DNA of 64,000 nt from an uncultured OCS116 cluster bacterium (GTDB lineage: Bacteria; Pseudomonadota; Alphaproteobacteria; Rhizobiales; TMED25): NCBI GenBank assembly GCA_902613795.1, contig CACMIP010000002.1:81466-145465 (forward strand). The letters run 5' to 3'. The notes under the pieces are model-generated. The model ran no database searches. It had not been told where the DNA came from and saw nothing but the letters and a program-made list of their open reading frames with translations. How positions within the stretch are numbered: position 1 is the first letter of the stretch; every line of letters starts with the position of its first letter. The translations under genes and the position numbers were made by a program. Of this stretch, positions 1 through 64,000 are shown piece by piece.

Positions 1-434
1 CATTGATATAACTTCCTCAAGTCACTCTCCTTTTGTTCGACCCATATCTCTTTATCAGAGTATATTTCTTTTTTCCAGAATGGCGCAGAACTTTTCAGGA
101 AATCCATGATGAATTCATTAGCGCTCATACTATCTGAGCGATGACTTGATCCAGTTATTACCAAAACGATATTTTCGTTTGGTTTTAACGAACCATATCT
201 GTGTACAATTCTAATATTATTAAGAGTCCATTTCGAGCATGCAATTTCTGCAATATTTTTGATTTCTTTTTGAGCCATTTCTGGGTAGCAATCAATCTCC
301 ATACTCTTTAGGCCATTCTCAGGACGTACCTTACCAATGAAAATTGAGACAGCTCCATGATCAGAACTATTCTGATTAAAGATTTCTATCTCCTCAGTAA
401 TTTCAAAATCATCTTTTTTGATATTAATATCCAT
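1..434 (-). CDS. moaE: Molybdopterin synthase catalytic subunit MoaE (3' end runs off the window)
   Basis: My own translation of the minus strand from the ATG at 434-432 gives MDINIKKDDFEITEE..GAVSIFIGKVRPENG..IVHRYGSLKPNENIVLVITGSSHRSDSMSANEFIMDFLKSSAPFWKKE. These are MoaE hallmarks (GxVR, HRxG, HR..A, PFWKKE). It lies immediately downstream of moaD. It is not in the ORF track because it is truncated by the window edge. Confidence 0.8.
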   Translation of the reverse strand, partial: MDINIKKDDFEITEEIEIFNQNSSDHGAVSIFIGKVRPENGLKSMEIDCYPEMAQKEIKNIAEIACSKWTLNNIRIVHRYGSLKPNENIVLVITGSSHRSDSMSANEFIMDFLKSSAPFWKKEIYSDKEIWVEQKESDLRKLYQ

Positions 435-435
435 A

Positions 436-687
436 TTAACCGCCCGTCATTGGAGGAAAGAAGGCTACCTCATCAGCTTTTGATATCAACTCATTTTCAT
501 TCACCAGAACTTGGTTTACCGCAAATTTGATATTTTTTCTTTTTTCGAAAGCTTTTTTGTAAGCCTCATCGATTGAGGATAGATAATCAATGAGCTGTCC
601 TATTGTATTAATTTCAGAAGGTATTTCTAAACTCTCTTCCCGTTTATCAATAATTTCTGCTATCCATGCGAAATACTTAAGTTTCAT
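436..687 (-). CDS. moaD: Molybdopterin synthase sulfur-carrier subunit MoaD
   Basis: 83 aa ubiquitin-like ThiS/MoaD protein ending in the diagnostic C-terminal Gly-Gly (..FFPPMTGG). It overlaps pgsA by 11 nt and precedes moaE. Confidence 0.8.
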   Translation of the reverse strand: MKLKYFAWIAEIIDKREESLEIPSEINTIGQLIDYLSSIDEAYKKAFEKRKNIKFAVNQVLVNENELISKADEVAFFPPMTGG

Positions 688-1270
688 TTTCTTTCTTTTT
701 TATAATGCTACTGTGAACAGTTTTTATATATATTACTAAAGATATTAGACTTATTATTGCTGTAGCATAGATAAATGTGTTTGTAAGATTTATTACCTGT
801 ATGTTTGAATTATGTGTGATTGATACCAAAAAAAGTAGAATTAGTGAAATAAATTGTAATGTTGTTTTTAATTTTGATAGCTTAATTACATCTATCATTA
901 TTCCTTGGTGCGCTGTTATTTCTCGCATTGTCATTACTATTATCTCCCGAGCCGTGATAATCAGTATCCCGATTGTGGTATAGGTATTGAGTAAATCAGA
1001 ATTTATAAACATCATGAATGCCAAAATGACCAGAAGCTTATCAGCAATTGGGTCTAGGATTTTTCCAAGTACTGATGTTTGATTTAATTTTCTTGCAAGA
1101 TATCCATCAAAAAAATCAGAAAGAGCCGCTAGAATAAAAATAATAAAAGCCAATAATTGTAGAATATATATTCCTGACAAATAGAATAGGAGAATACATG
1201 GGATAGATAGGAGTCTAAAATATGTTATTAAATTTGGTATGGAATATAGGGAGCTCTTTTGCATTTTCAT
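677..1270 (-). CDS. pgsA: CDP-diacylglycerol--glycerol-3-phosphate 3-phosphatidyltransferase
   Basis: Carries the CDP-alcohol phosphatidyltransferase motif DGYLARKLNQTSVLGKILDPIADK (DG..AR..G...D...D). It is a multi-TM protein and sits in the conserved uvrC-pgsA synteny. Confidence 0.85.
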   Translation of the reverse strand: MKMQKSSLYSIPNLITYFRLLSIPCILLFYLSGIYILQLLAFIIFILAALSDFFDGYLARKLNQTSVLGKILDPIADKLLVILAFMMFINSDLLNTYTTIGILIITAREIIVMTMREITAHQGIMIDVIKLSKLKTTLQFISLILLFLVSITHNSNIQVINLTNTFIYATAIISLISLVIYIKTVHSSIIKKKENET

Positions 1271-1273
1271 ATT

Positions 1274-3127
1274 TTATCTATTTTTAAACGAAGAATGTAT
1301 ATCTTTTGCTATCTTTTCACTAATCCCAGGAACTTTTATTATATCATCAAAGCTTGCTTCACTTATAGACTTTATGCTTCCAAAATGTCTCATCAGCTGT
1401 TGCTTTCTCTTCAGCCCAATACCTTCGATATCATCAAGTCTGGAGTAATTAATTTGTTTAACCCGTCTTGTTCTGTGACTACCTATTGCAAATCTGTGAG
1501 CTTCATCCCTAATGCGTTGTAAGAAAAAAAAGATAGGGTCATTCTTGTCCAAAACGAAAACTCCCTTGTCTTTTGAGTGTACCTTTTCATTACCATATTT
1601 TCTATTTTTATCTTTTGATATACTTATAACCTCAATATCTTTTATCTTATTCTCTTTTATAATATCAATCGCAATATTCAATTGACCTTTACCCCCATCA
1701 ATTACTACAAGGTCAGGAGAACTATCTTGAAAATCTTTCTCAGATAGTTTTGCAAATCTCCGTGTGAGAACCTCTCGCATCATAGCATAGTCATCACTTG
1801 TTGAGATATCTTTCGATTTTATATTAAATTTTCTATAATTCTTATTATCAAAACCGTTTTGACCAACAACGATCATAGCGCCAACTGGAAAGCTGCCTTG
1901 GGTATGGCTATTATCATAAACTTCAATTCTACGTGGAACTTTGTCTAATTGTAATTTTGTGGCAAGTCCCTCAAGCAGACTCTGCTGATCTTGCATCTGG
2001 TTAACTTTTCGACTAAGCGCTTGTTCAGCATTCATAAGCACTTTTTTAAGGAGTCTATATTTTTCACCCTTTTTAGGTTGTGTAATTTTTATTTTTCGCT
2101 TGTTTTTTTCTGATAAAGCACTTGCAAGAAGTTTTTCACTAGGTAATTTCTCAGACACGATTATATTATCTGGGCATGGGTGAGATGTATAAAACTGAGC
2201 GATAAATGAGTCTAGTATTTCTGGATTTGTATCAAGCTTGTTCGTGATAGGGTAGTATTCCCTGTTACCCCAATTTTGACCCGCCCGGATAAAAAATACT
2301 TGTATGCACACGATATTGTTTAATCGACTTATACCAAAGACATCTGCATCACCAATATTTGAATTATTGATAGATTGCTGGGATATTATTTTGTTTATAG
2401 TCTCTAATCTATCTCTTAGTTTTGCCGCATTCTCGTAATTAAAGTTTGCTGATTCCCTCTGCATATCAGTAAAAATTTTATCCTTGATATTGCTTACATG
2501 TCCATTCATAAAATCTTGGAGGTCGTTAATCAGATGATCATAATTTTGTTTAGTAATTTCTCCTGTACAAGGTGCAGAGCATCTGTTTATTTGGTACAAA
2601 AGACACGGCCTGGATCTATTTTCAAATACATGATTACTGCAGGTTCTGATTAAAAAGGCTTTCTGTAAAGTATTAATGGTCTTGTTGACAGCCCCAGCAG
2701 ATGCAAATGGTCCATAATAATCACCGTTTAACTTATTATCACCCCTATATTTCATCAATCTTGGGTAATCATGTTCCTTATTCACCAATATTTTTGCAAA
2801 AGACTTATCATCTCGCATGGCGATATTATATTTTGGCTTATTTTTCTTAATAAGATTTGCCTCTAAGAGAAGCGCTTCGGCTTCAGTGCTGGTTATTGTA
2901 AACTCCATGGATCTTGTCTCTGAAATCATTTTCTTTATTCTGTATGTATGATTGTTCAGATTTGTATAGCTTTTAACCCTGTTGAATAAGTTTTTTGCTT
3001 TTCCGATGTATAATATATTTTTGCTTGCGTCGAGCATTTTATAAACACCTGGCTTCTTAGTTAGATCTTTGGAATAAGACCTTATGGCTTGAATCCCTGT
3101 TTCCATATTCGTTGGTTCTCTCTTCAT
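1274..3127 (-). CDS. uvrC: Excinuclease ABC subunit C
   Basis: 617 aa with an N-terminal GIY-YIG domain (GVYKMLD..ILYIGKAKNL), a UVR domain, a central endonuclease domain and a C-terminal HhH (GIGLKRKQQLMRHFGS). Confidence 0.95.
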   Translation of the reverse strand: MKREPTNMETGIQAIRSYSKDLTKKPGVYKMLDASKNILYIGKAKNLFNRVKSYTNLNNHTYRIKKMISETRSMEFTITSTEAEALLLEANLIKKNKPKYNIAMRDDKSFAKILVNKEHDYPRLMKYRGDNKLNGDYYGPFASAGAVNKTINTLQKAFLIRTCSNHVFENRSRPCLLYQINRCSAPCTGEITKQNYDHLINDLQDFMNGHVSNIKDKIFTDMQRESANFNYENAAKLRDRLETINKIISQQSINNSNIGDADVFGISRLNNIVCIQVFFIRAGQNWGNREYYPITNKLDTNPEILDSFIAQFYTSHPCPDNIIVSEKLPSEKLLASALSEKNKRKIKITQPKKGEKYRLLKKVLMNAEQALSRKVNQMQDQQSLLEGLATKLQLDKVPRRIEVYDNSHTQGSFPVGAMIVVGQNGFDNKNYRKFNIKSKDISTSDDYAMMREVLTRRFAKLSEKDFQDSSPDLVVIDGGKGQLNIAIDIIKENKIKDIEVISISKDKNRKYGNEKVHSKDKGVFVLDKNDPIFFFLQRIRDEAHRFAIGSHRTRRVKQINYSRLDDIEGIGLKRKQQLMRHFGSIKSISEASFDDIIKVPGISEKIAKDIHSSFKNR

Positions 3128-3134
3128 ACGATTT

Positions 3135-3884
3135 CTAATTCTCTATGAAATCTGGCGTCTTCCAGGATAAGTGTTGGCCAGAGTCAATTGCTATTATTTG
3201 ACCTGTAACCGATTCTGTTCTTAAAAGGAATTCAATTGCATTTGAGATATCTTTTATGTTTGGTTGCTTTTGTAGCGGTGTATTATTCGCTTCAGCGTCA
3301 AACATCTCTGTTGTCTGATCATGGTTTGCTAATATGGGGCCTGGTGCAATTGCGTTAACTCGGATTGTTGGGCTGTATTCTTGGGCCATCATTTGAGTAA
3401 CACCCCACAAACCAAACTTGCTGACTGAATAACTAAAATATGAGGGATTTAACCTCATTACACGCTGGTCGATTATGTTAATAATATTATTATCTCGATC
3501 TTTTTGGTGGATCTTACATAGATGCTTTGATAGTAAAATTGGTGCCAAAAGATTTATATCCATATGTTTAGAAAAATTTCCAACTGTAATATTTTTTGCG
3601 CTGTCATCTTCAAATACCGATGCACAATTAATGATTGTATCTAGATCTTGTCCAACATCTTGTGTGATTTTATCCAGCATATTGATAATATCGTTCTCTT
3701 TTGACAGGTCAGCTTTATAAATAAATGCTTCTATTTTTTTATTTTCTAGATGATTTTGTAATTTTTTGGCATCTGCGTCCGAATTGTTATAATGAATTAA
3801 GATACGATTACCCTCATAACCGAGCTCTTCTGCGATTGACTTACCAATCCTTTTTGCGCCACCTGTTATCAATATTGTTCTCAT
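3135..3884 (-). CDS. SDR-family oxidoreductase, FolM/pteridine-reductase-like
   Basis: The Rossmann motif is TGGAKRIG (the TGxxxRxG variant typical of FolM/PTR1 rather than TGxxxGxG), with catalytic YSVSK. I prefer the start at 3884 (GGAG 6 nt upstream, MRTILITGG) over the track start at 3914, which would overlap uvrB. Confidence 0.7.
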   Translation of the reverse strand: MRTILITGGAKRIGKSIAEELGYEGNRILIHYNNSDADAKKLQNHLENKKIEAFIYKADLSKENDIINMLDKITQDVGQDLDTIINCASVFEDDSAKNITVGNFSKHMDINLLAPILLSKHLCKIHQKDRDNNIINIIDQRVMRLNPSYFSYSVSKFGLWGVTQMMAQEYSPTIRVNAIAPGPILANHDQTTEMFDAEANNTPLQKQPNIKDISNAIEFLLRTESVTGQIIAIDSGQHLSWKTPDFIEN

Positions 3885-3900
3885 TAAGTGCTCCGATAAA

Positions 3901-5913
3901 TCAATTATTTTCATCGATAAGTAAATTTTTATTACTTAGCCTCTTAAGTTCATCCCGAATTCTTGCAGCCTCTTCAAATTCAAGATTTGAAGCTGCATCA
4001 AGCATTTCTTTCTTTAATCTTTCAACTTTCTTTTCAAAATCCTCTTCATTTAATTCTATTTTACTATCTATTCCAATATTATAATAATCTTTTTCATAAA
4101 TTGAATAATCAAGGTCATCAACATTCCTTGATATTGTTTCTGGGGTAATATTATTATCGTTATTGTATAGTCTTTGCTTTTTCCTTCTTCTCTCGGTTTC
4201 TGCTAATGCATTAGATATTGAATTTGTGGCTTTATCTGCATAAAGGATTACTCTCCCATTTACATTTCTTGCCGCTCTACCAATAGTTTGTGTGAGTGAT
4301 GTCTCAGATCTCAAAAAACCCTCTTTATCAGCGTCAAGTATTGCCACAAGTGAACATTCTGGAATATCTAGGCCCTCCCTAAGTAGGTTTATACCAATTA
4401 ATACATCAAAAATTCCCTTTCTCAGGTCCCTAATTATTTCAATACGCTCGATTGTATCAATATCTGAGTGTAAATAGCGAACCCTAATACCTTTTTCATG
4501 CATAAATTCAGTCAAATCTTCGGCCATTTTTTTTGTTAGAACAGTAATCAGTACTCTTTGATTACTTGTTGTTGCATTATTTATTTCGTCAACTATATCC
4601 TCCACCTGATTTTTTACCGGCCTAATCTCTGTGGTTGGGTCAATTAGACCAGTTGGCCGAATAATTTGTTCAACAAATTTACCACCAGTTTGCCTCAATT
4701 CCCACTTACCAGGTGTAGCTGAAACGTAAATGGTTTGAGATCTCATAGCATTCCATTCATCAAAATTTAAGGGTCTATTATCTTTGCATGAAGGCAACCT
4801 AAAGCCATATTCAGATAAATTTTCTTTTCTGCTCAGGTCCCCCTTATACATTGCACCCAGCTGAGGGATTGTTACATGACTTTCATCGATGAATACGACT
4901 GCATCTTTTGGCATAAATTCAAATAATGTAGGGGGCGGATTACCCTCTCGTCTTCCTGACAAGTATCTCGAGTAATTTTCTATGCCAGCGCATGTTCCAG
5001 TAGTACCTATCATTTCAAGATCAAATACTGTTCTTTGTTCTAATCTTTGTGCTTCAAGTAACTTATTCTCTCTATTGAAGAAATCCAGGCGTAACTTTAG
5101 GTCATTTTTTATTTGGAGCATAGCAGTCTCGAGAGTCGGCTTTGGGGTTATATAGTGTGAGTTTGCAAATATTGTTATTGAATTAATATCATCAAAAATT
5201 TCACCAGTAAGAGGGTCAAATTCTTCAATTGACTCAACGTCATTTCCAAAGAAAGATATTCTCCAAGCTTTATCGTCATAATGGGCTGGAAATATTTCAA
5301 GTGTATCTCCTCTAACCCTGAATGTACCGCGGTAAAAATTTAGATCATTTCGTTTGTATTGGAGCTCAACTAATCTTGTAATAATCATCCGTAGGTCAAT
5401 ATTCATACCAACTTCAATTTTTTCTGTCATATCAGCATACACATCCAACGGCCCAATCCCATAAATGCAAGACACGGATGCAACGATTATAAGATCCTTC
5501 TTTTCAATAAGTGATCTTGTTGCTGAGTGTCGCATTTTATCGATCTGCTCGTTTATTGAGGCGTCTTTTTCAATGTATGTATCTGTCCTTGCAACATATG
5601 CCTCTGGTTGATAATAATCATAATATGATACAAAATACTCTACAGCATTTTGCGGAAAAAAAGATTTAAATTCACCATATAATTGAGCTGCAAGTGTTTT
5701 ATTTGGAGCTAATACAATGGCAGGGCGTTGAACTTCTTCAATTATCTTTGCCATGGTGTATGTTTTACCAGAGCCAGTTACACCAAGTAATACTTGATCT
5801 TTTACTCCATTATTTAGTCCATCAGTAAGTGATTTTATTGCATTTGGTTGATCGCCTGAGGGTGTAAACTTGGATTGTATTTGAAATTTATTTTTGACCA
5901 AATCTAGAGACAT
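3901..5913 (-). CDS. uvrB: Excinuclease ABC subunit B
   Basis: 670 aa with Walker A GVTGSGKT, helicase motifs, a beta-hairpin region and a C-terminal UVR domain ([13 protein letters not shown]). Confidence 0.97.
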
Positions 5914-6062
5914 TTTTTGCTGTCATTTTGTTATTATATTACATAAATAATTATTATGTTTACATTTAAATTTCAATATTTATAAACTATATTTTTTGTA
6001 ACAAATAAACTATATTTGTATAAGTTAAATGACGGGCATTGAATATCTTCGGAGGGATTGTA

Positions 6063-7576
<1,514 letters not shown>

Positions 7577-7578
<2 letters not shown>

Positions 7579-7615
7579 AAAAAACTGAACTCAAGGGTAG
7601 AGTCCAGTTTTTTTT
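7577..7615. terminator. Bidirectional rho-independent terminator between convergent genes
   Basis: The structure is A8-ACTGAACTC-aagggta-GAGTCCAGT-T8. The stem is 9 bp with one A:C mismatch, flanked by an A-tract and a T-tract, so it reads as a terminator on both strands. It starts at the aminotransferase stop codon. Confidence 0.5.
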
Positions 7616-7731
7616 GATGTGCAAGTGTATACGTTAATTGGGAGGTTTCATATACATTATTGAAAAATAACTTAATTTTGTATGCAAATCTATACATAAT
7701 AATGCAAATTAGATATGCATTTTATGCAATA

Positions 7732-8613
7732 CTAAAATGCCCACTCTTTCCCTTTTTCAATAATAAATTCTCTGAAAACCGCAATCCTTTTCGAATTCCT
7801 TCTTTCTTCTGCATAAGTCAGATAAGTATCAATTTCAGGGAGTTTTGCGTTGAATGCTATTCTAACTAAATTATCATCCCTACCAATAAGATAATCTGGA
7901 AGCATTGCAATTCCAATACTGTTTGAGACCGCCATGTGTAATCCTTTTATGTTTCCTATTTTTAAAATTGGCTTTATCTTGTATTCTTTAGTTATATTCT
8001 CTAACCAATTTATTTCTTTCAGATAATCGGGCGCTTTCCCATATGTGACAATTTTGTGGTTCTTAAGGTCACTTGCTTTGCTTGGTGTACCATACTCATC
8101 AAGATAACTTGGAGATGCATATAAATGAAAATGAACAGTGAATAGCTTGCGTTGTATAAGATCTAATTGTTGCGGCTTATGAAACCTAATTGCGATATCT
8201 GCTTCCCTCATCCCGACATCCAGCTCGGCATCAGTTAACCTGAGCTCTAGATTAATTTCAGGGAATTTTGAAGTAAAATCTCCAAGGCGAGGTGTTAGCC
8301 AATTGGTACCAAGACCAACGGTTGTTGTGACAGATAAATCTCCTGATGGCCTCTCTTTGCTATCTATTAATTCAAATTCAGCGTCCTTAATTATATCAAC
8401 AATATTTCTTGTCCGTTTATATAGCAGTTCGCCCTGCTCGGTAAGTATAAGTCCTCGGGGGTGTCTGTGAAATAGCGGCATACCAACCTCATATTCAAGA
8501 TTAGAAACCTGCCTACTAATAGCAGATTGACTTGTATTAATTTCCTCACTTGCATGAGAAAAGCTACCAGCATCTGCAACAATATGAAAAATTCTTAACC
8601 TATCCCAGTCCAT
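7732..8613 (-). CDS. LysR-family transcriptional regulator
   Basis: 293 aa with an N-terminal wHTH (SFSHASEEINTSQSAISRQVSNLE) and a LysR substrate-binding domain. Its start overlaps the trxB stop by 14 nt. Confidence 0.9.
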   Translation of the reverse strand: MDWDRLRIFHIVADAGSFSHASEEINTSQSAISRQVSNLEYEVGMPLFHRHPRGLILTEQGELLYKRTRNIVDIIKDAEFELIDSKERPSGDLSVTTTVGLGTNWLTPRLGDFTSKFPEINLELRLTDAELDVGMREADIAIRFHKPQQLDLIQRKLFTVHFHLYASPSYLDEYGTPSKASDLKNHKIVTYGKAPDYLKEINWLENITKEYKIKPILKIGNIKGLHMAVSNSIGIAMLPDYLIGRDDNLVRIAFNAKLPEIDTYLTYAEERRNSKRIAVFREFIIEKGKEWAF

Positions 8614-9553
8614 TGGTATTCTTGCTTGCTAGAAAATTTTCTGCGTCCAGGGCGGCCATGCAGCCCATTCCTGCGGCAGTTACAGCTTGACGATATTTTT
8701 CATCGGTCACATCACCAGCAGCAAAGACACCAGATATTGAGGTTTTTGTAGACCCAGGAGTAGTGACAATGTATCCATTTTTAGTTTCTAAATCTTTTGT
8801 AAATAGTTCAGTTGCAGGTTTGTGACCAATTGCAATAAAAACCCCGTCTGTTTCTAAGTGTCCTATTTTATTTGATTTTGTGTTTCGTATATTTATGCCA
8901 GTAACAGAATTTGGATTTTTTGTACCCGTAATCTCATCTACAACACAATCCCAGATTACATTTATCTTCTTATTCTTAAATAATCTGTCTTCTAGTATTT
9001 TTTCGCATCGCAATTCATCTCTTCTATGAATGAGGGTTACTTTGCTTGCAAAATTTGTTAGAAATAACGCCTCTTCAACAGCTGTATTGCCGCCCCCAAC
9101 AACAACTACAGTCTTATCCTTGTAAAAGAACCCATCACAGGTTGCACACGCTGAAACTCCAAAACCCATGAATTTTTCTTCAGTTTCCAAACCAAGCCAT
9201 TTTGCCTGGGCTCCAGTGCATATAATGAGGCTTTCGGCAATATATTCAGTTCCGGAGTCACCGTTCATATGGAATGGGTATTTAGATAGATTACATAGAT
9301 TGATGTGGTCATTTATCACTTCTACACCTGTATTCTTAGCCTGCAGCCTCATCTGATCCATGAGCCAAGGGCCCTGTATGATATCTGCAAAACCTGGGTA
9401 GTTTTCAACGTCGGTGGTTATTGTAAGTTGGCCGCCGGGTTGAATACCTTCAATTAGAATTGGTTCTAGCATTGCGCGTGCAGCATAAATTGCGGCAGTG
9501 TATCCAGCTGGACCTGAACCAATTATTATTACTTTAGATTTTTTTTCAGCCAT
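8600..9553 (-). CDS. trxB: Thioredoxin-disulfide reductase
   Basis: 317 aa with FAD motif GSGPAGYTAA, redox-active CATCDG and NADPH motif GGGNTAVEEA. Confidence 0.95.
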   Translation of the reverse strand: MAEKKSKVIIIGSGPAGYTAAIYAARAMLEPILIEGIQPGGQLTITTDVENYPGFADIIQGPWLMDQMRLQAKNTGVEVINDHINLCNLSKYPFHMNGDSGTEYIAESLIICTGAQAKWLGLETEEKFMGFGVSACATCDGFFYKDKTVVVVGGGNTAVEEALFLTNFASKVTLIHRRDELRCEKILEDRLFKNKKINVIWDCVVDEITGTKNPNSVTGINIRNTKSNKIGHLETDGVFIAIGHKPATELFTKDLETKNGYIVTTPGSTKTSISGVFAAGDVTDEKYRQAVTAAGMGCMAALDAENFLASKNTNGLG

Positions 9554-9589
9554 ATATTTATAATTTATCTATTGGAAACTGTGGTTACT

Positions 9590-10066
9590 TTATGCATACT
9601 TAATTTTGATGATTTCATAGCTTTTACCACCACCTGGTGTAGCAACTTCGACACTATCACCGATAGTTTTTCCGATTAACGCTCTTGCAATTGGTGAGCT
9701 AATTGAGATTAGACCCTCGGAGATGTTAGACTCAAACTCACCAACAATTTGATACTTAGCTTCTTTTTCTGTATCCTCGTCTACTACGGTCACCATTGCA
9801 CCAAATTTAACAATATTACCCGATAATTTTGTTATATCGATGACATCAGCCCTCGATAATTTATCCTCAAGATCACTAATCTTTGCTTCATTCATTGCCT
9901 GTTGTTCTTTCGCTGCATGATACTCAGCATTTTCTGAGAGATCACCATGCTTTCGCGCTTCAGCAATCGCTGCAATTATTTGAGGTCTTTCAGCCGTCTT
10001 CAGGCGCTTTATTTCAGCTTGGAGATTTTCATAACCATTGATTGTCATTGGTATTTTATCCATCAT
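9590..10066 (-). CDS. greA: Transcription elongation factor GreA
   Basis: 158 aa with the Gre coiled-coil N-domain carrying [13 protein letters not shown] and a C-terminal FKBP-like domain. Confidence 0.95.
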
Positions 10067-10122
10067 TTATCCTGTGTGAATTCATTCCTGTAATAGTGTA
10101 AAACATCATTACTAAATAATTA

Positions 10123-13100
10123 TTAAAAATACTCCTGCAAGGATTTAATTTTCCCCAATCCATTTAAATATCTTTCTATCGCAATGACCACTGCTAATGC
10201 GCCAGATAATGTTGTGTAGTATGGGATCCTATTTCTTAGGGCCGCTTGCCTGAGTGATTTGCTATCTGATAATGCTTTGCTTCCTTCTGTTGTATTAATA
10301 ACCAAGTTTATATTGTTATTGTTCATGGAGTCAACAACGTGCGGCCTTCCCTCTAAGACTTTATTAACTCTTTCCACACTTATTCCGTTTTCGATCAGGA
10401 AGCGTTGAGTCCCACCAGTGGCAAGAATCTGAAAACCCAGATTTTCTAATACCCGTACAGATTCAACGATATGAGATTTATCTTTATCCTTGACTGAAAC
10501 AAAAACATTTCCTCGCTTTGGCAGAGGGACATTGGTTCCCAATTGGCTTTTTGCAAAAGCAATTCCAAAGTCATCGCCAATTCCCATAACTTCTCCTGTT
10601 GATTTCATCTCAGGACCCAACAAAACATCAATCCCATCGAATTTGGTGAAGGGAAAAACAGCCTCTTTAACTGCTATGTGTTTCCTAGTTGACATTTTCT
10701 TTGGTCGTTTAAAGCCTCTACCTGTTATAATCTCCGTAGCTATTTTCGCAACAGGGTAACCTGTTACCTTTGCGACAAATGGGATGGTTCTACTTGCGCG
10801 TGGATTTACCTCAATTATGTAAATTTCATCATCTTTGATTGCAAATTGTATGTTAATACAACCTATAATGTTGAGTGACTCACTTATTGCATTTGTTTGT
10901 CTTTCAAGTTTATTAATAATATTAGACTTCAGTGAATAAGGGGGGATGGAGCATGCGCTATCGCCTGAATGAACGCCAGCCTCCTCGATATGCTGCATTA
11001 TTCCACAAATATGAACCTTCTTTCCATCAGAAATTGCGTCAACATCTACTTCAACTGCATCCGAGAGGTATCGATCTAAGAGCAATGGATTATCTTTTAG
11101 AAGAGTGTCAATTTGCCTCTCTCTATTTTGGGGATATTTTGATTTTATGCTCTCAGGGATCAGTTCCGGTAAAGTACTTTCAATATAATCATCATAGTCA
11201 TTTTCATCCCTCAGTATTACCATCGCTCTGCCGCCTAAGACATAAGATGGCCTCAGGATAATTGGCAAACCAATATCAAGAATTGATTTGCGGGCTTCAC
11301 TTATCGAGTATGCAATTTTATTTTCCGGCTGTTTTAAATTTAGGTCTCGAATTAATTTTTGAAATCTATCCCGATCTTCTGCGAGATCAATGGTATCAGG
11401 TGAAGTCCCAAGGATATTTATACCTCTTTTTGATAGTTCTTCAGATAATTTTAGCGGTGTTTGTCCACCAAATTGCACAATTACCCCAATTAATTTACCA
11501 GTTTCCTGCTCTAATTTTATAATTTCAAACACATCTTCAGTCGTCAGAGGTTCAAAATATAGCCTATCAGATGTATCATAATCAGTTGAAACAGTTTCAG
11601 GATTGCAATTAATCATTATTGTTTCAATACCCATCTCTTTAAGTGCGAAGCATGCGTGGCAGCAGCAATAATCAAATTCAATTCCCTGCCCAATTCTATT
11701 TGGCCCGCCGCCGATAATAATAATTTTTTCATTATCACTTGGATTTGCTTCGCAATCCATGTCTTGATTATCGAAATGGCTGTAGGTAGAGTACATATAT
11801 GCAGTCAATGTTTGGAATTCAGCTGAACAAGTATCAATATGTTTGAAGACTGGATTTATATTTAAATCTTCCCTTTTTTGTCTAACATAATGCTCGTCTT
11901 CTCCTATTAAATTGGCAAGTCGCGCATCAGAAAAGCCATACGATTTTAAAAGGCGAAAATTTTCCTGATCTTTTGGTAACCCATATTGCTGTACCTTGTT
12001 TTCAATATCAATAATTTCCTGCAGTCTATCAATAAACCACGGATCAATTTTACATGATTGATGGATTTGTTGGTGAGATATACCAAGCCTCAGTGCTTGT
12101 GCGACTTTTAATATACGATTTGGTGTAGGCTCACCTAATTCAGCCCGGACAATATTTTTTTTTGCATCTTTACCAATATCTGAAAACTCAATAGGATCCA
12201 GACCGGTTAACCCAATTTCTAGGGATCTAAGTGCCTTTTGAAGGCTCTCAGCAAAAGTTCTGCCAAATGCCATTGCTTCACCGACGGATTTCATTGAGGT
12301 TGTTAATAACGGCTCAGCATCTGGAAATTTTTCAAACGCAAATCTCGGTATTTTTGTAACAATATAATCAATTGTAGGTTCAAAAGACGCAGGGGTTTGG
12401 CCTCCAGTTATATCATTTGAAAGTTCATCAAGAGTGTATCCTAGGGCTAATTTGGCAGCTACTTTAGCAATTGGAAATCCTGTAGCTTTTGAAGCTAATG
12501 CCGATGATCTTGAAACTCTTGGGTTCATCTCAATGACAACCATTTCTCCATTCTCAGGATTCACAGCAAATTGTACATTTGAACCGCCCGTTTCTACCCC
12601 AATTTTACGGAGTATTGCGACTGAGGCATTACGCATAATTTGATACTCTTTATCAGTTAGAGTTAGCGCTGGAGCGACGGTAATTGAGTCACCTGTATGA
12701 ATACCCATCGGATCAACATTTTCTATAGAGCATATGATTATGCAATTATCATTTTTATCTCTTACAACCTCCATTTCATATTCTTTCCAACCCAAAACGG
12801 ACTCTTCAATTAAAACCTCTGAAGTTGGTGAGGCATCGATACCATTCTCAACAATTTTAATAAACTCCTCACGTGTGTAGGCAATACCACCACCAGTTCC
12901 CCCAAGAGTAAAAGAGGGACGAATTATTACTGGGAGACCAAGTTCATTCAAGGCATCAAGTCCTTGTGATAGATTATGAGCTAGAAGTGATTTGGGTGTT
13001 TTCAATCCAATCTCACCCATTGCCTCCCTGAAAAGCTCTCTATCTTCCGCCATGTCGATAGCTTTAGATGATGCCCCAATCATTTCGACATTATACTTAT

Positions 13101-13425
13101 CAAGAACCCCTAATTTCTTAAGAGAAAGTGTGGTGTTTAGAGCTGTCTGCCCACCCATTGTTGGCAGAATTGCATCAGGTTTTTCTTTTTCTATAATTTT
13201 TTCTAAAAGCTCAGGCGTTATTGGTTCAATGTATGTAGCGTCTGCTAATTCTGGATCGGTCATTATTGTGGCTGGATTTGAATTAATTAAGATAACACGG
13301 AAACCCTCCTCTTTGATTGCTTTTAATGCCTGTGTTCCAGAATAATCAAATTCACAAGCTTGTCCTATGACAATTGGCCCAGCGCCAACAACCAGTATAG
13401 ACTCTATATCACTTCTTCTTGGCAC
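10123..13425 (-). CDS. carB: Carbamoyl-phosphate synthase large subunit
   Basis: 1100 aa with duplicated ATP-grasp halves, an oligomerisation domain and a C-terminal MGS-like domain. Confidence 0.97.
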
Positions 13426-14644
13426 CGGACTTCCTTCTATTTACTGATTGAATAGTTTTAATAAATTTTTCGAAAATGTAATAACAATCCTGTGGCCCTG
13501 GTGATGCCTCTGGATGAAATTGAACTGAAAAAATTGGTTTATCTTTAACTTCAAAGCCACAATTAGATTGATCAAATAGTGATCGGTGTGTCTCCTTAAC
13601 ATTACTTGGTAGGGTTTCCATATCAACCGTGAAACCATGATTCATTGATGTTATCTGAACTTTTTTATTACTCAGATCTTGAACAGGATGATTTGCTCCA
13701 TGATGCCCAAAAGACATTTTTTTTGTTTCACCACCCAAAGCAAGTGCTAATATCTGATGGCCTAAGCATATGCCAAATATAGGTATATTTTTGTCAATAA
13801 TATCTCTAATTAGTTCAAGGCTATATGTGGATGTTGCCTCTGGATCTCCGGGGCCATTGGATAGGAGAACTCCATCTGGATCATATTTCATGATAGTATC
13901 TATTTCTGTTTTTGCTGGATATATTTTAGTTTCACAATCGTATGAATTGAGCATTCTAATTATATTAGTTTTTATGCCATAATCAATTAGAGCAATCTTT
14001 ATTTTTTTATCATTATTTTTTCTATATCCTTTATCCCACTCCCATGCTTTCGAATTTAAACTATAAATACTGCTTGTGGAGGCTTCGGAAGCAAGATCTA
14101 AACCTTCCATTTTTTTTACTTTTTCAAGTATTTTGAGTAATTTAGGTATATCAAATATACCATCATGCCGATGCTCTATAAGACAACTCATCATTCCTTC
14201 GTCTCTAATAAGTTTTGTTATATATCTTGTGTCAACACCAGAAATGCCTGTGATTTTTTTATCCCGCATCCACTCCGAAAGAGTGCTTTCAGATCTATAA
14301 TTCGATGGTTTTTCGATGTATGAATGCGTTATGATCCCAGATATGTGTATTTCTTGATCTGGATTCGCGGTTTCATCATCTTCGTTGTTTGCTCCAACGT
14401 TACCAATATGTGGAAATGTGAAATTAACGATTTGATGAGCGTAGGATGGATCCGACATAATTTCTTGATAGCCAGTGATTGAGGTATTGAAACAAACCTC
14501 ACCAGAAGTTATTCCTGTGCTTCCAATTCCAAAACCATATTTAATCAAACCATTAGAAAAAAGTAGAACGGCAGTTTTTTTTATTGGTTGCCATCCACCT
14601 GTTTTGTTAGCAGCATTAGCACTTGCTATTTTTGACTCACGCAT
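13409..14644 (-). CDS. carA: Carbamoyl-phosphate synthase small (glutaminase) subunit
   Basis: 411 aa with the class I GATase catalytic GICLGHQ and the FHPE His/Glu. It overlaps carB by 17 nt. Confidence 0.95.
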
Positions 14645-14815
14645 AATATGTTAGTTTTATGAATATTCGTATCATGTATACATCATTTATTTGTAATATT
14701 CTCAAAATTCATTCAAAATTTATCACTTTTCCAAAGTAAATTTTATTCATAAATAAAAAAAAATGAATATAATGGAAAATGTAATAAAATTAGCAAATTC
14801 CAAAGAGATAAAAAT

Positions 14816-15268
14816 ATGATAAAAGATACTATTAATTCAGAGCTAAAAAACTCTATGCTTAGCTCAAATAAGGAAAAAACATCAACCTTACGCCTTATAC
14901 TCGCGGCAATAAAAGATCGCGAAATAGTAGCAAGAGAAAAGAAACAAGATATTGATGATGCGACTGTTATGGACGTATTGTCTAAGATGGTCAAGCAACG
15001 TTTAGAGTCAGCAGATATATACAAAAAAAATAATAGATTGGAATTAGCTGCCAAAGAAGAGTTTGAGATTGAGGTTATAAGAGAATTCTTACCAAAGCAA
15101 CTAACTGAGCAGGAAATAAAGAGAATTATTGGTAAACTCGTTGAGGAAACAAATTCATCCACGATCCGGGATATGGGCAAGGTTATGGGCGCACTAAAAT
15201 CTAAATATGCTGGACAATTGGACTTTGCTCTCGCTGGAAAATTATTGAAAGAGTATTTATCGAGTTAG
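14816..15268 (+). CDS. GatB/YqeY domain protein
   Basis: 150 aa with typical YqeY sequence (LKNSMLS..EKTSTLRLILAAIKDREI..EIEVIREFLP). It occupies the conserved position upstream of dnaG-rpoD and is divergent from carA. Confidence 0.85.
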   Translation: MIKDTINSELKNSMLSSNKEKTSTLRLILAAIKDREIVAREKKQDIDDATVMDVLSKMVKQRLESADIYKKNNRLELAAKEEFEIEVIREFLPKQLTEQEIKRIIGKLVEETNSSTIRDMGKVMGALKSKYAGQLDFALAGKLLKEYLSS

Positions 15269-15287
15269 TTGATTAGGGCGTAAATTT

Positions 15288-17213
15288 ATGAATACACAGA
15301 AAACATCTAATAATGTAACCGAAGAGATTAAGTCAAAAATCTCTATGTCGGATATTGTTCAGAAGTACGTCACCTGGGATAATAAAAAATCAAATCCATC
15401 TCGCGGAAGCTATTGGGCGTGTTGCCCTTTTCATAGTGAGAAGACCGCATCATTTACTGTAGATAATCACAAAAATACATATCATTGCTTTGGATGTAAC
15501 GCTCATGGTGATGCATTTAAATTTCTAATGGATATAGAAAATATAGATTTTCCAGAGGCATTGAGGAGGCTAGCTGATGCATCAGGCGTCAATCTACCAG
15601 AAAAAATTAATTTTGATCCCGTAGAGAAACAAAAAAGGGAAATTATTCAATGCATCAATGAGGAGGCGAAGAAGTTTTTTATTAATGAATTGAGTAAGTC
15701 AGAAAACGCAACTGTATTTGATTACTTAATAAAAAGAGGCCTGGCAAAGGATAATATAGAACAGTTTGAGATTGGTGTAACTGCAAAGCGAGGTGTATTA
15801 GTTCGTCATTTGAACTCGCTCGGTTATAATGAAAAGCAAATATTTGATGCTGGGCTATCTGCAAAAAATGATGATGGCGAATATTATGAGCGATTTATTA
15901 ATAGGATCACTTTCCCAATTAATGATAAAAATGGCAGAACAATTGCATTTGGTGGTCGAGACTTAACAAATAAAGCGCCAGCAAAGTATTTAAACTCACC
16001 TGAGACTATTTTATTCCAAAAAAAAAATATTGTTTATAACTATCACAATGCAAAGCAAATATTAGCAAATGATTCTGAATTAATTGTATGTGAAGGCTAT
16101 TTCGATTGTATAACATTATATGTCAATGGGTTTCACAAGTCTGTGGCAACAATGGGTACAAGCATGTCTGCGGCACAGATACAATTACTATGGCAACTAT
16201 CAAATCTTCCAATACTGTGTTATGACGGGGATACCGCAGGGGTTAATGCAGCAAATCGAATAATCGACATTATTTTTCCAATATTAAAACCTGGTTACTC
16301 AATGAAATTTATTTTTTTGCCAGAAGGTATGGATCCTGATGAGTTGTTAAAAAAACGTGGAAAAAATGAAATGGATAAACAAATAACTGATGCAATTCCA
16401 CTTATAGACCTATTCTGGGCCAATTTCATTACTTCATCTAATTTTGGAACACCTGAGGAAAGGGCAAATATTGAAAATCAGCTAAACAAAATGATGGATA
16501 AAATTGAGAATGCTGAAGTAAAAAAACAATACAAGCTTGAGATCAGAGACAGATTAAGTGCTTATTGGAGGTCGAAAAGCTTTGAGTCAAATCGTGTTTT
16601 TTTTAAAACCACTAAAAAAAAGCCTAGTGCAAAATTACTACAAAAATTTAAAACAAATTCTGAAGAGGATGGTATTTCGTGGCAAAACTCAATATTCATT
16701 TTATCATTAATCAGGTGTCCAGAATTAGTGGCCGAATTTATGGACGAGATTAGTTTGGCTGAATTATTAGATGAGAGAGTAATCGCATTGAAAGAGAATA
16801 TTTTTAAATTTGTAATAGAAAATAAAGTTAAAAACGATCAATCGATTCTATTAGTTAATCATTTAAAAGATTTAGGACATGCTGGGCTTATTGAGACCAT
16901 CGAAAGAAACACCAATGAGAAAATGCATGCTAATTTATTAGATGATGTAAACATTGAAGATGCCAAGGTAAAGTTTAGAAATATATTAAATGAGCTGGAG
17001 AAACATAGGTTGGCCAATGATTTAGAAGCGGCAAAATTATCTTATTTTGAGAATGCGACAGATATAAATGAGAGTAAAATATATGAACTAAAAAGAGAGC
17101 TTGATGATTTTAAAAAACTCGAAAGTCAGGTCCACAAGCATGAGCCACATCTTGAAAAGAAGTTTGACAAATGGTATGAGGAAAATAAATCCAGACTTGA
17201 GAGAAAAGATTAA
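15288..17213 (+). CDS. dnaG: DNA primase
   Basis: 641 aa with the CHC2 zinc finger CPFHSEKTASFTV..YHCFGC and the TOPRIM motif (VCEGYFD..DGDTAG). Confidence 0.95.
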   Translation: MNTQKTSNNVTEEIKSKISMSDIVQKYVTWDNKKSNPSRGSYWACCPFHSEKTASFTVDNHKNTYHCFGCNAHGDAFKFLMDIENIDFPEALRRLADASGVNLPEKINFDPVEKQKREIIQCINEEAKKFFINELSKSENATVFDYLIKRGLAKDNIEQFEIGVTAKRGVLVRHLNSLGYNEKQIFDAGLSAKNDDGEYYERFINRITFPINDKNGRTIAFGGRDLTNKAPAKYLNSPETILFQKKNIVYNYHNAKQILANDSELIVCEGYFDCITLYVNGFHKSVATMGTSMSAAQIQLLWQLSNLPILCYDGDTAGVNAANRIIDIIFPILKPGYSMKFIFLPEGMDPDELLKKRGKNEMDKQITDAIPLIDLFWANFITSSNFGTPEERANIENQLNKMMDKIENAEVKKQYKLEIRDRLSAYWRSKSFESNRVFFKTTKKKPSAKLLQKFKTNSEEDGISWQNSIFILSLIRCPELVAEFMDEISLAELLDERVIALKENIFKFVIENKVKNDQSILLVNHLKDLGHAGLIETIERNTNEKMHANLLDDVNIEDAKVKFRNILNELEKHRLANDLEAAKLSYFENATDINESKIYELKRELDDFKKLESQVHKHEPHLEKKFDKWYEENKSRLERKD

Positions 17214-17336
17214 AACTCATAAATTTATTAGCAAAAAAAATAATCAAAAATATCTAGTAATTAAGTGGTAAATTTATTATATAAATTAAAACAATAATGC
17301 TCACACAAAACTTGTATAATTAATAGAAAAACCAGA

Positions 17337-19307
17337 ATGACACCAAGACCAAAAAAAAATCTAAATAAATCTGAAGAGATAGTTGAAACCAAAAAAGACT
17401 CTCCGCTCATAGACACTTCTGACCGAACCGTAAAAAGCTGGATTAGACTTGGAAAAAAAAGAGGATATATAACATACGACGAATTAAATGAGATTTTACC
17501 ATCAGAAGAGGTTTCATCAGAGCAAATTGAAGATATTATGGCAATGTTTTCCGATATGGGGATAAATGTAATCGAAAACGAAGAAGCTGATGAACAATTA
17601 GGATCTGAGTCAGAAGGACAGCTTCCAGCAAAAATTGAACAATCTGGATCATCGGGCGCCGATAGATCCGATGATCCAGTCAGAATGTACCTAAAAGAGA
17701 TGGGCTCTGTTGAGCTATTATCAAGGGATGGTGAAATTGCAATTGCAAAGAGAATAGAGGCAGGTAAGGAAGCAATGATGCGTGGTCTGTGCGAAAGCCC
17801 ATTAACATTTCAAGCAATTATCATTTGGAGAGATCAGTTAAATGATGGCGATGTGCTTTTGAGAGATATCATTGACCTTGAAGCGACATATTCAGGCCCT
17901 GATGCGCAAGAGATACCAAAAATCAATATGATCGATGAAGCAGAGGAGCCAATCCAAAGCAATCAAGCAGAGGGTGACAACAGTGAAGATCCAGGAAAAC
18001 CCACAGAAGAAGATCACGATGATGAAGAAAATGAAAACAATCTATCACTTGCGGCAATGGAGCTGGCACTAAAAGAACAAGTCTCGTTAAGATTTAATAA
18101 AATTGCAAAAGAATACGCAAATCTCGAAAAATTAAAAAAATCAATTGAGAAAAAAAATGCTAACACAAAAAATTTTACAGCATCCGAAGAAAAAAAATAT
18201 ACAAAAATTCGTACAACACTTATCGAAGAAGTCAACGCTTTATCACTGAACGCAAACAGAATAGAAGCGCTCGTGCATCAGCTATATAATATCAACAAAA
18301 GGTTAATGTCCCTGGAGGGGAAGCTTATGAGGTTAGCAGAGAGTTATGGAGTTGACAGAAACGAATTTATCAAGCAATACCACGATAATGAACTTGATCC
18401 GAACTGGGTTCGTCGGGTATCCAGACTAAGTGCAAAAGGTTGGAAAGACTTTACCTCATCTGAGAAAACTGAGATAAAAAATATAAGAGAAGAAATTTCA
18501 TCATTAGCATCTGAAGCTGGACTTGAAGTTAACGAGTTCCGGAATATCGTTCATATGGTGCAGAAAGGAGAACGCGAGTCACATTCTGCAAAAAGAGAAA
18601 TGGTAGAAGCGAACTTAAGACTAGTTATCTCGATCGCAAAGAAATATACAAACCGAGGCTTACAATTTCTAGATCTAATACAAGAGGGAAATATAGGCTT
18701 GATGAAAGCCGTAGAAAAATTTGAGTATCGAAGAGGTTATAAATTTTCAACCTATGCTACATGGTGGATAAGACAGGCTATAACTCGGTCAATTGCTGAC
18801 CAGGCAAGAACCATCAGAATACCCGTTCACATGATTGAGACTATAAATAAGATTGTAAGGACGTCACGACAGATATTAAATGAAATCGGGAGAGAGCCAA
18901 CTCCTGAAGAAATATCAGAAAAACTTGGTATGCCGCTCGACAAAGTAAGAAAAGTAATGAAGATAGCAAAAGAGCCAATTTCTCTAGAAACACCAGTAGG
19001 TGATGAGGATGATAGTCACCTTGGCGATTTTATTGAGGATAAAAATGTTATACTACCGATTGATGCTGCTATTCACTCAAATTTAAGGGACACCACAACG
19101 AGAGTTCTTGCTACTTTAACACCAAGAGAAGAGAGGGTTTTACGAATGAGGTTTGGTATTGGTATGAATACAGACCACACTCTTGAAGAAGTTGGTCAGC
19201 AATTTTCTGTTACAAGAGAGAGAATTCGTCAAATCGAAGCAAAAGCACTCAGAAAGCTGAAGCATCCATCGAGAAGTAGAAAACTTCGAAGTTTCCTTGA
19301 TAGTTAA
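17337..19307 (+). CDS. rpoD: RNA polymerase sigma factor RpoD (sigma-70)
   Basis: 656 aa with region 1.1/1.2, an acidic non-conserved insert, region 2 ([37 protein letters not shown]) and region 4.2 ([25 protein letters not shown]). Confidence 0.97.
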
Positions 19308-19400
19308 AAACAGTCTATATAATACTTGAATACTTGTCTCTACTCACATAGATATATTTGTGGCTTTACATATTAATAATGTAGTACTATAAAAAAATTA

Positions 19401-19477
19401 GGGCGATTAGCTCAGTTGGTTAGAGCCCTCCGCTCATAACGGAGTGGTCCCAGGTTCGAGTCCTGGATCGCCCACCA
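19401..19477 (+). tRNA. tRNA with CAU anticodon (elongator tRNA-Met type; lysidine-modified tRNA-Ile2 not excluded)
   Basis: Hand-folded cloverleaf: acceptor GGGCGAT/ATCGCCC, D arm GCTC/GAGC, anticodon stem CTCCG/CGGAG with loop CTCATAA, T arm CCAGG-TTCGAGT-CCTGG, and an encoded CCA. The G1:C72 pair and the absence of a GGG/CCC anticodon stem argue against an initiator. Confidence 0.9.
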
Positions 19478-19606
19478 GTTAAATATTTTAACTCGGAGTC
19501 AAACGTTTGAAAAAATTATGCTGATATGCTCCAAGCTGAGCGTTATAATTTTGTTGTTCAATATAAATCACGAATAAGCAGGACAAAAATAAATAGGAGT
19601 TGAGAA

Positions 19607-20023
19607 ATGATTGAAAATTTTAATGGCGTATTTTTTTTAGTGATACATATAATTGTTCTCATCATGATAAGTTTTTATCTTATAAGAATCTTATTTGCAC
19701 CAAGTGGAATCACTGAAGAATTTGGCGTAGATAAATCGGGGATTTATTTTGCAAGAATAATGGGGACATTTATTGCACCATTATTTATAATAGGTACGTA
19801 CATTATATTTCGAGACGGCGGACCAGCTGGATGTTGGATTTGGTATGCTACTTTGGCAATAACATCAGTTCTACAACTTGGTTATGAAAGTTCCTTTTAT
19901 TATAAAAAAATTGATGCAAATGTTGGGGCAAAAAATAAGTTACTTGACGTGATCGTATCCGCTATTTTTACGATTATTTCACTTGTTCTTATAATGGGTT
20001 TATCAGATAAAATATATTTATAG
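19607..20023 (+). CDS. Small integral membrane protein of unknown function (about 4 TM helices)
   Basis: 138 aa with four hydrophobic segments. An AGGAG lies upstream of the ATG. I recognise no family. Confidence 0.5.
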   Translation: MIENFNGVFFLVIHIIVLIMISFYLIRILFAPSGITEEFGVDKSGIYFARIMGTFIAPLFIIGTYIIFRDGGPAGCWIWYATLAITSVLQLGYESSFYYKKIDANVGAKNKLLDVIVSAIFTIISLVLIMGLSDKIYL

Positions 20024-20147
20024 GATTTCCTATTTTTTTCACAAATGAGATTGCATTAGTCTCTATTTCTGTGTTAAATAGAGTGATTATTAAAACATTA
20101 CATCAGCATTGTAATGATGTGTAAGAAGTTAAAAAGGGGTATGAATA

Positions 20148-21494
20148 ATGAAACCAGTGGATCCTACAAAGGGTTATGAGCTAGATACTAGCTTTATTCA
20201 AGAGCAGCACCATACAAATCCAAGAAGACTGTACAGTCAAACTGGTGCAGATTGGCAATATCGTGTTGATCACGAGAGACTAAGAAGGCAGAGATTAGAA
20301 CGAATTAGAGCTGAAATGGAAGCGGATGATCTCGGAGCGCTTGTAGTGTTCCAAGGAGCGAATGTAAGATATATAACAGGATCCTACCAAGGAAACTGGA
20401 AATATAACATTAACATTAGGTATGCTGTGCTCCCTCGTGGCGGCGATCCAGTCCTATTCGAAACAGCTGGTTCGGACATGAGAAATGCTCACCTAGACTT
20501 ACCTTGGCTAGGTGAAGAAAATATTAGACCCGCGATGACTTGGCAGTGGGCTGAGGGTGCTGTTGGTGAAATGGCTGATAAAATGGTTGCAACCGTAAAA
20601 CAAGTTTTAGTTGATAACGGTGTTGATAAAGAAAAGATTGGTGTTGATCAGTTAGATATGCCTGCACTTCATGCAATGGAAAAAGCTGGCATTAAAATAG
20701 TAAATGGCTGGCCAGCTATGTCACGTGCAAGAGTTGTGAAAACAATAGACGAAATTGAGCATTTAAAGATGTCATCATCTATTGGTGATGCAGCAATGTG
20801 GCATGTTAAACATGAGTGGTTAAAACCAGGCATAACAGAACGTCAAATCGAAGCAAAAGTACACGACTTCATGCTATCACGTGGATGTGAAATTATTTAT
20901 GACATCATTGTTGCGTCAGGGGGTAATACAAGTCCATACAGAAGATGGGCAACTGATAAACTTATTCAACAAGGCGATCTACTCATTGTTGATATAAACG
21001 CAGTTGGACCTGGTGGTTACTTTATTGACTACGTTCGAACATTCAAATGTGGTTCGAAATTGTCTCAGCAAGAAATTGATCTATATCGTGAAACATATGA
21101 CTCAATGTATGCAGGCTTAGAAAACCTCAGACCAGGAAAAACTTCAGCTGATGTTGTATCAAAATTCCCAGAGTATGATGATGACAAGTACGGTACTGTT
21201 ACACTGCAACAGTTTGCTCACTCAATAGGTATCACACTTTATGAAGGTATGTGGATGAGTAGGGCTTACTCACTAAAATATCCTGCTGAAATAAAGGAAA
21301 ATATGTATTTTGCTATTGAGACTTTTGCAGGACATCCGGGCCTTCCTCAAACTTGTAGGTTAGAGGAAAATGTTCTGGTCACAAAAGATGGACCATCTGT
21401 ATTTACTAAAATGGAGCATATGGAAGAGGCCGTCGCAGGATATAGACCAGGCGAATTCCATCATGCAGAGATTTTTGGATACCCTCAAAAATAA
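20148..21494 (+). CDS. M24-family metallohydrolase (creatinase/prolidase fold with creatinase-like N-domain); substrate unknown
   Basis: 448 aa. The pita-bread-fold ligands are present by my count: D282 and D294 (LLIVDINAVGPGGYFIDY), H358 (FAHSIG), E391 (FAIETF) and E406 (RLEENV). RBS AAAGGGG lies upstream. Confidence 0.8.
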   Translation: MKPVDPTKGYELDTSFIQEQHHTNPRRLYSQTGADWQYRVDHERLRRQRLERIRAEMEADDLGALVVFQGANVRYITGSYQGNWKYNINIRYAVLPRGGDPVLFETAGSDMRNAHLDLPWLGEENIRPAMTWQWAEGAVGEMADKMVATVKQVLVDNGVDKEKIGVDQLDMPALHAMEKAGIKIVNGWPAMSRARVVKTIDEIEHLKMSSSIGDAAMWHVKHEWLKPGITERQIEAKVHDFMLSRGCEIIYDIIVASGGNTSPYRRWATDKLIQQGDLLIVDINAVGPGGYFIDYVRTFKCGSKLSQQEIDLYRETYDSMYAGLENLRPGKTSADVVSKFPEYDDDKYGTVTLQQFAHSIGITLYEGMWMSRAYSLKYPAEIKENMYFAIETFAGHPGLPQTCRLEENVLVTKDGPSVFTKMEHMEEAVAGYRPGEFHHAEIFGYPQK

Positions 21495-21507
21495 ATATAA
21501 TATAAAC

Positions 21508-21529
21508 CTCGAGGCTTTATTGCCTCGAG
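21508..21529 (+). terminator. GC-rich hairpin between the M24 gene and the KdsB-like gene (attenuator or partial terminator)
   Basis: CTCGAGGC-tttatt-GCCTCGAG forms a perfect 8-bp stem starting 14 nt after the stop codon. No U-tract follows, so it may not terminate fully. Confidence 0.3.
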
Positions 21530-21556
21530 TGTCACTCCATGTAAAGGCAAACTTTT

Positions 21557-22372
21557 GTGTATTATAAGTTTGAAAAAAATCGCTCAATGATTTTTAATCC
21601 ATTAATAATTGTTGCGTCCGAACTAGGTATAAGAGATTTATCATCAGAGCCTCCAAAGCCCAAAGAACAAGTCAAGGCCATGGTTGCTGCATTTCGAAAA
21701 GTCAATGACTCAGGTATTGGTAGTGTGATAGTCGATGGTGTATCAGATGAGCAAGTTACCGAGCTCGAGGGGAATGGAGCTTACACTGTTAAAACTGATA
21801 TGTCTGAATTTGGAAAAGACCACAATTATCGTTCAAAATCCGGGGCTGAACGCATAGCGGCAACAGTTAATAAATTTGATCGATATTACACCCATGATAT
21901 TGTTGTAGCTGTGCCCGATGATATGCCCGAGCTAAAGCCATATTACATGCAAGCACTCATGTATGCACTTTCGGATAGTGATGTCGGTATTGCTACAATG
22001 GTCTCGCCGTTAACTGATGAAGAGCGATATGATAATGAAGTGGTCAAGGCAAAGGTTGATTGGAACTCTGACAGAATTGTCTATCCTTTAGAAGGATCAA
22101 AGGTTGGTACTTTAAAGGATATTAGAAGAAATATTTATGACTTTGATACTGACGATGTATATAAGCTTGTTCCTATACATGCGTGGAGGAGGGGGCCATT
22201 AGATAAACTAATTGAGCTACCACCATCAGACCGTGAATTTGAAGAAGGAACGGATCTTGTCCGAGCCTTAGATGCTGGTATGAGGATCGATGTCACATTT
22301 GTAACTGATAATATGAAGGTATTGATTTCACCAGAAGAATTAGATGAAGCCGCATATGAAATTGAAGGATAG
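21557..22372 (+). CDS. KdsB-like (CMP-KDO synthetase fold) protein with degenerate catalytic motifs
   Basis: The sequence aligns by eye along the length of E. coli KdsB. Matches include SGAERIAATV vs SGTERLAEVV, IVVAVPDDMPEL vs VIVNVQGDEPMI, VGIATMVSPL vs VGMATLAVPI, and EEGTDLVRALDAGMRIDV vs EMLEQLRVLWYGEKIHV. The N-terminal PARxxSxRxPGKPL loop is replaced by VASELGIRDLSSEPPKP. The track start at 21557 is a GTG; an alternative ATG lies at 21587. Confidence 0.65.
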   Translation: MYYKFEKNRSMIFNPLIIVASELGIRDLSSEPPKPKEQVKAMVAAFRKVNDSGIGSVIVDGVSDEQVTELEGNGAYTVKTDMSEFGKDHNYRSKSGAERIAATVNKFDRYYTHDIVVAVPDDMPELKPYYMQALMYALSDSDVGIATMVSPLTDEERYDNEVVKAKVDWNSDRIVYPLEGSKVGTLKDIRRNIYDFDTDDVYKLVPIHAWRRGPLDKLIELPPSDREFEEGTDLVRALDAGMRIDVTFVTDNMKVLISPEELDEAAYEIEG

Positions 22373-22398
22373 TCCGTTGCTTCAAAATGAGGTTTAAA

Positions 22399-23667
22399 AT
22401 GAATAGACCATACTACAAACCAGATCCAGTTGGTGGGGCAGAACAATACGTTGGTGCCGAACATAGACTTAATGAGCCATGGGAAGAACAAGCGCATAAT
22501 GTAAAATTAGTTGGGCATTCAGATTTAAATGGCTGGGGTGATGCCTTCCAGATACAGGTATCAAATGGAATATGTTATGTTGCTGCGTCAGGAATTAATG
22601 GTCATAATGGTATGACAATTCTTGATGTCAAAGATCCATCAAAGCCAAAAATATTAAATCAAATATCAGACTCACCCGGTGCGCGAACCCATAAGGTTCT
22701 CAGAATTAGTGATGATATATTAATTACAAATTCAGAGTTGAGGCCTAATCTTGTTGGTCAATACCCAGAACTAAAAGGTGGATTACGAGTTTTTGATATA
22801 TCAGATCCTATTAATCCAAAATTTATTAGACACGTTGAAGTAGATGGTTTTGGCATACATAGGCCGATCTATGATAGGGATAGAAAATTGATGTATAGCT
22901 CTGGTTTTAAAGACGGCTATAATGGAAAAATACTTCTTATTCATGATATGAAAGATCCATCAAATCCTAGTTTTATTGGTCATGGGTGGGTTAAGGGTCA
23001 AAAAGAAGGTGAAGAGTATTCATGGGATAACTCTATAGTTAAAAATGAAGCTTGGTGCCACGAAGGAAATCCATGGGGTAACTTCGTAACTGCTGGATGG
23101 TGGGATGGAGGTATTGTTTTATTTGACTGTACGGATCCATCAAAACCAGAATTTAAGTGGAGACACAACCCTCATGAAACCCATGGCTGGCCTGGAAACT
23201 ATCATAGTTTTCTTGTGCCAAAGGGCTCTGAATTTGGAATTGTTACTCAAGAAACTATAACCGTTAATTGTGAGCATCCGCCAGCATTTATTACATTCTA
23301 CGATTTAAGAAATAAAGATGTCCCTCTTCCAGTTAGTACATATATGCCATTTGATATAGATCCACATGAGATGAGACCATTAGACTCTAAATGGGGGCAG
23401 ACAGGATCAAGACATGGCGCTCATAATATATGGTTGGATATGGAAAAAAATGATCTTATCTATATTGCTTGGTTTAATGCTGGGTTAAGGATCATTGACT
23501 GGAGCAATCCATTTAGCCCTAAAGAAGTTGGATCTTATATCCCAGCTGGAAATAGAGAACGATGCTGTCCACAAAGTAATGATGTTTATGTCGATCGTGA
23601 AACTGGACTTATATACATGTCTGATCGATGGGGTTTAGGTCTACATATACTCGAATATACAGGTTAA
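22399..23667 (+). CDS. LVIVD-repeat beta-propeller protein, no signal peptide
   Basis: Six visible repeats of the hydrophobic-x-D-x-S/T-D/N-P-x-x-P type: TILDVKDPSKPK, LRVFDISDPINPK, LLIHDMKDPSNPS, IVLFDCTDPSKPE, ITFYDLRNKDVPLP and LRIIDWSNPFSPK. I prefer the ATG at 22399 (GAGG 6 nt upstream) over the track start at 22387. Confidence 0.7.
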   Translation: MNRPYYKPDPVGGAEQYVGAEHRLNEPWEEQAHNVKLVGHSDLNGWGDAFQIQVSNGICYVAASGINGHNGMTILDVKDPSKPKILNQISDSPGARTHKVLRISDDILITNSELRPNLVGQYPELKGGLRVFDISDPINPKFIRHVEVDGFGIHRPIYDRDRKLMYSSGFKDGYNGKILLIHDMKDPSNPSFIGHGWVKGQKEGEEYSWDNSIVKNEAWCHEGNPWGNFVTAGWWDGGIVLFDCTDPSKPEFKWRHNPHETHGWPGNYHSFLVPKGSEFGIVTQETITVNCEHPPAFITFYDLRNKDVPLPVSTYMPFDIDPHEMRPLDSKWGQTGSRHGAHNIWLDMEKNDLIYIAWFNAGLRIIDWSNPFSPKEVGSYIPAGNRERCCPQSNDVYVDRETGLIYMSDRWGLGLHILEYTG

Positions 23668-23672
23668 ACTAT

Positions 23673-24860
23673 ATGAAAACACCCTTACAAGGTATTAGAG
23701 TAATTGAGTTTGGCAACTTTATTGCTGGACCTTTCTGCGGAATGCTGCTTGCAGATATGGGAGCAGAAGTAATAAAAATTGAGCCTCTATCAGGTGACTT
23801 GGCCCGAGCTATACCACCAATAATTGATGGGAAAAGTGCTGCATTCATGACCTTAAATAGAAATAAAAAAAGCTTAGCATTAGATTTAAAGTCTGACAAT
23901 GGTAGGTCTCTTACGCTTGAGATATTAAAATCAGCAAATGTAATAATTGAGAACAATAGACCAGGTGTGATGCAAAGACTGGGTTTGGGTGAAGAGGATG
24001 TAAAAAAAATAAATAATAAAATTGTTTACACATCTGTATCCGGTTTTGGACAGACAGGTGAATTAAAAAATAGAGCGGGTATAAATCTTATTATTGAAGC
24101 ATTATCAGGCACGTTATCCGTAATGGGTGAGAAAGGAGAAATTCCCCCTAGACCTGGCTTGCAAACCGCAGACATTCTTGGCGCAATGTTTGCTACCTAT
24201 TCTACTTTAGCCGGATTAATTGGACAGATTCAACACAATCAAGGTATGCATGCAGATGTAGCTCTAATCGAGGCATCTATCGCCTCTGCTGTATGGGAAA
24301 CGACAGAATACTTATCGAATGGTATTGTTCCAGAGCAGTTAGGGCATTCACACCGAGCAAGTGCACCATATCAATTATTTGAAACAAATGATAAAAGGTA
24401 CATTGCAATAGGTGCACCAAGTGACGCACATTTTAAGAGATTGATGAGCATACTAGATCTAAATGATTTATTAGAAAATCCGAAATTTATTTCATATTCC
24501 AGTAGAAAAGAAAATGAAAACGACCTAGTTCCAGCTGTTGCAGATAAAATAATGGATTGGGACTCATCAAATTTAGAAATTAAATTGACAGAAGCTGGTA
24601 TACCATGTGGTTGTGTAAGAAATTACAAAGAAGCTCTAAATAATCCTCATAGCATCGAAAGGCAGCTTGTAACAGAAATAGGTGATGGTCAAGGTTCCAA
24701 AATTAAGACAATACGTAATCCAGTCTTAATTAATAATAAACCAATAAACGTAGATAACCTAGCTCCAGAATTAGGTCAACATAGCTTTGAAATTTTAAAT
24801 GAAGTTGGTGTAGATAAAAATGCGTTTTGCAAACTCGTCAGTGCTGGTATTACTACCTAG
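23673..24860 (+). CDS. Class III (CaiB/BaiF family) CoA-transferase
   Basis: The N-terminus LQGIRVIEFGNFIAGPFCGMLLADMGAEVIKIEP is typical of the family, and the putative catalytic Asp context QTADILG is present. The ATG at 23673 gives the canonical N-terminus, whereas the track start at 23628 overlaps the upstream gene. Confidence 0.9.
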   Translation: MKTPLQGIRVIEFGNFIAGPFCGMLLADMGAEVIKIEPLSGDLARAIPPIIDGKSAAFMTLNRNKKSLALDLKSDNGRSLTLEILKSANVIIENNRPGVMQRLGLGEEDVKKINNKIVYTSVSGFGQTGELKNRAGINLIIEALSGTLSVMGEKGEIPPRPGLQTADILGAMFATYSTLAGLIGQIQHNQGMHADVALIEASIASAVWETTEYLSNGIVPEQLGHSHRASAPYQLFETNDKRYIAIGAPSDAHFKRLMSILDLNDLLENPKFISYSSRKENENDLVPAVADKIMDWDSSNLEIKLTEAGIPCGCVRNYKEALNNPHSIERQLVTEIGDGQGSKIKTIRNPVLINNKPINVDNLAPELGQHSFEILNEVGVDKNAFCKLVSAGITT

Positions 24861-25908
24861 TTTTTACTTTTTCTATTATTGCATTTGTCATATCAATAGT
24901 AGAAGATTTTCCTCCAATATCTGCTGTTAAGTATTTTCTTTCTTTGATTACTTCTAATGCTGACTCCTCAATAATATTTGAAGCCATAATTAATTTATCC
25001 TCACTGTATTTCAAGCCCATCCATGATAGTAGCATTGATGTTGACATAATAATGGCATATGGGTTTGCAACATTTTTTCCTGCAATATCAGGTGCAGAAC
25101 CATGTGTTGCTTGAGCCATCGCAATATTATCCCCAAGACAAAGGCCTGGCGCCATACCAATTGAACCAATTAGGCCTGCTCCAATATCACTTAATATATC
25201 ACCAAATTGATTTGTTGTTACAACAATATCAAATGACTCAGGATTTGAGACTAGGTGCATAGCAGTTGTGTCAATCAGAGTGTCTTCATAAGAGATTGAA
25301 GGATATTCCTTTGAAACTTTTAAACATTCCTCTAGGAACATTCCGCAACTTAATCTGAATAGAGGTTCTTTATGTGCTGCTGTAACTTTAGATCTATTTT
25401 TGCTTACAGCCAAATCAAAGGCCGCTTTAGCTACTCTATTAGAACCTTTTCTTGTAATAACTCTTGATGCGATGGTAATTTCATCGTTTGGGCGAAACTC
25501 AGGATATCCTCCAACAATTGTGTCTGAACTTTGCAGGCCTTCTGTTAATTCTCTTACGAAGATGATATCTATATTTCTTGAATTATCATATGACTTTGCA
25601 GGTCTTATTGCAGCATATAATTCAAATTTTTTTCTTATAGGGGGCATTTTCCAAGTGGAGTCATTTCGTGGATAATTATTGTGCCCAATAGGACCGCAAA
25701 TTATTCCATGGACTTTATTTAATTGCGAGACCGTGTATTCAGGAAAGGTATCGCCATACTGACTATGAGCTAATTTTCCAATGGGTAAGTCAATTATTTC
25801 AATACTATATCCAAGAGAATTTAGTGTTTCAGTTAATACCAACTTGGCCATTGGGACAATTTCTATACCAATATCATCACCGTTCATAATTGCAATTTTT
25901 AGCTTCAT
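24853..25908 (-). CDS. Isocitrate/isopropylmalate dehydrogenase-family enzyme (tartrate or D-malate/IPM dehydrogenase-like paralogue)
   Basis: 351 aa beta-decarboxylating dehydrogenase with signature NQFGDILSDIGAGLIGSIGMAPG. Its 3' end overlaps the CoA-transferase gene by 8 nt. Confidence 0.85.
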   Translation of the reverse strand: MKLKIAIMNGDDIGIEIVPMAKLVLTETLNSLGYSIEIIDLPIGKLAHSQYGDTFPEYTVSQLNKVHGIICGPIGHNNYPRNDSTWKMPPIRKKFELYAAIRPAKSYDNSRNIDIIFVRELTEGLQSSDTIVGGYPEFRPNDEITIASRVITRKGSNRVAKAAFDLAVSKNRSKVTAAHKEPLFRLSCGMFLEECLKVSKEYPSISYEDTLIDTTAMHLVSNPESFDIVVTTNQFGDILSDIGAGLIGSIGMAPGLCLGDNIAMAQATHGSAPDIAGKNVANPYAIIMSTSMLLSWMGLKYSEDKLIMASNIIEESALEVIKERKYLTADIGGKSSTIDMTNAIIEKVKTR

Positions 25909-25938
25909 GCTGAAATGATATCAGATTTGGAAGTGAAA

Positions 25939-26568
25939 TTAATCAAATTTTTTTGATAGATTATTAATGAGTTGGGATACAGATTTATTAGAAAGATAGG
26001 ACGTAAACTCGTCTTTTTTTTGGAGCGTAAGCGATACACCAGCAAGGGTTAGATCTATTACTTTATACTGCTGATCTTTATTTATAATTATCCACCATCT
26101 TATTGATGCAAGTCTTGAGTCATTCTTGAGAACATCACCATCCACCAAAAACTCTCTATTTTTTGACCCTTTTGTTCTACAACTGTCATTAACAATAGCG
26201 TATGTAACGTCAGGATCCTCTTCATCATTATCCAATCTGTCGTATATAGTCTGCGTAAGCATCTTTTGGATAAGATTGGTATAGACCTCTTTCATGTCAT
26301 TAGGCAATTTACGAGCATATTTACCGAGCATGATCTTACCCATTGTCTCGAAATCAGCGTTTTTGATTAGGAGATCCGAAAGGTTCGATTTTTTTTGATT
26401 TTTTGTGAACTCAGATGAGTTGATTATAGTCAATGTTTCATCTGTTACTTCATTAATGAAAGCCACAGCCTCATCACAGTATTCGCGGCCATGTGCACTG
26501 GACACAAAAATAATGAATAAAAATATTGAGTACACGAAGTATTTATTTATATTCTGAAACATGATCAA
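25939..26568 (-). CDS. mlaC: MlaC/Ttg2D-family periplasmic phospholipid-binding protein
   Basis: 209 aa with a signal peptide (..FVSSAHG). Its length and sequence pattern match the toluene-tolerance Ttg2D family, and it lies directly downstream of mlaA. Confidence 0.65.
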   Translation of the reverse strand: MIMFQNINKYFVYSIFLFIIFVSSAHGREYCDEAVAFINEVTDETLTIINSSEFTKNQKKSNLSDLLIKNADFETMGKIMLGKYARKLPNDMKEVYTNLIQKMLTQTIYDRLDNDEEDPDVTYAIVNDSCRTKGSKNREFLVDGDVLKNDSRLASIRWWIIINKDQQYKVIDLTLAGVSLTLQKKDEFTSYLSNKSVSQLINNLSKKFD

Positions 26569-26573
26569 CCTAG

Positions 26574-27407
26574 TTAGAATACTAAGTTGAGATCCCGCGC
26601 TGTGTCAATTGAAAATTCAGATGGTTGGTCGCTTGGAACGCCGTTTGAAATTTCATCCATCCTTCTTTGCATGTACATATTTCGGATACTGACATAATAA
26701 TCTGTAGAATTTGCCTCGATGTCGTCAAGCACCTCTAGTAATTCTTCTCGTGCAACTACAGCCTCAGAAATTCCATATGAGTAACGATATCCGTCATTTT
26801 GGTTTTGCAAATACCAAGTTAGTGGGTGCACGGCAAAGTCTACAAAACGCCCTGCAATATGACGCGGCGTTGATGGCCCAAAAAGAGGCGAGACAATATA
26901 GGGTCCGCTATCAACACCGTAAGTAGCGAGTGTTTGCGCAAAGTCTTCTGTGTGCCTTGGGTAGCCCATATCTGTCGCTGGATCTCCAAATCCAAAAAAA
27001 CCAACTGAAGAATTTATAAAAAACCTATTAAGTGTGTTGGAAGCTCTTTGTTCTTCTCCTTGAAGAACGTCATTAAAGAGTATTGTCGGAGATTCTAAGT
27101 TGCGTAAAAAATTCCTAATTGACTCGCGTCCGCCTTCTGGCACTATATCCCTGTAAGCTTCCGACATTGGTTTTAGTATTGCGTTGTCAATGGCTTGATT
27201 GAAAGCAAACATCTTTCTATTTGTCTTCTCGTATGGATCGAAAGGACTATAATCGAGTTCGGAGTCAGATGATTCGGAATATGATGAATTATAATTTTCT
27301 TCGATGAATTGAGATATATCTGCTTTGGATACTGTTATATTCAAAACTAATATTAACGTTAAAGTCACCACAAAAAATAACTTATGTGCATATATCTTGG
27401 CCACCAC
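26574..27407 (-). CDS. mlaA: MlaA/VacJ outer-membrane lipoprotein
   Basis: Carries the VacJ core DPYEKTNRKMFAFNQAIDNAILKPMSEAY..NLESPTILFNDVLQG..NRFFINSSVGFFGFGDPAT..EDFAQTLATYG. Confidence 0.85.
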   Translation of the reverse strand: MVAKIYAHKLFFVVTLTLILVLNITVSKADISQFIEENYNSSYSESSDSELDYSPFDPYEKTNRKMFAFNQAIDNAILKPMSEAYRDIVPEGGRESIRNFLRNLESPTILFNDVLQGEEQRASNTLNRFFINSSVGFFGFGDPATDMGYPRHTEDFAQTLATYGVDSGPYIVSPLFGPSTPRHIAGRFVDFAVHPLTWYLQNQNDGYRYSYGISEAVVAREELLEVLDDIEANSTDYYVSIRNMYMQRRMDEISNGVPSDQPSEFSIDTARDLNLVF

Positions 27408-27657
27408 TACATCCCATATCTTGTTTTTACTAAAAGAAGGCTTAACTTAGTATATCTCAAATGTGTTTAAAAATAAATAAATTTGACAAGTCATGTTCTA
27501 AGCCTAAGCATTAAATCTTAATTTCGTCTTAAAACTTAACGTATTTAGGATAAATATTGTTTAAAATTTAGGCAAAATAAATGCAATTTTACAAATTTTG
27601 CAATATATCAACAGCTTTTTAATCGTGTTTTTTATACATTCTTGATATTATTACCAA

Positions 27658-28581
27658 ATGAAATCAAATCAAATAGTTTTACTTGATGGCGGAATTGGCC
27701 AGGAGATATATAAAAGAGCGGGATCACCCGAATCAAAGACGCTTTGGTCATTGCAGATCATGCGAGATAATCCAGAGATTGTAGTTAGTGTTCATATGGA
27801 TTTTATAAATGCAGGATCAAAAGTTTTAAGCTTAAATAATTATGCGGCAACCCCATCAAGATTAGAGAGAATTGCAATGAGTGATAGTTTTGATGAAATC
27901 CACTCCTTGTCGATCCAGTTATTGAATACAGCAATTTCTGAGTCAAAGTCTGCGAGATCGGATTTATCCATCGCCGGTTGCTTACCGCCACTTATCGCCA
28001 GTTATTCAGCAGAGGATAGTAGGGAAAATAAGGAACTTTTTGATGAGTATATACTTTTAATTGAACAGCAGATTGATCATGTCGATTTATTTCTGGTCGA
28101 GACAATGTCTAGCATCAAAGAGATAATTGCTGTGACTGATGCTCTTGATCATTTTGGATTAGGTAAGTATGTTAGTCTCACTTTAGATGATGATCATCCT
28201 AATTTGCTCAGATCTGGTGAAAATTTGGTAGATGCAATCAAATTATTGGAAATGAAATCTGCGGATGCGATTTTATTAAATTGCTCCTGCCCTGAAACAA
28301 TAACATCAGCGTTATCTGAATTTAAAAATATTGAAATACCTTTTGGCGCTTACGCAAATGGTTTTTCTTCTGTCAAAGATTTGAAATTTGGAAATAGTAT
28401 AAATGTATTGGAGGCAAGAAATGACCTCGGTCCGGATGAATATTCAAAATTTGCAATGGATTGGATTGATAGAGGTGCAAGAATAATTGGAGGCTGTTGT
28501 GAGATTGGCCCAAAGCATATCAATAGAGTTTCAGATCAAATACATCTTAATGGTTACACGACGATGAAGCTTGGATTATGA
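27658..28581 (+). CDS. Homocysteine S-methyltransferase (MmuM/BHMT-type, zinc-dependent)
   Basis: 307 aa Pfam S-methyl_trans-like protein (LLDGGIGQE, LVETMSS). The Zn-ligand cysteines are in NCSCPE and GGCCEIGP. Confidence 0.85.
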   Translation: MKSNQIVLLDGGIGQEIYKRAGSPESKTLWSLQIMRDNPEIVVSVHMDFINAGSKVLSLNNYAATPSRLERIAMSDSFDEIHSLSIQLLNTAISESKSARSDLSIAGCLPPLIASYSAEDSRENKELFDEYILLIEQQIDHVDLFLVETMSSIKEIIAVTDALDHFGLGKYVSLTLDDDHPNLLRSGENLVDAIKLLEMKSADAILLNCSCPETITSALSEFKNIEIPFGAYANGFSSVKDLKFGNSINVLEARNDLGPDEYSKFAMDWIDRGARIIGGCCEIGPKHINRVSDQIHLNGYTTMKLGL

Positions 28582-31500
28582 ATTATTTTTCACTCCGTAT
28601 CCTCCACCTGAAGGAGTAGTAATCATCAGTCGATCTCCAATTGCTAATTCGATTTGGCAATTTCCTTCTATCTCTGTTGCCACATTGTTTCTTATTCTGA
28701 TGTTGGACCCCAGCTTACCTGGTTCACCGCCACAAAGACCAAATGGATGTTCTTTCCTGTTATTTGATAACAAAGAACAACTCATATTATCACAAATGAA
28801 GAATATTTTTCTTAAACCTCGGCCACCTGCATATTTACTATTATTTTGTTTTTTCCCGACTAGGGATATTTCTGAGAGAATAATTGGATATTCTTCCTCA
28901 AAAATTTCAGGATCGGTAGATCTTGAATTTGTCATATTTGTCTGTATTGCATCACAACCATTATGATTTTTTCCCGCCCCCTGACCTCCACAAACTGTCT
29001 CGTAATATTGAAATTTGTCATTACCAAGGATGATATTATTCATTGTAGATTGACACGATGCTTTGATGGAGAGCGCACCAAAAATACAATTTGCAAGTGC
29101 TTGGCTCACTTCAACATTTCCCGCTGAGACGGCTGCATTTTTTGAGGGATTAATTATAGAGTTAGTGTCCGTAGATATTTCTACAGGTTCAAGGATACCT
29201 GAATTTAGTGGAATATCCTCATTAATTAAACATCTTAAGACATAAATTATGACAGCTTTTGTGATTGGAAGTGGAGCGTTAAAGTTATCTGAACTTTCTC
29301 TACTTGATCCAGTGAAGTCAAAGTTAATTTTTTTACCCTTAGAACATGCCTTTATTTTTAATTTGAGATTAAAATTATCTAGTGCCATATTGAAGCTTGA
29401 TGGTTTAATATTTTTCAATATACCAAGACATGCCGTTTTTGCATTCTCTTGTATTGCATACATTTGCTTTAGAACAACGTCTAATCCATAATAGTCAATG
29501 ATTTTACGTAATTGTATCTCACCAATTTTATTTGCTGCTACTTGAGCTGTAATGTCTTGTATGTTGAGCTCGGGATTTCTCGCAGGATATTTGCCGCTAT
29601 TTAATTTTTTTTGTAATCGTTCGTTTTTCGTAAGATCACTCATACGAATTTTAAAATTATCAAATATAATACCTTCATCATCCAACTTTTTTGCTTCGGG
29701 AGTCATAGATCCTGGATATATTCCACCAATATCGGGGTGATGACCCCGCGTGGCTAAGTAAAAAATTATATCTTCGGTTTTTTCAGAAAAGATAGGGGAA
29801 ATAATAGTAATATCAGGCAAATGAGTTCCTCCAGAATTAGGTGAGTTGTTTATGAATATATCTCCCCTTTTTACAGATTGATTTTTCTTGATAAGCCCTT
29901 TTATACAATCATCCATTGATCCAAGATGCACTGGTATATGAGGTGCATTCGCAACAAGATTACCGATATTATCAAATAGAGCACATGAGTAATCAAGCCG
30001 CTCTTTTATATTTATGGAGGCCGCGGTCCTTTGCAGTGTTTCCCCCATAGTTTCTGCTACTGACATAAAATGGTTATTAAAAATCTCCAACATTATTGGT
30101 GCTTCATCAGCTTTTCTGAGAGTCTTTGATGTTTTAATTCTTTTTATTAGAATATTACCTGATTGATCCCGAGTTGCTTGCCATCCCTCTTCTATGATTA
30201 TTGTTGAGTGATCATCAATCAGCATTGCTGGCCCTGTAAGTTCGATGTCATAGAATTTTTCTATTCGACACACAATAGCCTTAACCCATTTTCCTTTGCT
30301 ATAGAAATTTTCATAATCAAACTTATTTTTTGTATTTATTTTTTTTATAGGCAGTTCAATTTTATTATGTCGAGGGGTAGTTTCAACTTGAATCATATCA
30401 AGTATAATTTTTCTATTTAGGTTATAGCCATATATCTTTTTATGAATTTTCCTAAAGTTTTTGATTAAATCTTCACACTTAATTTTTGATTTTTTTTCTT
30501 TTATGCAAATACTTTGATCGGTACCCTTATACTTCAAATAAAATAAATTTAAATGAGATACAGTCTTGGATTTGGTATTAACTAGGTTTTCTTTTTGAAG
30601 TTTTTTAATAAGAGCATCAATTTTATTTCTATATTTTGTATCAAATTCAAAAAAAGTACTTTCTTGCTTAATATACTTCTCTCCGGATTGAGCCATGCCA
30701 TATGCCGATAAAAAACTTGATAGTGGATTAATAATAACTGTTTTGATCTCAAGGTTCTCAGCAATCTGGCAAGCGTGTTGGCCACCCGCCCCCCCATAAC
30801 TCACAAGCGCATGCTCCTCTAGGTGCAGACCTTTCCTTGTGGCAATTTTTCTTATAACTCTGCACATTTTCTCAACTGCAATTTTTATAAACCCTTCAGC
30901 TATATCTTCTGGAAGCATTTTTGAGTCAATGTTATCTCTCAGTTGTTTAAATTCCTCAGATACAATTTGCTTGTTAAGCATGGATTTGCCGTCATGGCCA
31001 AACTTCTTTGGGAAATATTTTTCTATAATTTTACCAAGAAATAGGTTTGCGTCTGTGAGTGTTAGGGGGCCATTTTTTCCATAAGACATTGGTCCAGGGA
31101 ATGAACCCGCGGATTTTGGTCCAACGGTCATCCTTGAGTTCCTATATTCTAAGATTGAACCTCCACCAGAAGCAATTGTGTCAATATCGATAATAGGTAC
31201 CTGAAGTATTTGGTTGTCGATGGTTTTCTCATTCTTGTACTCCAATTCACCTTCGAAATAGGAGACATCAGTAGAGGTGCCGCCCATATCAAAAGTTATA
31301 ATTTTTTTAAAGCCTGAGTTTTTACCAACTGAGATTGCACCCATTACGCCCCCAGCTGGACCAGATAATATAGAATTTATACCTCGGAAGTTTTTTTCTT
31401 CTGCGAGGCCTCCATTCGATTGCATATATCTTAGACTAATGTTATTTTTATCAAAATTTATTTCTTTCTTTAAATTATCTATATCGCTTCTGATAATAGG

Positions 31501-32142
31501 ATCTACATAAGCATGTACAAGAGATGTATGTGTTCTTCGTATATATTTAATAGTTTTTGAAATTTCATGACCGAGTGTGACATTTTTGTGGCCAAGTTGA
31601 TTTAGTATACTTTGGATCTCAATTTCATAACCAGGGAATTTCCACCCATGAATTAAGCTTACACAAATTGAATTATAACTACCTATTTTTATTTGCTTTA
31701 ATTGCTTTGTGATTATTTTCCAATTTGGTTTTATGAAATCATTCCCACTCTTTGTGAGACGGATATCCAACTCTATCACTTTTGAAAATAACGGGATTGG
31801 CTTCTTGATTTCTAGTGAAAATATGTCTTGTCTACTTTGATAACCAATCGTTTGGCAGTCTCTAAAACCTTTTGGGACAATTAGAAGTATTTTTTCACCT
31901 GTTTTCTCCAAAAGGGCGTTTGTAGCTTTCGTTGTACCAACGGTTATATTCCCTATATTTTTAAGTTCTGTAGAGTTATCTGTTAAGATTTTTTTTATAC
32001 CGTTTGAAACAGGATCATCATGCTTGTTTTGAGACTGACTCAATACTTTTTCTAGAAATAGACTATTATTTGGGGAAAGAGCAATTATATCAGTAAATGT
32101 ACCACCTTTATCTATCCAGAAATTCCAATTATTTTTTTCCAT
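28576..32142 (-). CDS. Fused hydantoinase A/B family enzyme (5-oxoprolinase / N-methylhydantoinase-like, ATP-hydrolysing)
   Basis: 1188 aa with an N-terminal HyuA (hydantoinase/oxoprolinase, FWIDKGGTFTD, DMGGTSTD) fused to a C-terminal HyuB domain. Its stop overlaps the methyltransferase stop by 6 nt. Confidence 0.9.
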   Translation of the reverse strand: MEKNNWNFWIDKGGTFTDIIALSPNNSLFLEKVLSQSQNKHDDPVSNGIKKILTDNSTELKNIGNITVGTTKATNALLEKTGEKILLIVPKGFRDCQTIGYQSRQDIFSLEIKKPIPLFSKVIELDIRLTKSGNDFIKPNWKIITKQLKQIKIGSYNSICVSLIHGWKFPGYEIEIQSILNQLGHKNVTLGHEISKTIKYIRRTHTSLVHAYVDPIIRSDIDNLKKEINFDKNNISLRYMQSNGGLAEEKNFRGINSILSGPAGGVMGAISVGKNSGFKKIITFDMGGTSTDVSYFEGELEYKNEKTIDNQILQVPIIDIDTIASGGGSILEYRNSRMTVGPKSAGSFPGPMSYGKNGPLTLTDANLFLGKIIEKYFPKKFGHDGKSMLNKQIVSEEFKQLRDNIDSKMLPEDIAEGFIKIAVEKMCRVIRKIATRKGLHLEEHALVSYGGAGGQHACQIAENLEIKTVIINPLSSFLSAYGMAQSGEKYIKQESTFFEFDTKYRNKIDALIKKLQKENLVNTKSKTVSHLNLFYLKYKGTDQSICIKEKKSKIKCEDLIKNFRKIHKKIYGYNLNRKIILDMIQVETTPRHNKIELPIKKINTKNKFDYENFYSKGKWVKAIVCRIEKFYDIELTGPAMLIDDHSTIIIEEGWQATRDQSGNILIKRIKTSKTLRKADEAPIMLEIFNNHFMSVAETMGETLQRTAASINIKERLDYSCALFDNIGNLVANAPHIPVHLGSMDDCIKGLIKKNQSVKRGDIFINNSPNSGGTHLPDITIISPIFSEKTEDIIFYLATRGHHPDIGGIYPGSMTPEAKKLDDEGIIFDNFKIRMSDLTKNERLQKKLNSGKYPARNPELNIQDITAQVAANKIGEIQLRKIIDYYGLDVVLKQMYAIQENAKTACLGILKNIKPSSFNMALDNFNLKLKIKACSKGKKINFDFTGSSRESSDNFNAPLPITKAVIIYVLRCLINEDIPLNSGILEPVEISTDTNSIINPSKNAAVSAGNVEVSQALANCIFGALSIKASCQSTMNNIILGNDKFQYYETVCGGQGAGKNHNGCDAIQTNMTNSRSTDPEIFEEEYPIILSEISLVGKKQNNSKYAGGRGLRKIFFICDNMSCSLLSNNRKEHPFGLCGGEPGKLGSNIRIRNNVATEIEGNCQIELAIGDRLMITTPSGGGYGVKNNS

Positions 32143-32220
32143 AATAAATCTAAATTATTTCTGTTATAGCAACTATGAAAGACTATAATTAACATTTATG
32201 ATAATATAAAGTTTTAATAA

Positions 32221-32958
32221 ATGATAAGCCATAAATATAAATCACCAAATTATGGTGATCGAGTTAAGAATTCAAAAATTGAGTTTATAATAATTCATTA
32301 TACTGGCGTTGATATGCAATTTCACACAGTTATTAATTGGTTTCTTGATGAACGATCGAGAGTAAGTTGTCATTTTCTAATAGACAAATCAGGTGAAATT
32401 TATAATTTAGTTGATATCTCGAAGCGCGCTTGGCATGCAGGGAAATCATTCTGGAATAATCGCGTCGATATAAATTCAAATTCAATTGGAATAGAGTTAC
32501 ATAATGCAGGCAATGAAGATTTTACGCCTCGCCAGCTCAAGTCATTAGTAAAACTAATAAAAAAACTTATGAAGGACAATGAAATTCAAAGTTGGGATAT
32601 TTTGGGACATTCTGATGTTTCAATTGGAAGAAAGATTGACCCTGGAATAAAATTTCCATGGCACCAGCTTGCAAATGAAAAAATTGGTGTTTTTTCAGAT
32701 CTCCCACAAGATAATTTTGATATGGATAATTTAGATAAAAATAATCAGCAAAGCATCAAGGAAATACAAGCTAAACTTATCAGTATTGGATATCATGTAT
32801 ATAAATCTGGAGTTTTTGATACGCAAACTGTGGAGGCACTCAAGGCATTTCAGAGACACTGGAGGCCATTAAAAGTTAGTGGTATGCTTGATGTCTCAAC
32901 AAGACAAATACTTACAGAAGTACATAAAAAATTATTAGAGTTTAGAGGTGGTCATTAG
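32221..32958 (+). CDS. N-acetylmuramoyl-L-alanine amidase (amidase_2, AmpD/AmiD-like) with C-terminal peptidoglycan-binding domain
   Basis: Motifs IIIHYTG, HFLIDKSGEIY, AWHAG, NSIGIELHN and GHSDV..KIDPG are present. The C-terminus is PG_binding_1-like (IKEIQAKLISIGY..GVFDTQTVEALKAFQ). Confidence 0.85.
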   Translation: MISHKYKSPNYGDRVKNSKIEFIIIHYTGVDMQFHTVINWFLDERSRVSCHFLIDKSGEIYNLVDISKRAWHAGKSFWNNRVDINSNSIGIELHNAGNEDFTPRQLKSLVKLIKKLMKDNEIQSWDILGHSDVSIGRKIDPGIKFPWHQLANEKIGVFSDLPQDNFDMDNLDKNNQQSIKEIQAKLISIGYHVYKSGVFDTQTVEALKAFQRHWRPLKVSGMLDVSTRQILTEVHKKLLEFRGGH

Positions 32959-33000
32959 TCCTTGTGGACAATTGGTTATTATTTATGTTAAAAGAATTAT

Positions 33001-33342
33001 GCTAGATGGCTGGATGATCGCTATTTATTAGAGGAAAGTCCGGGCTCCACAGAGGAACAGTGCCGGATAACATCCGGCGGGGGTGACCCCAGGGAAAGTG
33101 CAACAGAAAATATACCGCCATGATCAAATGGTAAGGGTGAAATGGTGTGGTAAGAGCGCACCGCAATGGTGGTAACATCATTGGCAGTGTAAACCCCACT
33201 GGGAGCAAGACCAAATAGAGATGGAAATATGTCCTCTGCATTCTGCTATCTGGGTAGGTCGCTAGACTCAATGAGTAATCATGGAGCGAGATGAATGATC
33301 ATCGTCAAATTGACACAGAACCCGGCTTATAGGCCATCTAGC
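33001..33342 (+). ncRNA. rnpB: RNase P RNA, bacterial type A
   Basis: Contains the universally conserved GAGGAAAGTCCGGGCTCCACAGAGGAACAGTGCCGGATAACATCCGGCGGGGGTGACCCCAGGGAAAGTGCAACAGAAA and ACAGAACCCGGCTTATAGG blocks. The P1 helix pairs GCTAGATGGC (33001-33010) with GCCATCTAGC (33333-33342). This is the most GC-rich patch in the window. Confidence 0.93.
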
Positions 33343-33354
33343 CTCAGAATTTGG

Positions 33355-33369
33355 TTAATAAATAATTAA
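33355..33369 (+). promoter_or_regulatory. TTAA-N7-TTAA (CtrA-box-like) sequence upstream of mraZ
   Basis: TTAAtaaataaTTAA is an exact match to the alphaproteobacterial CtrA consensus spacing. However, such matches are expected by chance many times in DNA this AT-rich. Confidence 0.15.
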
Positions 33370-33377
33370 AAAAACCA

Positions 33378-33406
33378 TTGACTTCCAAAAAATACCATGT
33401 TATCCC
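33378..33406 (+). promoter_or_regulatory. Candidate sigma-70 promoter of the dcw operon
   Basis: TTGACT (33378-33383), a 17-nt spacer, then TATCCC (33401-33406). The -10 element is weak. It would place the transcription start upstream of the ATG at 33433. Confidence 0.3.
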
Positions 33407-33432
33407 ATAAATACCCATTTATGGATTTTTAT

Positions 33433-33891
33433 ATGCAATTATTTTTATCTAAATTTAAGAATAAAATTGATCAAAAAGGTCGCGTCTCAATACCCTCGCA
33501 GTTCAGGAATATTCTATTCCAAGATGGATCGCAAAAAATGTTCTGTTATCCATCCCTTGATGCAGAAGCAATAGACGCAGGAGGCGATAGTCTATCTCGG
33601 GATATTTATGCACTTATGGATAATCTTGATCCATACTCAGATGAGAAAGATTTTCTATCAACGGCACTTTTTGGGCTGTCTGAAGAACTGCGAATTGATA
33701 GTGATGGGCGTGTCATCTTAAGTGATGTCCTAATTCAGCATGCTAAGATTAGAGACGAAGTTATATTCGTAGGTTTGGGTCAAAAATTCCAAATATGGGA
33801 GCCAAATAGGTTCAGTAATTATTTGCAAGAAGCCCAAAAAAAGGTAAGAGAGCAAAGGTTATTATTGAGTAAGAAAAACAAAGGTTTTTAG
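33433..33891 (+). CDS. mraZ: Transcriptional regulator MraZ
   Basis: Two SpoVT/AbrB-like halves. MQLFLSKFKNKIDQKGRVSIPSQFR matches the canonical MraZ N-terminus (MF..........D.KGR.S.P). The track start at 33397 lies inside the predicted promoter. Confidence 0.9.
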   Translation: MQLFLSKFKNKIDQKGRVSIPSQFRNILFQDGSQKMFCYPSLDAEAIDAGGDSLSRDIYALMDNLDPYSDEKDFLSTALFGLSEELRIDSDGRVILSDVLIQHAKIRDEVIFVGLGQKFQIWEPNRFSNYLQEAQKKVREQRLLLSKKNKGF

Positions 33892-33892
33892 T

Positions 33893-34933
33893 GTGATGGA
33901 TAGTAGAAAAACTTCTACTGGCGGACCATATTATCACACACCTGTCATGACCAAGAAGGTGCTTGACGCATTATCACTAAGAGGAGGAAGTGTGTATGTG
34001 GATGGCACCTTTGGCGGGGGAGGGCATTCCAGCGCAATATTGGATTTATTTGATTGTGTAATTATTGCAACAGACAGAGACGTCAATTCTGCACCTATTG
34101 CAAAAAAACTTAATGAAAAATATCAGGATCGGATTAATTTTTATAATGCTAGCTACACGCAAATTCCAAGCTTACTTGATAGCCTATCAATTAAAGCGGT
34201 AGACGGACTATTGTTAGATCTCGGGGTATCATCCATGCAAATTGATGATCCAGAAAGAGGATTTTCATTTCAGAATGAAGGGCCCCTGGATATGCGGATG
34301 GGAATAAATGTAATCAGCGCACATGATGTTGTTAACAAGATGAAGGTGGAGCATTTATCCGAAATAATCAAAGACTTTGGTGAAGAAAGGCACTCAAATA
34401 TTATTGCGAATAGGATCAATGATTATAGAAAAAAAAATATTATCAACACCACCACTCAACTCAGCAAAATAATTATTGATGCCGTCGGAAATTTTTATAA
34501 AAAACAAAAAGGAGCCCATATTCATCCAGCAACTCGGACCTTTCAGGCAATAAGAGTTTTCGTAAATAATGAGTTTGAAGAATTATATACGTTGTTAATG
34601 GGCATTTGTGATCATATAAAAGTAGGTGGTCGAATTGCTACAATAACATTTCATTCTCTTGAAGATAGGATTGTTAAAAATATCTTTGACCATTTAACGG
34701 GTAGTAGTTCTTCAAAGTCAAGATATGAACCAAAAATTACAGATCAAGGGAATTATCCATTTATATATCCAGAAAAAAAATTCTATATACCAGATCGGGA
34801 TGAGATTGTAAAAAATCCGAGATCGCGTTCTGCAAAATTGAGATATATACAAAGAACAGAGCATTTGTTTAGAGAAAATTTAGATATTTATAGTATGAAA
34901 AAATATAAAAGGATATTAGAGGAATTAAAATGA
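33893..34933 (+). CDS. rsmH: 16S rRNA (cytosine1402-N4)-methyltransferase
   Basis: Contains HTPVM, VDGTFGGGGHS, DLGVSSMQIDDPERGFSF and ITFHSLEDRIVK. The GTG at 33893 is followed by an ATG at 33896. Confidence 0.95.
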   Translation: MMDSRKTSTGGPYYHTPVMTKKVLDALSLRGGSVYVDGTFGGGGHSSAILDLFDCVIIATDRDVNSAPIAKKLNEKYQDRINFYNASYTQIPSLLDSLSIKAVDGLLLDLGVSSMQIDDPERGFSFQNEGPLDMRMGINVISAHDVVNKMKVEHLSEIIKDFGEERHSNIIANRINDYRKKNIINTTTQLSKIIIDAVGNFYKKQKGAHIHPATRTFQAIRVFVNNEFEELYTLLMGICDHIKVGGRIATITFHSLEDRIVKNIFDHLTGSSSSKSRYEPKITDQGNYPFIYPEKKFYIPDRDEIVKNPRSRSAKLRYIQRTEHLFRENLDIYSMKKYKRILEELK

Positions 34934-35268
34934 CCAGATTATTATATATCTCAGTCTTAATATTATGCATCTTTACTTCTTTTATGCTGTATTTCTTGAG
35001 TTACGACAGCAAAAATATAAAGAGAGAGATATCTCAAGTTAAGGCTGCCATTGAAAATGAAAAATCTGATATAGAAACACTACATGCAGAGCTTAGCCTC
35101 TTGTCCCAACCAGATAGGATTCAAAACTTATCCAATCAATTTGGCTTAGAGTTAGAGCCAGTGAATGTGACGCAAATTAAAAAAATTGAGGATATTCCAC
35201 TTAAACCAGCTAACAAGGTCATGGACGAGCTCGTACAAAGATCACTCATTGGGTATACCGGCGACTAA
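34930..35268 (+). CDS. ftsL: Cell division protein FtsL (alphaproteobacterial type)
   Basis: 112 aa with a single N-terminal TM helix, a coiled coil and LHAELSLLSQPDRIQNLS. It sits between rsmH and ftsI. Confidence 0.7.
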   Translation: MTRLLYISVLILCIFTSFMLYFLSYDSKNIKREISQVKAAIENEKSDIETLHAELSLLSQPDRIQNLSNQFGLELEPVNVTQIKKIEDIPLKPANKVMDELVQRSLIGYTGD

Positions 35269-35300
35269 CGATAAAAGACTTATGAAAGATAGTTTATCAA

Positions 35301-36941
35301 ATGTTTCAAGCTCAAGATAATAAAGAAATAAAAAGGCTTCATTTAAGAATTAAGTTTCTATCTTTTTGTTTTTTTTTGGGCTTCATGGTTTTGTCAGCTA
35401 AAATTTTATACTTAGCAAATTTATCACTAGGACCAGTTATAAGTATTACTGAGAGTGATATACACAATATGAAGCGCCCCAATATCTATGACAGGAATGG
35501 TCATTTGGTAGCTTCAAACATAGCAATATCATCAGTTGCAATAAGACCCAATTTACTTAGAAATAAGGAAGATATTATTGATCGATTATTATTGGCAGTT
35601 CCTAGTTTTCTAAGAGAAGATCTTGAGTACAAAATATTTAATGATAAGAAGTTCGTCTGGCTAAAACGAGGTATAACGCCTAGCGAACAACATAGAATAC
35701 ATAATTTAGGGATACCCGGTATACAATTTATAGACGAAACAAAGCGCTTTTATAGCTCTGCAAATACTCTATCTAGTGTTATTGGTTACGTAAATATTGA
35801 TAACATTGGACAGGCAGGAGTCGAAAAATTTATCGATCAGCAGGTAGAGAGCGGTAATAGTTGGGATGTATACTTATCTGCAGATCTTGAGGTGAGCCAC
35901 GCCATGAGGGATGAGCTGATCAAATCGATGAATGAATATTCATCGATAGCGGCAGCTGGTGTATTGATGGATATTAATAATGGTGAAGTTATTGCAGCTG
36001 TCTCTTTACCTGATTTTGATCCCCAATATCATGCAGACGCACTTTTGCCCGAAAATATGAATAAGGTTACAAATTCATTATATGAGATAGGATCAACATT
36101 CAAGCCGTTCACCATTGCTATGGCATTAGATAGTGGCTTGGTCGATTTGGATACGGAATATGATGCGAGAAAACCAATTATTATTGGTGGGCATACAATT
36201 AGTGATTTTAGACCTCAAGAACGAGTTTTAACTGTATCAGAAATATTTACTCACTCCTCAAATATTGGTGCTGCAAAGATTGCTCTTGATTTTGGTACCG
36301 ATTATCACAAAGCCTTTCTGAAGAAATTGGGGTTATTAGACCCTGTATCAACTCAAATACAAAACTTACCAAGCAGCAGCATTCCTGCCAATTGGAAAGA
36401 AATAAACACAATGACGATTTCTTATGGTTATGGAATTTCAGTTACACCATTGCACGCTGCAGTTGCTGGCGCAACACTCTTTAATGGTGGAAGATTGCTT
36501 CAGCCCTCCTTTCTGAAGGTTGAAGATGAATCAAATATAATCTACAAACAAGTTTTGGAGCCTTCTACAAGTGAAAAGATAATGAGACTAATGTATATGA
36601 ATGTTGTCGATGGATCAGCAAAACGAGCTTCTGTTGATGGTATTTTTGTTGGTGGAAAAACTGGTACAGCTAATAAGCTGGTTGGCGCGGCATATGACAA
36701 AGAAAATCGTCGTACTACATTTATGGGTGCTTTCCCATTGGATGAGCCAAAATATATCATGTTTTTACTGCTTGATGAACCAAAGCCAACTAGTGACTCT
36801 CATGGGTTTGCAACTGCTGGATGGAATGTTGCTCCAACTTTCTCTAATATAGTTAGAAGGATTGCACCAATGTTAAAAATAAAACCCACTTCAATTGAAA
36901 AGCTCTATGACTATGATCAAATCTTAGTTGCCTCAAATTAA
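35301..36941 (+). CDS. ftsI: Peptidoglycan D,D-transpeptidase FtsI (PBP3)
   Basis: 546 aa with a TM anchor, a PBP dimer domain and the transpeptidase motifs STFK, SSN and KTGT. Confidence 0.92.
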   Translation: MFQAQDNKEIKRLHLRIKFLSFCFFLGFMVLSAKILYLANLSLGPVISITESDIHNMKRPNIYDRNGHLVASNIAISSVAIRPNLLRNKEDIIDRLLLAVPSFLREDLEYKIFNDKKFVWLKRGITPSEQHRIHNLGIPGIQFIDETKRFYSSANTLSSVIGYVNIDNIGQAGVEKFIDQQVESGNSWDVYLSADLEVSHAMRDELIKSMNEYSSIAAAGVLMDINNGEVIAAVSLPDFDPQYHADALLPENMNKVTNSLYEIGSTFKPFTIAMALDSGLVDLDTEYDARKPIIIGGHTISDFRPQERVLTVSEIFTHSSNIGAAKIALDFGTDYHKAFLKKLGLLDPVSTQIQNLPSSSIPANWKEINTMTISYGYGISVTPLHAAVAGATLFNGGRLLQPSFLKVEDESNIIYKQVLEPSTSEKIMRLMYMNVVDGSAKRASVDGIFVGGKTGTANKLVGAAYDKENRRTTFMGAFPLDEPKYIMFLLLDEPKPTSDSHGFATAGWNVAPTFSNIVRRIAPMLKIKPTSIEKLYDYDQILVASN

Positions 36942-36960
36942 CACAGTAGGATAGATAAAA

Positions 36961-38412
36961 ATGAAGCTTGAAAGGCTAATGAAATCCGAGGAGCTGCAGC
37001 ATCACAATTCCAATCAAACCATAACAGATATATGCTTGGATAGCCGATTAGTAAAAAATGGGAATTTATTTTTTCTTCTTGAGAGAAACACACAACTACA
37101 AGAAAAACATCTTAAACAAGCCATAAATAATGGCGCAGCTGGCATTATAGCTCCGAAAGAATTTATATTTGATAGTTCGGTAATAGATATACCCATTATT
37201 AAGGTAAACTCTATTCGTAAAACACTATCAGAAGTCAGCTCTAAGTTTTATCCAAAACAGCCAAGCAATATATTGGCAATTACTGGTACAAATGGAAAAA
37301 CCTCCGTTACAAAATTGACAGAAGAGATATGGCAACTGATGGGAGTCAAATCTTCTTCTATCGGGACCTTGGGTAACTCCGCTTCTAAAACATCAAGTAT
37401 ATTAACGACACCGGATCCAATCTCACTGCACAAGCAGGTAAATGCACTTGCTTCTGAGGGTTTCCATAATCTGGTGATTGAAGCATCAAGCCATGGACTC
37501 TCACAACTCAGAATGGACTCTTTGGAGATAGCGGGCGCGGCATTGACTAGCTTCTCACGGGACCATTTAGACTATCATAGCAGTATGGACTCGTATTTTA
37601 ATGCAAAAAAAAGATTATTTACCCACTTGTTACACCCAAAAGGCACAGCCGTGGTAAATTTGATTGATTTACCGTTGAGATATCATAATTTTATAAATTC
37701 AATAAGGGCTGAAAACTTAATCACAATAGGTAACAACAATGCATCAATTTCTATTTTGGATATAAATAGAGGAGATAATAACAACATTCAACTCCAACTT
37801 AATTGTTATGGTAAAAAAATAAACGTTACGACACCATTTATAGCACCTTTCCAAGCTATAAATTCAATAATAGCAGGATGCATGGCCACAATTAATACAG
37901 ATATTCTAATTCCAGAGGCATTCGCGGTGATTGAAAAATTAAGTGATGTTAGAGGAAGATTGGAGTGTGTTGCAAAATTAAAAGATAATAATATTTACAT
38001 TGATTACGCTCATACACCAGATGCCATGAAGTCTGTGCTTGGAGCTATAAGAATAATAACAAAAAATAGACTAATTATTGTTTTCGGTGCAGGCGGAGAC
38101 AGAGATACGGGCAAGCGCAGCATTATGAGTGACATTGCTGATAAATATGCAGATCTAATTATCATCACAGATGATAATCCGAGATTTGAAGACCCAAATT
38201 TAATACGAGGTCAATTAATGAAGCAATCCAGAAAATACATTGAGATCGCAAACCGCGAGGAGGCAATAAGTTATGGCATTTCTGAGTTATCATCAGAGGA
38301 TAATCTTCTCATATGTGGAAAGGGGCATGAAGAGTATATTATCTACGGGAAGGAGAAAATAGTTTCTTCGGATCACAGTATTGTTGAGCAAACTATAAAA
38401 AGGGCTAAATGA
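36961..38412 (+). CDS. murE: UDP-N-acetylmuramoyl-L-alanyl-D-glutamate--2,6-diaminopimelate ligase
   Basis: Mur ligase with P-loop ITGTNGKTSV and a DNPR motif (ITDDNPRFEDP). It is in the expected position in the dcw cluster. Confidence 0.95.
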   Translation: MKLERLMKSEELQHHNSNQTITDICLDSRLVKNGNLFFLLERNTQLQEKHLKQAINNGAAGIIAPKEFIFDSSVIDIPIIKVNSIRKTLSEVSSKFYPKQPSNILAITGTNGKTSVTKLTEEIWQLMGVKSSSIGTLGNSASKTSSILTTPDPISLHKQVNALASEGFHNLVIEASSHGLSQLRMDSLEIAGAALTSFSRDHLDYHSSMDSYFNAKKRLFTHLLHPKGTAVVNLIDLPLRYHNFINSIRAENLITIGNNNASISILDINRGDNNNIQLQLNCYGKKINVTTPFIAPFQAINSIIAGCMATINTDILIPEAFAVIEKLSDVRGRLECVAKLKDNNIYIDYAHTPDAMKSVLGAIRIITKNRLIIVFGAGGDRDTGKRSIMSDIADKYADLIIITDDNPRFEDPNLIRGQLMKQSRKYIEIANREEAISYGISELSSEDNLLICGKGHEEYIIYGKEKIVSSDHSIVEQTIKRAK

Positions 38413-39830
38413 ACGATAATTACAGGATAAATTGCAGCTTTGACTCTCTAAACTCAATAAATATCATAGATCAGAAAAGCGATATATATCTTAATAACAC
38501 AGAATATAATATATCTACCGATAGCAGATGTATTCAAAAAAATGACATATTTATAGCCTTAAGGGGTAGATATTCTGACGGGCATAATTTCTTATCACAG
38601 GCCTTTCATAATGGTGCATCTGCAGCAATAATTTCTGAAAAAAAAATTTTTGAAGAGTCAAATTTTCCACTCATTCTTGTACAAGACACGTACATAGCAC
38701 TATCAAAAATTGGTGAATATAATTTTAAAGATATCAAATCCCTCAAAATAGCTATTACGGGGAGTGTGGGTAAAACAACGACAAAAGACTATTTGAAAAA
38801 TATATTATCATATTATGAACCAACATTTGCTGCACCTGAGTCATTTAATAATGAATTGGGTATAGTACTATCGAAAGCACAAATATCCAAGATGGATAAG
38901 TATGCGATTTTTGAGATTGGCATGAATATGAAAAATGAAATAAGCAACCTATCAAAACTTATAAATCCTGATATTGCTATAATTACAAATATAGGTGAGG
39001 CACATATTGGAAATCTCGGCAGTAAAGAGAATATTGCAATTGAAAAGTCAAGTATTATTGATGGAATGTCGAGCGATGGAATTGTGCTGCTTCCAAGTGA
39101 TAGTGAATACTTTGAACTCTTACAAAACAAAGCTTTAGCGAAAAATTTACAGTCAATAACATTTGGCCATTCAAAAAAATCAGATATTCAAATAAGTAAA
39201 ATTACTCGGGGTAAGGGAAAAGTTTTTATTCAATTTAGAGTGTTTGGCGAGATTTTTGAAGCGTATTCAGATATGCAAAATATAAGCATTATAAATAATT
39301 ATCTTCCAGTTTTAGGTATTGCGCATATCTTAAATTATGATCTTAATGAGGTATTAAAAAATATTGTTAAATCAAATGTACAAAAATCACGATGGCAGGA
39401 GCTTGATTTTGAATTAGATGATGGGCAAGTAAAATTGATTGACGATACATATAATGCAAGCCCGACGTCAATGTTCGAGGCAATAAGATCCGTGGGTGAA
39501 TATGAAGACGGCCAAATATTACGTAAGATTATAATTATTGGTGACATGCTTGAGTTGGGAGAGTTCGAAGAAAAATATCATTCCGATTTGGTAAATCTTA
39601 TAAATAAGACGAATATTGACCATGTTTATTTTTGTGGCGAGTATTTAAGCTCTCTTTTTGGAATGGTCTCATCAAAAAAAAAGAAAAAACATTTCAGGTC
39701 TGTAAGGGATATTTGGTCAATTGAAGAGTTTGAGATAGCGGGAGGGGACTTAATATTTATTAAGGGAGGGAATAAGATAGGTTTAAATAATTTAGTTCAG
39801 GAATTTATTAATTATTTGGCATTAACATAA
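38409..39830 (+). CDS. murF: UDP-N-acetylmuramoyl-tripeptide--D-alanyl-D-alanine ligase
   Basis: Mur ligase with P-loop ITGSVGKTTTK and a DDTYNASP motif. It overlaps murE by 4 nt. Confidence 0.93.
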   Translation: MNDNYRINCSFDSLNSINIIDQKSDIYLNNTEYNISTDSRCIQKNDIFIALRGRYSDGHNFLSQAFHNGASAAIISEKKIFEESNFPLILVQDTYIALSKIGEYNFKDIKSLKIAITGSVGKTTTKDYLKNILSYYEPTFAAPESFNNELGIVLSKAQISKMDKYAIFEIGMNMKNEISNLSKLINPDIAIITNIGEAHIGNLGSKENIAIEKSSIIDGMSSDGIVLLPSDSEYFELLQNKALAKNLQSITFGHSKKSDIQISKITRGKGKVFIQFRVFGEIFEAYSDMQNISIINNYLPVLGIAHILNYDLNEVLKNIVKSNVQKSRWQELDFELDDGQVKLIDDTYNASPTSMFEAIRSVGEYEDGQILRKIIIIGDMLELGEFEEKYHSDLVNLINKTNIDHVYFCGEYLSSLFGMVSSKKKKKHFRSVRDIWSIEEFEIAGGDLIFIKGGNKIGLNNLVQEFINYLALT

Positions 39831-39852
39831 TAATTGACATGGAAATTTTGAT

Positions 39853-40938
39853 ATGCTGATTTTACTAATTGATGAACTAATAAGTTTTTTTCCAGTGCTT
39901 AATGCTTTTGCATACATAAGTACAAGGACAGTTGCTGCAACTTTCACATCAGGTTTGATTGTTTTCCTCTTGAGCCCCCCTATGATAAGATTTTTAAAAA
40001 AACACCAAAAGAATGGCCAGCCAATTAGAGCCGATGGACCAAAGAGGCATATAATAGAGAAATCAGGCACACCAACGATGGGGGGCGTTATAATTTTGCT
40101 TGGTGTGATTGTATCTTCTCTGCTCTGGGCTGATTTATCAAATAGATACATATGGGTTGTAGGTTTTGTTGCGTTATTTTTTGGTTTGATTGGGTTTTAT
40201 GACGATTATCTTAAAGTATTTAATTCATCATCTAGGGGATTGGGCAGTACTTACAAAATAATGTTACAGGCATTTATATCCATAATTTCGATATATTTTC
40301 TGACCAGGCATGTTGTGGATTTCAACACGGTAGTATTTTTACCTTTTCTGAAGGATTTCTCAATCAACCTGGGTATTTTTTTTATTATTTTTTCAACTCT
40401 AGTCATAGTAGGATCAAGTAATTCTGTAAACCTGACGGATGGTCTTGATGGGCTGGCTATTATGCCAGTCATGATCGCAATTGGAAGTTTTGGCTTAATC
40501 GCATATTTAACAGGAAATATTCTTTTTTCTGAATATCTAAATATACAATACATGCCAGGATCAGGGGAATTAGCAATTGTATGTGGAGCAGTTATTGGGT
40601 CGGGCATAGGCTTTTTGTGGTATAACGCTCCTCCAGCAATGATTTTTATGGGAGACACTGGATCTTTATCACTTGGCTCAATTATAGGAATTATCGCAGT
40701 TATAACAAAGCACGAGTTTGTTCTTTTGATAATTGGTGGACTTTTTGTTTTAGAGGCAACCTCTGTGATTGTGCAAGTAATTAGTTTTAGATTAACGGGG
40801 AAACGAATATTTAAGATGGCACCATTACACCATCACTTTGAACAGAAAGGTTGGAGCGAGCCTACAATCGTTATTCGTTTTTGGATAATATCATTAATCT
40901 TAGCACTAGTAGGCTTACTAACATTAAAATTAAGATAA
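39853..40938 (+). CDS. mraY: Phospho-N-acetylmuramoyl-pentapeptide-transferase
   Basis: 361 aa polytopic membrane protein with motifs [24 protein letters not shown] and [10 protein letters not shown]. Confidence 0.97.
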
Positions 40939-40951
40939 AATTATAGACAAA

Positions 40952-42343
40952 ATGATTCCATTAACACACTGCAAAAATAAAAAAATATTCGTACTCGGCT
41001 TAGGACTATCAGGTGAAAGCGCCATCCGAGCCCTTGAAGCAGGTGGAGCTTATGTATCAGCATGGGATGATGATGATCTAGTAAGAAGAAATTATTTTAG
41101 GCGGGGTAAAAATATTATAAACCCCAAGGAAATTTCTGTTGAAGATTTAGACGTATTATTTTTAAGTCCCGGTATAGATACTAAAAAATCACCCCAAAAG
41201 AAATTCATTGATGAATTTAGTAGGAAAAAAAAATCAATAATCTGTGATATACAGCTTTTCGTGGATGAAATAAGTCACCGAAAAAGAAATGATAAAATTA
41301 TAATGTTAACGGGAACAAATGGGAAATCAACCACATCAATGATGATTTATCATATTCTTGATAAATTAGGTAAGAAAGTGCAAGTCGGCGGTAATATTGG
41401 TACAACAGGCGTGTTAGATTTTGATTTGAGTGATCAAGACATAACATTTATCATCGAGTTATCTTCATATCAGATAGAATTATCACCAAATATAAAGCCA
41501 GATATTGGAATACTGCTCAATATAAGCCCTGATCATCTTGACAGACACGGTAATATGGATAAATACATAGATATTAAATTTGATATTTTCAAAAACCAGA
41601 ATGAAGATGATATTTCAATTATTGGTTTAGACGGAGACATAGTATCTTCTGAAATTAAAAAAAGAAATTTTGAAAGTAATCTTATTTCATACAAAAATAA
41701 TTCACTAGATAAGAATAAAATTGCAGAACTACACACCAATGGTGAGGTGTCTAAGTATGATATATCAAAAATCTCAGCTTCCTATAAAATAACTTATCCG
41801 TCAAATATCACTGCTTGTATTGCTTGCATGCACGCAATGAAGATTGACTTTCATTCTTATTGTAAGCATTTCGATAGTTTTAAAGGCCTGCGTCACAGGA
41901 CTGAATTAATCCATGAATATAAAAATATTCAATATATAAATGATAGTAAGGCAACGAACGCTGATGCAACAAAACAAGCATTGACCTTATTTGATAATAT
42001 TTATTGGATACTAGGTGGTGTTGAGAAATATGGTGGAATTTCACAAATTACTCAATATTTTTCAAAAATAAAGAAGGCTTATCTAATTGGTGAGTCAGCA
42101 GATTCGCTTAGTAAAACTTTATTCAATTCAAAAGTTGAGTATGAGAATTGTGTGACATTAAGAAATGCAATCAATAGTTCAACCAAGGATGCTGAAAAGT
42201 CTAAATCAAGAGTAACTATTTTATTTTCACCAGCATGCGCATCTTTTGATCAATATAAAAATTTTGAGGAAAGAGGTTTGGAATTTACATCTATTGTTGG
42301 GGAAGTGGTTAGGGAAAGAAATGAAATTCGGCAGATCAACTAA
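40952..42343 (+). CDS. murD: UDP-N-acetylmuramoylalanine--D-glutamate ligase
   Basis: N-terminal Rossmann motif (VLGLGLSG), Mur ligase P-loop LTGTNGKSTT and NDSKATN. Confidence 0.93.
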   Translation: MIPLTHCKNKKIFVLGLGLSGESAIRALEAGGAYVSAWDDDDLVRRNYFRRGKNIINPKEISVEDLDVLFLSPGIDTKKSPQKKFIDEFSRKKKSIICDIQLFVDEISHRKRNDKIIMLTGTNGKSTTSMMIYHILDKLGKKVQVGGNIGTTGVLDFDLSDQDITFIIELSSYQIELSPNIKPDIGILLNISPDHLDRHGNMDKYIDIKFDIFKNQNEDDISIIGLDGDIVSSEIKKRNFESNLISYKNNSLDKNKIAELHTNGEVSKYDISKISASYKITYPSNITACIACMHAMKIDFHSYCKHFDSFKGLRHRTELIHEYKNIQYINDSKATNADATKQALTLFDNIYWILGGVEKYGGISQITQYFSKIKKAYLIGESADSLSKTLFNSKVEYENCVTLRNAINSSTKDAEKSKSRVTILFSPACASFDQYKNFEERGLEFTSIVGEVVRERNEIRQIN

Positions 42344-43466
42344 ATCAGGTTTATCCGATTGGTGGTGGACAATTGATAGGGTGCAGTTGGGCGCTATCAT
42401 AATTCTTATTATTTTTGGAATTGTATTAAACTTAGCTGCAAGTCCGCCAATAGCTGAAAGATTGAATTACATTGACCAATATTATTTTGTAAAGAAGCAA
42501 TCTATATTTATAGTTTTTGGTGCTTTGGTCACAATATTCTTTTCATTCTTAAATCTAAAAAATATTCGCAGGCTTTGCCTGCTAATCTTCGCAGTGTCGC
42601 TCATTTCAATATTCTTCATTAATATCTTTGGAGTCGAAATTAAGGGGGCTACTAGGTGGATGGATCTCGGTATAATCTCGCTGCAGCCGTCAGAATTTGC
42701 AAAGCCAGCCTTTATTGTGTTGATATCTTGGTTGATGTCTGAGTCAATAATAAAGAAAGTACCTGGAAAATCATTATCTTTTATATTGTATGTAATGTTT
42801 ATCATAGGTTTGATTTTGCAACCCGATATTGGCCAAGCAATTTTAGTAACACTCTCAGCCTCCATAATTTATTTTATAACGGGAATGCCGTTGATTGTTG
42901 GAGTTATAATTTTTCTAATATCACTGACCGGTATTGCCCTTTCTTATATTTATATTGATCACTTTACTCAACGACTAAATATTTTTTTAAACCCGAATCT
43001 TGGTGATACATATCAAATTGATACGGCATATAATGCCATAATTAATGGTGGGTGGTTTGGCGTTGGGCCGGGTGAAGGAACAATAAAGAATATACTTCCT
43101 GATGCTCATACAGATTTTATTTTTGCAGTAGCCGCTGAGGAGTTTGGATTAATCTTCTGTTTTATTATTATATTTTTGTTTGCATTCATAATTTTTCGAG
43201 GCGTCAAAAGATCTATAAATCAGCAAAATTTGTTCGCAAAAATTTCAACGATCGGTCTTATCTCGCTAATTTGCTTACAGATGGGTATAAATATTGCCGT
43301 AAATCTTGGGATTGTGCCAACAAAAGGAATGACACTACCATTTATCTCATATGGGGGCTCTTCAGCTATCTCCATCGCCATAACATTTGGTCTCATTCTT
43401 GCATTTACAAGACAAAAGAAAACTAATTTTGAATATTCATCGCGTAAACTGAGCTTTCAGAGCTGA
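42321..43466 (+). CDS. ftsW: Peptidoglycan glycosyltransferase FtsW (SEDS family)
   Basis: Polytopic SEDS protein (LQPSEFAKP, PDAHTDFIF, GLPLPFISYGGSS-like TLPFISYGGSS). I prefer the ATG at 42321 (MKFGRS..). The track start at 42246 lies deep inside murD. Confidence 0.93.
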   Translation: MKFGRSTKSGLSDWWWTIDRVQLGAIIILIIFGIVLNLAASPPIAERLNYIDQYYFVKKQSIFIVFGALVTIFFSFLNLKNIRRLCLLIFAVSLISIFFINIFGVEIKGATRWMDLGIISLQPSEFAKPAFIVLISWLMSESIIKKVPGKSLSFILYVMFIIGLILQPDIGQAILVTLSASIIYFITGMPLIVGVIIFLISLTGIALSYIYIDHFTQRLNIFLNPNLGDTYQIDTAYNAIINGGWFGVGPGEGTIKNILPDAHTDFIFAVAAEEFGLIFCFIIIFLFAFIIFRGVKRSINQQNLFAKISTIGLISLICLQMGINIAVNLGIVPTKGMTLPFISYGGSSAISIAITFGLILAFTRQKKTNFEYSSRKLSFQS

Positions 43467-43482
43467 CTGGAGGTATAAAGAA

Positions 43483-44577
43483 ATGAAAAAGAGATCAATT
43501 GTATTGGCATGTGGTGGGTCCGGCGGTCATATTAATCCTGCAATATCTCTCTACGAGGAGTTGATTATTTACGATCCTGATCTTGTTATCAATTTCTTTA
43601 GTGACAGTAGGGGTCAGGTATATCTGCAAGAGTTAGATAATATCAATGTAAAGAGGATTACTTCATCATCTCCATTTAGAGCTGATATTAACTCGAAGTT
43701 ATTTTTTTTATTTTACCTATCAATAGGTCTAATTCAGTCGATTTATCATCTCATCAGATTTAGGCCAAGGTTAATAATTTGTTTTGGTGGTTACACAGGA
43801 TTTCCAACAGCGATTGCTGCTTATTTGTTAATGATACCTGTGATAATTCACGAGCAAAATGCAGTTATGGGTAGAGCTAATAGATTCATATCATATTTTG
43901 CTGAATTAATTCTATTATCATTTGAGAATACAGAAAATATCAAGTTAAAACAGAAAGAAAAAGCTGTTTTTACTGGCCTGCCATTAAGGGACAGAATTAC
44001 GAAATACTCTTTGTGTGAAAATAAGGAAGGTAATTCTCTAAGCATTTTAGTTCTAGGGGGCAGCCAAGGAGCAAAAAAATTCACAGATCTCATACCAGAC
44101 ACTCTGTGCTATCTATCCAAAGAAATAAAACAAAGGCTTAAAATTTATCAAAATTGTGTCAGTGATGACAAGGTTCTATTAGAAAAAAAATACAGAGAAA
44201 TTGGAGTTAATTTTGACATCAAACCTTACTTCTCAGATATTGGCAGTATCATGGCGAAAGCAGATATCATTATATCACGAGCTGGTGCCAATACAATTTT
44301 CGAGATATGCTCATTTGGCAAGCCCTTCATTCTGGTCCCATTGCAAAACTCAATTGATGAGGATCAGTTCAAGAATGCAAAATTTTTTTTTGATAAGGGG
44401 GCCTGTCTAATCTTTAATGAAGCTACTAGTCATCCGAAGATGATGTCAAAAATGATAATTAATTTAATTTTAAGTAAAAATGAAAGAACTAGAATGGCAA
44501 ACAAAGCCAGAGAAATTGGCAAGGTAAAATCCAGAAAGGTATTTGTAAAGCTATTAGATAAATATTTATCAGAATGA
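43483..44577 (+). CDS. murG: UDP-N-acetylglucosamine--N-acetylmuramyl-(pentapeptide) pyrophosphoryl-undecaprenol GlcNAc transferase
   Basis: GT28 enzyme with G-loop ACGGSGGHINPA, HEQN and GGSQGA. Confidence 0.93.
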   Translation: MKKRSIVLACGGSGGHINPAISLYEELIIYDPDLVINFFSDSRGQVYLQELDNINVKRITSSSPFRADINSKLFFLFYLSIGLIQSIYHLIRFRPRLIICFGGYTGFPTAIAAYLLMIPVIIHEQNAVMGRANRFISYFAELILLSFENTENIKLKQKEKAVFTGLPLRDRITKYSLCENKEGNSLSILVLGGSQGAKKFTDLIPDTLCYLSKEIKQRLKIYQNCVSDDKVLLEKKYREIGVNFDIKPYFSDIGSIMAKADIIISRAGANTIFEICSFGKPFILVPLQNSIDEDQFKNAKFFFDKGACLIFNEATSHPKMMSKMIINLILSKNERTRMANKAREIGKVKSRKVFVKLLDKYLSE

Positions 44578-45965
44578 TTGAAAATAACGAGAATAAGGAT
44601 CTATTAACCATACATTTCATTGGTATTGGTGGCATTGGACTTTCTGCCATTGCAAAACTATGTCTGCACAATGGATATAATGTGCAAGGCAGTGATATCA
44701 AAAATAGTGATATACTGCAAAGCCTTGAAAACATGGGGATTAAAGTATTTGTTGGGCATAATTCTGATAACATAAATGCTAATATTGGAAAAGTTGTTTA
44801 CTCATCAGCCGTAAAAAATAAGAATCCAGAATTTATCAAAGCAAAAGATCTTAATATCCCAATATATTCGAGAGCTCAGATGCTTGCAGAAGTTATGCAA
44901 AAAAAGAAGTCTATATGTATTTCTGGTACGCATGGCAAGACATCATGTACATCAATGACATCTTGGATATTATCGTATGACAAAATTAAACCGACCACAT
45001 TGATTGGTGGGATTGACTACTCTTTCAATTCAAATCTACAGATAGGTGATGGTAATTGGATGGTAGTTGAAGCGGATGAGTCCGATAAAACATTTTTATC
45101 ATTACCCTCTGATATATCGTTGGTTACTAATATAGATGATGATCATATGGAAAACTATGGAACAATGAAGAATGTTGAGCGGTCATTTTTAAACTTTGCG
45201 AACAATATTAAAGAAGGGGGATATTTTTTATATTTTAGAGATAATCCAATTTCTTCAAAAGTTTTTAGTCATTCAAAATCACCAAATACAATAAGTTATG
45301 GGACTGATAAGCGTTCAGATGTTATAATAAAAAATATAGAGAAACTGCCTTTTGGCCATAAATTCGACCTATCTGGATTTATCAATGGGAAAAAATATAA
45401 TTTGAATCTTCGGATTAATGTGCCAGGAGTCTATAACGTCTGGAACTCAACGGCTGCAGTAGTAATTGGCTTGCTTAATGGGATAGCTGAAGAAAAGATC
45501 ATATATCAATTAGCAAAATATAAGGGAGTATATAGAAGATTTTCTAGCATTATTGAAAAGAGTGGAATAAGATATTTCGACGATTATGCACATCATCCAA
45601 CAGAAATTAATCAGCTATTGAAGTCAGCAAAAGAAGAAGCTGAAAATAGGGTGATAACGATTTTTCAGCCGCACAGGTATAGTCGAACACTGTCATTATA
45701 TGATAGTTTCTGTAACTCATTCAAGTATACAGATCGTCTTGGAATTTTACCAATTTATGCTGCTGGTGAAGAATATAAAAATATATTTGACTATTGGAAA
45801 TTTGCAGAAGATATAAAGAAAAAATCTAATACAGATACTCATTTTTTATCAAAGAGAGAGATAAGTAAATTTTTGAAAAATATAACAAAAGAAGGTGATA
45901 TTGTACTATTTGTTGGTGCGGGGGATATAAATGAAATATCAAAAGCTATTTGTAAAGAAATCTGA
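44574..45965 (+). CDS. murC: UDP-N-acetylmuramate--L-alanine ligase
   Basis: Contains HFIGIGGIGLSAIA, P-loop ISGTHGKTSCT and DDYAHHPTEI. It overlaps murG by 4 nt. Confidence 0.95.
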   Translation: MIENNENKDLLTIHFIGIGGIGLSAIAKLCLHNGYNVQGSDIKNSDILQSLENMGIKVFVGHNSDNINANIGKVVYSSAVKNKNPEFIKAKDLNIPIYSRAQMLAEVMQKKKSICISGTHGKTSCTSMTSWILSYDKIKPTTLIGGIDYSFNSNLQIGDGNWMVVEADESDKTFLSLPSDISLVTNIDDDHMENYGTMKNVERSFLNFANNIKEGGYFLYFRDNPISSKVFSHSKSPNTISYGTDKRSDVIIKNIEKLPFGHKFDLSGFINGKKYNLNLRINVPGVYNVWNSTAAVVIGLLNGIAEEKIIYQLAKYKGVYRRFSSIIEKSGIRYFDDYAHHPTEINQLLKSAKEEAENRVITIFQPHRYSRTLSLYDSFCNSFKYTDRLGILPIYAAGEEYKNIFDYWKFAEDIKKKSNTDTHFLSKREISKFLKNITKEGDIVLFVGAGDINEISKAICKEI

Positions 45966-45976
45966 CGGAATGTTCT

Positions 45977-46912
45977 ATGAATCACTTTTCAGATGCTGAT
46001 AAACTGAAAGCTAAATTTGATGGAAGAGTTACAGGTTATCTGCACACGAATTATCCATTAAAAAAAATATCATGGTTTCGTGTGGGAGGTTCTGCTGAGT
46101 TGATGTTCAAACCAAAAGATTTAACTGATCTGAAAAAATTTATGCACATCAAACCAAGTAATGTGCCTGTAACTGTCCTGGGTGGCGCATCAAATACATT
46201 AATAAGAGATCATGGCATACCAGGTGTGGTCATAATTCTTGGTAGAGCATTCAATTACATCAAGCAGACTGCGGTTGATACCATAGAGTGCGGAGCTGCA
46301 GTACCCAGTAAAAAGATTTCAAATTTTGTACTAAAAAATAATCTTGGAGGTCTCTCTTTTCTTAATACAATACCAGGAACTTTTGGAGGCGCAGTTAAGA
46401 TGAATTCAGGCGCCTATGGGGCAGAAGTTGCTGACATACTAATATCGGCAAAGTTTATTGATGATAGGGGTAATGAGTTTGACAGTAATCTCTCTGATAT
46501 ATGCTATGGCTATAGGTCGAGTAATATTTCGGATCATATGATTTGCATTTCCGCGACCATCAAAGGATCGATTGTAAACAGAGAGGAAATTATTCAAGAG
46601 ATTAATAGGCACAAGAAACATAGAAACTCTGCTCAGCCAGTAAAGGAGAGAACCGGAGGATCAACATTTAAGAACCCCATAAATGTTAAAGCATGGAAAT
46701 TAATCAGGGATGCAGGCTGTTTGGGTCTATCATCAGGTGATGCTGTTATATCTGGATTACATGCAAATTTTATAATCAATCGGGGTAATGCAACTGCACA
46801 TGATATTGAGCTTTTGGGGGAAAAAATAAAAAAGCGTGTTAAAGAGAAAACAGGAATAGATCTAGAGTGGGAAATAAGAAGGATTGGAAACGGTCCGAAG
46901 GTTGAGTTGTGA
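45977..46912 (+). CDS. murB: UDP-N-acetylenolpyruvoylglucosamine reductase
   Basis: FAD-binding PCMH domain (FRVGGSAE, LGGASNTL) and the C-terminal motif GGSTFKNP. Confidence 0.93.
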   Translation: MNHFSDADKLKAKFDGRVTGYLHTNYPLKKISWFRVGGSAELMFKPKDLTDLKKFMHIKPSNVPVTVLGGASNTLIRDHGIPGVVIILGRAFNYIKQTAVDTIECGAAVPSKKISNFVLKNNLGGLSFLNTIPGTFGGAVKMNSGAYGAEVADILISAKFIDDRGNEFDSNLSDICYGYRSSNISDHMICISATIKGSIVNREEIIQEINRHKKHRNSAQPVKERTGGSTFKNPINVKAWKLIRDAGCLGLSSGDAVISGLHANFIINRGNATAHDIELLGEKIKKRVKEKTGIDLEWEIRRIGNGPKVEL

Positions 46913-47823
46913 ATAATTTTTCAAAAAAACAAAATATATTATTACTCATGGGAGGTGTATCGCCGGAGAGAGAGATAAGTATACAGAGCGGTAAAGTCTG
47001 TCAAAAAGCGATAGAAGATCTGGGATATAGAGTTCAAACATTAGATCCGGATTATAATATAATAACAAGCCTGACTGAGCTAAACTTTGATATTGTCTTT
47101 AATTGCTTACATGGATCTTGGGGAGAGAATGGATATATCCAATCAATTTTTGAATTTTTAAATATCAAATATACGCATTCTGGTATTCTTGCATCAGCAA
47201 ATGCAATGAATAAATTAAAATCAAAAGAAATTTTTAAACATCAAAAAATCCCAGTAGCCAAATCATATTTACTCGAAAATTCAAATGATAAAATTGAATT
47301 CCCAATTGTTATCAAACCAATCAATGGCGGATCAAGTGTTGATATTTATTTGATAAATTCAAAAAATGAGTTAGATGAATTCATTGAGAAGAACCATGAG
47401 TCATTGAGTACTTTTTTTGCAGAAGATTTCGTGGATGGTGCTGATTATACTTGTGGAGTCATTGGGGGTAAGGCTACGCAAATAGCTGAAATAGTGACAA
47501 GTGGACAATTATTTGATTATCACGAGAAATATAGTTCTAATTCTGCTGCACATATCATTCCAGCAACTCTTAAACCAAATATTTACGAACAAATGAGAGA
47601 ATATTCATTGGCAGCGCATGATTGTTTAGGATGCAGAGGCGTCACGAGGGTTGATTTTAGATATTCCTCATCCAAAGAAGAAAAGCTTGTGTGTCTTGAA
47701 GTAAACACTCAACCGGGAATGACCAAGAAATCTCTGCTGCCTGAATTGGCAGAGTACTCAGGTATCTCGTTCCATGAATTGGTTGATTGGATTATTTGTG
47801 ACGCATCGTACAACAGATATTGA
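46909..47823 (+). CDS. ddl: D-alanine--D-alanine ligase
   Basis: ATP-grasp enzyme with LMGGVSPEREISIQSG, LHGSWGENG and LEVNTQPGMT. It overlaps murB by 4 nt. Confidence 0.93.
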   Translation: MNNFSKKQNILLLMGGVSPEREISIQSGKVCQKAIEDLGYRVQTLDPDYNIITSLTELNFDIVFNCLHGSWGENGYIQSIFEFLNIKYTHSGILASANAMNKLKSKEIFKHQKIPVAKSYLLENSNDKIEFPIVIKPINGGSSVDIYLINSKNELDEFIEKNHESLSTFFAEDFVDGADYTCGVIGGKATQIAEIVTSGQLFDYHEKYSSNSAAHIIPATLKPNIYEQMREYSLAAHDCLGCRGVTRVDFRYSSSKEEKLVCLEVNTQPGMTKKSLLPELAEYSGISFHELVDWIICDASYNRY

Positions 47824-47839
47824 TTTATTAGGATAAATA

Positions 47840-48610
47840 ATGCGAAATTTTATTTTTAGGATAAATAAAAAATATAAATTGAAAGCACTTGTAATTGTTG
47901 CGTTGATATTAATTCTAGTTTATTGCACGCCAATTTTAATTAAAAATTCAAAAAATATTATTAGCAGCTCGATGGAATATATTAATTTAGATGTAAAATT
48001 AAAGAACGTTAAAATATCAGGAATTGAAAATACAAAAGCAAGCGAGGTCGTAAACATTGTATCTGAGCTCAGGGGAATATCACTCTCAAGTATAGATTTA
48101 AGAAAAACTAGCTCTGAGATAAATAATATAGATTGGGTTAAAAAATCTGAATTAAGGAAGATTTATCCATCAACATTAGAGGTTAAAGTGTATGAGCATA
48201 ATCCAATTGCAATATGGTATAATGAAGGAAATAAGTTTTTAGTTGATAGAGATTCAAAAATAATTAGCGAATTAAATCCTGATAAATTTAAAAATTTAAA
48301 GGTGGTTGCTGGACCGAATGCACTTGAGGACATACCAGTTATTATTTCAATGATAGAAAATTATCCTGATTTCGAAAAAAAAGTTAAATCAATGTTGAGG
48401 GTAGGAGATCGACGCTGGACAATCCGACTACACAATGGAATAACAATACACCTGCCGGAAAAGAATGTTGCGAATGCGATCAAGGAGATAGAGGGTTTAG
48501 ACAGAGAGTACTCACTTCTGAGCAGATATATTGAAATAATTGATATGAGATTACCTGATAGAATTGATATACTACCCGCCGGTATTATGATGAACAGCTC
48601 CAAAATATAA
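47840..48610 (+). CDS. ftsQ: Cell division protein FtsQ
   Basis: 256 aa with an N-terminal TM helix, a POTRA domain (VKISGIENTKASEV) and an FtsQ beta domain. It sits between ddl and ftsA. Confidence 0.8.
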   Translation: MRNFIFRINKKYKLKALVIVALILILVYCTPILIKNSKNIISSSMEYINLDVKLKNVKISGIENTKASEVVNIVSELRGISLSSIDLRKTSSEINNIDWVKKSELRKIYPSTLEVKVYEHNPIAIWYNEGNKFLVDRDSKIISELNPDKFKNLKVVAGPNALEDIPVIISMIENYPDFEKKVKSMLRVGDRRWTIRLHNGITIHLPEKNVANAIKEIEGLDREYSLLSRYIEIIDMRLPDRIDILPAGIMMNSSKI

Positions 48611-48624
48611 TTTAAGAGTTTCTC

Positions 48625-49926
48625 ATGTATTTGATGTCATTTGATAAGATGTCTGGATTAAATCTTAAAAAAAATATCAATACAATTTCTGCAGTATTGG
48701 ATATTGGTTCAGATAAAATAATTTGTTTAATAGCAAAAAATACCATTGTTGAAGATTATGGGGGAAAATTTGAAATTCTTGGGCTGGGTCACCATAAATC
48801 CAGTGGTTTTGAACACGGAAGCATAGTTGATCCTTCAAATCTAGAATTGGCAATTAGGAAAGCAATTGAGGATGCTGAAAAAATGTCCTCATTAACTATT
48901 GATAAAATTACAGCGAATATCAATTCTAATAAGGTTGAGTCAAATTTATTTGAAATTAGCATTCCAATTAATGATACCCAAGTGACAAAAAGAGAGCTGG
49001 ATAAAGCATTATCAATAGCTGCAGAACAGAATGAGTCATCTGATAAATTAATATTTGATACCATTCCATTAGGTTTTTCAATTGATGGAGTCGATTTAAT
49101 TGAAGATCCAGTAGGCATGTATGGAGAAAAACTAAATATAAATCTAAATAATCTAACATGTGCAAAAGGTATCATTCAGAATATTAGTAATGTGATTGAA
49201 AGCGCGCATATTAAATTGGAAAGGATAATTTTTACACCGATTTCAAGTGCAGTAGCAACTCTGTCGAGTGACGAAGCAAACCTCGGATCAATTGTCATTG
49301 ATATGGGGGCCGGAACAACATCTTATTCGATATTCTCTGATAATATTTTTCGTTATGCAGGTGTGGTACCATATGGTGGTAATAATATAACTATTGATAT
49401 TGCGCGCGCACTATCAATCAGCATAGGTGATGCCGAAAAGTTAAAGATTTTGTATGGGGGTGTTCTTACTAACTCATATGATAATGGAGATACTGTTACT
49501 ATACAACAGTTGGGCTATGAGGAAGATGTAGGCTCCGAGAAGCAAATTCATAAATCAAATATTGCTGATATATCCAGAACAAGTGCTCTAGATATATTTG
49601 AAAAGGTGAAGTCTGCGATTCAAAATATTAGCCCGGGTTTGTTAAATCAAAAAAGAGTGGTACTAACAGGAGGGGCTAGCCAGCTTATTGGCATTGATGA
49701 TTTAGCCAGTGAAATTTTCCAGTCACCCGTTAGAAGGGCTGTCCCAAGACTAATCTCTCAAGATTTTGATATCTCGGATCCAATTTTTTCTAATGCTTGC
49801 GGTATGTTGATTTATTCACAGAACGAAACTTTTGTTAATAAAAAAATAACCACTAAAGGCTTATCTTATAATCAAGGTAATAATTTTTTTACTAGTTTGA
49901 TGAGATGGTTTAAGGACAGTTTCTAA
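48625..49926 (+). CDS. ftsA: Cell division protein FtsA
   Basis: Actin-like ATPase with DIGSDKI, IDMGAGTTS and LTGGASQL. The true start may be a downstream in-frame ATG. Confidence 0.9.
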   Translation: MYLMSFDKMSGLNLKKNINTISAVLDIGSDKIICLIAKNTIVEDYGGKFEILGLGHHKSSGFEHGSIVDPSNLELAIRKAIEDAEKMSSLTIDKITANINSNKVESNLFEISIPINDTQVTKRELDKALSIAAEQNESSDKLIFDTIPLGFSIDGVDLIEDPVGMYGEKLNINLNNLTCAKGIIQNISNVIESAHIKLERIIFTPISSAVATLSSDEANLGSIVIDMGAGTTSYSIFSDNIFRYAGVVPYGGNNITIDIARALSISIGDAEKLKILYGGVLTNSYDNGDTVTIQQLGYEEDVGSEKQIHKSNIADISRTSALDIFEKVKSAIQNISPGLLNQKRVVLTGGASQLIGIDDLASEIFQSPVRRAVPRLISQDFDISDPIFSNACGMLIYSQNETFVNKKITTKGLSYNQGNNFFTSLMRWFKDSF

Positions 49927-49979
49927 AAACTAATTGGCCTATAGATTTTATGAGTTAAATAAATACAGGATAAAATATC

Positions 49980-51806
49980 ATGACAATAAATTTGAAGATT
50001 CCAGATGCTATGAGTGAGTTGAAGCCAAGAATTACGGTATTTGGCGTAGGTGGTGCCGGCGGTAACGCTGTAAATAATATGATCCAAGAGGGATTAGATG
50101 GAGTCGAATTTGTTGTTGCTAATACTGATGCTCAAGCCCTTGCAATGTCAAGTGCAGACAGACGAATACAGATGGGGACAAATCTAACCGAAGGTTTGGG
50201 AGCCGGTTCGCAGCCAAAAATTGGCGCGGCAGCCGCCCAAGAGGCACAAGCAGAAATACTAGATTATTCGGCAGGATCTCATATGGTATTTATCACCGCT
50301 GGTATGGGCGGTGGAACGGGAACAGGCGCTGCGCCGGTAATAGCTCAGCTCTGCAAGGAGCAGGAAATCCTGACTGTTGCGGTAGTAACGAAACCTTTTC
50401 AATTTGAAGGTGTTAGGCGGATGGAAATTGCAGACGAAGGAATTGAAGAATTAAGCAAATATGTTGATACGTTAATTGTGATTCCAAATCAAAATCTATT
50501 TAGGATTGCTAATGAAAAAACTACATTTTCAGATGCTTTTGCAATGGCAGATCAAGTACTGCTTTCAGGGGTATCTGGTATAACAGACTTAATGGTAAAA
50601 GAAGGGTTGATAAACCTCGATTTTGCTGATGTAAAGTCAATTATGTTTGGGATGGGCAAAGCTATGATGGGTACAGGAGAAGCCTCCGGAGAAAAAAGAG
50701 CTATTGAAGCTGCGGAAGCAGCTATTTCGAATCCACTTTTGGATGATGTATCCATGAAAGGAGCGCAGGGTCTTCTCATTTCAATAACTGGCGGTGAAGA
50801 CCTTACTCTTTTTGAAGTTGATGAGGTTGCTACTAGAATAAGGGATGAGGTGGATAATAATGCAAACATCATATTGGGCGCAACATTTGACTCTAATTTG
50901 GAGGGATCCGTAAAAGTATCTGTGGTGGCAACTGGTATTCAAAATAATATCAAAAATATCGACTCAACAAATTATACATTTAATAAAAATTACACCATAC
51001 CAAAAATAAATAATAATAGAGATGAAGATCACAAGGATGAATTTCAGACACAACCTTTAAGTGACTTTTCAAAGGTTGTTTCCTCAGCTGCTGAAGATAA
51101 GAAATATGATGGTAACGTCTCAATAAAAAAAATAGATGGAAGTCATAATTTTTTCACTTCAAGAGATACGCAGAAGTCAGGTAATGAAAATTTAATGAAT
51201 GATAAAATGAGTAGCATGAGTATTAATGAAAAAAGACAACCAATAAATGAAATAAATGAAATACCGAGAGTGAGCGAGTTCTTTTCAATTAAAGATGAAA
51301 ATATCTCCATGGCAATGAATGAACAGCTCTTGGATGGAGGTGATAGAAAAAGCAAAGGTAGCTTTTTGAGTAAACTTGTAAATGTCGGCTTCAAGAAAAA
51401 AGAACAAGCTGATGAAATGCACATAGTTGAGAGTAACTATTCAAATATAGAATTGAACTCAAGTACTGAAATAGACGATAATATAGCTGCAAAAGTGCCT
51501 GAAATTGAAACTCTGGGGTCGGATATGATTGAGACCCATCAAGAAGAAGAAGTGCTGTCAGATGATTTGAGTACAAGCGTAGCTGATCAAGCAGATGAAG
51601 GGAGTCATAATTCAGATCACGATACTAAAGAAGTATTGGATGATATGGGTTTAGCTACTGATAATAAAAACCAAGATAGCCTACTGGATACTGAAACTGA
51701 TGAAAACAAAGAGGGTGATCTTCTGGATAATACATTTGATGACGACTCTTTGAATCCAGAGGAAGAATTAGAGTTACCATCATTCCTAAAAAAACAGGCT
51801 AATTAA
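49980..51806 (+). CDS. ftsZ: Cell division GTPase FtsZ with long acidic C-terminal linker
   Basis: Contains [13 protein letters not shown] and the tubulin signature [15 protein letters not shown]. After the roughly 320-aa core there is a linker of about 270 aa rich in D, E, N and S, then the conserved C-terminal peptide ELPSFLKKQ. Confidence 0.97.
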
Positions 51807-51886
51807 TATATTAATATCTCGTATAGATCTCTTGCTTATACCGAAAAATGTGTATATCAATGTAAGTATTAGTAGGAACAAAGCAC

Positions 51887-52816
51887 ATGTTTAACATGCA
51901 AACTACAATAAAAGACGATATTAAGTTCGTGGGTATTGGTGTTCACACAAACACTAAGTCGAGTATAATATTAAAAGCTTCAGAGCCTGGTTCTGGTATT
52001 TCTTTCAAGAGAACCGATATTAGGGACCCAAACAAAAACACAATCAAAGCGAACTATAAAAATGTAAAATCTACTTATTATTGTACTGAAATTTCAAATG
52101 ATTACGATGTTTCCGTTTTAACAATTGAGCATCTACTTGCTGCAATATTTGGCGCAAATATTGATAATCTTGAGATTTTAATAGATGGACCTGAGGTACC
52201 GATTTTAGATGGCAGCAGTAAAATTTTTATGGATGGAATTCAGGATAATAAAATGATAAATCAAGGGCAAGAAAAGAAATTTATAAAAATTCTGGAGCCA
52301 ATAGCTGTCAATTATAACAATTCGTATGCAAGCTTCACTCCAAATGACAAACTAATTGTTGATGCACAAATTGATTTTAAACACCAGCTGATCGGAAAAC
52401 AAAAGATGGAGATCGAGATTAATTATGATAATTTTCTTAATGAAATTTCGAAAGCAAGAACTTTTGGATTTCTCGAGCATGCAGAAAAATTACACTCAAT
52501 GGGTTATGGTTTAGGGGTAACTTTATCAAACACGATCGTTCTAACAGATAAAAATATTATGAATTCAGGTGGTCTAAATTCAACAGATGAATTTGTAAGG
52601 CACAAAATACTTGATATTTGTGGCGATCTCATGCTCGCAGATTACAGAATTGTTGGGAAGTTCACATCGATATGCGGTGGGCATAATATCAACTATTTGG
52701 CTTTGAAAGAGTTATTTGCAAACAAAGATTCCTGGTGTATGGCTGATTTTGAAGAAGGCGCCAAAACTTCAGAGAATGTCGAGCATATTGAACAGCAGAA
52801 GCTTGTTAATCAATAA
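51887..52816 (+). CDS. lpxC: UDP-3-O-acyl-N-acetylglucosamine deacetylase
   Basis: Contains GIGVHT, TIEHLLAA, EVPILDGS and HKILDICGDL. An alternative start lies at 51896 (MQTTIK). Confidence 0.93.
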   Translation: MFNMQTTIKDDIKFVGIGVHTNTKSSIILKASEPGSGISFKRTDIRDPNKNTIKANYKNVKSTYYCTEISNDYDVSVLTIEHLLAAIFGANIDNLEILIDGPEVPILDGSSKIFMDGIQDNKMINQGQEKKFIKILEPIAVNYNNSYASFTPNDKLIVDAQIDFKHQLIGKQKMEIEINYDNFLNEISKARTFGFLEHAEKLHSMGYGLGVTLSNTIVLTDKNIMNSGGLNSTDEFVRHKILDICGDLMLADYRIVGKFTSICGGHNINYLALKELFANKDSWCMADFEEGAKTSENVEHIEQQKLVNQ

Positions 52817-52865
52817 ATATAGACTATACTATGTTGATATCAATATTGTATAGTTGTGTCACAAT

Positions 52866-53666
52866 ATGCAGAAAATTATCGTCTCATTATTTCTTTTGTC
52901 ATTGGTTGGTTGCGCAACTGATATGCCTGTTGATTCATTTAGCCAGCGAGACATGAGTGTGATATACGACTCTGCGGCTAAGTTACTAGATAAAAAAGAA
53001 TATGAATTGGCAGCTGATGAATTTCTAAATATCGAGAGAGAGTACCCGTATTCAAATTGGTCTGAGCAGGCCCTCATAATGGCATCATACTCTTACTTTG
53101 AAGGAAAGAAATACAAAGAAGCCATCAGTCAACTTACAAGATACACTCAATTATACCCAAATGGAAATAAACTTGCATATGCAAATTACTTAATTGGACA
53201 ATCATACTACCTGCAAATAGCTAATGCTGGAAGAGATCAACGCAATGCTAAGCTTGCACTTGAGAGATTCAATATTATCCTAGAAAGATTTCCATACTCA
53301 GACTATGCAGCGGATGCACGTCTCAAGAAAGATCTTGCTATAGATCATATTGCTGGATCAGTAATGGAAATTGGAAGATTTTACCAAAAAAGAAAGCAGT
53401 TTACTGCGGGGATTAACAGGTTTAAGGAAGTAATCTCAGAATATCAGACTACTTCTCATATTGATGAAGCGCTTGCACGTTACTCCGAATCGTATCTTGC
53501 ACTTGGGATTTATGTAGAAGCACAAACTTCTGCTGCAATTCTTGGTTATAACTACCCTAATAGTATATGGTATGATTACATTTATGGCGAGCTGACACAA
53601 GCAGGTCTAAAACCCAAAGAAGAGCCCGAAACATGGATTCGAAGGGTTTGGAGAGTGGATAAGTAG
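52866..53666 (+). CDS. bamD: Outer membrane protein assembly factor BamD (YfiO), TPR lipoprotein
   Basis: Lipobox LSLVGC after a signal peptide (MQKIIVSLFLLSLVGC), followed by TPR repeats. It occupies the conserved lpxC-bamD-recN position. Confidence 0.8.
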   Translation: MQKIIVSLFLLSLVGCATDMPVDSFSQRDMSVIYDSAAKLLDKKEYELAADEFLNIEREYPYSNWSEQALIMASYSYFEGKKYKEAISQLTRYTQLYPNGNKLAYANYLIGQSYYLQIANAGRDQRNAKLALERFNIILERFPYSDYAADARLKKDLAIDHIAGSVMEIGRFYQKRKQFTAGINRFKEVISEYQTTSHIDEALARYSESYLALGIYVEAQTSAAILGYNYPNSIWYDYIYGELTQAGLKPKEEPETWIRRVWRVDK

Positions 53667-53675
53667 AGTTTTAAA

Positions 53676-59261
<5,586 letters not shown>

Positions 59262-59299
59262 ATATTTTTTGAATTGCTTTTATTTTATGGAAATAAATC

Positions 59300-59320
59300 T
59301 TATGCATGCAATTTATGCAT
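59300..59320. repeat. Tandem direct repeat TTATGCAT-N5-TTATGCAT (candidate operator)
   Basis: TTATGCAT occurs at 59300-59307 and again at 59313-59320, each copy containing the palindrome ATGCAT. The repeat lies in the divergent promoter region between the aminopeptidase gene and a small ORF. Confidence 0.25.
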
Positions 59321-59421
59321 ACCTACTAACTATTTTTTGAACTACTAAACAACATTTTTAATACTATATATCAATTAAGCGTAATTTAATTCTAAAAAAA
59401 TACAAAACTGAAAGGAAAAAA

Positions 59422-59601
59422 ATGGAAATTTCAAGTTATTCAATTAGTTTAGCCAGTGGATTTTACGGACTAAGCTTTAGTTCGGAAAAGAGACAGAAGG
59501 CTCAAATAAAAGCAGCAAAAGACTTTGCAAGAACCGAAGGTATTGCAATTGGTGACGTACTTTCATCATTAAACAAGCCTACAGACAGCAATCAAAACTA
59601 A
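59422..59601 (+). CDS. Hypothetical small protein (59 aa)
   Basis: Found by eye and below the track cutoff. It follows AAAGGA 6 nt upstream of the ATG and translates to MEISSYSISLASGFYGLSFSSEKRQKAQIKAAKDFARTEGIAIGDVLSSLNKPTDSNQN. I recognise no family. Confidence 0.3.
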   Translation: MEISSYSISLASGFYGLSFSSEKRQKAQIKAAKDFARTEGIAIGDVLSSLNKPTDSNQN

Positions 59602-59648
59602 TCATGTTGTTACTGGTGGTTTATCTAATTAAAGCGGTGATAAAATAA

Positions 59649-59804
59649 ATGAAATATATAATCGATAACTCTCATGACTTCTTTCATGCCTTAATCACAA
59701 CGATAAGGCAGGATATCATCAACAATAGTTATGAAAAACGCTCCTTCAAGGAAGTCTATGCTGAGTACAATAAGACAGCGAAAAAAGACATATCAACAAA
59801 CTAG
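59649..59804 (+). CDS. Hypothetical small protein (51 aa)
   Basis: Found by eye and below the track cutoff. It translates to MKYIIDNSHDFFHALITTIRQDIINNSYEKRSFKEVYAEYNKTAKKDISTN, with GGTGA about 9 nt upstream. I recognise no family. Confidence 0.25.
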   Translation: MKYIIDNSHDFFHALITTIRQDIINNSYEKRSFKEVYAEYNKTAKKDISTN

Positions 59805-59842
59805 CCTGATTACAGAATTAATGTATCTTCATACCTGAGGTA

Positions 59843-60703
59843 TTAGAAGGTTGGAGCTCTCATTACTAAAGTTACCCAATTGTTCAGTGTAAACTCACTC
59901 AAAACAATGAAACCTAGATTTTGGTAATTCACTCTAATCTTTTTTTTCTGTTCTTTTGTAAAACCTGAAACGATCAGAGTGCCATTATTCGTTATAACCT
60001 TCGCAATATCATATTTTGCCTGAACCACAATATTTGCGAGTATGTTGATCATGACTAGATCGAACTTTGACGAATACCCGAGCTTATGTGACTCTTTTGT
60101 GATATCTAACAATCTTACTTTTACCTTATTTCTACAGTTATTTTTAATGATATTATTTCGAGCTACCTCAATGGATTTTTTGTCATGATCAATTCCGATA
60201 CCTCTACATTTCCATATTTTGTTAGCAGCAATAGAGAGGAGCCCGCTTCCAGTTCCAATATCAAGAAAATATTTAACATCAATAGTTTTTTGTATTTTAA
60301 TTAGTGCATTCAGACATCCGGCTGTTGTTCCGTGATGACCAGTTCCAAAAGCCAGCCCTCCATTCACGCAGATATTGATTCTTTTGTTTTTATTTTTTTT
60401 GTGTCGATCATTATGGATATATAAACCATTAATGCTAAGTGGTTCGAGTGTTTTTTGGCTTTCCAAAACCCAATTCTTATTTTCTACTTTATTCATTTGG
60501 AAATCCTGAAATGAACCAAATAGCTTATGTATTATCTTTTTAATATAAGATCTGTCTTTTTGATCAAATAGGAGATTGAAATATAATTCTCCATTATAAG
60601 CATATTGTGATACCGACAGTACATTCTGTGAAAATAAAAAATCATCATCAAGTTCGGTGATTGATTTATCAGATTTAACTAAAATCTCAATAATATCAGT
60701 CAT
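59843..60703 (-). CDS. prmA: Ribosomal protein L11 methyltransferase
   Basis: 286 aa with GLAFGTGHHGTT and the SAM motif LDIGTGSGLLSIAA. It overlaps the helicase gene by 8 nt. Confidence 0.9.
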   Translation of the reverse strand: MTDIIEILVKSDKSITELDDDFLFSQNVLSVSQYAYNGELYFNLLFDQKDRSYIKKIIHKLFGSFQDFQMNKVENKNWVLESQKTLEPLSINGLYIHNDRHKKNKNKRINICVNGGLAFGTGHHGTTAGCLNALIKIQKTIDVKYFLDIGTGSGLLSIAANKIWKCRGIGIDHDKKSIEVARNNIIKNNCRNKVKVRLLDITKESHKLGYSSKFDLVMINILANIVVQAKYDIAKVITNNGTLIVSGFTKEQKKKIRVNYQNLGFIVLSEFTLNNWVTLVMRAPTF

Positions 60704-62918
60704 TATTTACTAACTCTAAATATGAAGCTAATACAATTTTTTTACCTGTTTTAAATTCAACCTCAATTCTGTCGTTATCACAATCAGTTACTGTACCATA
60801 ACCGAATTTTGTGTGAAATACCCTCTGATTGGGGCTAATGTTGATATCCTGATTGAACGTTAAATCATCATACTCAAGATTATCAAAGTGTCCTATGGCC
60901 TGCAACCTCTCTAATGCTGTACGACCATTTGTGTAATTTTTTTGGTCATTATTTTTACCGGAAAAAGATGAGTATTGCTGAGTATAGGCATCATAGATCA
61001 ATTCTTCTTCAATAAATTCGGGTGCAATTTCAGATAGAAATCTCGACGGAATTGATTGTGTATAGTTACCATAGACCCTCCTATTTTGTGCATAGGATAA
61101 GAATAGATATTTTTTAGCGCGCGTAATACCTACGTGCGCTAAACGACGTTCCTCCTCTAATCCGGTATTACCTTTTTCATCCAATGATCTTTGATTTGGA
61201 AAAACACCTTCCTCCATGCCTGGCATAAAAACATAATCGAACTCCAATCCCTTAGCTGAATGCAAGGTCATGAGGTTAACTTTACTTGTATTTTCATCAT
61301 TCTCAACATCCATAACAAGCGAAACATGGTCTAGAAATTCTGCTAGTGATTGGAATTCTGATAATTGACCAATCAGTTCCTTTATATTTTCAATTCTGCT
61401 TTCGGAATTCGGTGTTTTTTCATTCTCCCACATCGCTACATAACCTGAATCTTCAAGTATTAACTCAGTCAATGTAATATGATCTACTTTATTTATTTTT
61501 TCGCGCCAGCTATCAACCATTGATATAAAAGATTTAAGTTGAGTTCGAGGGCTCGCCCCTAATTCATCAGTATCGATTATCTTTTTTGAAATATCATATA
61601 GTGAGATGTTATCTCTGCGTGCTGCATCATTTATTTTACGAAGAGTTGTATCTCCAAGTCCTCGTCGAGGTGTATTTATAACACGCTCAAATTTTAAATC
61701 ATGATTTGGATTTACAACGAGCTGAAGATATGCAATTACATCACGTATTTCTTGCCTTTCATAGAACCTCGGACCCCCAATTACTCTATAAGGGATGCTA
61801 TTTATAATAAATCTATCCTCAAATTCTCTCATCTGGAAGCTGGCCCTAACGAGTACCGCTGTGTTATTTAAATTTTCATTTTTTGATATAATTGTGTCAA
61901 TTTCATCAGATACGAACCTCGCCTCATCTTCGGCGCTATAGAGACTTTTAATTTTTACTTTATCACCAGCATCTTCTCTATGGGAGGAAAGTTCTTTTCC
62001 AAGTCGATCTTTGTTGTTCGATATTAAACTTCTTGCGGCACCAAGAATATTTTTTGTAGAGCGATAATTCTTTTCAAGTCGAATGATTTTTGCTCCGCTA
62101 AAATCCTTTTCGAAATTTAAGATATTATTCACATCAGCTCCCCTCCAGCCATAGATAGATTGATCATCATCGCCTACACAAGCAATGTTCAAGTTTCTTT
62201 GGGAAAGTAATTTAAGCAGTAAGTATTGAACACTATTTGTATCTTGATACTCGTCAACAAGTGTGTAGGAAAAGATTGATTGATACTTATGAAGTAAGCC
62301 ATCATTCTCCTTAAGCAGCTTTAAAGGTAAAAGCAGCAAGTCTCCAAAATCGGCTGCGTTTAATCTTGATAGTCTTTTTTGATAGCTGCTATATACTTCA
62401 ACACTTTTTTCGTGACCAATGATATCGGGCTCACTCTTTGCAACCTTTTCAGGCGGAAGCCCTTTATTTTTCCAATTTTCAATTTGTGATAAAAAATATC
62501 GTGGCGGAAAACGCTTTTCGTCGATATTTAGTATTTTTATTACCTCTTTAATAACCTTTAATTGATCATCGGTATCTAATATTGTGAAATCACTCTTAAG
62601 GTTTGCAGCTTCAGCGTGAATTCTTAACAACTTAGCGCCTATGGAATGAAATGTACCTAACCAGTTCATACCTTCGATTGCGCTACCAATAATGTTTCCA
62701 ATTCGCACCTGCATTTCTCTTGCTGCTTTGTTCGTGAATGTTACTGCAAGTATATTTGAAGGGAAGGCTTTCTTTTGATCAATAATATGCGCAAGTCGCG
62801 AGGTGAGAACTCTTGTTTTTCCTGTACCGGCACCAGCTAATATTAGAAGCGGTCCTTCCGTATGCATAACAGCAGCCCTCTGCTGCTCATTGAGATCTGA
62901 AAAGTAATTGGGACTCAT
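60696..62918 (-). CDS. uvrD: ATP-dependent DNA helicase, UvrD/PcrA/Rep family (SF1A)
   Basis: 740 aa with Walker A AGAGTGKT, DEYQDTN, LEKNYRST, HSAKGLEF and VGITRAK, plus a C-terminal Tudor-like tail (VFHTKFGYGTV). Confidence 0.93.
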   Translation of the reverse strand: MSPNYFSDLNEQQRAAVMHTEGPLLILAGAGTGKTRVLTSRLAHIIDQKKAFPSNILAVTFTNKAAREMQVRIGNIIGSAIEGMNWLGTFHSIGAKLLRIHAEAANLKSDFTILDTDDQLKVIKEVIKILNIDEKRFPPRYFLSQIENWKNKGLPPEKVAKSEPDIIGHEKSVEVYSSYQKRLSRLNAADFGDLLLLPLKLLKENDGLLHKYQSIFSYTLVDEYQDTNSVQYLLLKLLSQRNLNIACVGDDDQSIYGWRGADVNNILNFEKDFSGAKIIRLEKNYRSTKNILGAARSLISNNKDRLGKELSSHREDAGDKVKIKSLYSAEDEARFVSDEIDTIISKNENLNNTAVLVRASFQMREFEDRFIINSIPYRVIGGPRFYERQEIRDVIAYLQLVVNPNHDLKFERVINTPRRGLGDTTLRKINDAARRDNISLYDISKKIIDTDELGASPRTQLKSFISMVDSWREKINKVDHITLTELILEDSGYVAMWENEKTPNSESRIENIKELIGQLSEFQSLAEFLDHVSLVMDVENDENTSKVNLMTLHSAKGLEFDYVFMPGMEEGVFPNQRSLDEKGNTGLEEERRLAHVGITRAKKYLFLSYAQNRRVYGNYTQSIPSRFLSEIAPEFIEEELIYDAYTQQYSSFSGKNNDQKNYTNGRTALERLQAIGHFDNLEYDDLTFNQDINISPNQRVFHTKFGYGTVTDCDNDRIEVEFKTGKKIVLASYLELVNND

Positions 62919-62978
62919 ATTTTCATCATATTAGTAAGATAGTGGGTTGCAATATTTATGTGCTTCAAATATCAACTA

Positions 62979-63194
62979 TTAACGTTTTTTTATTGTATCA
63001 TTTAAATGATTTATACAGAAAACTCGGATTGCTGACGTTAAGTTTTGCCTGTCACTTTTTTTTTCAATGATCTCAAGCAATTTTGGGATGGATGTATTTT
63101 TCTCCAATGAGATACCCTCTAAGATCTCCCAGAATTCTTTTTCTAGGGAGATACTTGTACGATGCCTTGCAATCGTGACAGAACGCTTTTGCAT
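62979..63194 (-). CDS. Ribbon-helix-helix domain protein (small, RHH_4-like)
   Basis: 71 aa. RSVTIARHRTSISLEKEFWEILEGIS fits a beta-strand-helix-helix DNA-binding module. It lies 3 nt downstream of the fumC stop. Confidence 0.5.
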   Translation of the reverse strand: MQKRSVTIARHRTSISLEKEFWEILEGISLEKNTSIPKLLEIIEKKSDRQNLTSAIRVFCINHLNDTIKKR

Positions 63195-63197
63195 TTA

Positions 63198-64000
63198 TTA
63201 TATCATTTTTTTTGGGTCTACAAGTGAGTCAAATTCTACTTCATTGACATAACCAGATTTTAGCGCCTCTTCTTTCAATGTTGTATTGTTCTTGTGAGCT
63301 AGTTTGGCAAGTTCTGCTGCTTTATCGTAGCCGATTTTTGGCGCGAGTGCGGTTACAAGCATAAGTGATCTTTCGAGGTTTAACTTGATATTTTCATGCC
63401 TCGCCTCAAGACCATCCAAGCAATTTTTTTCAAATGAAATTGCGGCATCTGTCATGAGCTTTACCGACTGTAAAAAATTGAATGCCATCATTGGGTTAAA
63501 AACGTTCAACTGGAAATGGCCCTGACTGCCAGCTATTGAAATGGCAGTATTGTTCCCAAAAATATGTAGGCAAACTTGTGTTAGAGACTCGCATTGTGTG
63601 GGATTAACCTTACCAGGCATAATTGATGATCCTGGCTCATTTTCTGGAAGAGCTAATTCTCCAAGTCCAGCACGAGGGCCGCTACCAAGAAATCTTATAT
63701 CATTGGCTATTTTAAATAGGGATGCGGCTACTGTATTTATTGCGCCGTGAGCCATAAGCATAGCATCATGCGCCGATAAAGCCTCAAACTTATTGGGGGC
63801 GCTTGTAAATTTTTTGCCTGTTAATTTTGAGATACACTGCGCTATTTTAACTCCAAAGTCTTTTGGTGCATTTAGACCAGTTCCTACAGCAGTTCCGCCT
63901 TGTGCTAATTCCATTAGTTTTGGCAGTGTATCTTTTATTCTATCAATACCGTTATTAATCTGCTGAGCATAGCCAGAGAACTCTTGCCCAAGTGTTAGGG
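63198..64000 (-). CDS. fumC: Fumarate hydratase class II (5' end beyond the window)
   Basis: Carries the signature [16 protein letters not shown] extended the frame by hand upstream of the track's internal Met to the window edge (..[42 protein letters not shown]) and found no stop. Confidence 0.93.

Follow-up and report, generated by a model that had tools for sequence, protein, structure and literature searches.

A probable lineage-specific mosaic of an M24/KdsB-like cassette, an LVIVD propeller and a CoA-transferase unit in marine OCS116 alphaproteobacteria

Each protein of the gene block described here can be set beside a known system. For M24 enzymes these are the DMSP lyase DddP (4S01/4RZY, 4B28; NF043017) and the Xaa-Pro dipeptidases/aminopeptidase P of group M24B (P. 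furiosus prolidase, 1PV9); KdsB enzymes (3K8D, 1VH3, 2Y6P) are CMP-Kdo synthetases; Sb-PTE of Sphingobium sp. TCM1 (5HRM, 5IOJ) is a phosphotriesterase/haloalkylphosphorus hydrolase; and the CoA-transferases to be compared are SUGCT, YfdE, the succinate-glutarate enzymes and DddD. A COG0523 protein that metallates an M24 enzyme is known from the pair ZNG1-METAP1 (PMC11672702).

The window, a stretch of 64,000 nucleotides, comes from a marine OCS116/Rhodobiaceae alphaproteobacterium and not from Pelagibacterales or HIMB59. The first-pass annotation had described four tightly packed open reading frames on one strand, which we confirm (gaps of 62, 14 or 26, depending on the start chosen, and 5 nt, Table 1), and their proposed co-transcription is plausible in this lineage. 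It had also placed the block directly between a tRNA gene and the mla genes; the 138-aa membrane ORF, which has no family match in Pfam or NCBIfam, and an IsoDH-family gene intervene, the latter convergent with the CoA-transferase gene, overlapping its 3' end by 8 nt and followed by mlaC/mlaA. The block lies more broadly between rpoD/dnaG and the mla genes.

Table 1 Features of the locus, with positions in the window
Feature	Position	Strand	Details	Putative unit
tRNA-Met (CAU)	19401-19477	+	ARAGORN; Rfam tRNA 69.8 bits; context marker	
Predicted membrane protein	19607-20023	+	138 aa; between tRNA-Met and M24	
M24 'pita-bread' protein	20148-21494	+	448 aa; PF00557 (M24) 109 bits; PF01321 (Creatinase_N) 34.8 bits	1
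Stem-loop, M24/KdsB-like gap	21508-21529	+	perfect 8-bp palindrome, 6-nt loop	
KdsB-like protein	21557-22372	+	271 aa; GTG start	1
Seven-bladed LVIVD beta-propeller	22387 or 22399-23667	+	426/422 aa; PF08309 61.5 bits	2
Class III (CaiB/BaiF) CoA-transferase	23673-24860	+	395 aa; ORF opens at 23628; PF02515 367.6 bits, positions 1-366 of 366	3
IsoDH-family beta-decarboxylating dehydrogenase	24853-25908	-	PF00180 256 bits	3

The encoded proteins and their described relatives

The M24 protein aligns end to end with DddP (residues 4-420) over the Creatinase_N and pita-bread domains, DddP being its best match in both NCBIfam and the PDB (4s01, 87 bits), and all five ligands of the canonical binuclear metal site, D282, D294, H358, E391 and E406, are shared and invariant. 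Unlike DddP, however, it has Asn284 in place of the DddP-specific sixth ligand Asp297, as well as Leu353 and Leu364 in place of Tyr366 and Asp377, and its scores against the NCBIfam models for DddP (122 bits against a cut-off of 600) and DoeA (60 against 613) fall far short, so that the analogy with DMSP, ectoine and creatine enzymes is not borne out. A function as DMSP lyase is not supported, the proposed catalytic residues Tyr366 and Asp377 and the sixth ligand of DddP being absent. Its catalytic domain is homologous to that of prolidase-type enzymes (78 bits), with identical metal ligands, but the histidine of their 'PHG' motif is replaced by Arg265/Arg266 and that of 'IHE' by Tyr365, and the PepQ model is matched at 80 bits against 630. 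In the source annotation the protein is called 'Xaa-Pro aminopeptidase'.

Orthologues of 75-100% identity occur in 80 species loci, distributed over Alpha-, Beta- and Gammaproteobacteria, the deltaproteobacterial Desulfobacterales and Syntrophaceae, Acidobacteria and Anaerolineae, and the next full-length relatives reach at most 41% identity, which leaves a gap below 75%. As judged from the alignments, the protein thus belongs to a discrete and extremely conserved subfamily, DddP-like yet distinct, and differs from prolidase-type enzymes in this cross-phylum conservation as well as in its dedicated KdsB-like neighbour. Since about 185,000 species genomes yielded no more than 299 stretches with an orthologue, the gene is accessory rather than core. 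The residue substitutions and the heterogeneous neighbourhoods, which are the two lines of evidence on the substrate, suggest that the substrate might be a small anion with a carboxylate group, neither an Xaa-Pro peptide nor DMSP, in which the enzyme would hydrolyse a C-N (or ester) bond.

The Pfam families anticipated in the first-pass annotation were recovered for the other three proteins (PF00557/PF01321, PF08309 and PF02515), while the KdsB-like protein gave no Pfam match at E ≤ 0.01, PF02348 included, and reached 88 bits against the NCBIfam KdsB model, below the cut-off of 281. Two features support its GTG start: the peptide FEKNRS, which precedes Met-11, is conserved, and the motif AAGG is found 8 nt before the start. 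The AlphaFold2 model (pLDDT 80) nevertheless has the KdsB fold, the top 32 Foldseek matches all being CMP-Kdo synthetases (E 3e-15, TM 0.62-0.78), and an SGxER motif is kept; its origin in an alphaproteobacterial KdsB-like lineage is clear. Compared with canonical KdsB (P0239), it no longer has the P-loop arginines of PARxxSTR, the QGD context, EQ, the equivalent of His181 or the Asp of the C-terminal GVDT, and the CTP, Kdo and Mg signatures are gone. It carries invariant motifs of its own, NPLIV, SGAER and FDRxxxHD, of which NPLIV and FDRxxxHD are new. The degenerate state that had been read from the sequence at first pass is thereby supported, and the protein is a probable pseudo-cytidylyltransferase that may act as a non-catalytic partner in binding, regulation or scaffolding. 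Its gene is tied to the M24 gene and not, as for KdsB, to LPS genes. The source annotation lists it as 'CMP-KDO synthetase'.

For the propeller (AlphaFold2 pLDDT 92.5), which probably starts at 22399, Sb-PTE, likewise seven-bladed, leads the structural matches by seven orders of magnitude (5HRM, Foldseek E 4e-19; generic WD40 proteins reach 5e-12), and a profile of the family also finds 5hrm (E 2e-20, profile positions 21-369 of 402). Five residues, H158, H225, H273, E289 and H346, do not vary among homologues with as little as 30% identity, and four of them (H158, H273, E289 and H346) align with His258, His389, Glu407 and His475 of Sb-PTE, which, together with Glu201 and His317, are reportedly the metal ligands in its 2016 structure. 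The Glu201 position is not conserved, and His317 would align only after a shift of one strand; overall identity is about 17%, and Sb-PTE is longer by roughly 80-160 residues and has insertions that the propeller lacks. By profile and model comparison, the propeller is homologous to Sb-PTE over almost its full length and a probable binuclear metallohydrolase, and the earlier remark that no enzyme has been characterised among LVIVD propellers needs correcting accordingly. It would constitute a second metallohydrolase, of Sb-PTE type, with an ester, phosphoester or lactone as possible substrate class. No signal peptide is evident, and the protein appears to be cytoplasmic.

The CoA-transferase, which starts with MKTPL in its orthologues as well, matches PF02515 over the full length, and its best curated and solved relatives (219-278 bits) are the succinate-glutarate CoA-transferase model of NCBIfam (278 bits), SUGCT (9br7, 219 bits) and YfdE (4hl6, 203 bits). 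It is not a two-domain protein of DddD type, and it remains under every equivalog cut-off (278 against 750, 219 against 522, 182 against 442, 134 against 413). Its nearest relatives outside the family (45-54% identity) lie in dicarboxylate-type clusters of TctC, CoA-transferase and HpcH/CitE-like lyase; at the present locus its partner is not a lyase but an IsoDH-family dehydrogenase. From these comparisons it is probably a SUGCT/YfdE/succinate-glutarate type enzyme with a dicarboxylic or hydroxy acid as substrate. The dehydrogenase itself falls below every NCBIfam equivalog cut-off, including those of LeuB, ICDH, homoisocitrate DH and tartrate DH.

Conservation of the gene neighbourhood

We compared 72 assessable species-level loci with an M24 orthologue. 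The M24 and KdsB-like genes are adjacent in 45 of them, in alpha-, beta- and gammaproteobacterial lineages; at the other 27 the KdsB-like gene was not detected, and a related 263-aa KdsB-like subgroup, which retains Lys19, the His181 equivalent and acidic residues, occurs in a housekeeping context (argG...rmuC-def-fmt) without M24, so the pair is not obligate. The propeller is present in 11 loci, all of the OCS116 clade and with M24 proteins at least 97% identical, and the full set of four genes in 8 of these 11, namely those that extend far enough to show all four. The CoA-transferase and IsoDH-family genes occur together in all 12 of the 72 loci that have either of them, all from one family. 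Five loci (L020, L022, L030, L032 and L097) keep the order rpoD, tRNA, M24, KdsB-like, CoA-transferase, IsoDH, mlaC and mlaA and lack the propeller. The order rpoD, tRNA-Met, M24 is kept throughout the whole Rhodobiaceae-like family (tRNA-Met also lies upstream of M24 in L012, L019, L020, L022, L030 and L032), and the 138-aa ORF was found by tblastn upstream of M24 in L011-L017 and L023, part of the OCS116 clade only, and not in L018-L022, L030 and L032. Conservation of the four-gene unit therefore does not extend beyond the OCS116 core clade, the sister lineages being without the propeller, which speaks in part against the single unit of the first-pass annotation; what does recur widely is the M24/KdsB-like part.

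Outside the family only these two genes stay together, next to different neighbours in Rhodobacteraceae, Hyphomonadaceae, Rhodospirillales, the gammaproteobacterial Rariloculaceae and a betaproteobacterium; transposases flank the pair in L178, and tRNA genes directly follow it in L053 and L060. On this comparative record the pair is a cassette that moves as a unit, in which the KdsB-like gene is the conserved downstream partner and the M24 protein the probable catalytic component. Elsewhere the M24 gene adjoins hydroxy-acid dehydrogenases/oxidoreductases, HMGL-like lyases and TRAP or TTT carboxylate transporters, or an AMP-binding CoA ligase with acyl-CoA dehydrogenases. Because neighbours of these kinds recur, M24 may plausibly be linked to the catabolism of organic acids, which speaks weakly in favour of the first-pass reading.

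Alternative explanations of the block

Taken together, these data lead us to favour, with some reserve, the view that three units, each inherited independently, make up the block as a lineage-specific mosaic, and that it does not encode a conserved pathway of four steps. The mobile M24/KdsB-like cassette would form unit 1 (20148-22372), the propeller, captured in the OCS116 core clade alone, unit 2, and the putative dicarboxylate/hydroxy-acid CoA-transferase with its IsoDH-type dehydrogenase, a synteny confined to one family, unit 3. In OCS116 bacteria all three probably share one direction of transcription, and there they may jointly process carboxylate-containing dissolved organic compounds. 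The claim of one catabolic module in the first-pass annotation thus stands as far as the domains and a plausible co-transcription are concerned, and gives way where three separate units and a lineage-limited set are seen; its remark that no described pathway has this gene set is supported. We regard the block as a moderately interesting lead for enzyme discovery.

One could instead suppose that the four genes make up one operon for the breakdown of a single small osmolyte or organic acid (of the type of DMSP, ectoine, creatine or a guanidino- or N-acyl-amino-acid), in which M24 cleaves a C-N or C-S bond, the CoA-transferase activates the acid product and the other two proteins are accessories. 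The shared strand and short gaps speak for this, as do the catabolic neighbours of M24 elsewhere. The tight spacing (5-26 nt) and the stable M24-KdsB-like-CoA-transferase-IsoDH synteny over family-level divergence could also reflect a real functional coupling in the lineage, and in three unrelated MAGs a distant homologue of the propeller is encoded no more than 10 kb away from M24 (immediately upstream of it in L088, and also in L052 and L038), which hints at a recurrent M24-propeller link that the mosaic view underplays. We nevertheless consider such an operon unlikely: the propeller is absent from sister lineages, the CoA-transferase and the close propeller homologues (56-75% identity, in unrelated contexts with neither M24 nor the CoA-transferase) do not accompany M24 outside the family, the DddP, DoeA and CaiB equivalog thresholds are missed widely, the DddP catalytic residues are not conserved, and a conserved hairpin sets M24 apart from the other genes. 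Rather improbable, too, is that the genes are housekeeping neighbours brought together by chance in a streamlined, gene-dense genome, M24 being a general Xaa-Pro di-/aminopeptidase, the KdsB-like protein a divergent CMP-Kdo synthetase that serves the organism's LPS synthesis and the rest unrelated core metabolism. The source annotations, the position between rpoD/dnaG and mla, the 263-aa subgroup and the lack of a second kdsB within the window agree with this, and short gaps are normal in small genomes; yet the two prolidase histidines are replaced in M24, which is itself accessory, and the KdsB-like protein lacks the P-loop arginines and the other signatures named above and travels with M24 into gamma- and betaproteobacteria.

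We give even less credence to a role in metal economy, in which M24 and the propeller, as binuclear metalloenzymes dependent on COG0523 (CobW) metallochaperones, would be alternative or metal-sparing isozymes in a response to metal limitation rather than parts of a substrate-specific catabolic pathway. In 9 loci the gene immediately preceding M24 encodes a CobW_C domain on its own, a genetic association that recalls ZNG1-METAP1, although this component lacks the GTPase domain. Moreover, the propeller occurs in an island of cobW (three copies), FUR (two), folE, hisI, cysS and thrS in Ancylobacter mangrovi, and the distant homologue in L052 is divergent from a full-length cobW. In the window and the OCS116 clade, however, no cobW, cobW_C or fur/zur is adjacent, neither the KdsB-like protein nor the CoA-transferase has an evident metal role, and a need for a chaperone says nothing about the reaction catalysed.

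The intercistronic hairpin

The stem-loop inside the 62-nt gap (dG -17.4 kcal/mol, z = -3.8) is unique within the window and carries no T-run there. Across 14 loci of the clade, 95.5% of cells are paired, with compensatory changes in 6 of the 11 pairs, and we interpret it as a probable attenuator or 3'-end stabiliser, which, placed after M24, would keep the genes behind it at a lower expression level than M24. At the same position other alphaproteobacterial loci have hairpins of unrelated sequence, several of them followed by T-runs.

Composition and transcription of the four-gene block

The four plus-strand genes of the block, read by the first-pass annotation as one catabolic operon, are best explained as a lineage-specific mosaic of a mobile cassette (an M24 gene with a gene for a pseudo-KdsB), an acquired metallohydrolase resembling Sb-PTE, the phosphotriesterase of Sphingobium sp. 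TCM1, and a pair of genes for a CoA-transferase and an IsoDH-family protein that is syntenic within the family. All four ORFs were confirmed with corrections, separated by 62, 14 or 26, and 5 nt in a window of low GC content (about 35%), and the Pfam matches foreseen for three of them were obtained (PF00557/PF01321 for M24, PF08309 for the LVIVD propeller and PF02515 for the CoA-transferase). The flanks hold two neighbours that had gone unmentioned, the IsoDH gene on the minus strand and a membrane ORF limited to some loci of the OCS116 clade (L011-L017 and L023; L-numbers denote loci from our genome and metagenome scans). The GTG start of the KdsB-like ORF is supported by the peptide FEKNRS, encoded ahead of the first Met codon and conserved in orthologues, and by an AAGG motif 8 nt upstream.

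Features of the block and its flanks, in window coordinates
Feature	Position	Strand	Remarks
tRNA-Met	19401-19477		
Membrane ORF	19607-20023		138 aa, predicted multi-pass, no family match; between tRNA-Met and M24
M24	20148-21494	+	448 aa
Hairpin	21508-21529		In the M24/KdsB-like spacer
KdsB-like	21557-22372	+	271 aa, GTG start
Propeller	22387 or 22399-23667	+	
CoA-transferase	23673-24860	+	ORF opens at 23628; orthologues begin at MKTPL
IsoDH family	24853-25908	-	Convergent; 8-nt overlap with the CoA-transferase 3' end

The 62-nt spacer between the M24 and KdsB-like genes contains a perfect 8-bp palindrome, CTCGAGGC-TTTATT-GCCTCGAG, which has a folding energy of -17.4 kcal/mol (z = -3.8) and is unique within the window rather than a dispersed repeat. 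Across 14 clade loci 95.5% of the cells are paired, with compensatory changes in 6 of the 11 pairs; in the control, slid windows drop to 24-51% paired. At this position other alphaproteobacterial loci have hairpins unrelated in sequence; T-runs follow several of these (L017, L020, L022, L028 and L062), and the window hairpin has no T-run. The simplest reading of its role is partial termination, or stabilisation of the 3' end of the M24 message. Consensus scans for promoters and terminators gave no enrichment over shuffled sequences, the one relevant terminator-like call being the palindrome on the minus strand. On the gene spacing, the null consensus scan and the conserved hairpin after M24, a single four-gene transcript is plausible, not established. 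Upstream of and within the block, a search for riboswitches and known RNAs found only the tRNA; a sub-threshold Rfam match to the Plastid-ycf2 5'UTR antisense to it (19401-19475, minus strand; 26.6 against 65.7 bits) is almost certainly spurious.

Distribution of the four genes and the M24/KdsB-like cassette

A scan for the M24 orthologue, in which each of 185,579 species was represented by one genome, gave 299 confirmed stretches. For the best 80 of these, whose M24 proteins are 75-100% identical to that of the window, the 10-kb flanks were searched with all window proteins; the counts here refer to the 72 loci whose downstream sequence was long enough. The propeller gene occurs in 11 of these 72 loci from the best 80, all of them in the OCS116 clade and with M24 at least 97% identical, and the complete four-gene set is found in 8 of the 11, those that extend far enough. 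Sister loci lack the propeller (L020, L022, L030 and L032 from genomes, L097 from a metagenome) and keep the order rpoD-tRNA-Met-M24-KdsB-like-CoA-transferase-IsoDH-mlaC-mlaA, and in no locus outside the family does M24 have a CoA-transferase gene or a close homologue of the propeller (>50% identity) beside it. The first-pass annotation had staked its reading on co-localisation in related genomes; the four genes do lie together in the OCS116 clade, but the propeller is absent from the sister lineages and the set is absent outside the family, so that on its own terms the reading is partly refuted. Close characterised orthologues in separate known pathways, which it had likewise taken as counter-evidence, were not recognised, every protein falling far under the NCBIfam equivalog cut-offs, and no described pathway with this gene set was found, as it had said. 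As a whole the earlier interpretation is partly supported, and the new element, a sharper target than a four-gene 'pathway', is the cassette rather than the four-gene set. OCS116 bacteria are uncultured heterotrophs common in the ocean, and their accessory enzymes matter for which of the dissolved organic compounds turn over; what we describe is a clear lead for finding new enzymes, open to test, from a marine clade that is abundant, rather than a surprising mechanism.

M24 and the KdsB-like gene are the sole widely conserved pair among the four. The KdsB-like gene lies directly downstream of M24 in 45 of the 72 loci; M24 stands without it in the other 27, which are a single subgroup of Rhodospirillaceae and every locus from deltaproteobacteria (Desulfobacterales, Syntrophaceae), Acidobacteria or Anaerolineae, so the link is frequent, not universal. 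The cassette spans the Proteobacteria; in Acidobacteria, Desulfobacterales and Anaerolineae the M24 gene occurs by itself. Cultured carriers of the cassette are Bauldia litoralis and Rhodobacteraceae LMO-12. Its neighbours change freely between lineages, which marks it as mobile. TRAP transporter genes adjoin it in L007 and in loci of the Hyphomonadaceae type, tRNA genes follow it directly in L053 and L060, and in L178 (3195-15357) two 2-hydroxyacid dehydrogenase genes precede it, the whole being bracketed by DDE and IS110 transposases. Elsewhere, with or without the KdsB-like gene, M24 is accompanied by TTT transporters, by 2-hydroxyacid, GFO/IDH/MocA and SDR dehydrogenases, and by HMGL-like lyases, FAD oxidases, Amidohydro_2, FAA hydrolase and cupins. 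A gene of the SBP56 (methanethiol-oxidase) family was also seen near the L178 cassette.

The M24 protein itself is unusually conserved and forms a discrete family. Between Alpha-, Beta- and Gammaproteobacteria, deltaproteobacterial lineages, Acidobacteria and Anaerolineae it is 75-88% identical, and within OCS116-cluster and Rhodobiaceae single-cell genomes and MAGs (L011-L014) it is 100% identical to the window protein, which Tara contigs also match. When representatives at 50% identity were searched exhaustively with HMMER, the full-length family collapsed to essentially one cluster, the next full-length relatives being at most 41% identical, and relatives at 30-41% identity, no better assigned, likewise score as DddP-like only below threshold. 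The protein matches PF00557 (109 bits against a gathering score of 23, positions 2-208 of 208) and PF01321, and five binuclear-site ligands, D282, D294, H358, E391 and E406, align with those of DddP, the M24-family DMSP lyase, and of prolidase and are invariant in 16 orthologues.

The residues around this site differ from those of the characterised enzymes. Xaa-Pro peptidases (M24B) have conserved substrate and transition-state histidines, found in 'PHG' and 'IHE' in prolidase 1PV9, at whose places the window protein has Arg265/Arg266 and Tyr365; it also scores far under the cut-offs of the PepQ and PepP models. Its best NCBIfam model is DddP (NF043017), at 121.8 bits against an equivalog cut-off of 600. 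DddP has an extra metal ligand, Asp297, and two proposed catalytic residues, Tyr366 and Asp377 (PMC4108388), which are replaced by Asn284, Leu353 and Leu364, all three invariant in the family of the window protein. With the ligands kept and the DddP and prolidase residues replaced, M24 is a pita-bread enzyme that depends on metal and has a pocket of its own. Against the ectoine hydrolase model (DoeA, TIGR02993) the score is 60.2 bits for a cut-off of 613, and the analogies to DMSP, ectoine and creatine enzymes were rejected on the DddP and DoeA equivalog scores and the catalytic residues. The paired arginines Arg265/Arg266 suggest that the substrate may be anionic. A literature search on DddP and M24 found nothing on function beyond the RdDddP structure (PMC4108388).

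The cassette partner had been called a degenerate protein of KdsB fold, and both parts of the label are borne out. Its AF2 model (pLDDT 79.7) retrieved CMP-Kdo synthetases as all of the top 32 Foldseek matches, with E down to 2.8e-15, so the fold label is correct, although the expected PF02348 match was not obtained, nor any other Pfam match at E<=0.01, and the NCBIfam scores are under the cut-offs (TIGR00466, 48.2 against 155 bits; NF003948, 87.6 against 281). The catalytic signatures of KdsB are a PARxxSTRxPxKPL loop, the Asp of QGD(E/M)P, the His of HxGxY, EQLR and the Asp of a C-terminal GVDT. Aligned with P0239, a canonical KdsB, and with H. influenzae KdsB, the window protein has these signatures mostly replaced (the loop arginines, the HxGxY His, the EQ pair and the GVDT Asp) and what it still has is the Asp of PDDMP, possibly a Lys, and SGAER; in more distant cassette members the QGD Asp is additionally gone. 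The family has invariant motifs of its own instead, NPLIV, SGAER and FDRxxxHD. Binding of a Kdo-type sugar acid was considered and dropped, as the His and Gln signature positions are replaced too. The partner evolves much faster than M24, being 29%-76% identical where M24 is 82-89% identical. A 263-aa subgroup, 45-48% identical to the window protein and Pfam-positive, keeps Lys19, the His and acidic residues and lies without M24 in a stable housekeeping context, argG...rmuC-def-fmt-truA (L176, 8001-8792; L179, 6001-6792); it may be the functional KdsB of its marine lineage or an intermediate in a degeneration series. Since this subgroup is partly canonical, the KdsB-like family descends from an alphaproteobacterial KdsB-like lineage. 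No second kdsB was found within the 64-kb window.

A gene for a stand-alone CobW C-terminal domain (156-207 aa, without the GTPase domain) lies directly upstream of M24 in nine loci (L008, at 9364-9987, L038, L039, L044, L050, L051, L057, L060 and L066), in most of them followed by M24 and then the KdsB-like gene. In eukaryotes the COG0523 protein ZNG1 metallates the M24 enzyme METAP1, and according to a review no bacterial case of a COG0523 protein metallating an M24 enzyme is known (PMC11672702); by analogy, the CobW_C-M24 association could be a bacterial counterpart of ZNG1-METAP1. It is conceivable, if on balance rather unlikely, that M24 and the KdsB-derived pseudoenzyme form an undescribed heteromeric metalloenzyme, in which the dead nucleotidyltransferase would serve as substrate-binding or regulatory subunit, the stand-alone CobW C-terminal domain would help to metallate the complex in some lineages, and the near-invariance of the enzyme across phyla would reflect a specific, widespread small-molecule substrate, for example a hydroxy or keto acid present in conjugated form in dissolved organic matter. 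If the complex is real, it would be a new case in which a pseudoenzyme has become a subunit of an enzyme, and it might account for an orphan hydrolase activity.

The LVIVD propeller and its metal-chaperone neighbours

The first-pass annotation held that the LVIVD family has no characterised enzymatic member, which needs correcting, as Sb-PTE is a characterised relative. The propeller matches PF08309 at 61.5 bits against a gathering score of 20.2, and the best PDB match of its AlphaFold model (pLDDT 92.5) is Sb-PTE (5HRM; Foldseek E 4.4e-19, TM 0.66), generic WD40 proteins reaching only 5e-12; the family profile against 5hrm gave E 2.2e-20 over positions 21-369 of 402. The two proteins thus have homology and a seven-bladed propeller fold in common. 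In Sb-PTE, His258, His317, His389, Glu407 and His475, together with the bridging Glu201, are what we take to be the metal ligands, and Mabanglo and colleagues reportedly described them, in a structure paper of 2016, as ligating a binuclear Mn centre. With the Sb-PTE numbering counted by hand along the full-length chain 5IOJ in the profile alignment, His258, His389, Glu407 and His475 align directly with H158, H273, E289 and H346 of the window protein, and H225 ('CHEG') is the probable counterpart of His317 ('TPHEV'), given a shift of one strand, whereas the position of the bridging Glu201 is not conserved. H158, H225, H273, E289 and H346 are invariant even in homologues of 30-33% identity. This homology and the aligned invariant residues make the propeller a probable binuclear metallohydrolase, and the link to Sb-PTE suggests a class of activity that can be tested in a large family whose members are usually annotated as hypothetical proteins. 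Literature searches on LVIVD and OCS116 found nothing on function.

On parsimony, the propeller would have been gained in the OCS116 core lineage. The close homologues (56-75% identity) that were examined, from Ancylobacter, Nitrospinaceae, Mesorhizobium and a Tara lineage, lie in mutually unrelated contexts without M24 or a CoA-transferase; cultured carriers are Ancylobacter mangrovi and Mesorhizobium sp. YR577. In Ancylobacter mangrovi (L091, 1-17281) the 75%-identical homologue lies in an island with three cobW and two FUR genes, folE, hisI, cysS and thrS, which looks like a zinc-starvation island with cysS and thrS as paralogues. A homologue of 30% identity in L052 (4214-6530) is divergent from a full-length cobW (COG0523) and lies 4.5 kb from an M24 orthologue, with two cupin genes between. 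An Acidobacteria MAG (L088, 4940-11296) has an independent M24-propeller juxtaposition: there the homologue, with a lipoprotein-like N-terminus, comes after a TonB-dependent-receptor-like outer-membrane protein and directly upstream of the M24 orthologue. These associations, all of them from related loci and none from the window, suggest that M24 and the propeller need assisted metallation in some lineages and identify no substrate; the recurrence of CobW beside both metalloenzymes is likewise a testable lead.

The CoA-transferase/IsoDH pair

The CoA-transferase is a full-length class III (CaiB/BaiF) enzyme (PF02515, 367.6 bits, positions 1-366 of 366), and among solved or curated proteins its nearest relatives are SUGCT, YfdE and succinate-glutarate CoA-transferase. 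It misses the NCBIfam equivalogs for succinate-glutarate, YfdE/oxalate, Frc, CaiB and mesaconate (scores against cut-offs 278/750, 219/522, 182/442, 134/413 and 200/700, respectively), and IsoDH reaches no NCBIfam equivalog, including LeuB, ICDH, homoisocitrate and tartrate dehydrogenase. The two genes occur together in 12 of the 72 loci (from the best 80 of 299), all of one family, and within the window's family IsoDH always co-occurs with the CoA-transferase. The pair is not conserved beyond the family: in a metagenome scan with a CoA-transferase alignment, the outside relatives (45-54% identity) had no M24, KdsB-like, propeller or IsoDH gene nearby.

Around these outside relatives, a TctC binding-protein gene adjoins the CoA-transferase in L098, L101, L103 and L106, and an HpcH/CitE-like lyase follows it in L098 and L101; such surroundings point to dicarboxylic or hydroxy acids as CoA-transferase substrates. 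With IsoDH, the CoA-transferase looks like a small hydroxy-dicarboxylate module. The loose fit of such a module with the hydroxy-acid oxidoreductases near M24 elsewhere is what chiefly still speaks for a functional link in OCS116. A pantothenate-type pathway, with M24 as amidase and IsoDH as dimethylmalate dehydrogenase, was dropped, there being no evidence in its support. The nearest outside relatives (L098, 6946-11108; L101, L103, L106 and L107) themselves belong to clusters of TctC, CoA-transferase and HpcH/CitE-like lyase, in part with GFO/IDH/MocA, probably an uncharacterised pathway of dicarboxylate CoA-activation and lyase cleavage.

Further downstream in the window, a gene of the homocysteine S-methyltransferase family (PF02574, 27658-28581) is followed by a convergent gene for a fused hydantoinase A/B (28576-32142, minus strand; 1188 aa, of the oxoprolinase or N-methylhydantoinase type). 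The two are syntenic in the clade and in L022 and L097, and a link to methylated amines or hydantoins is possible.
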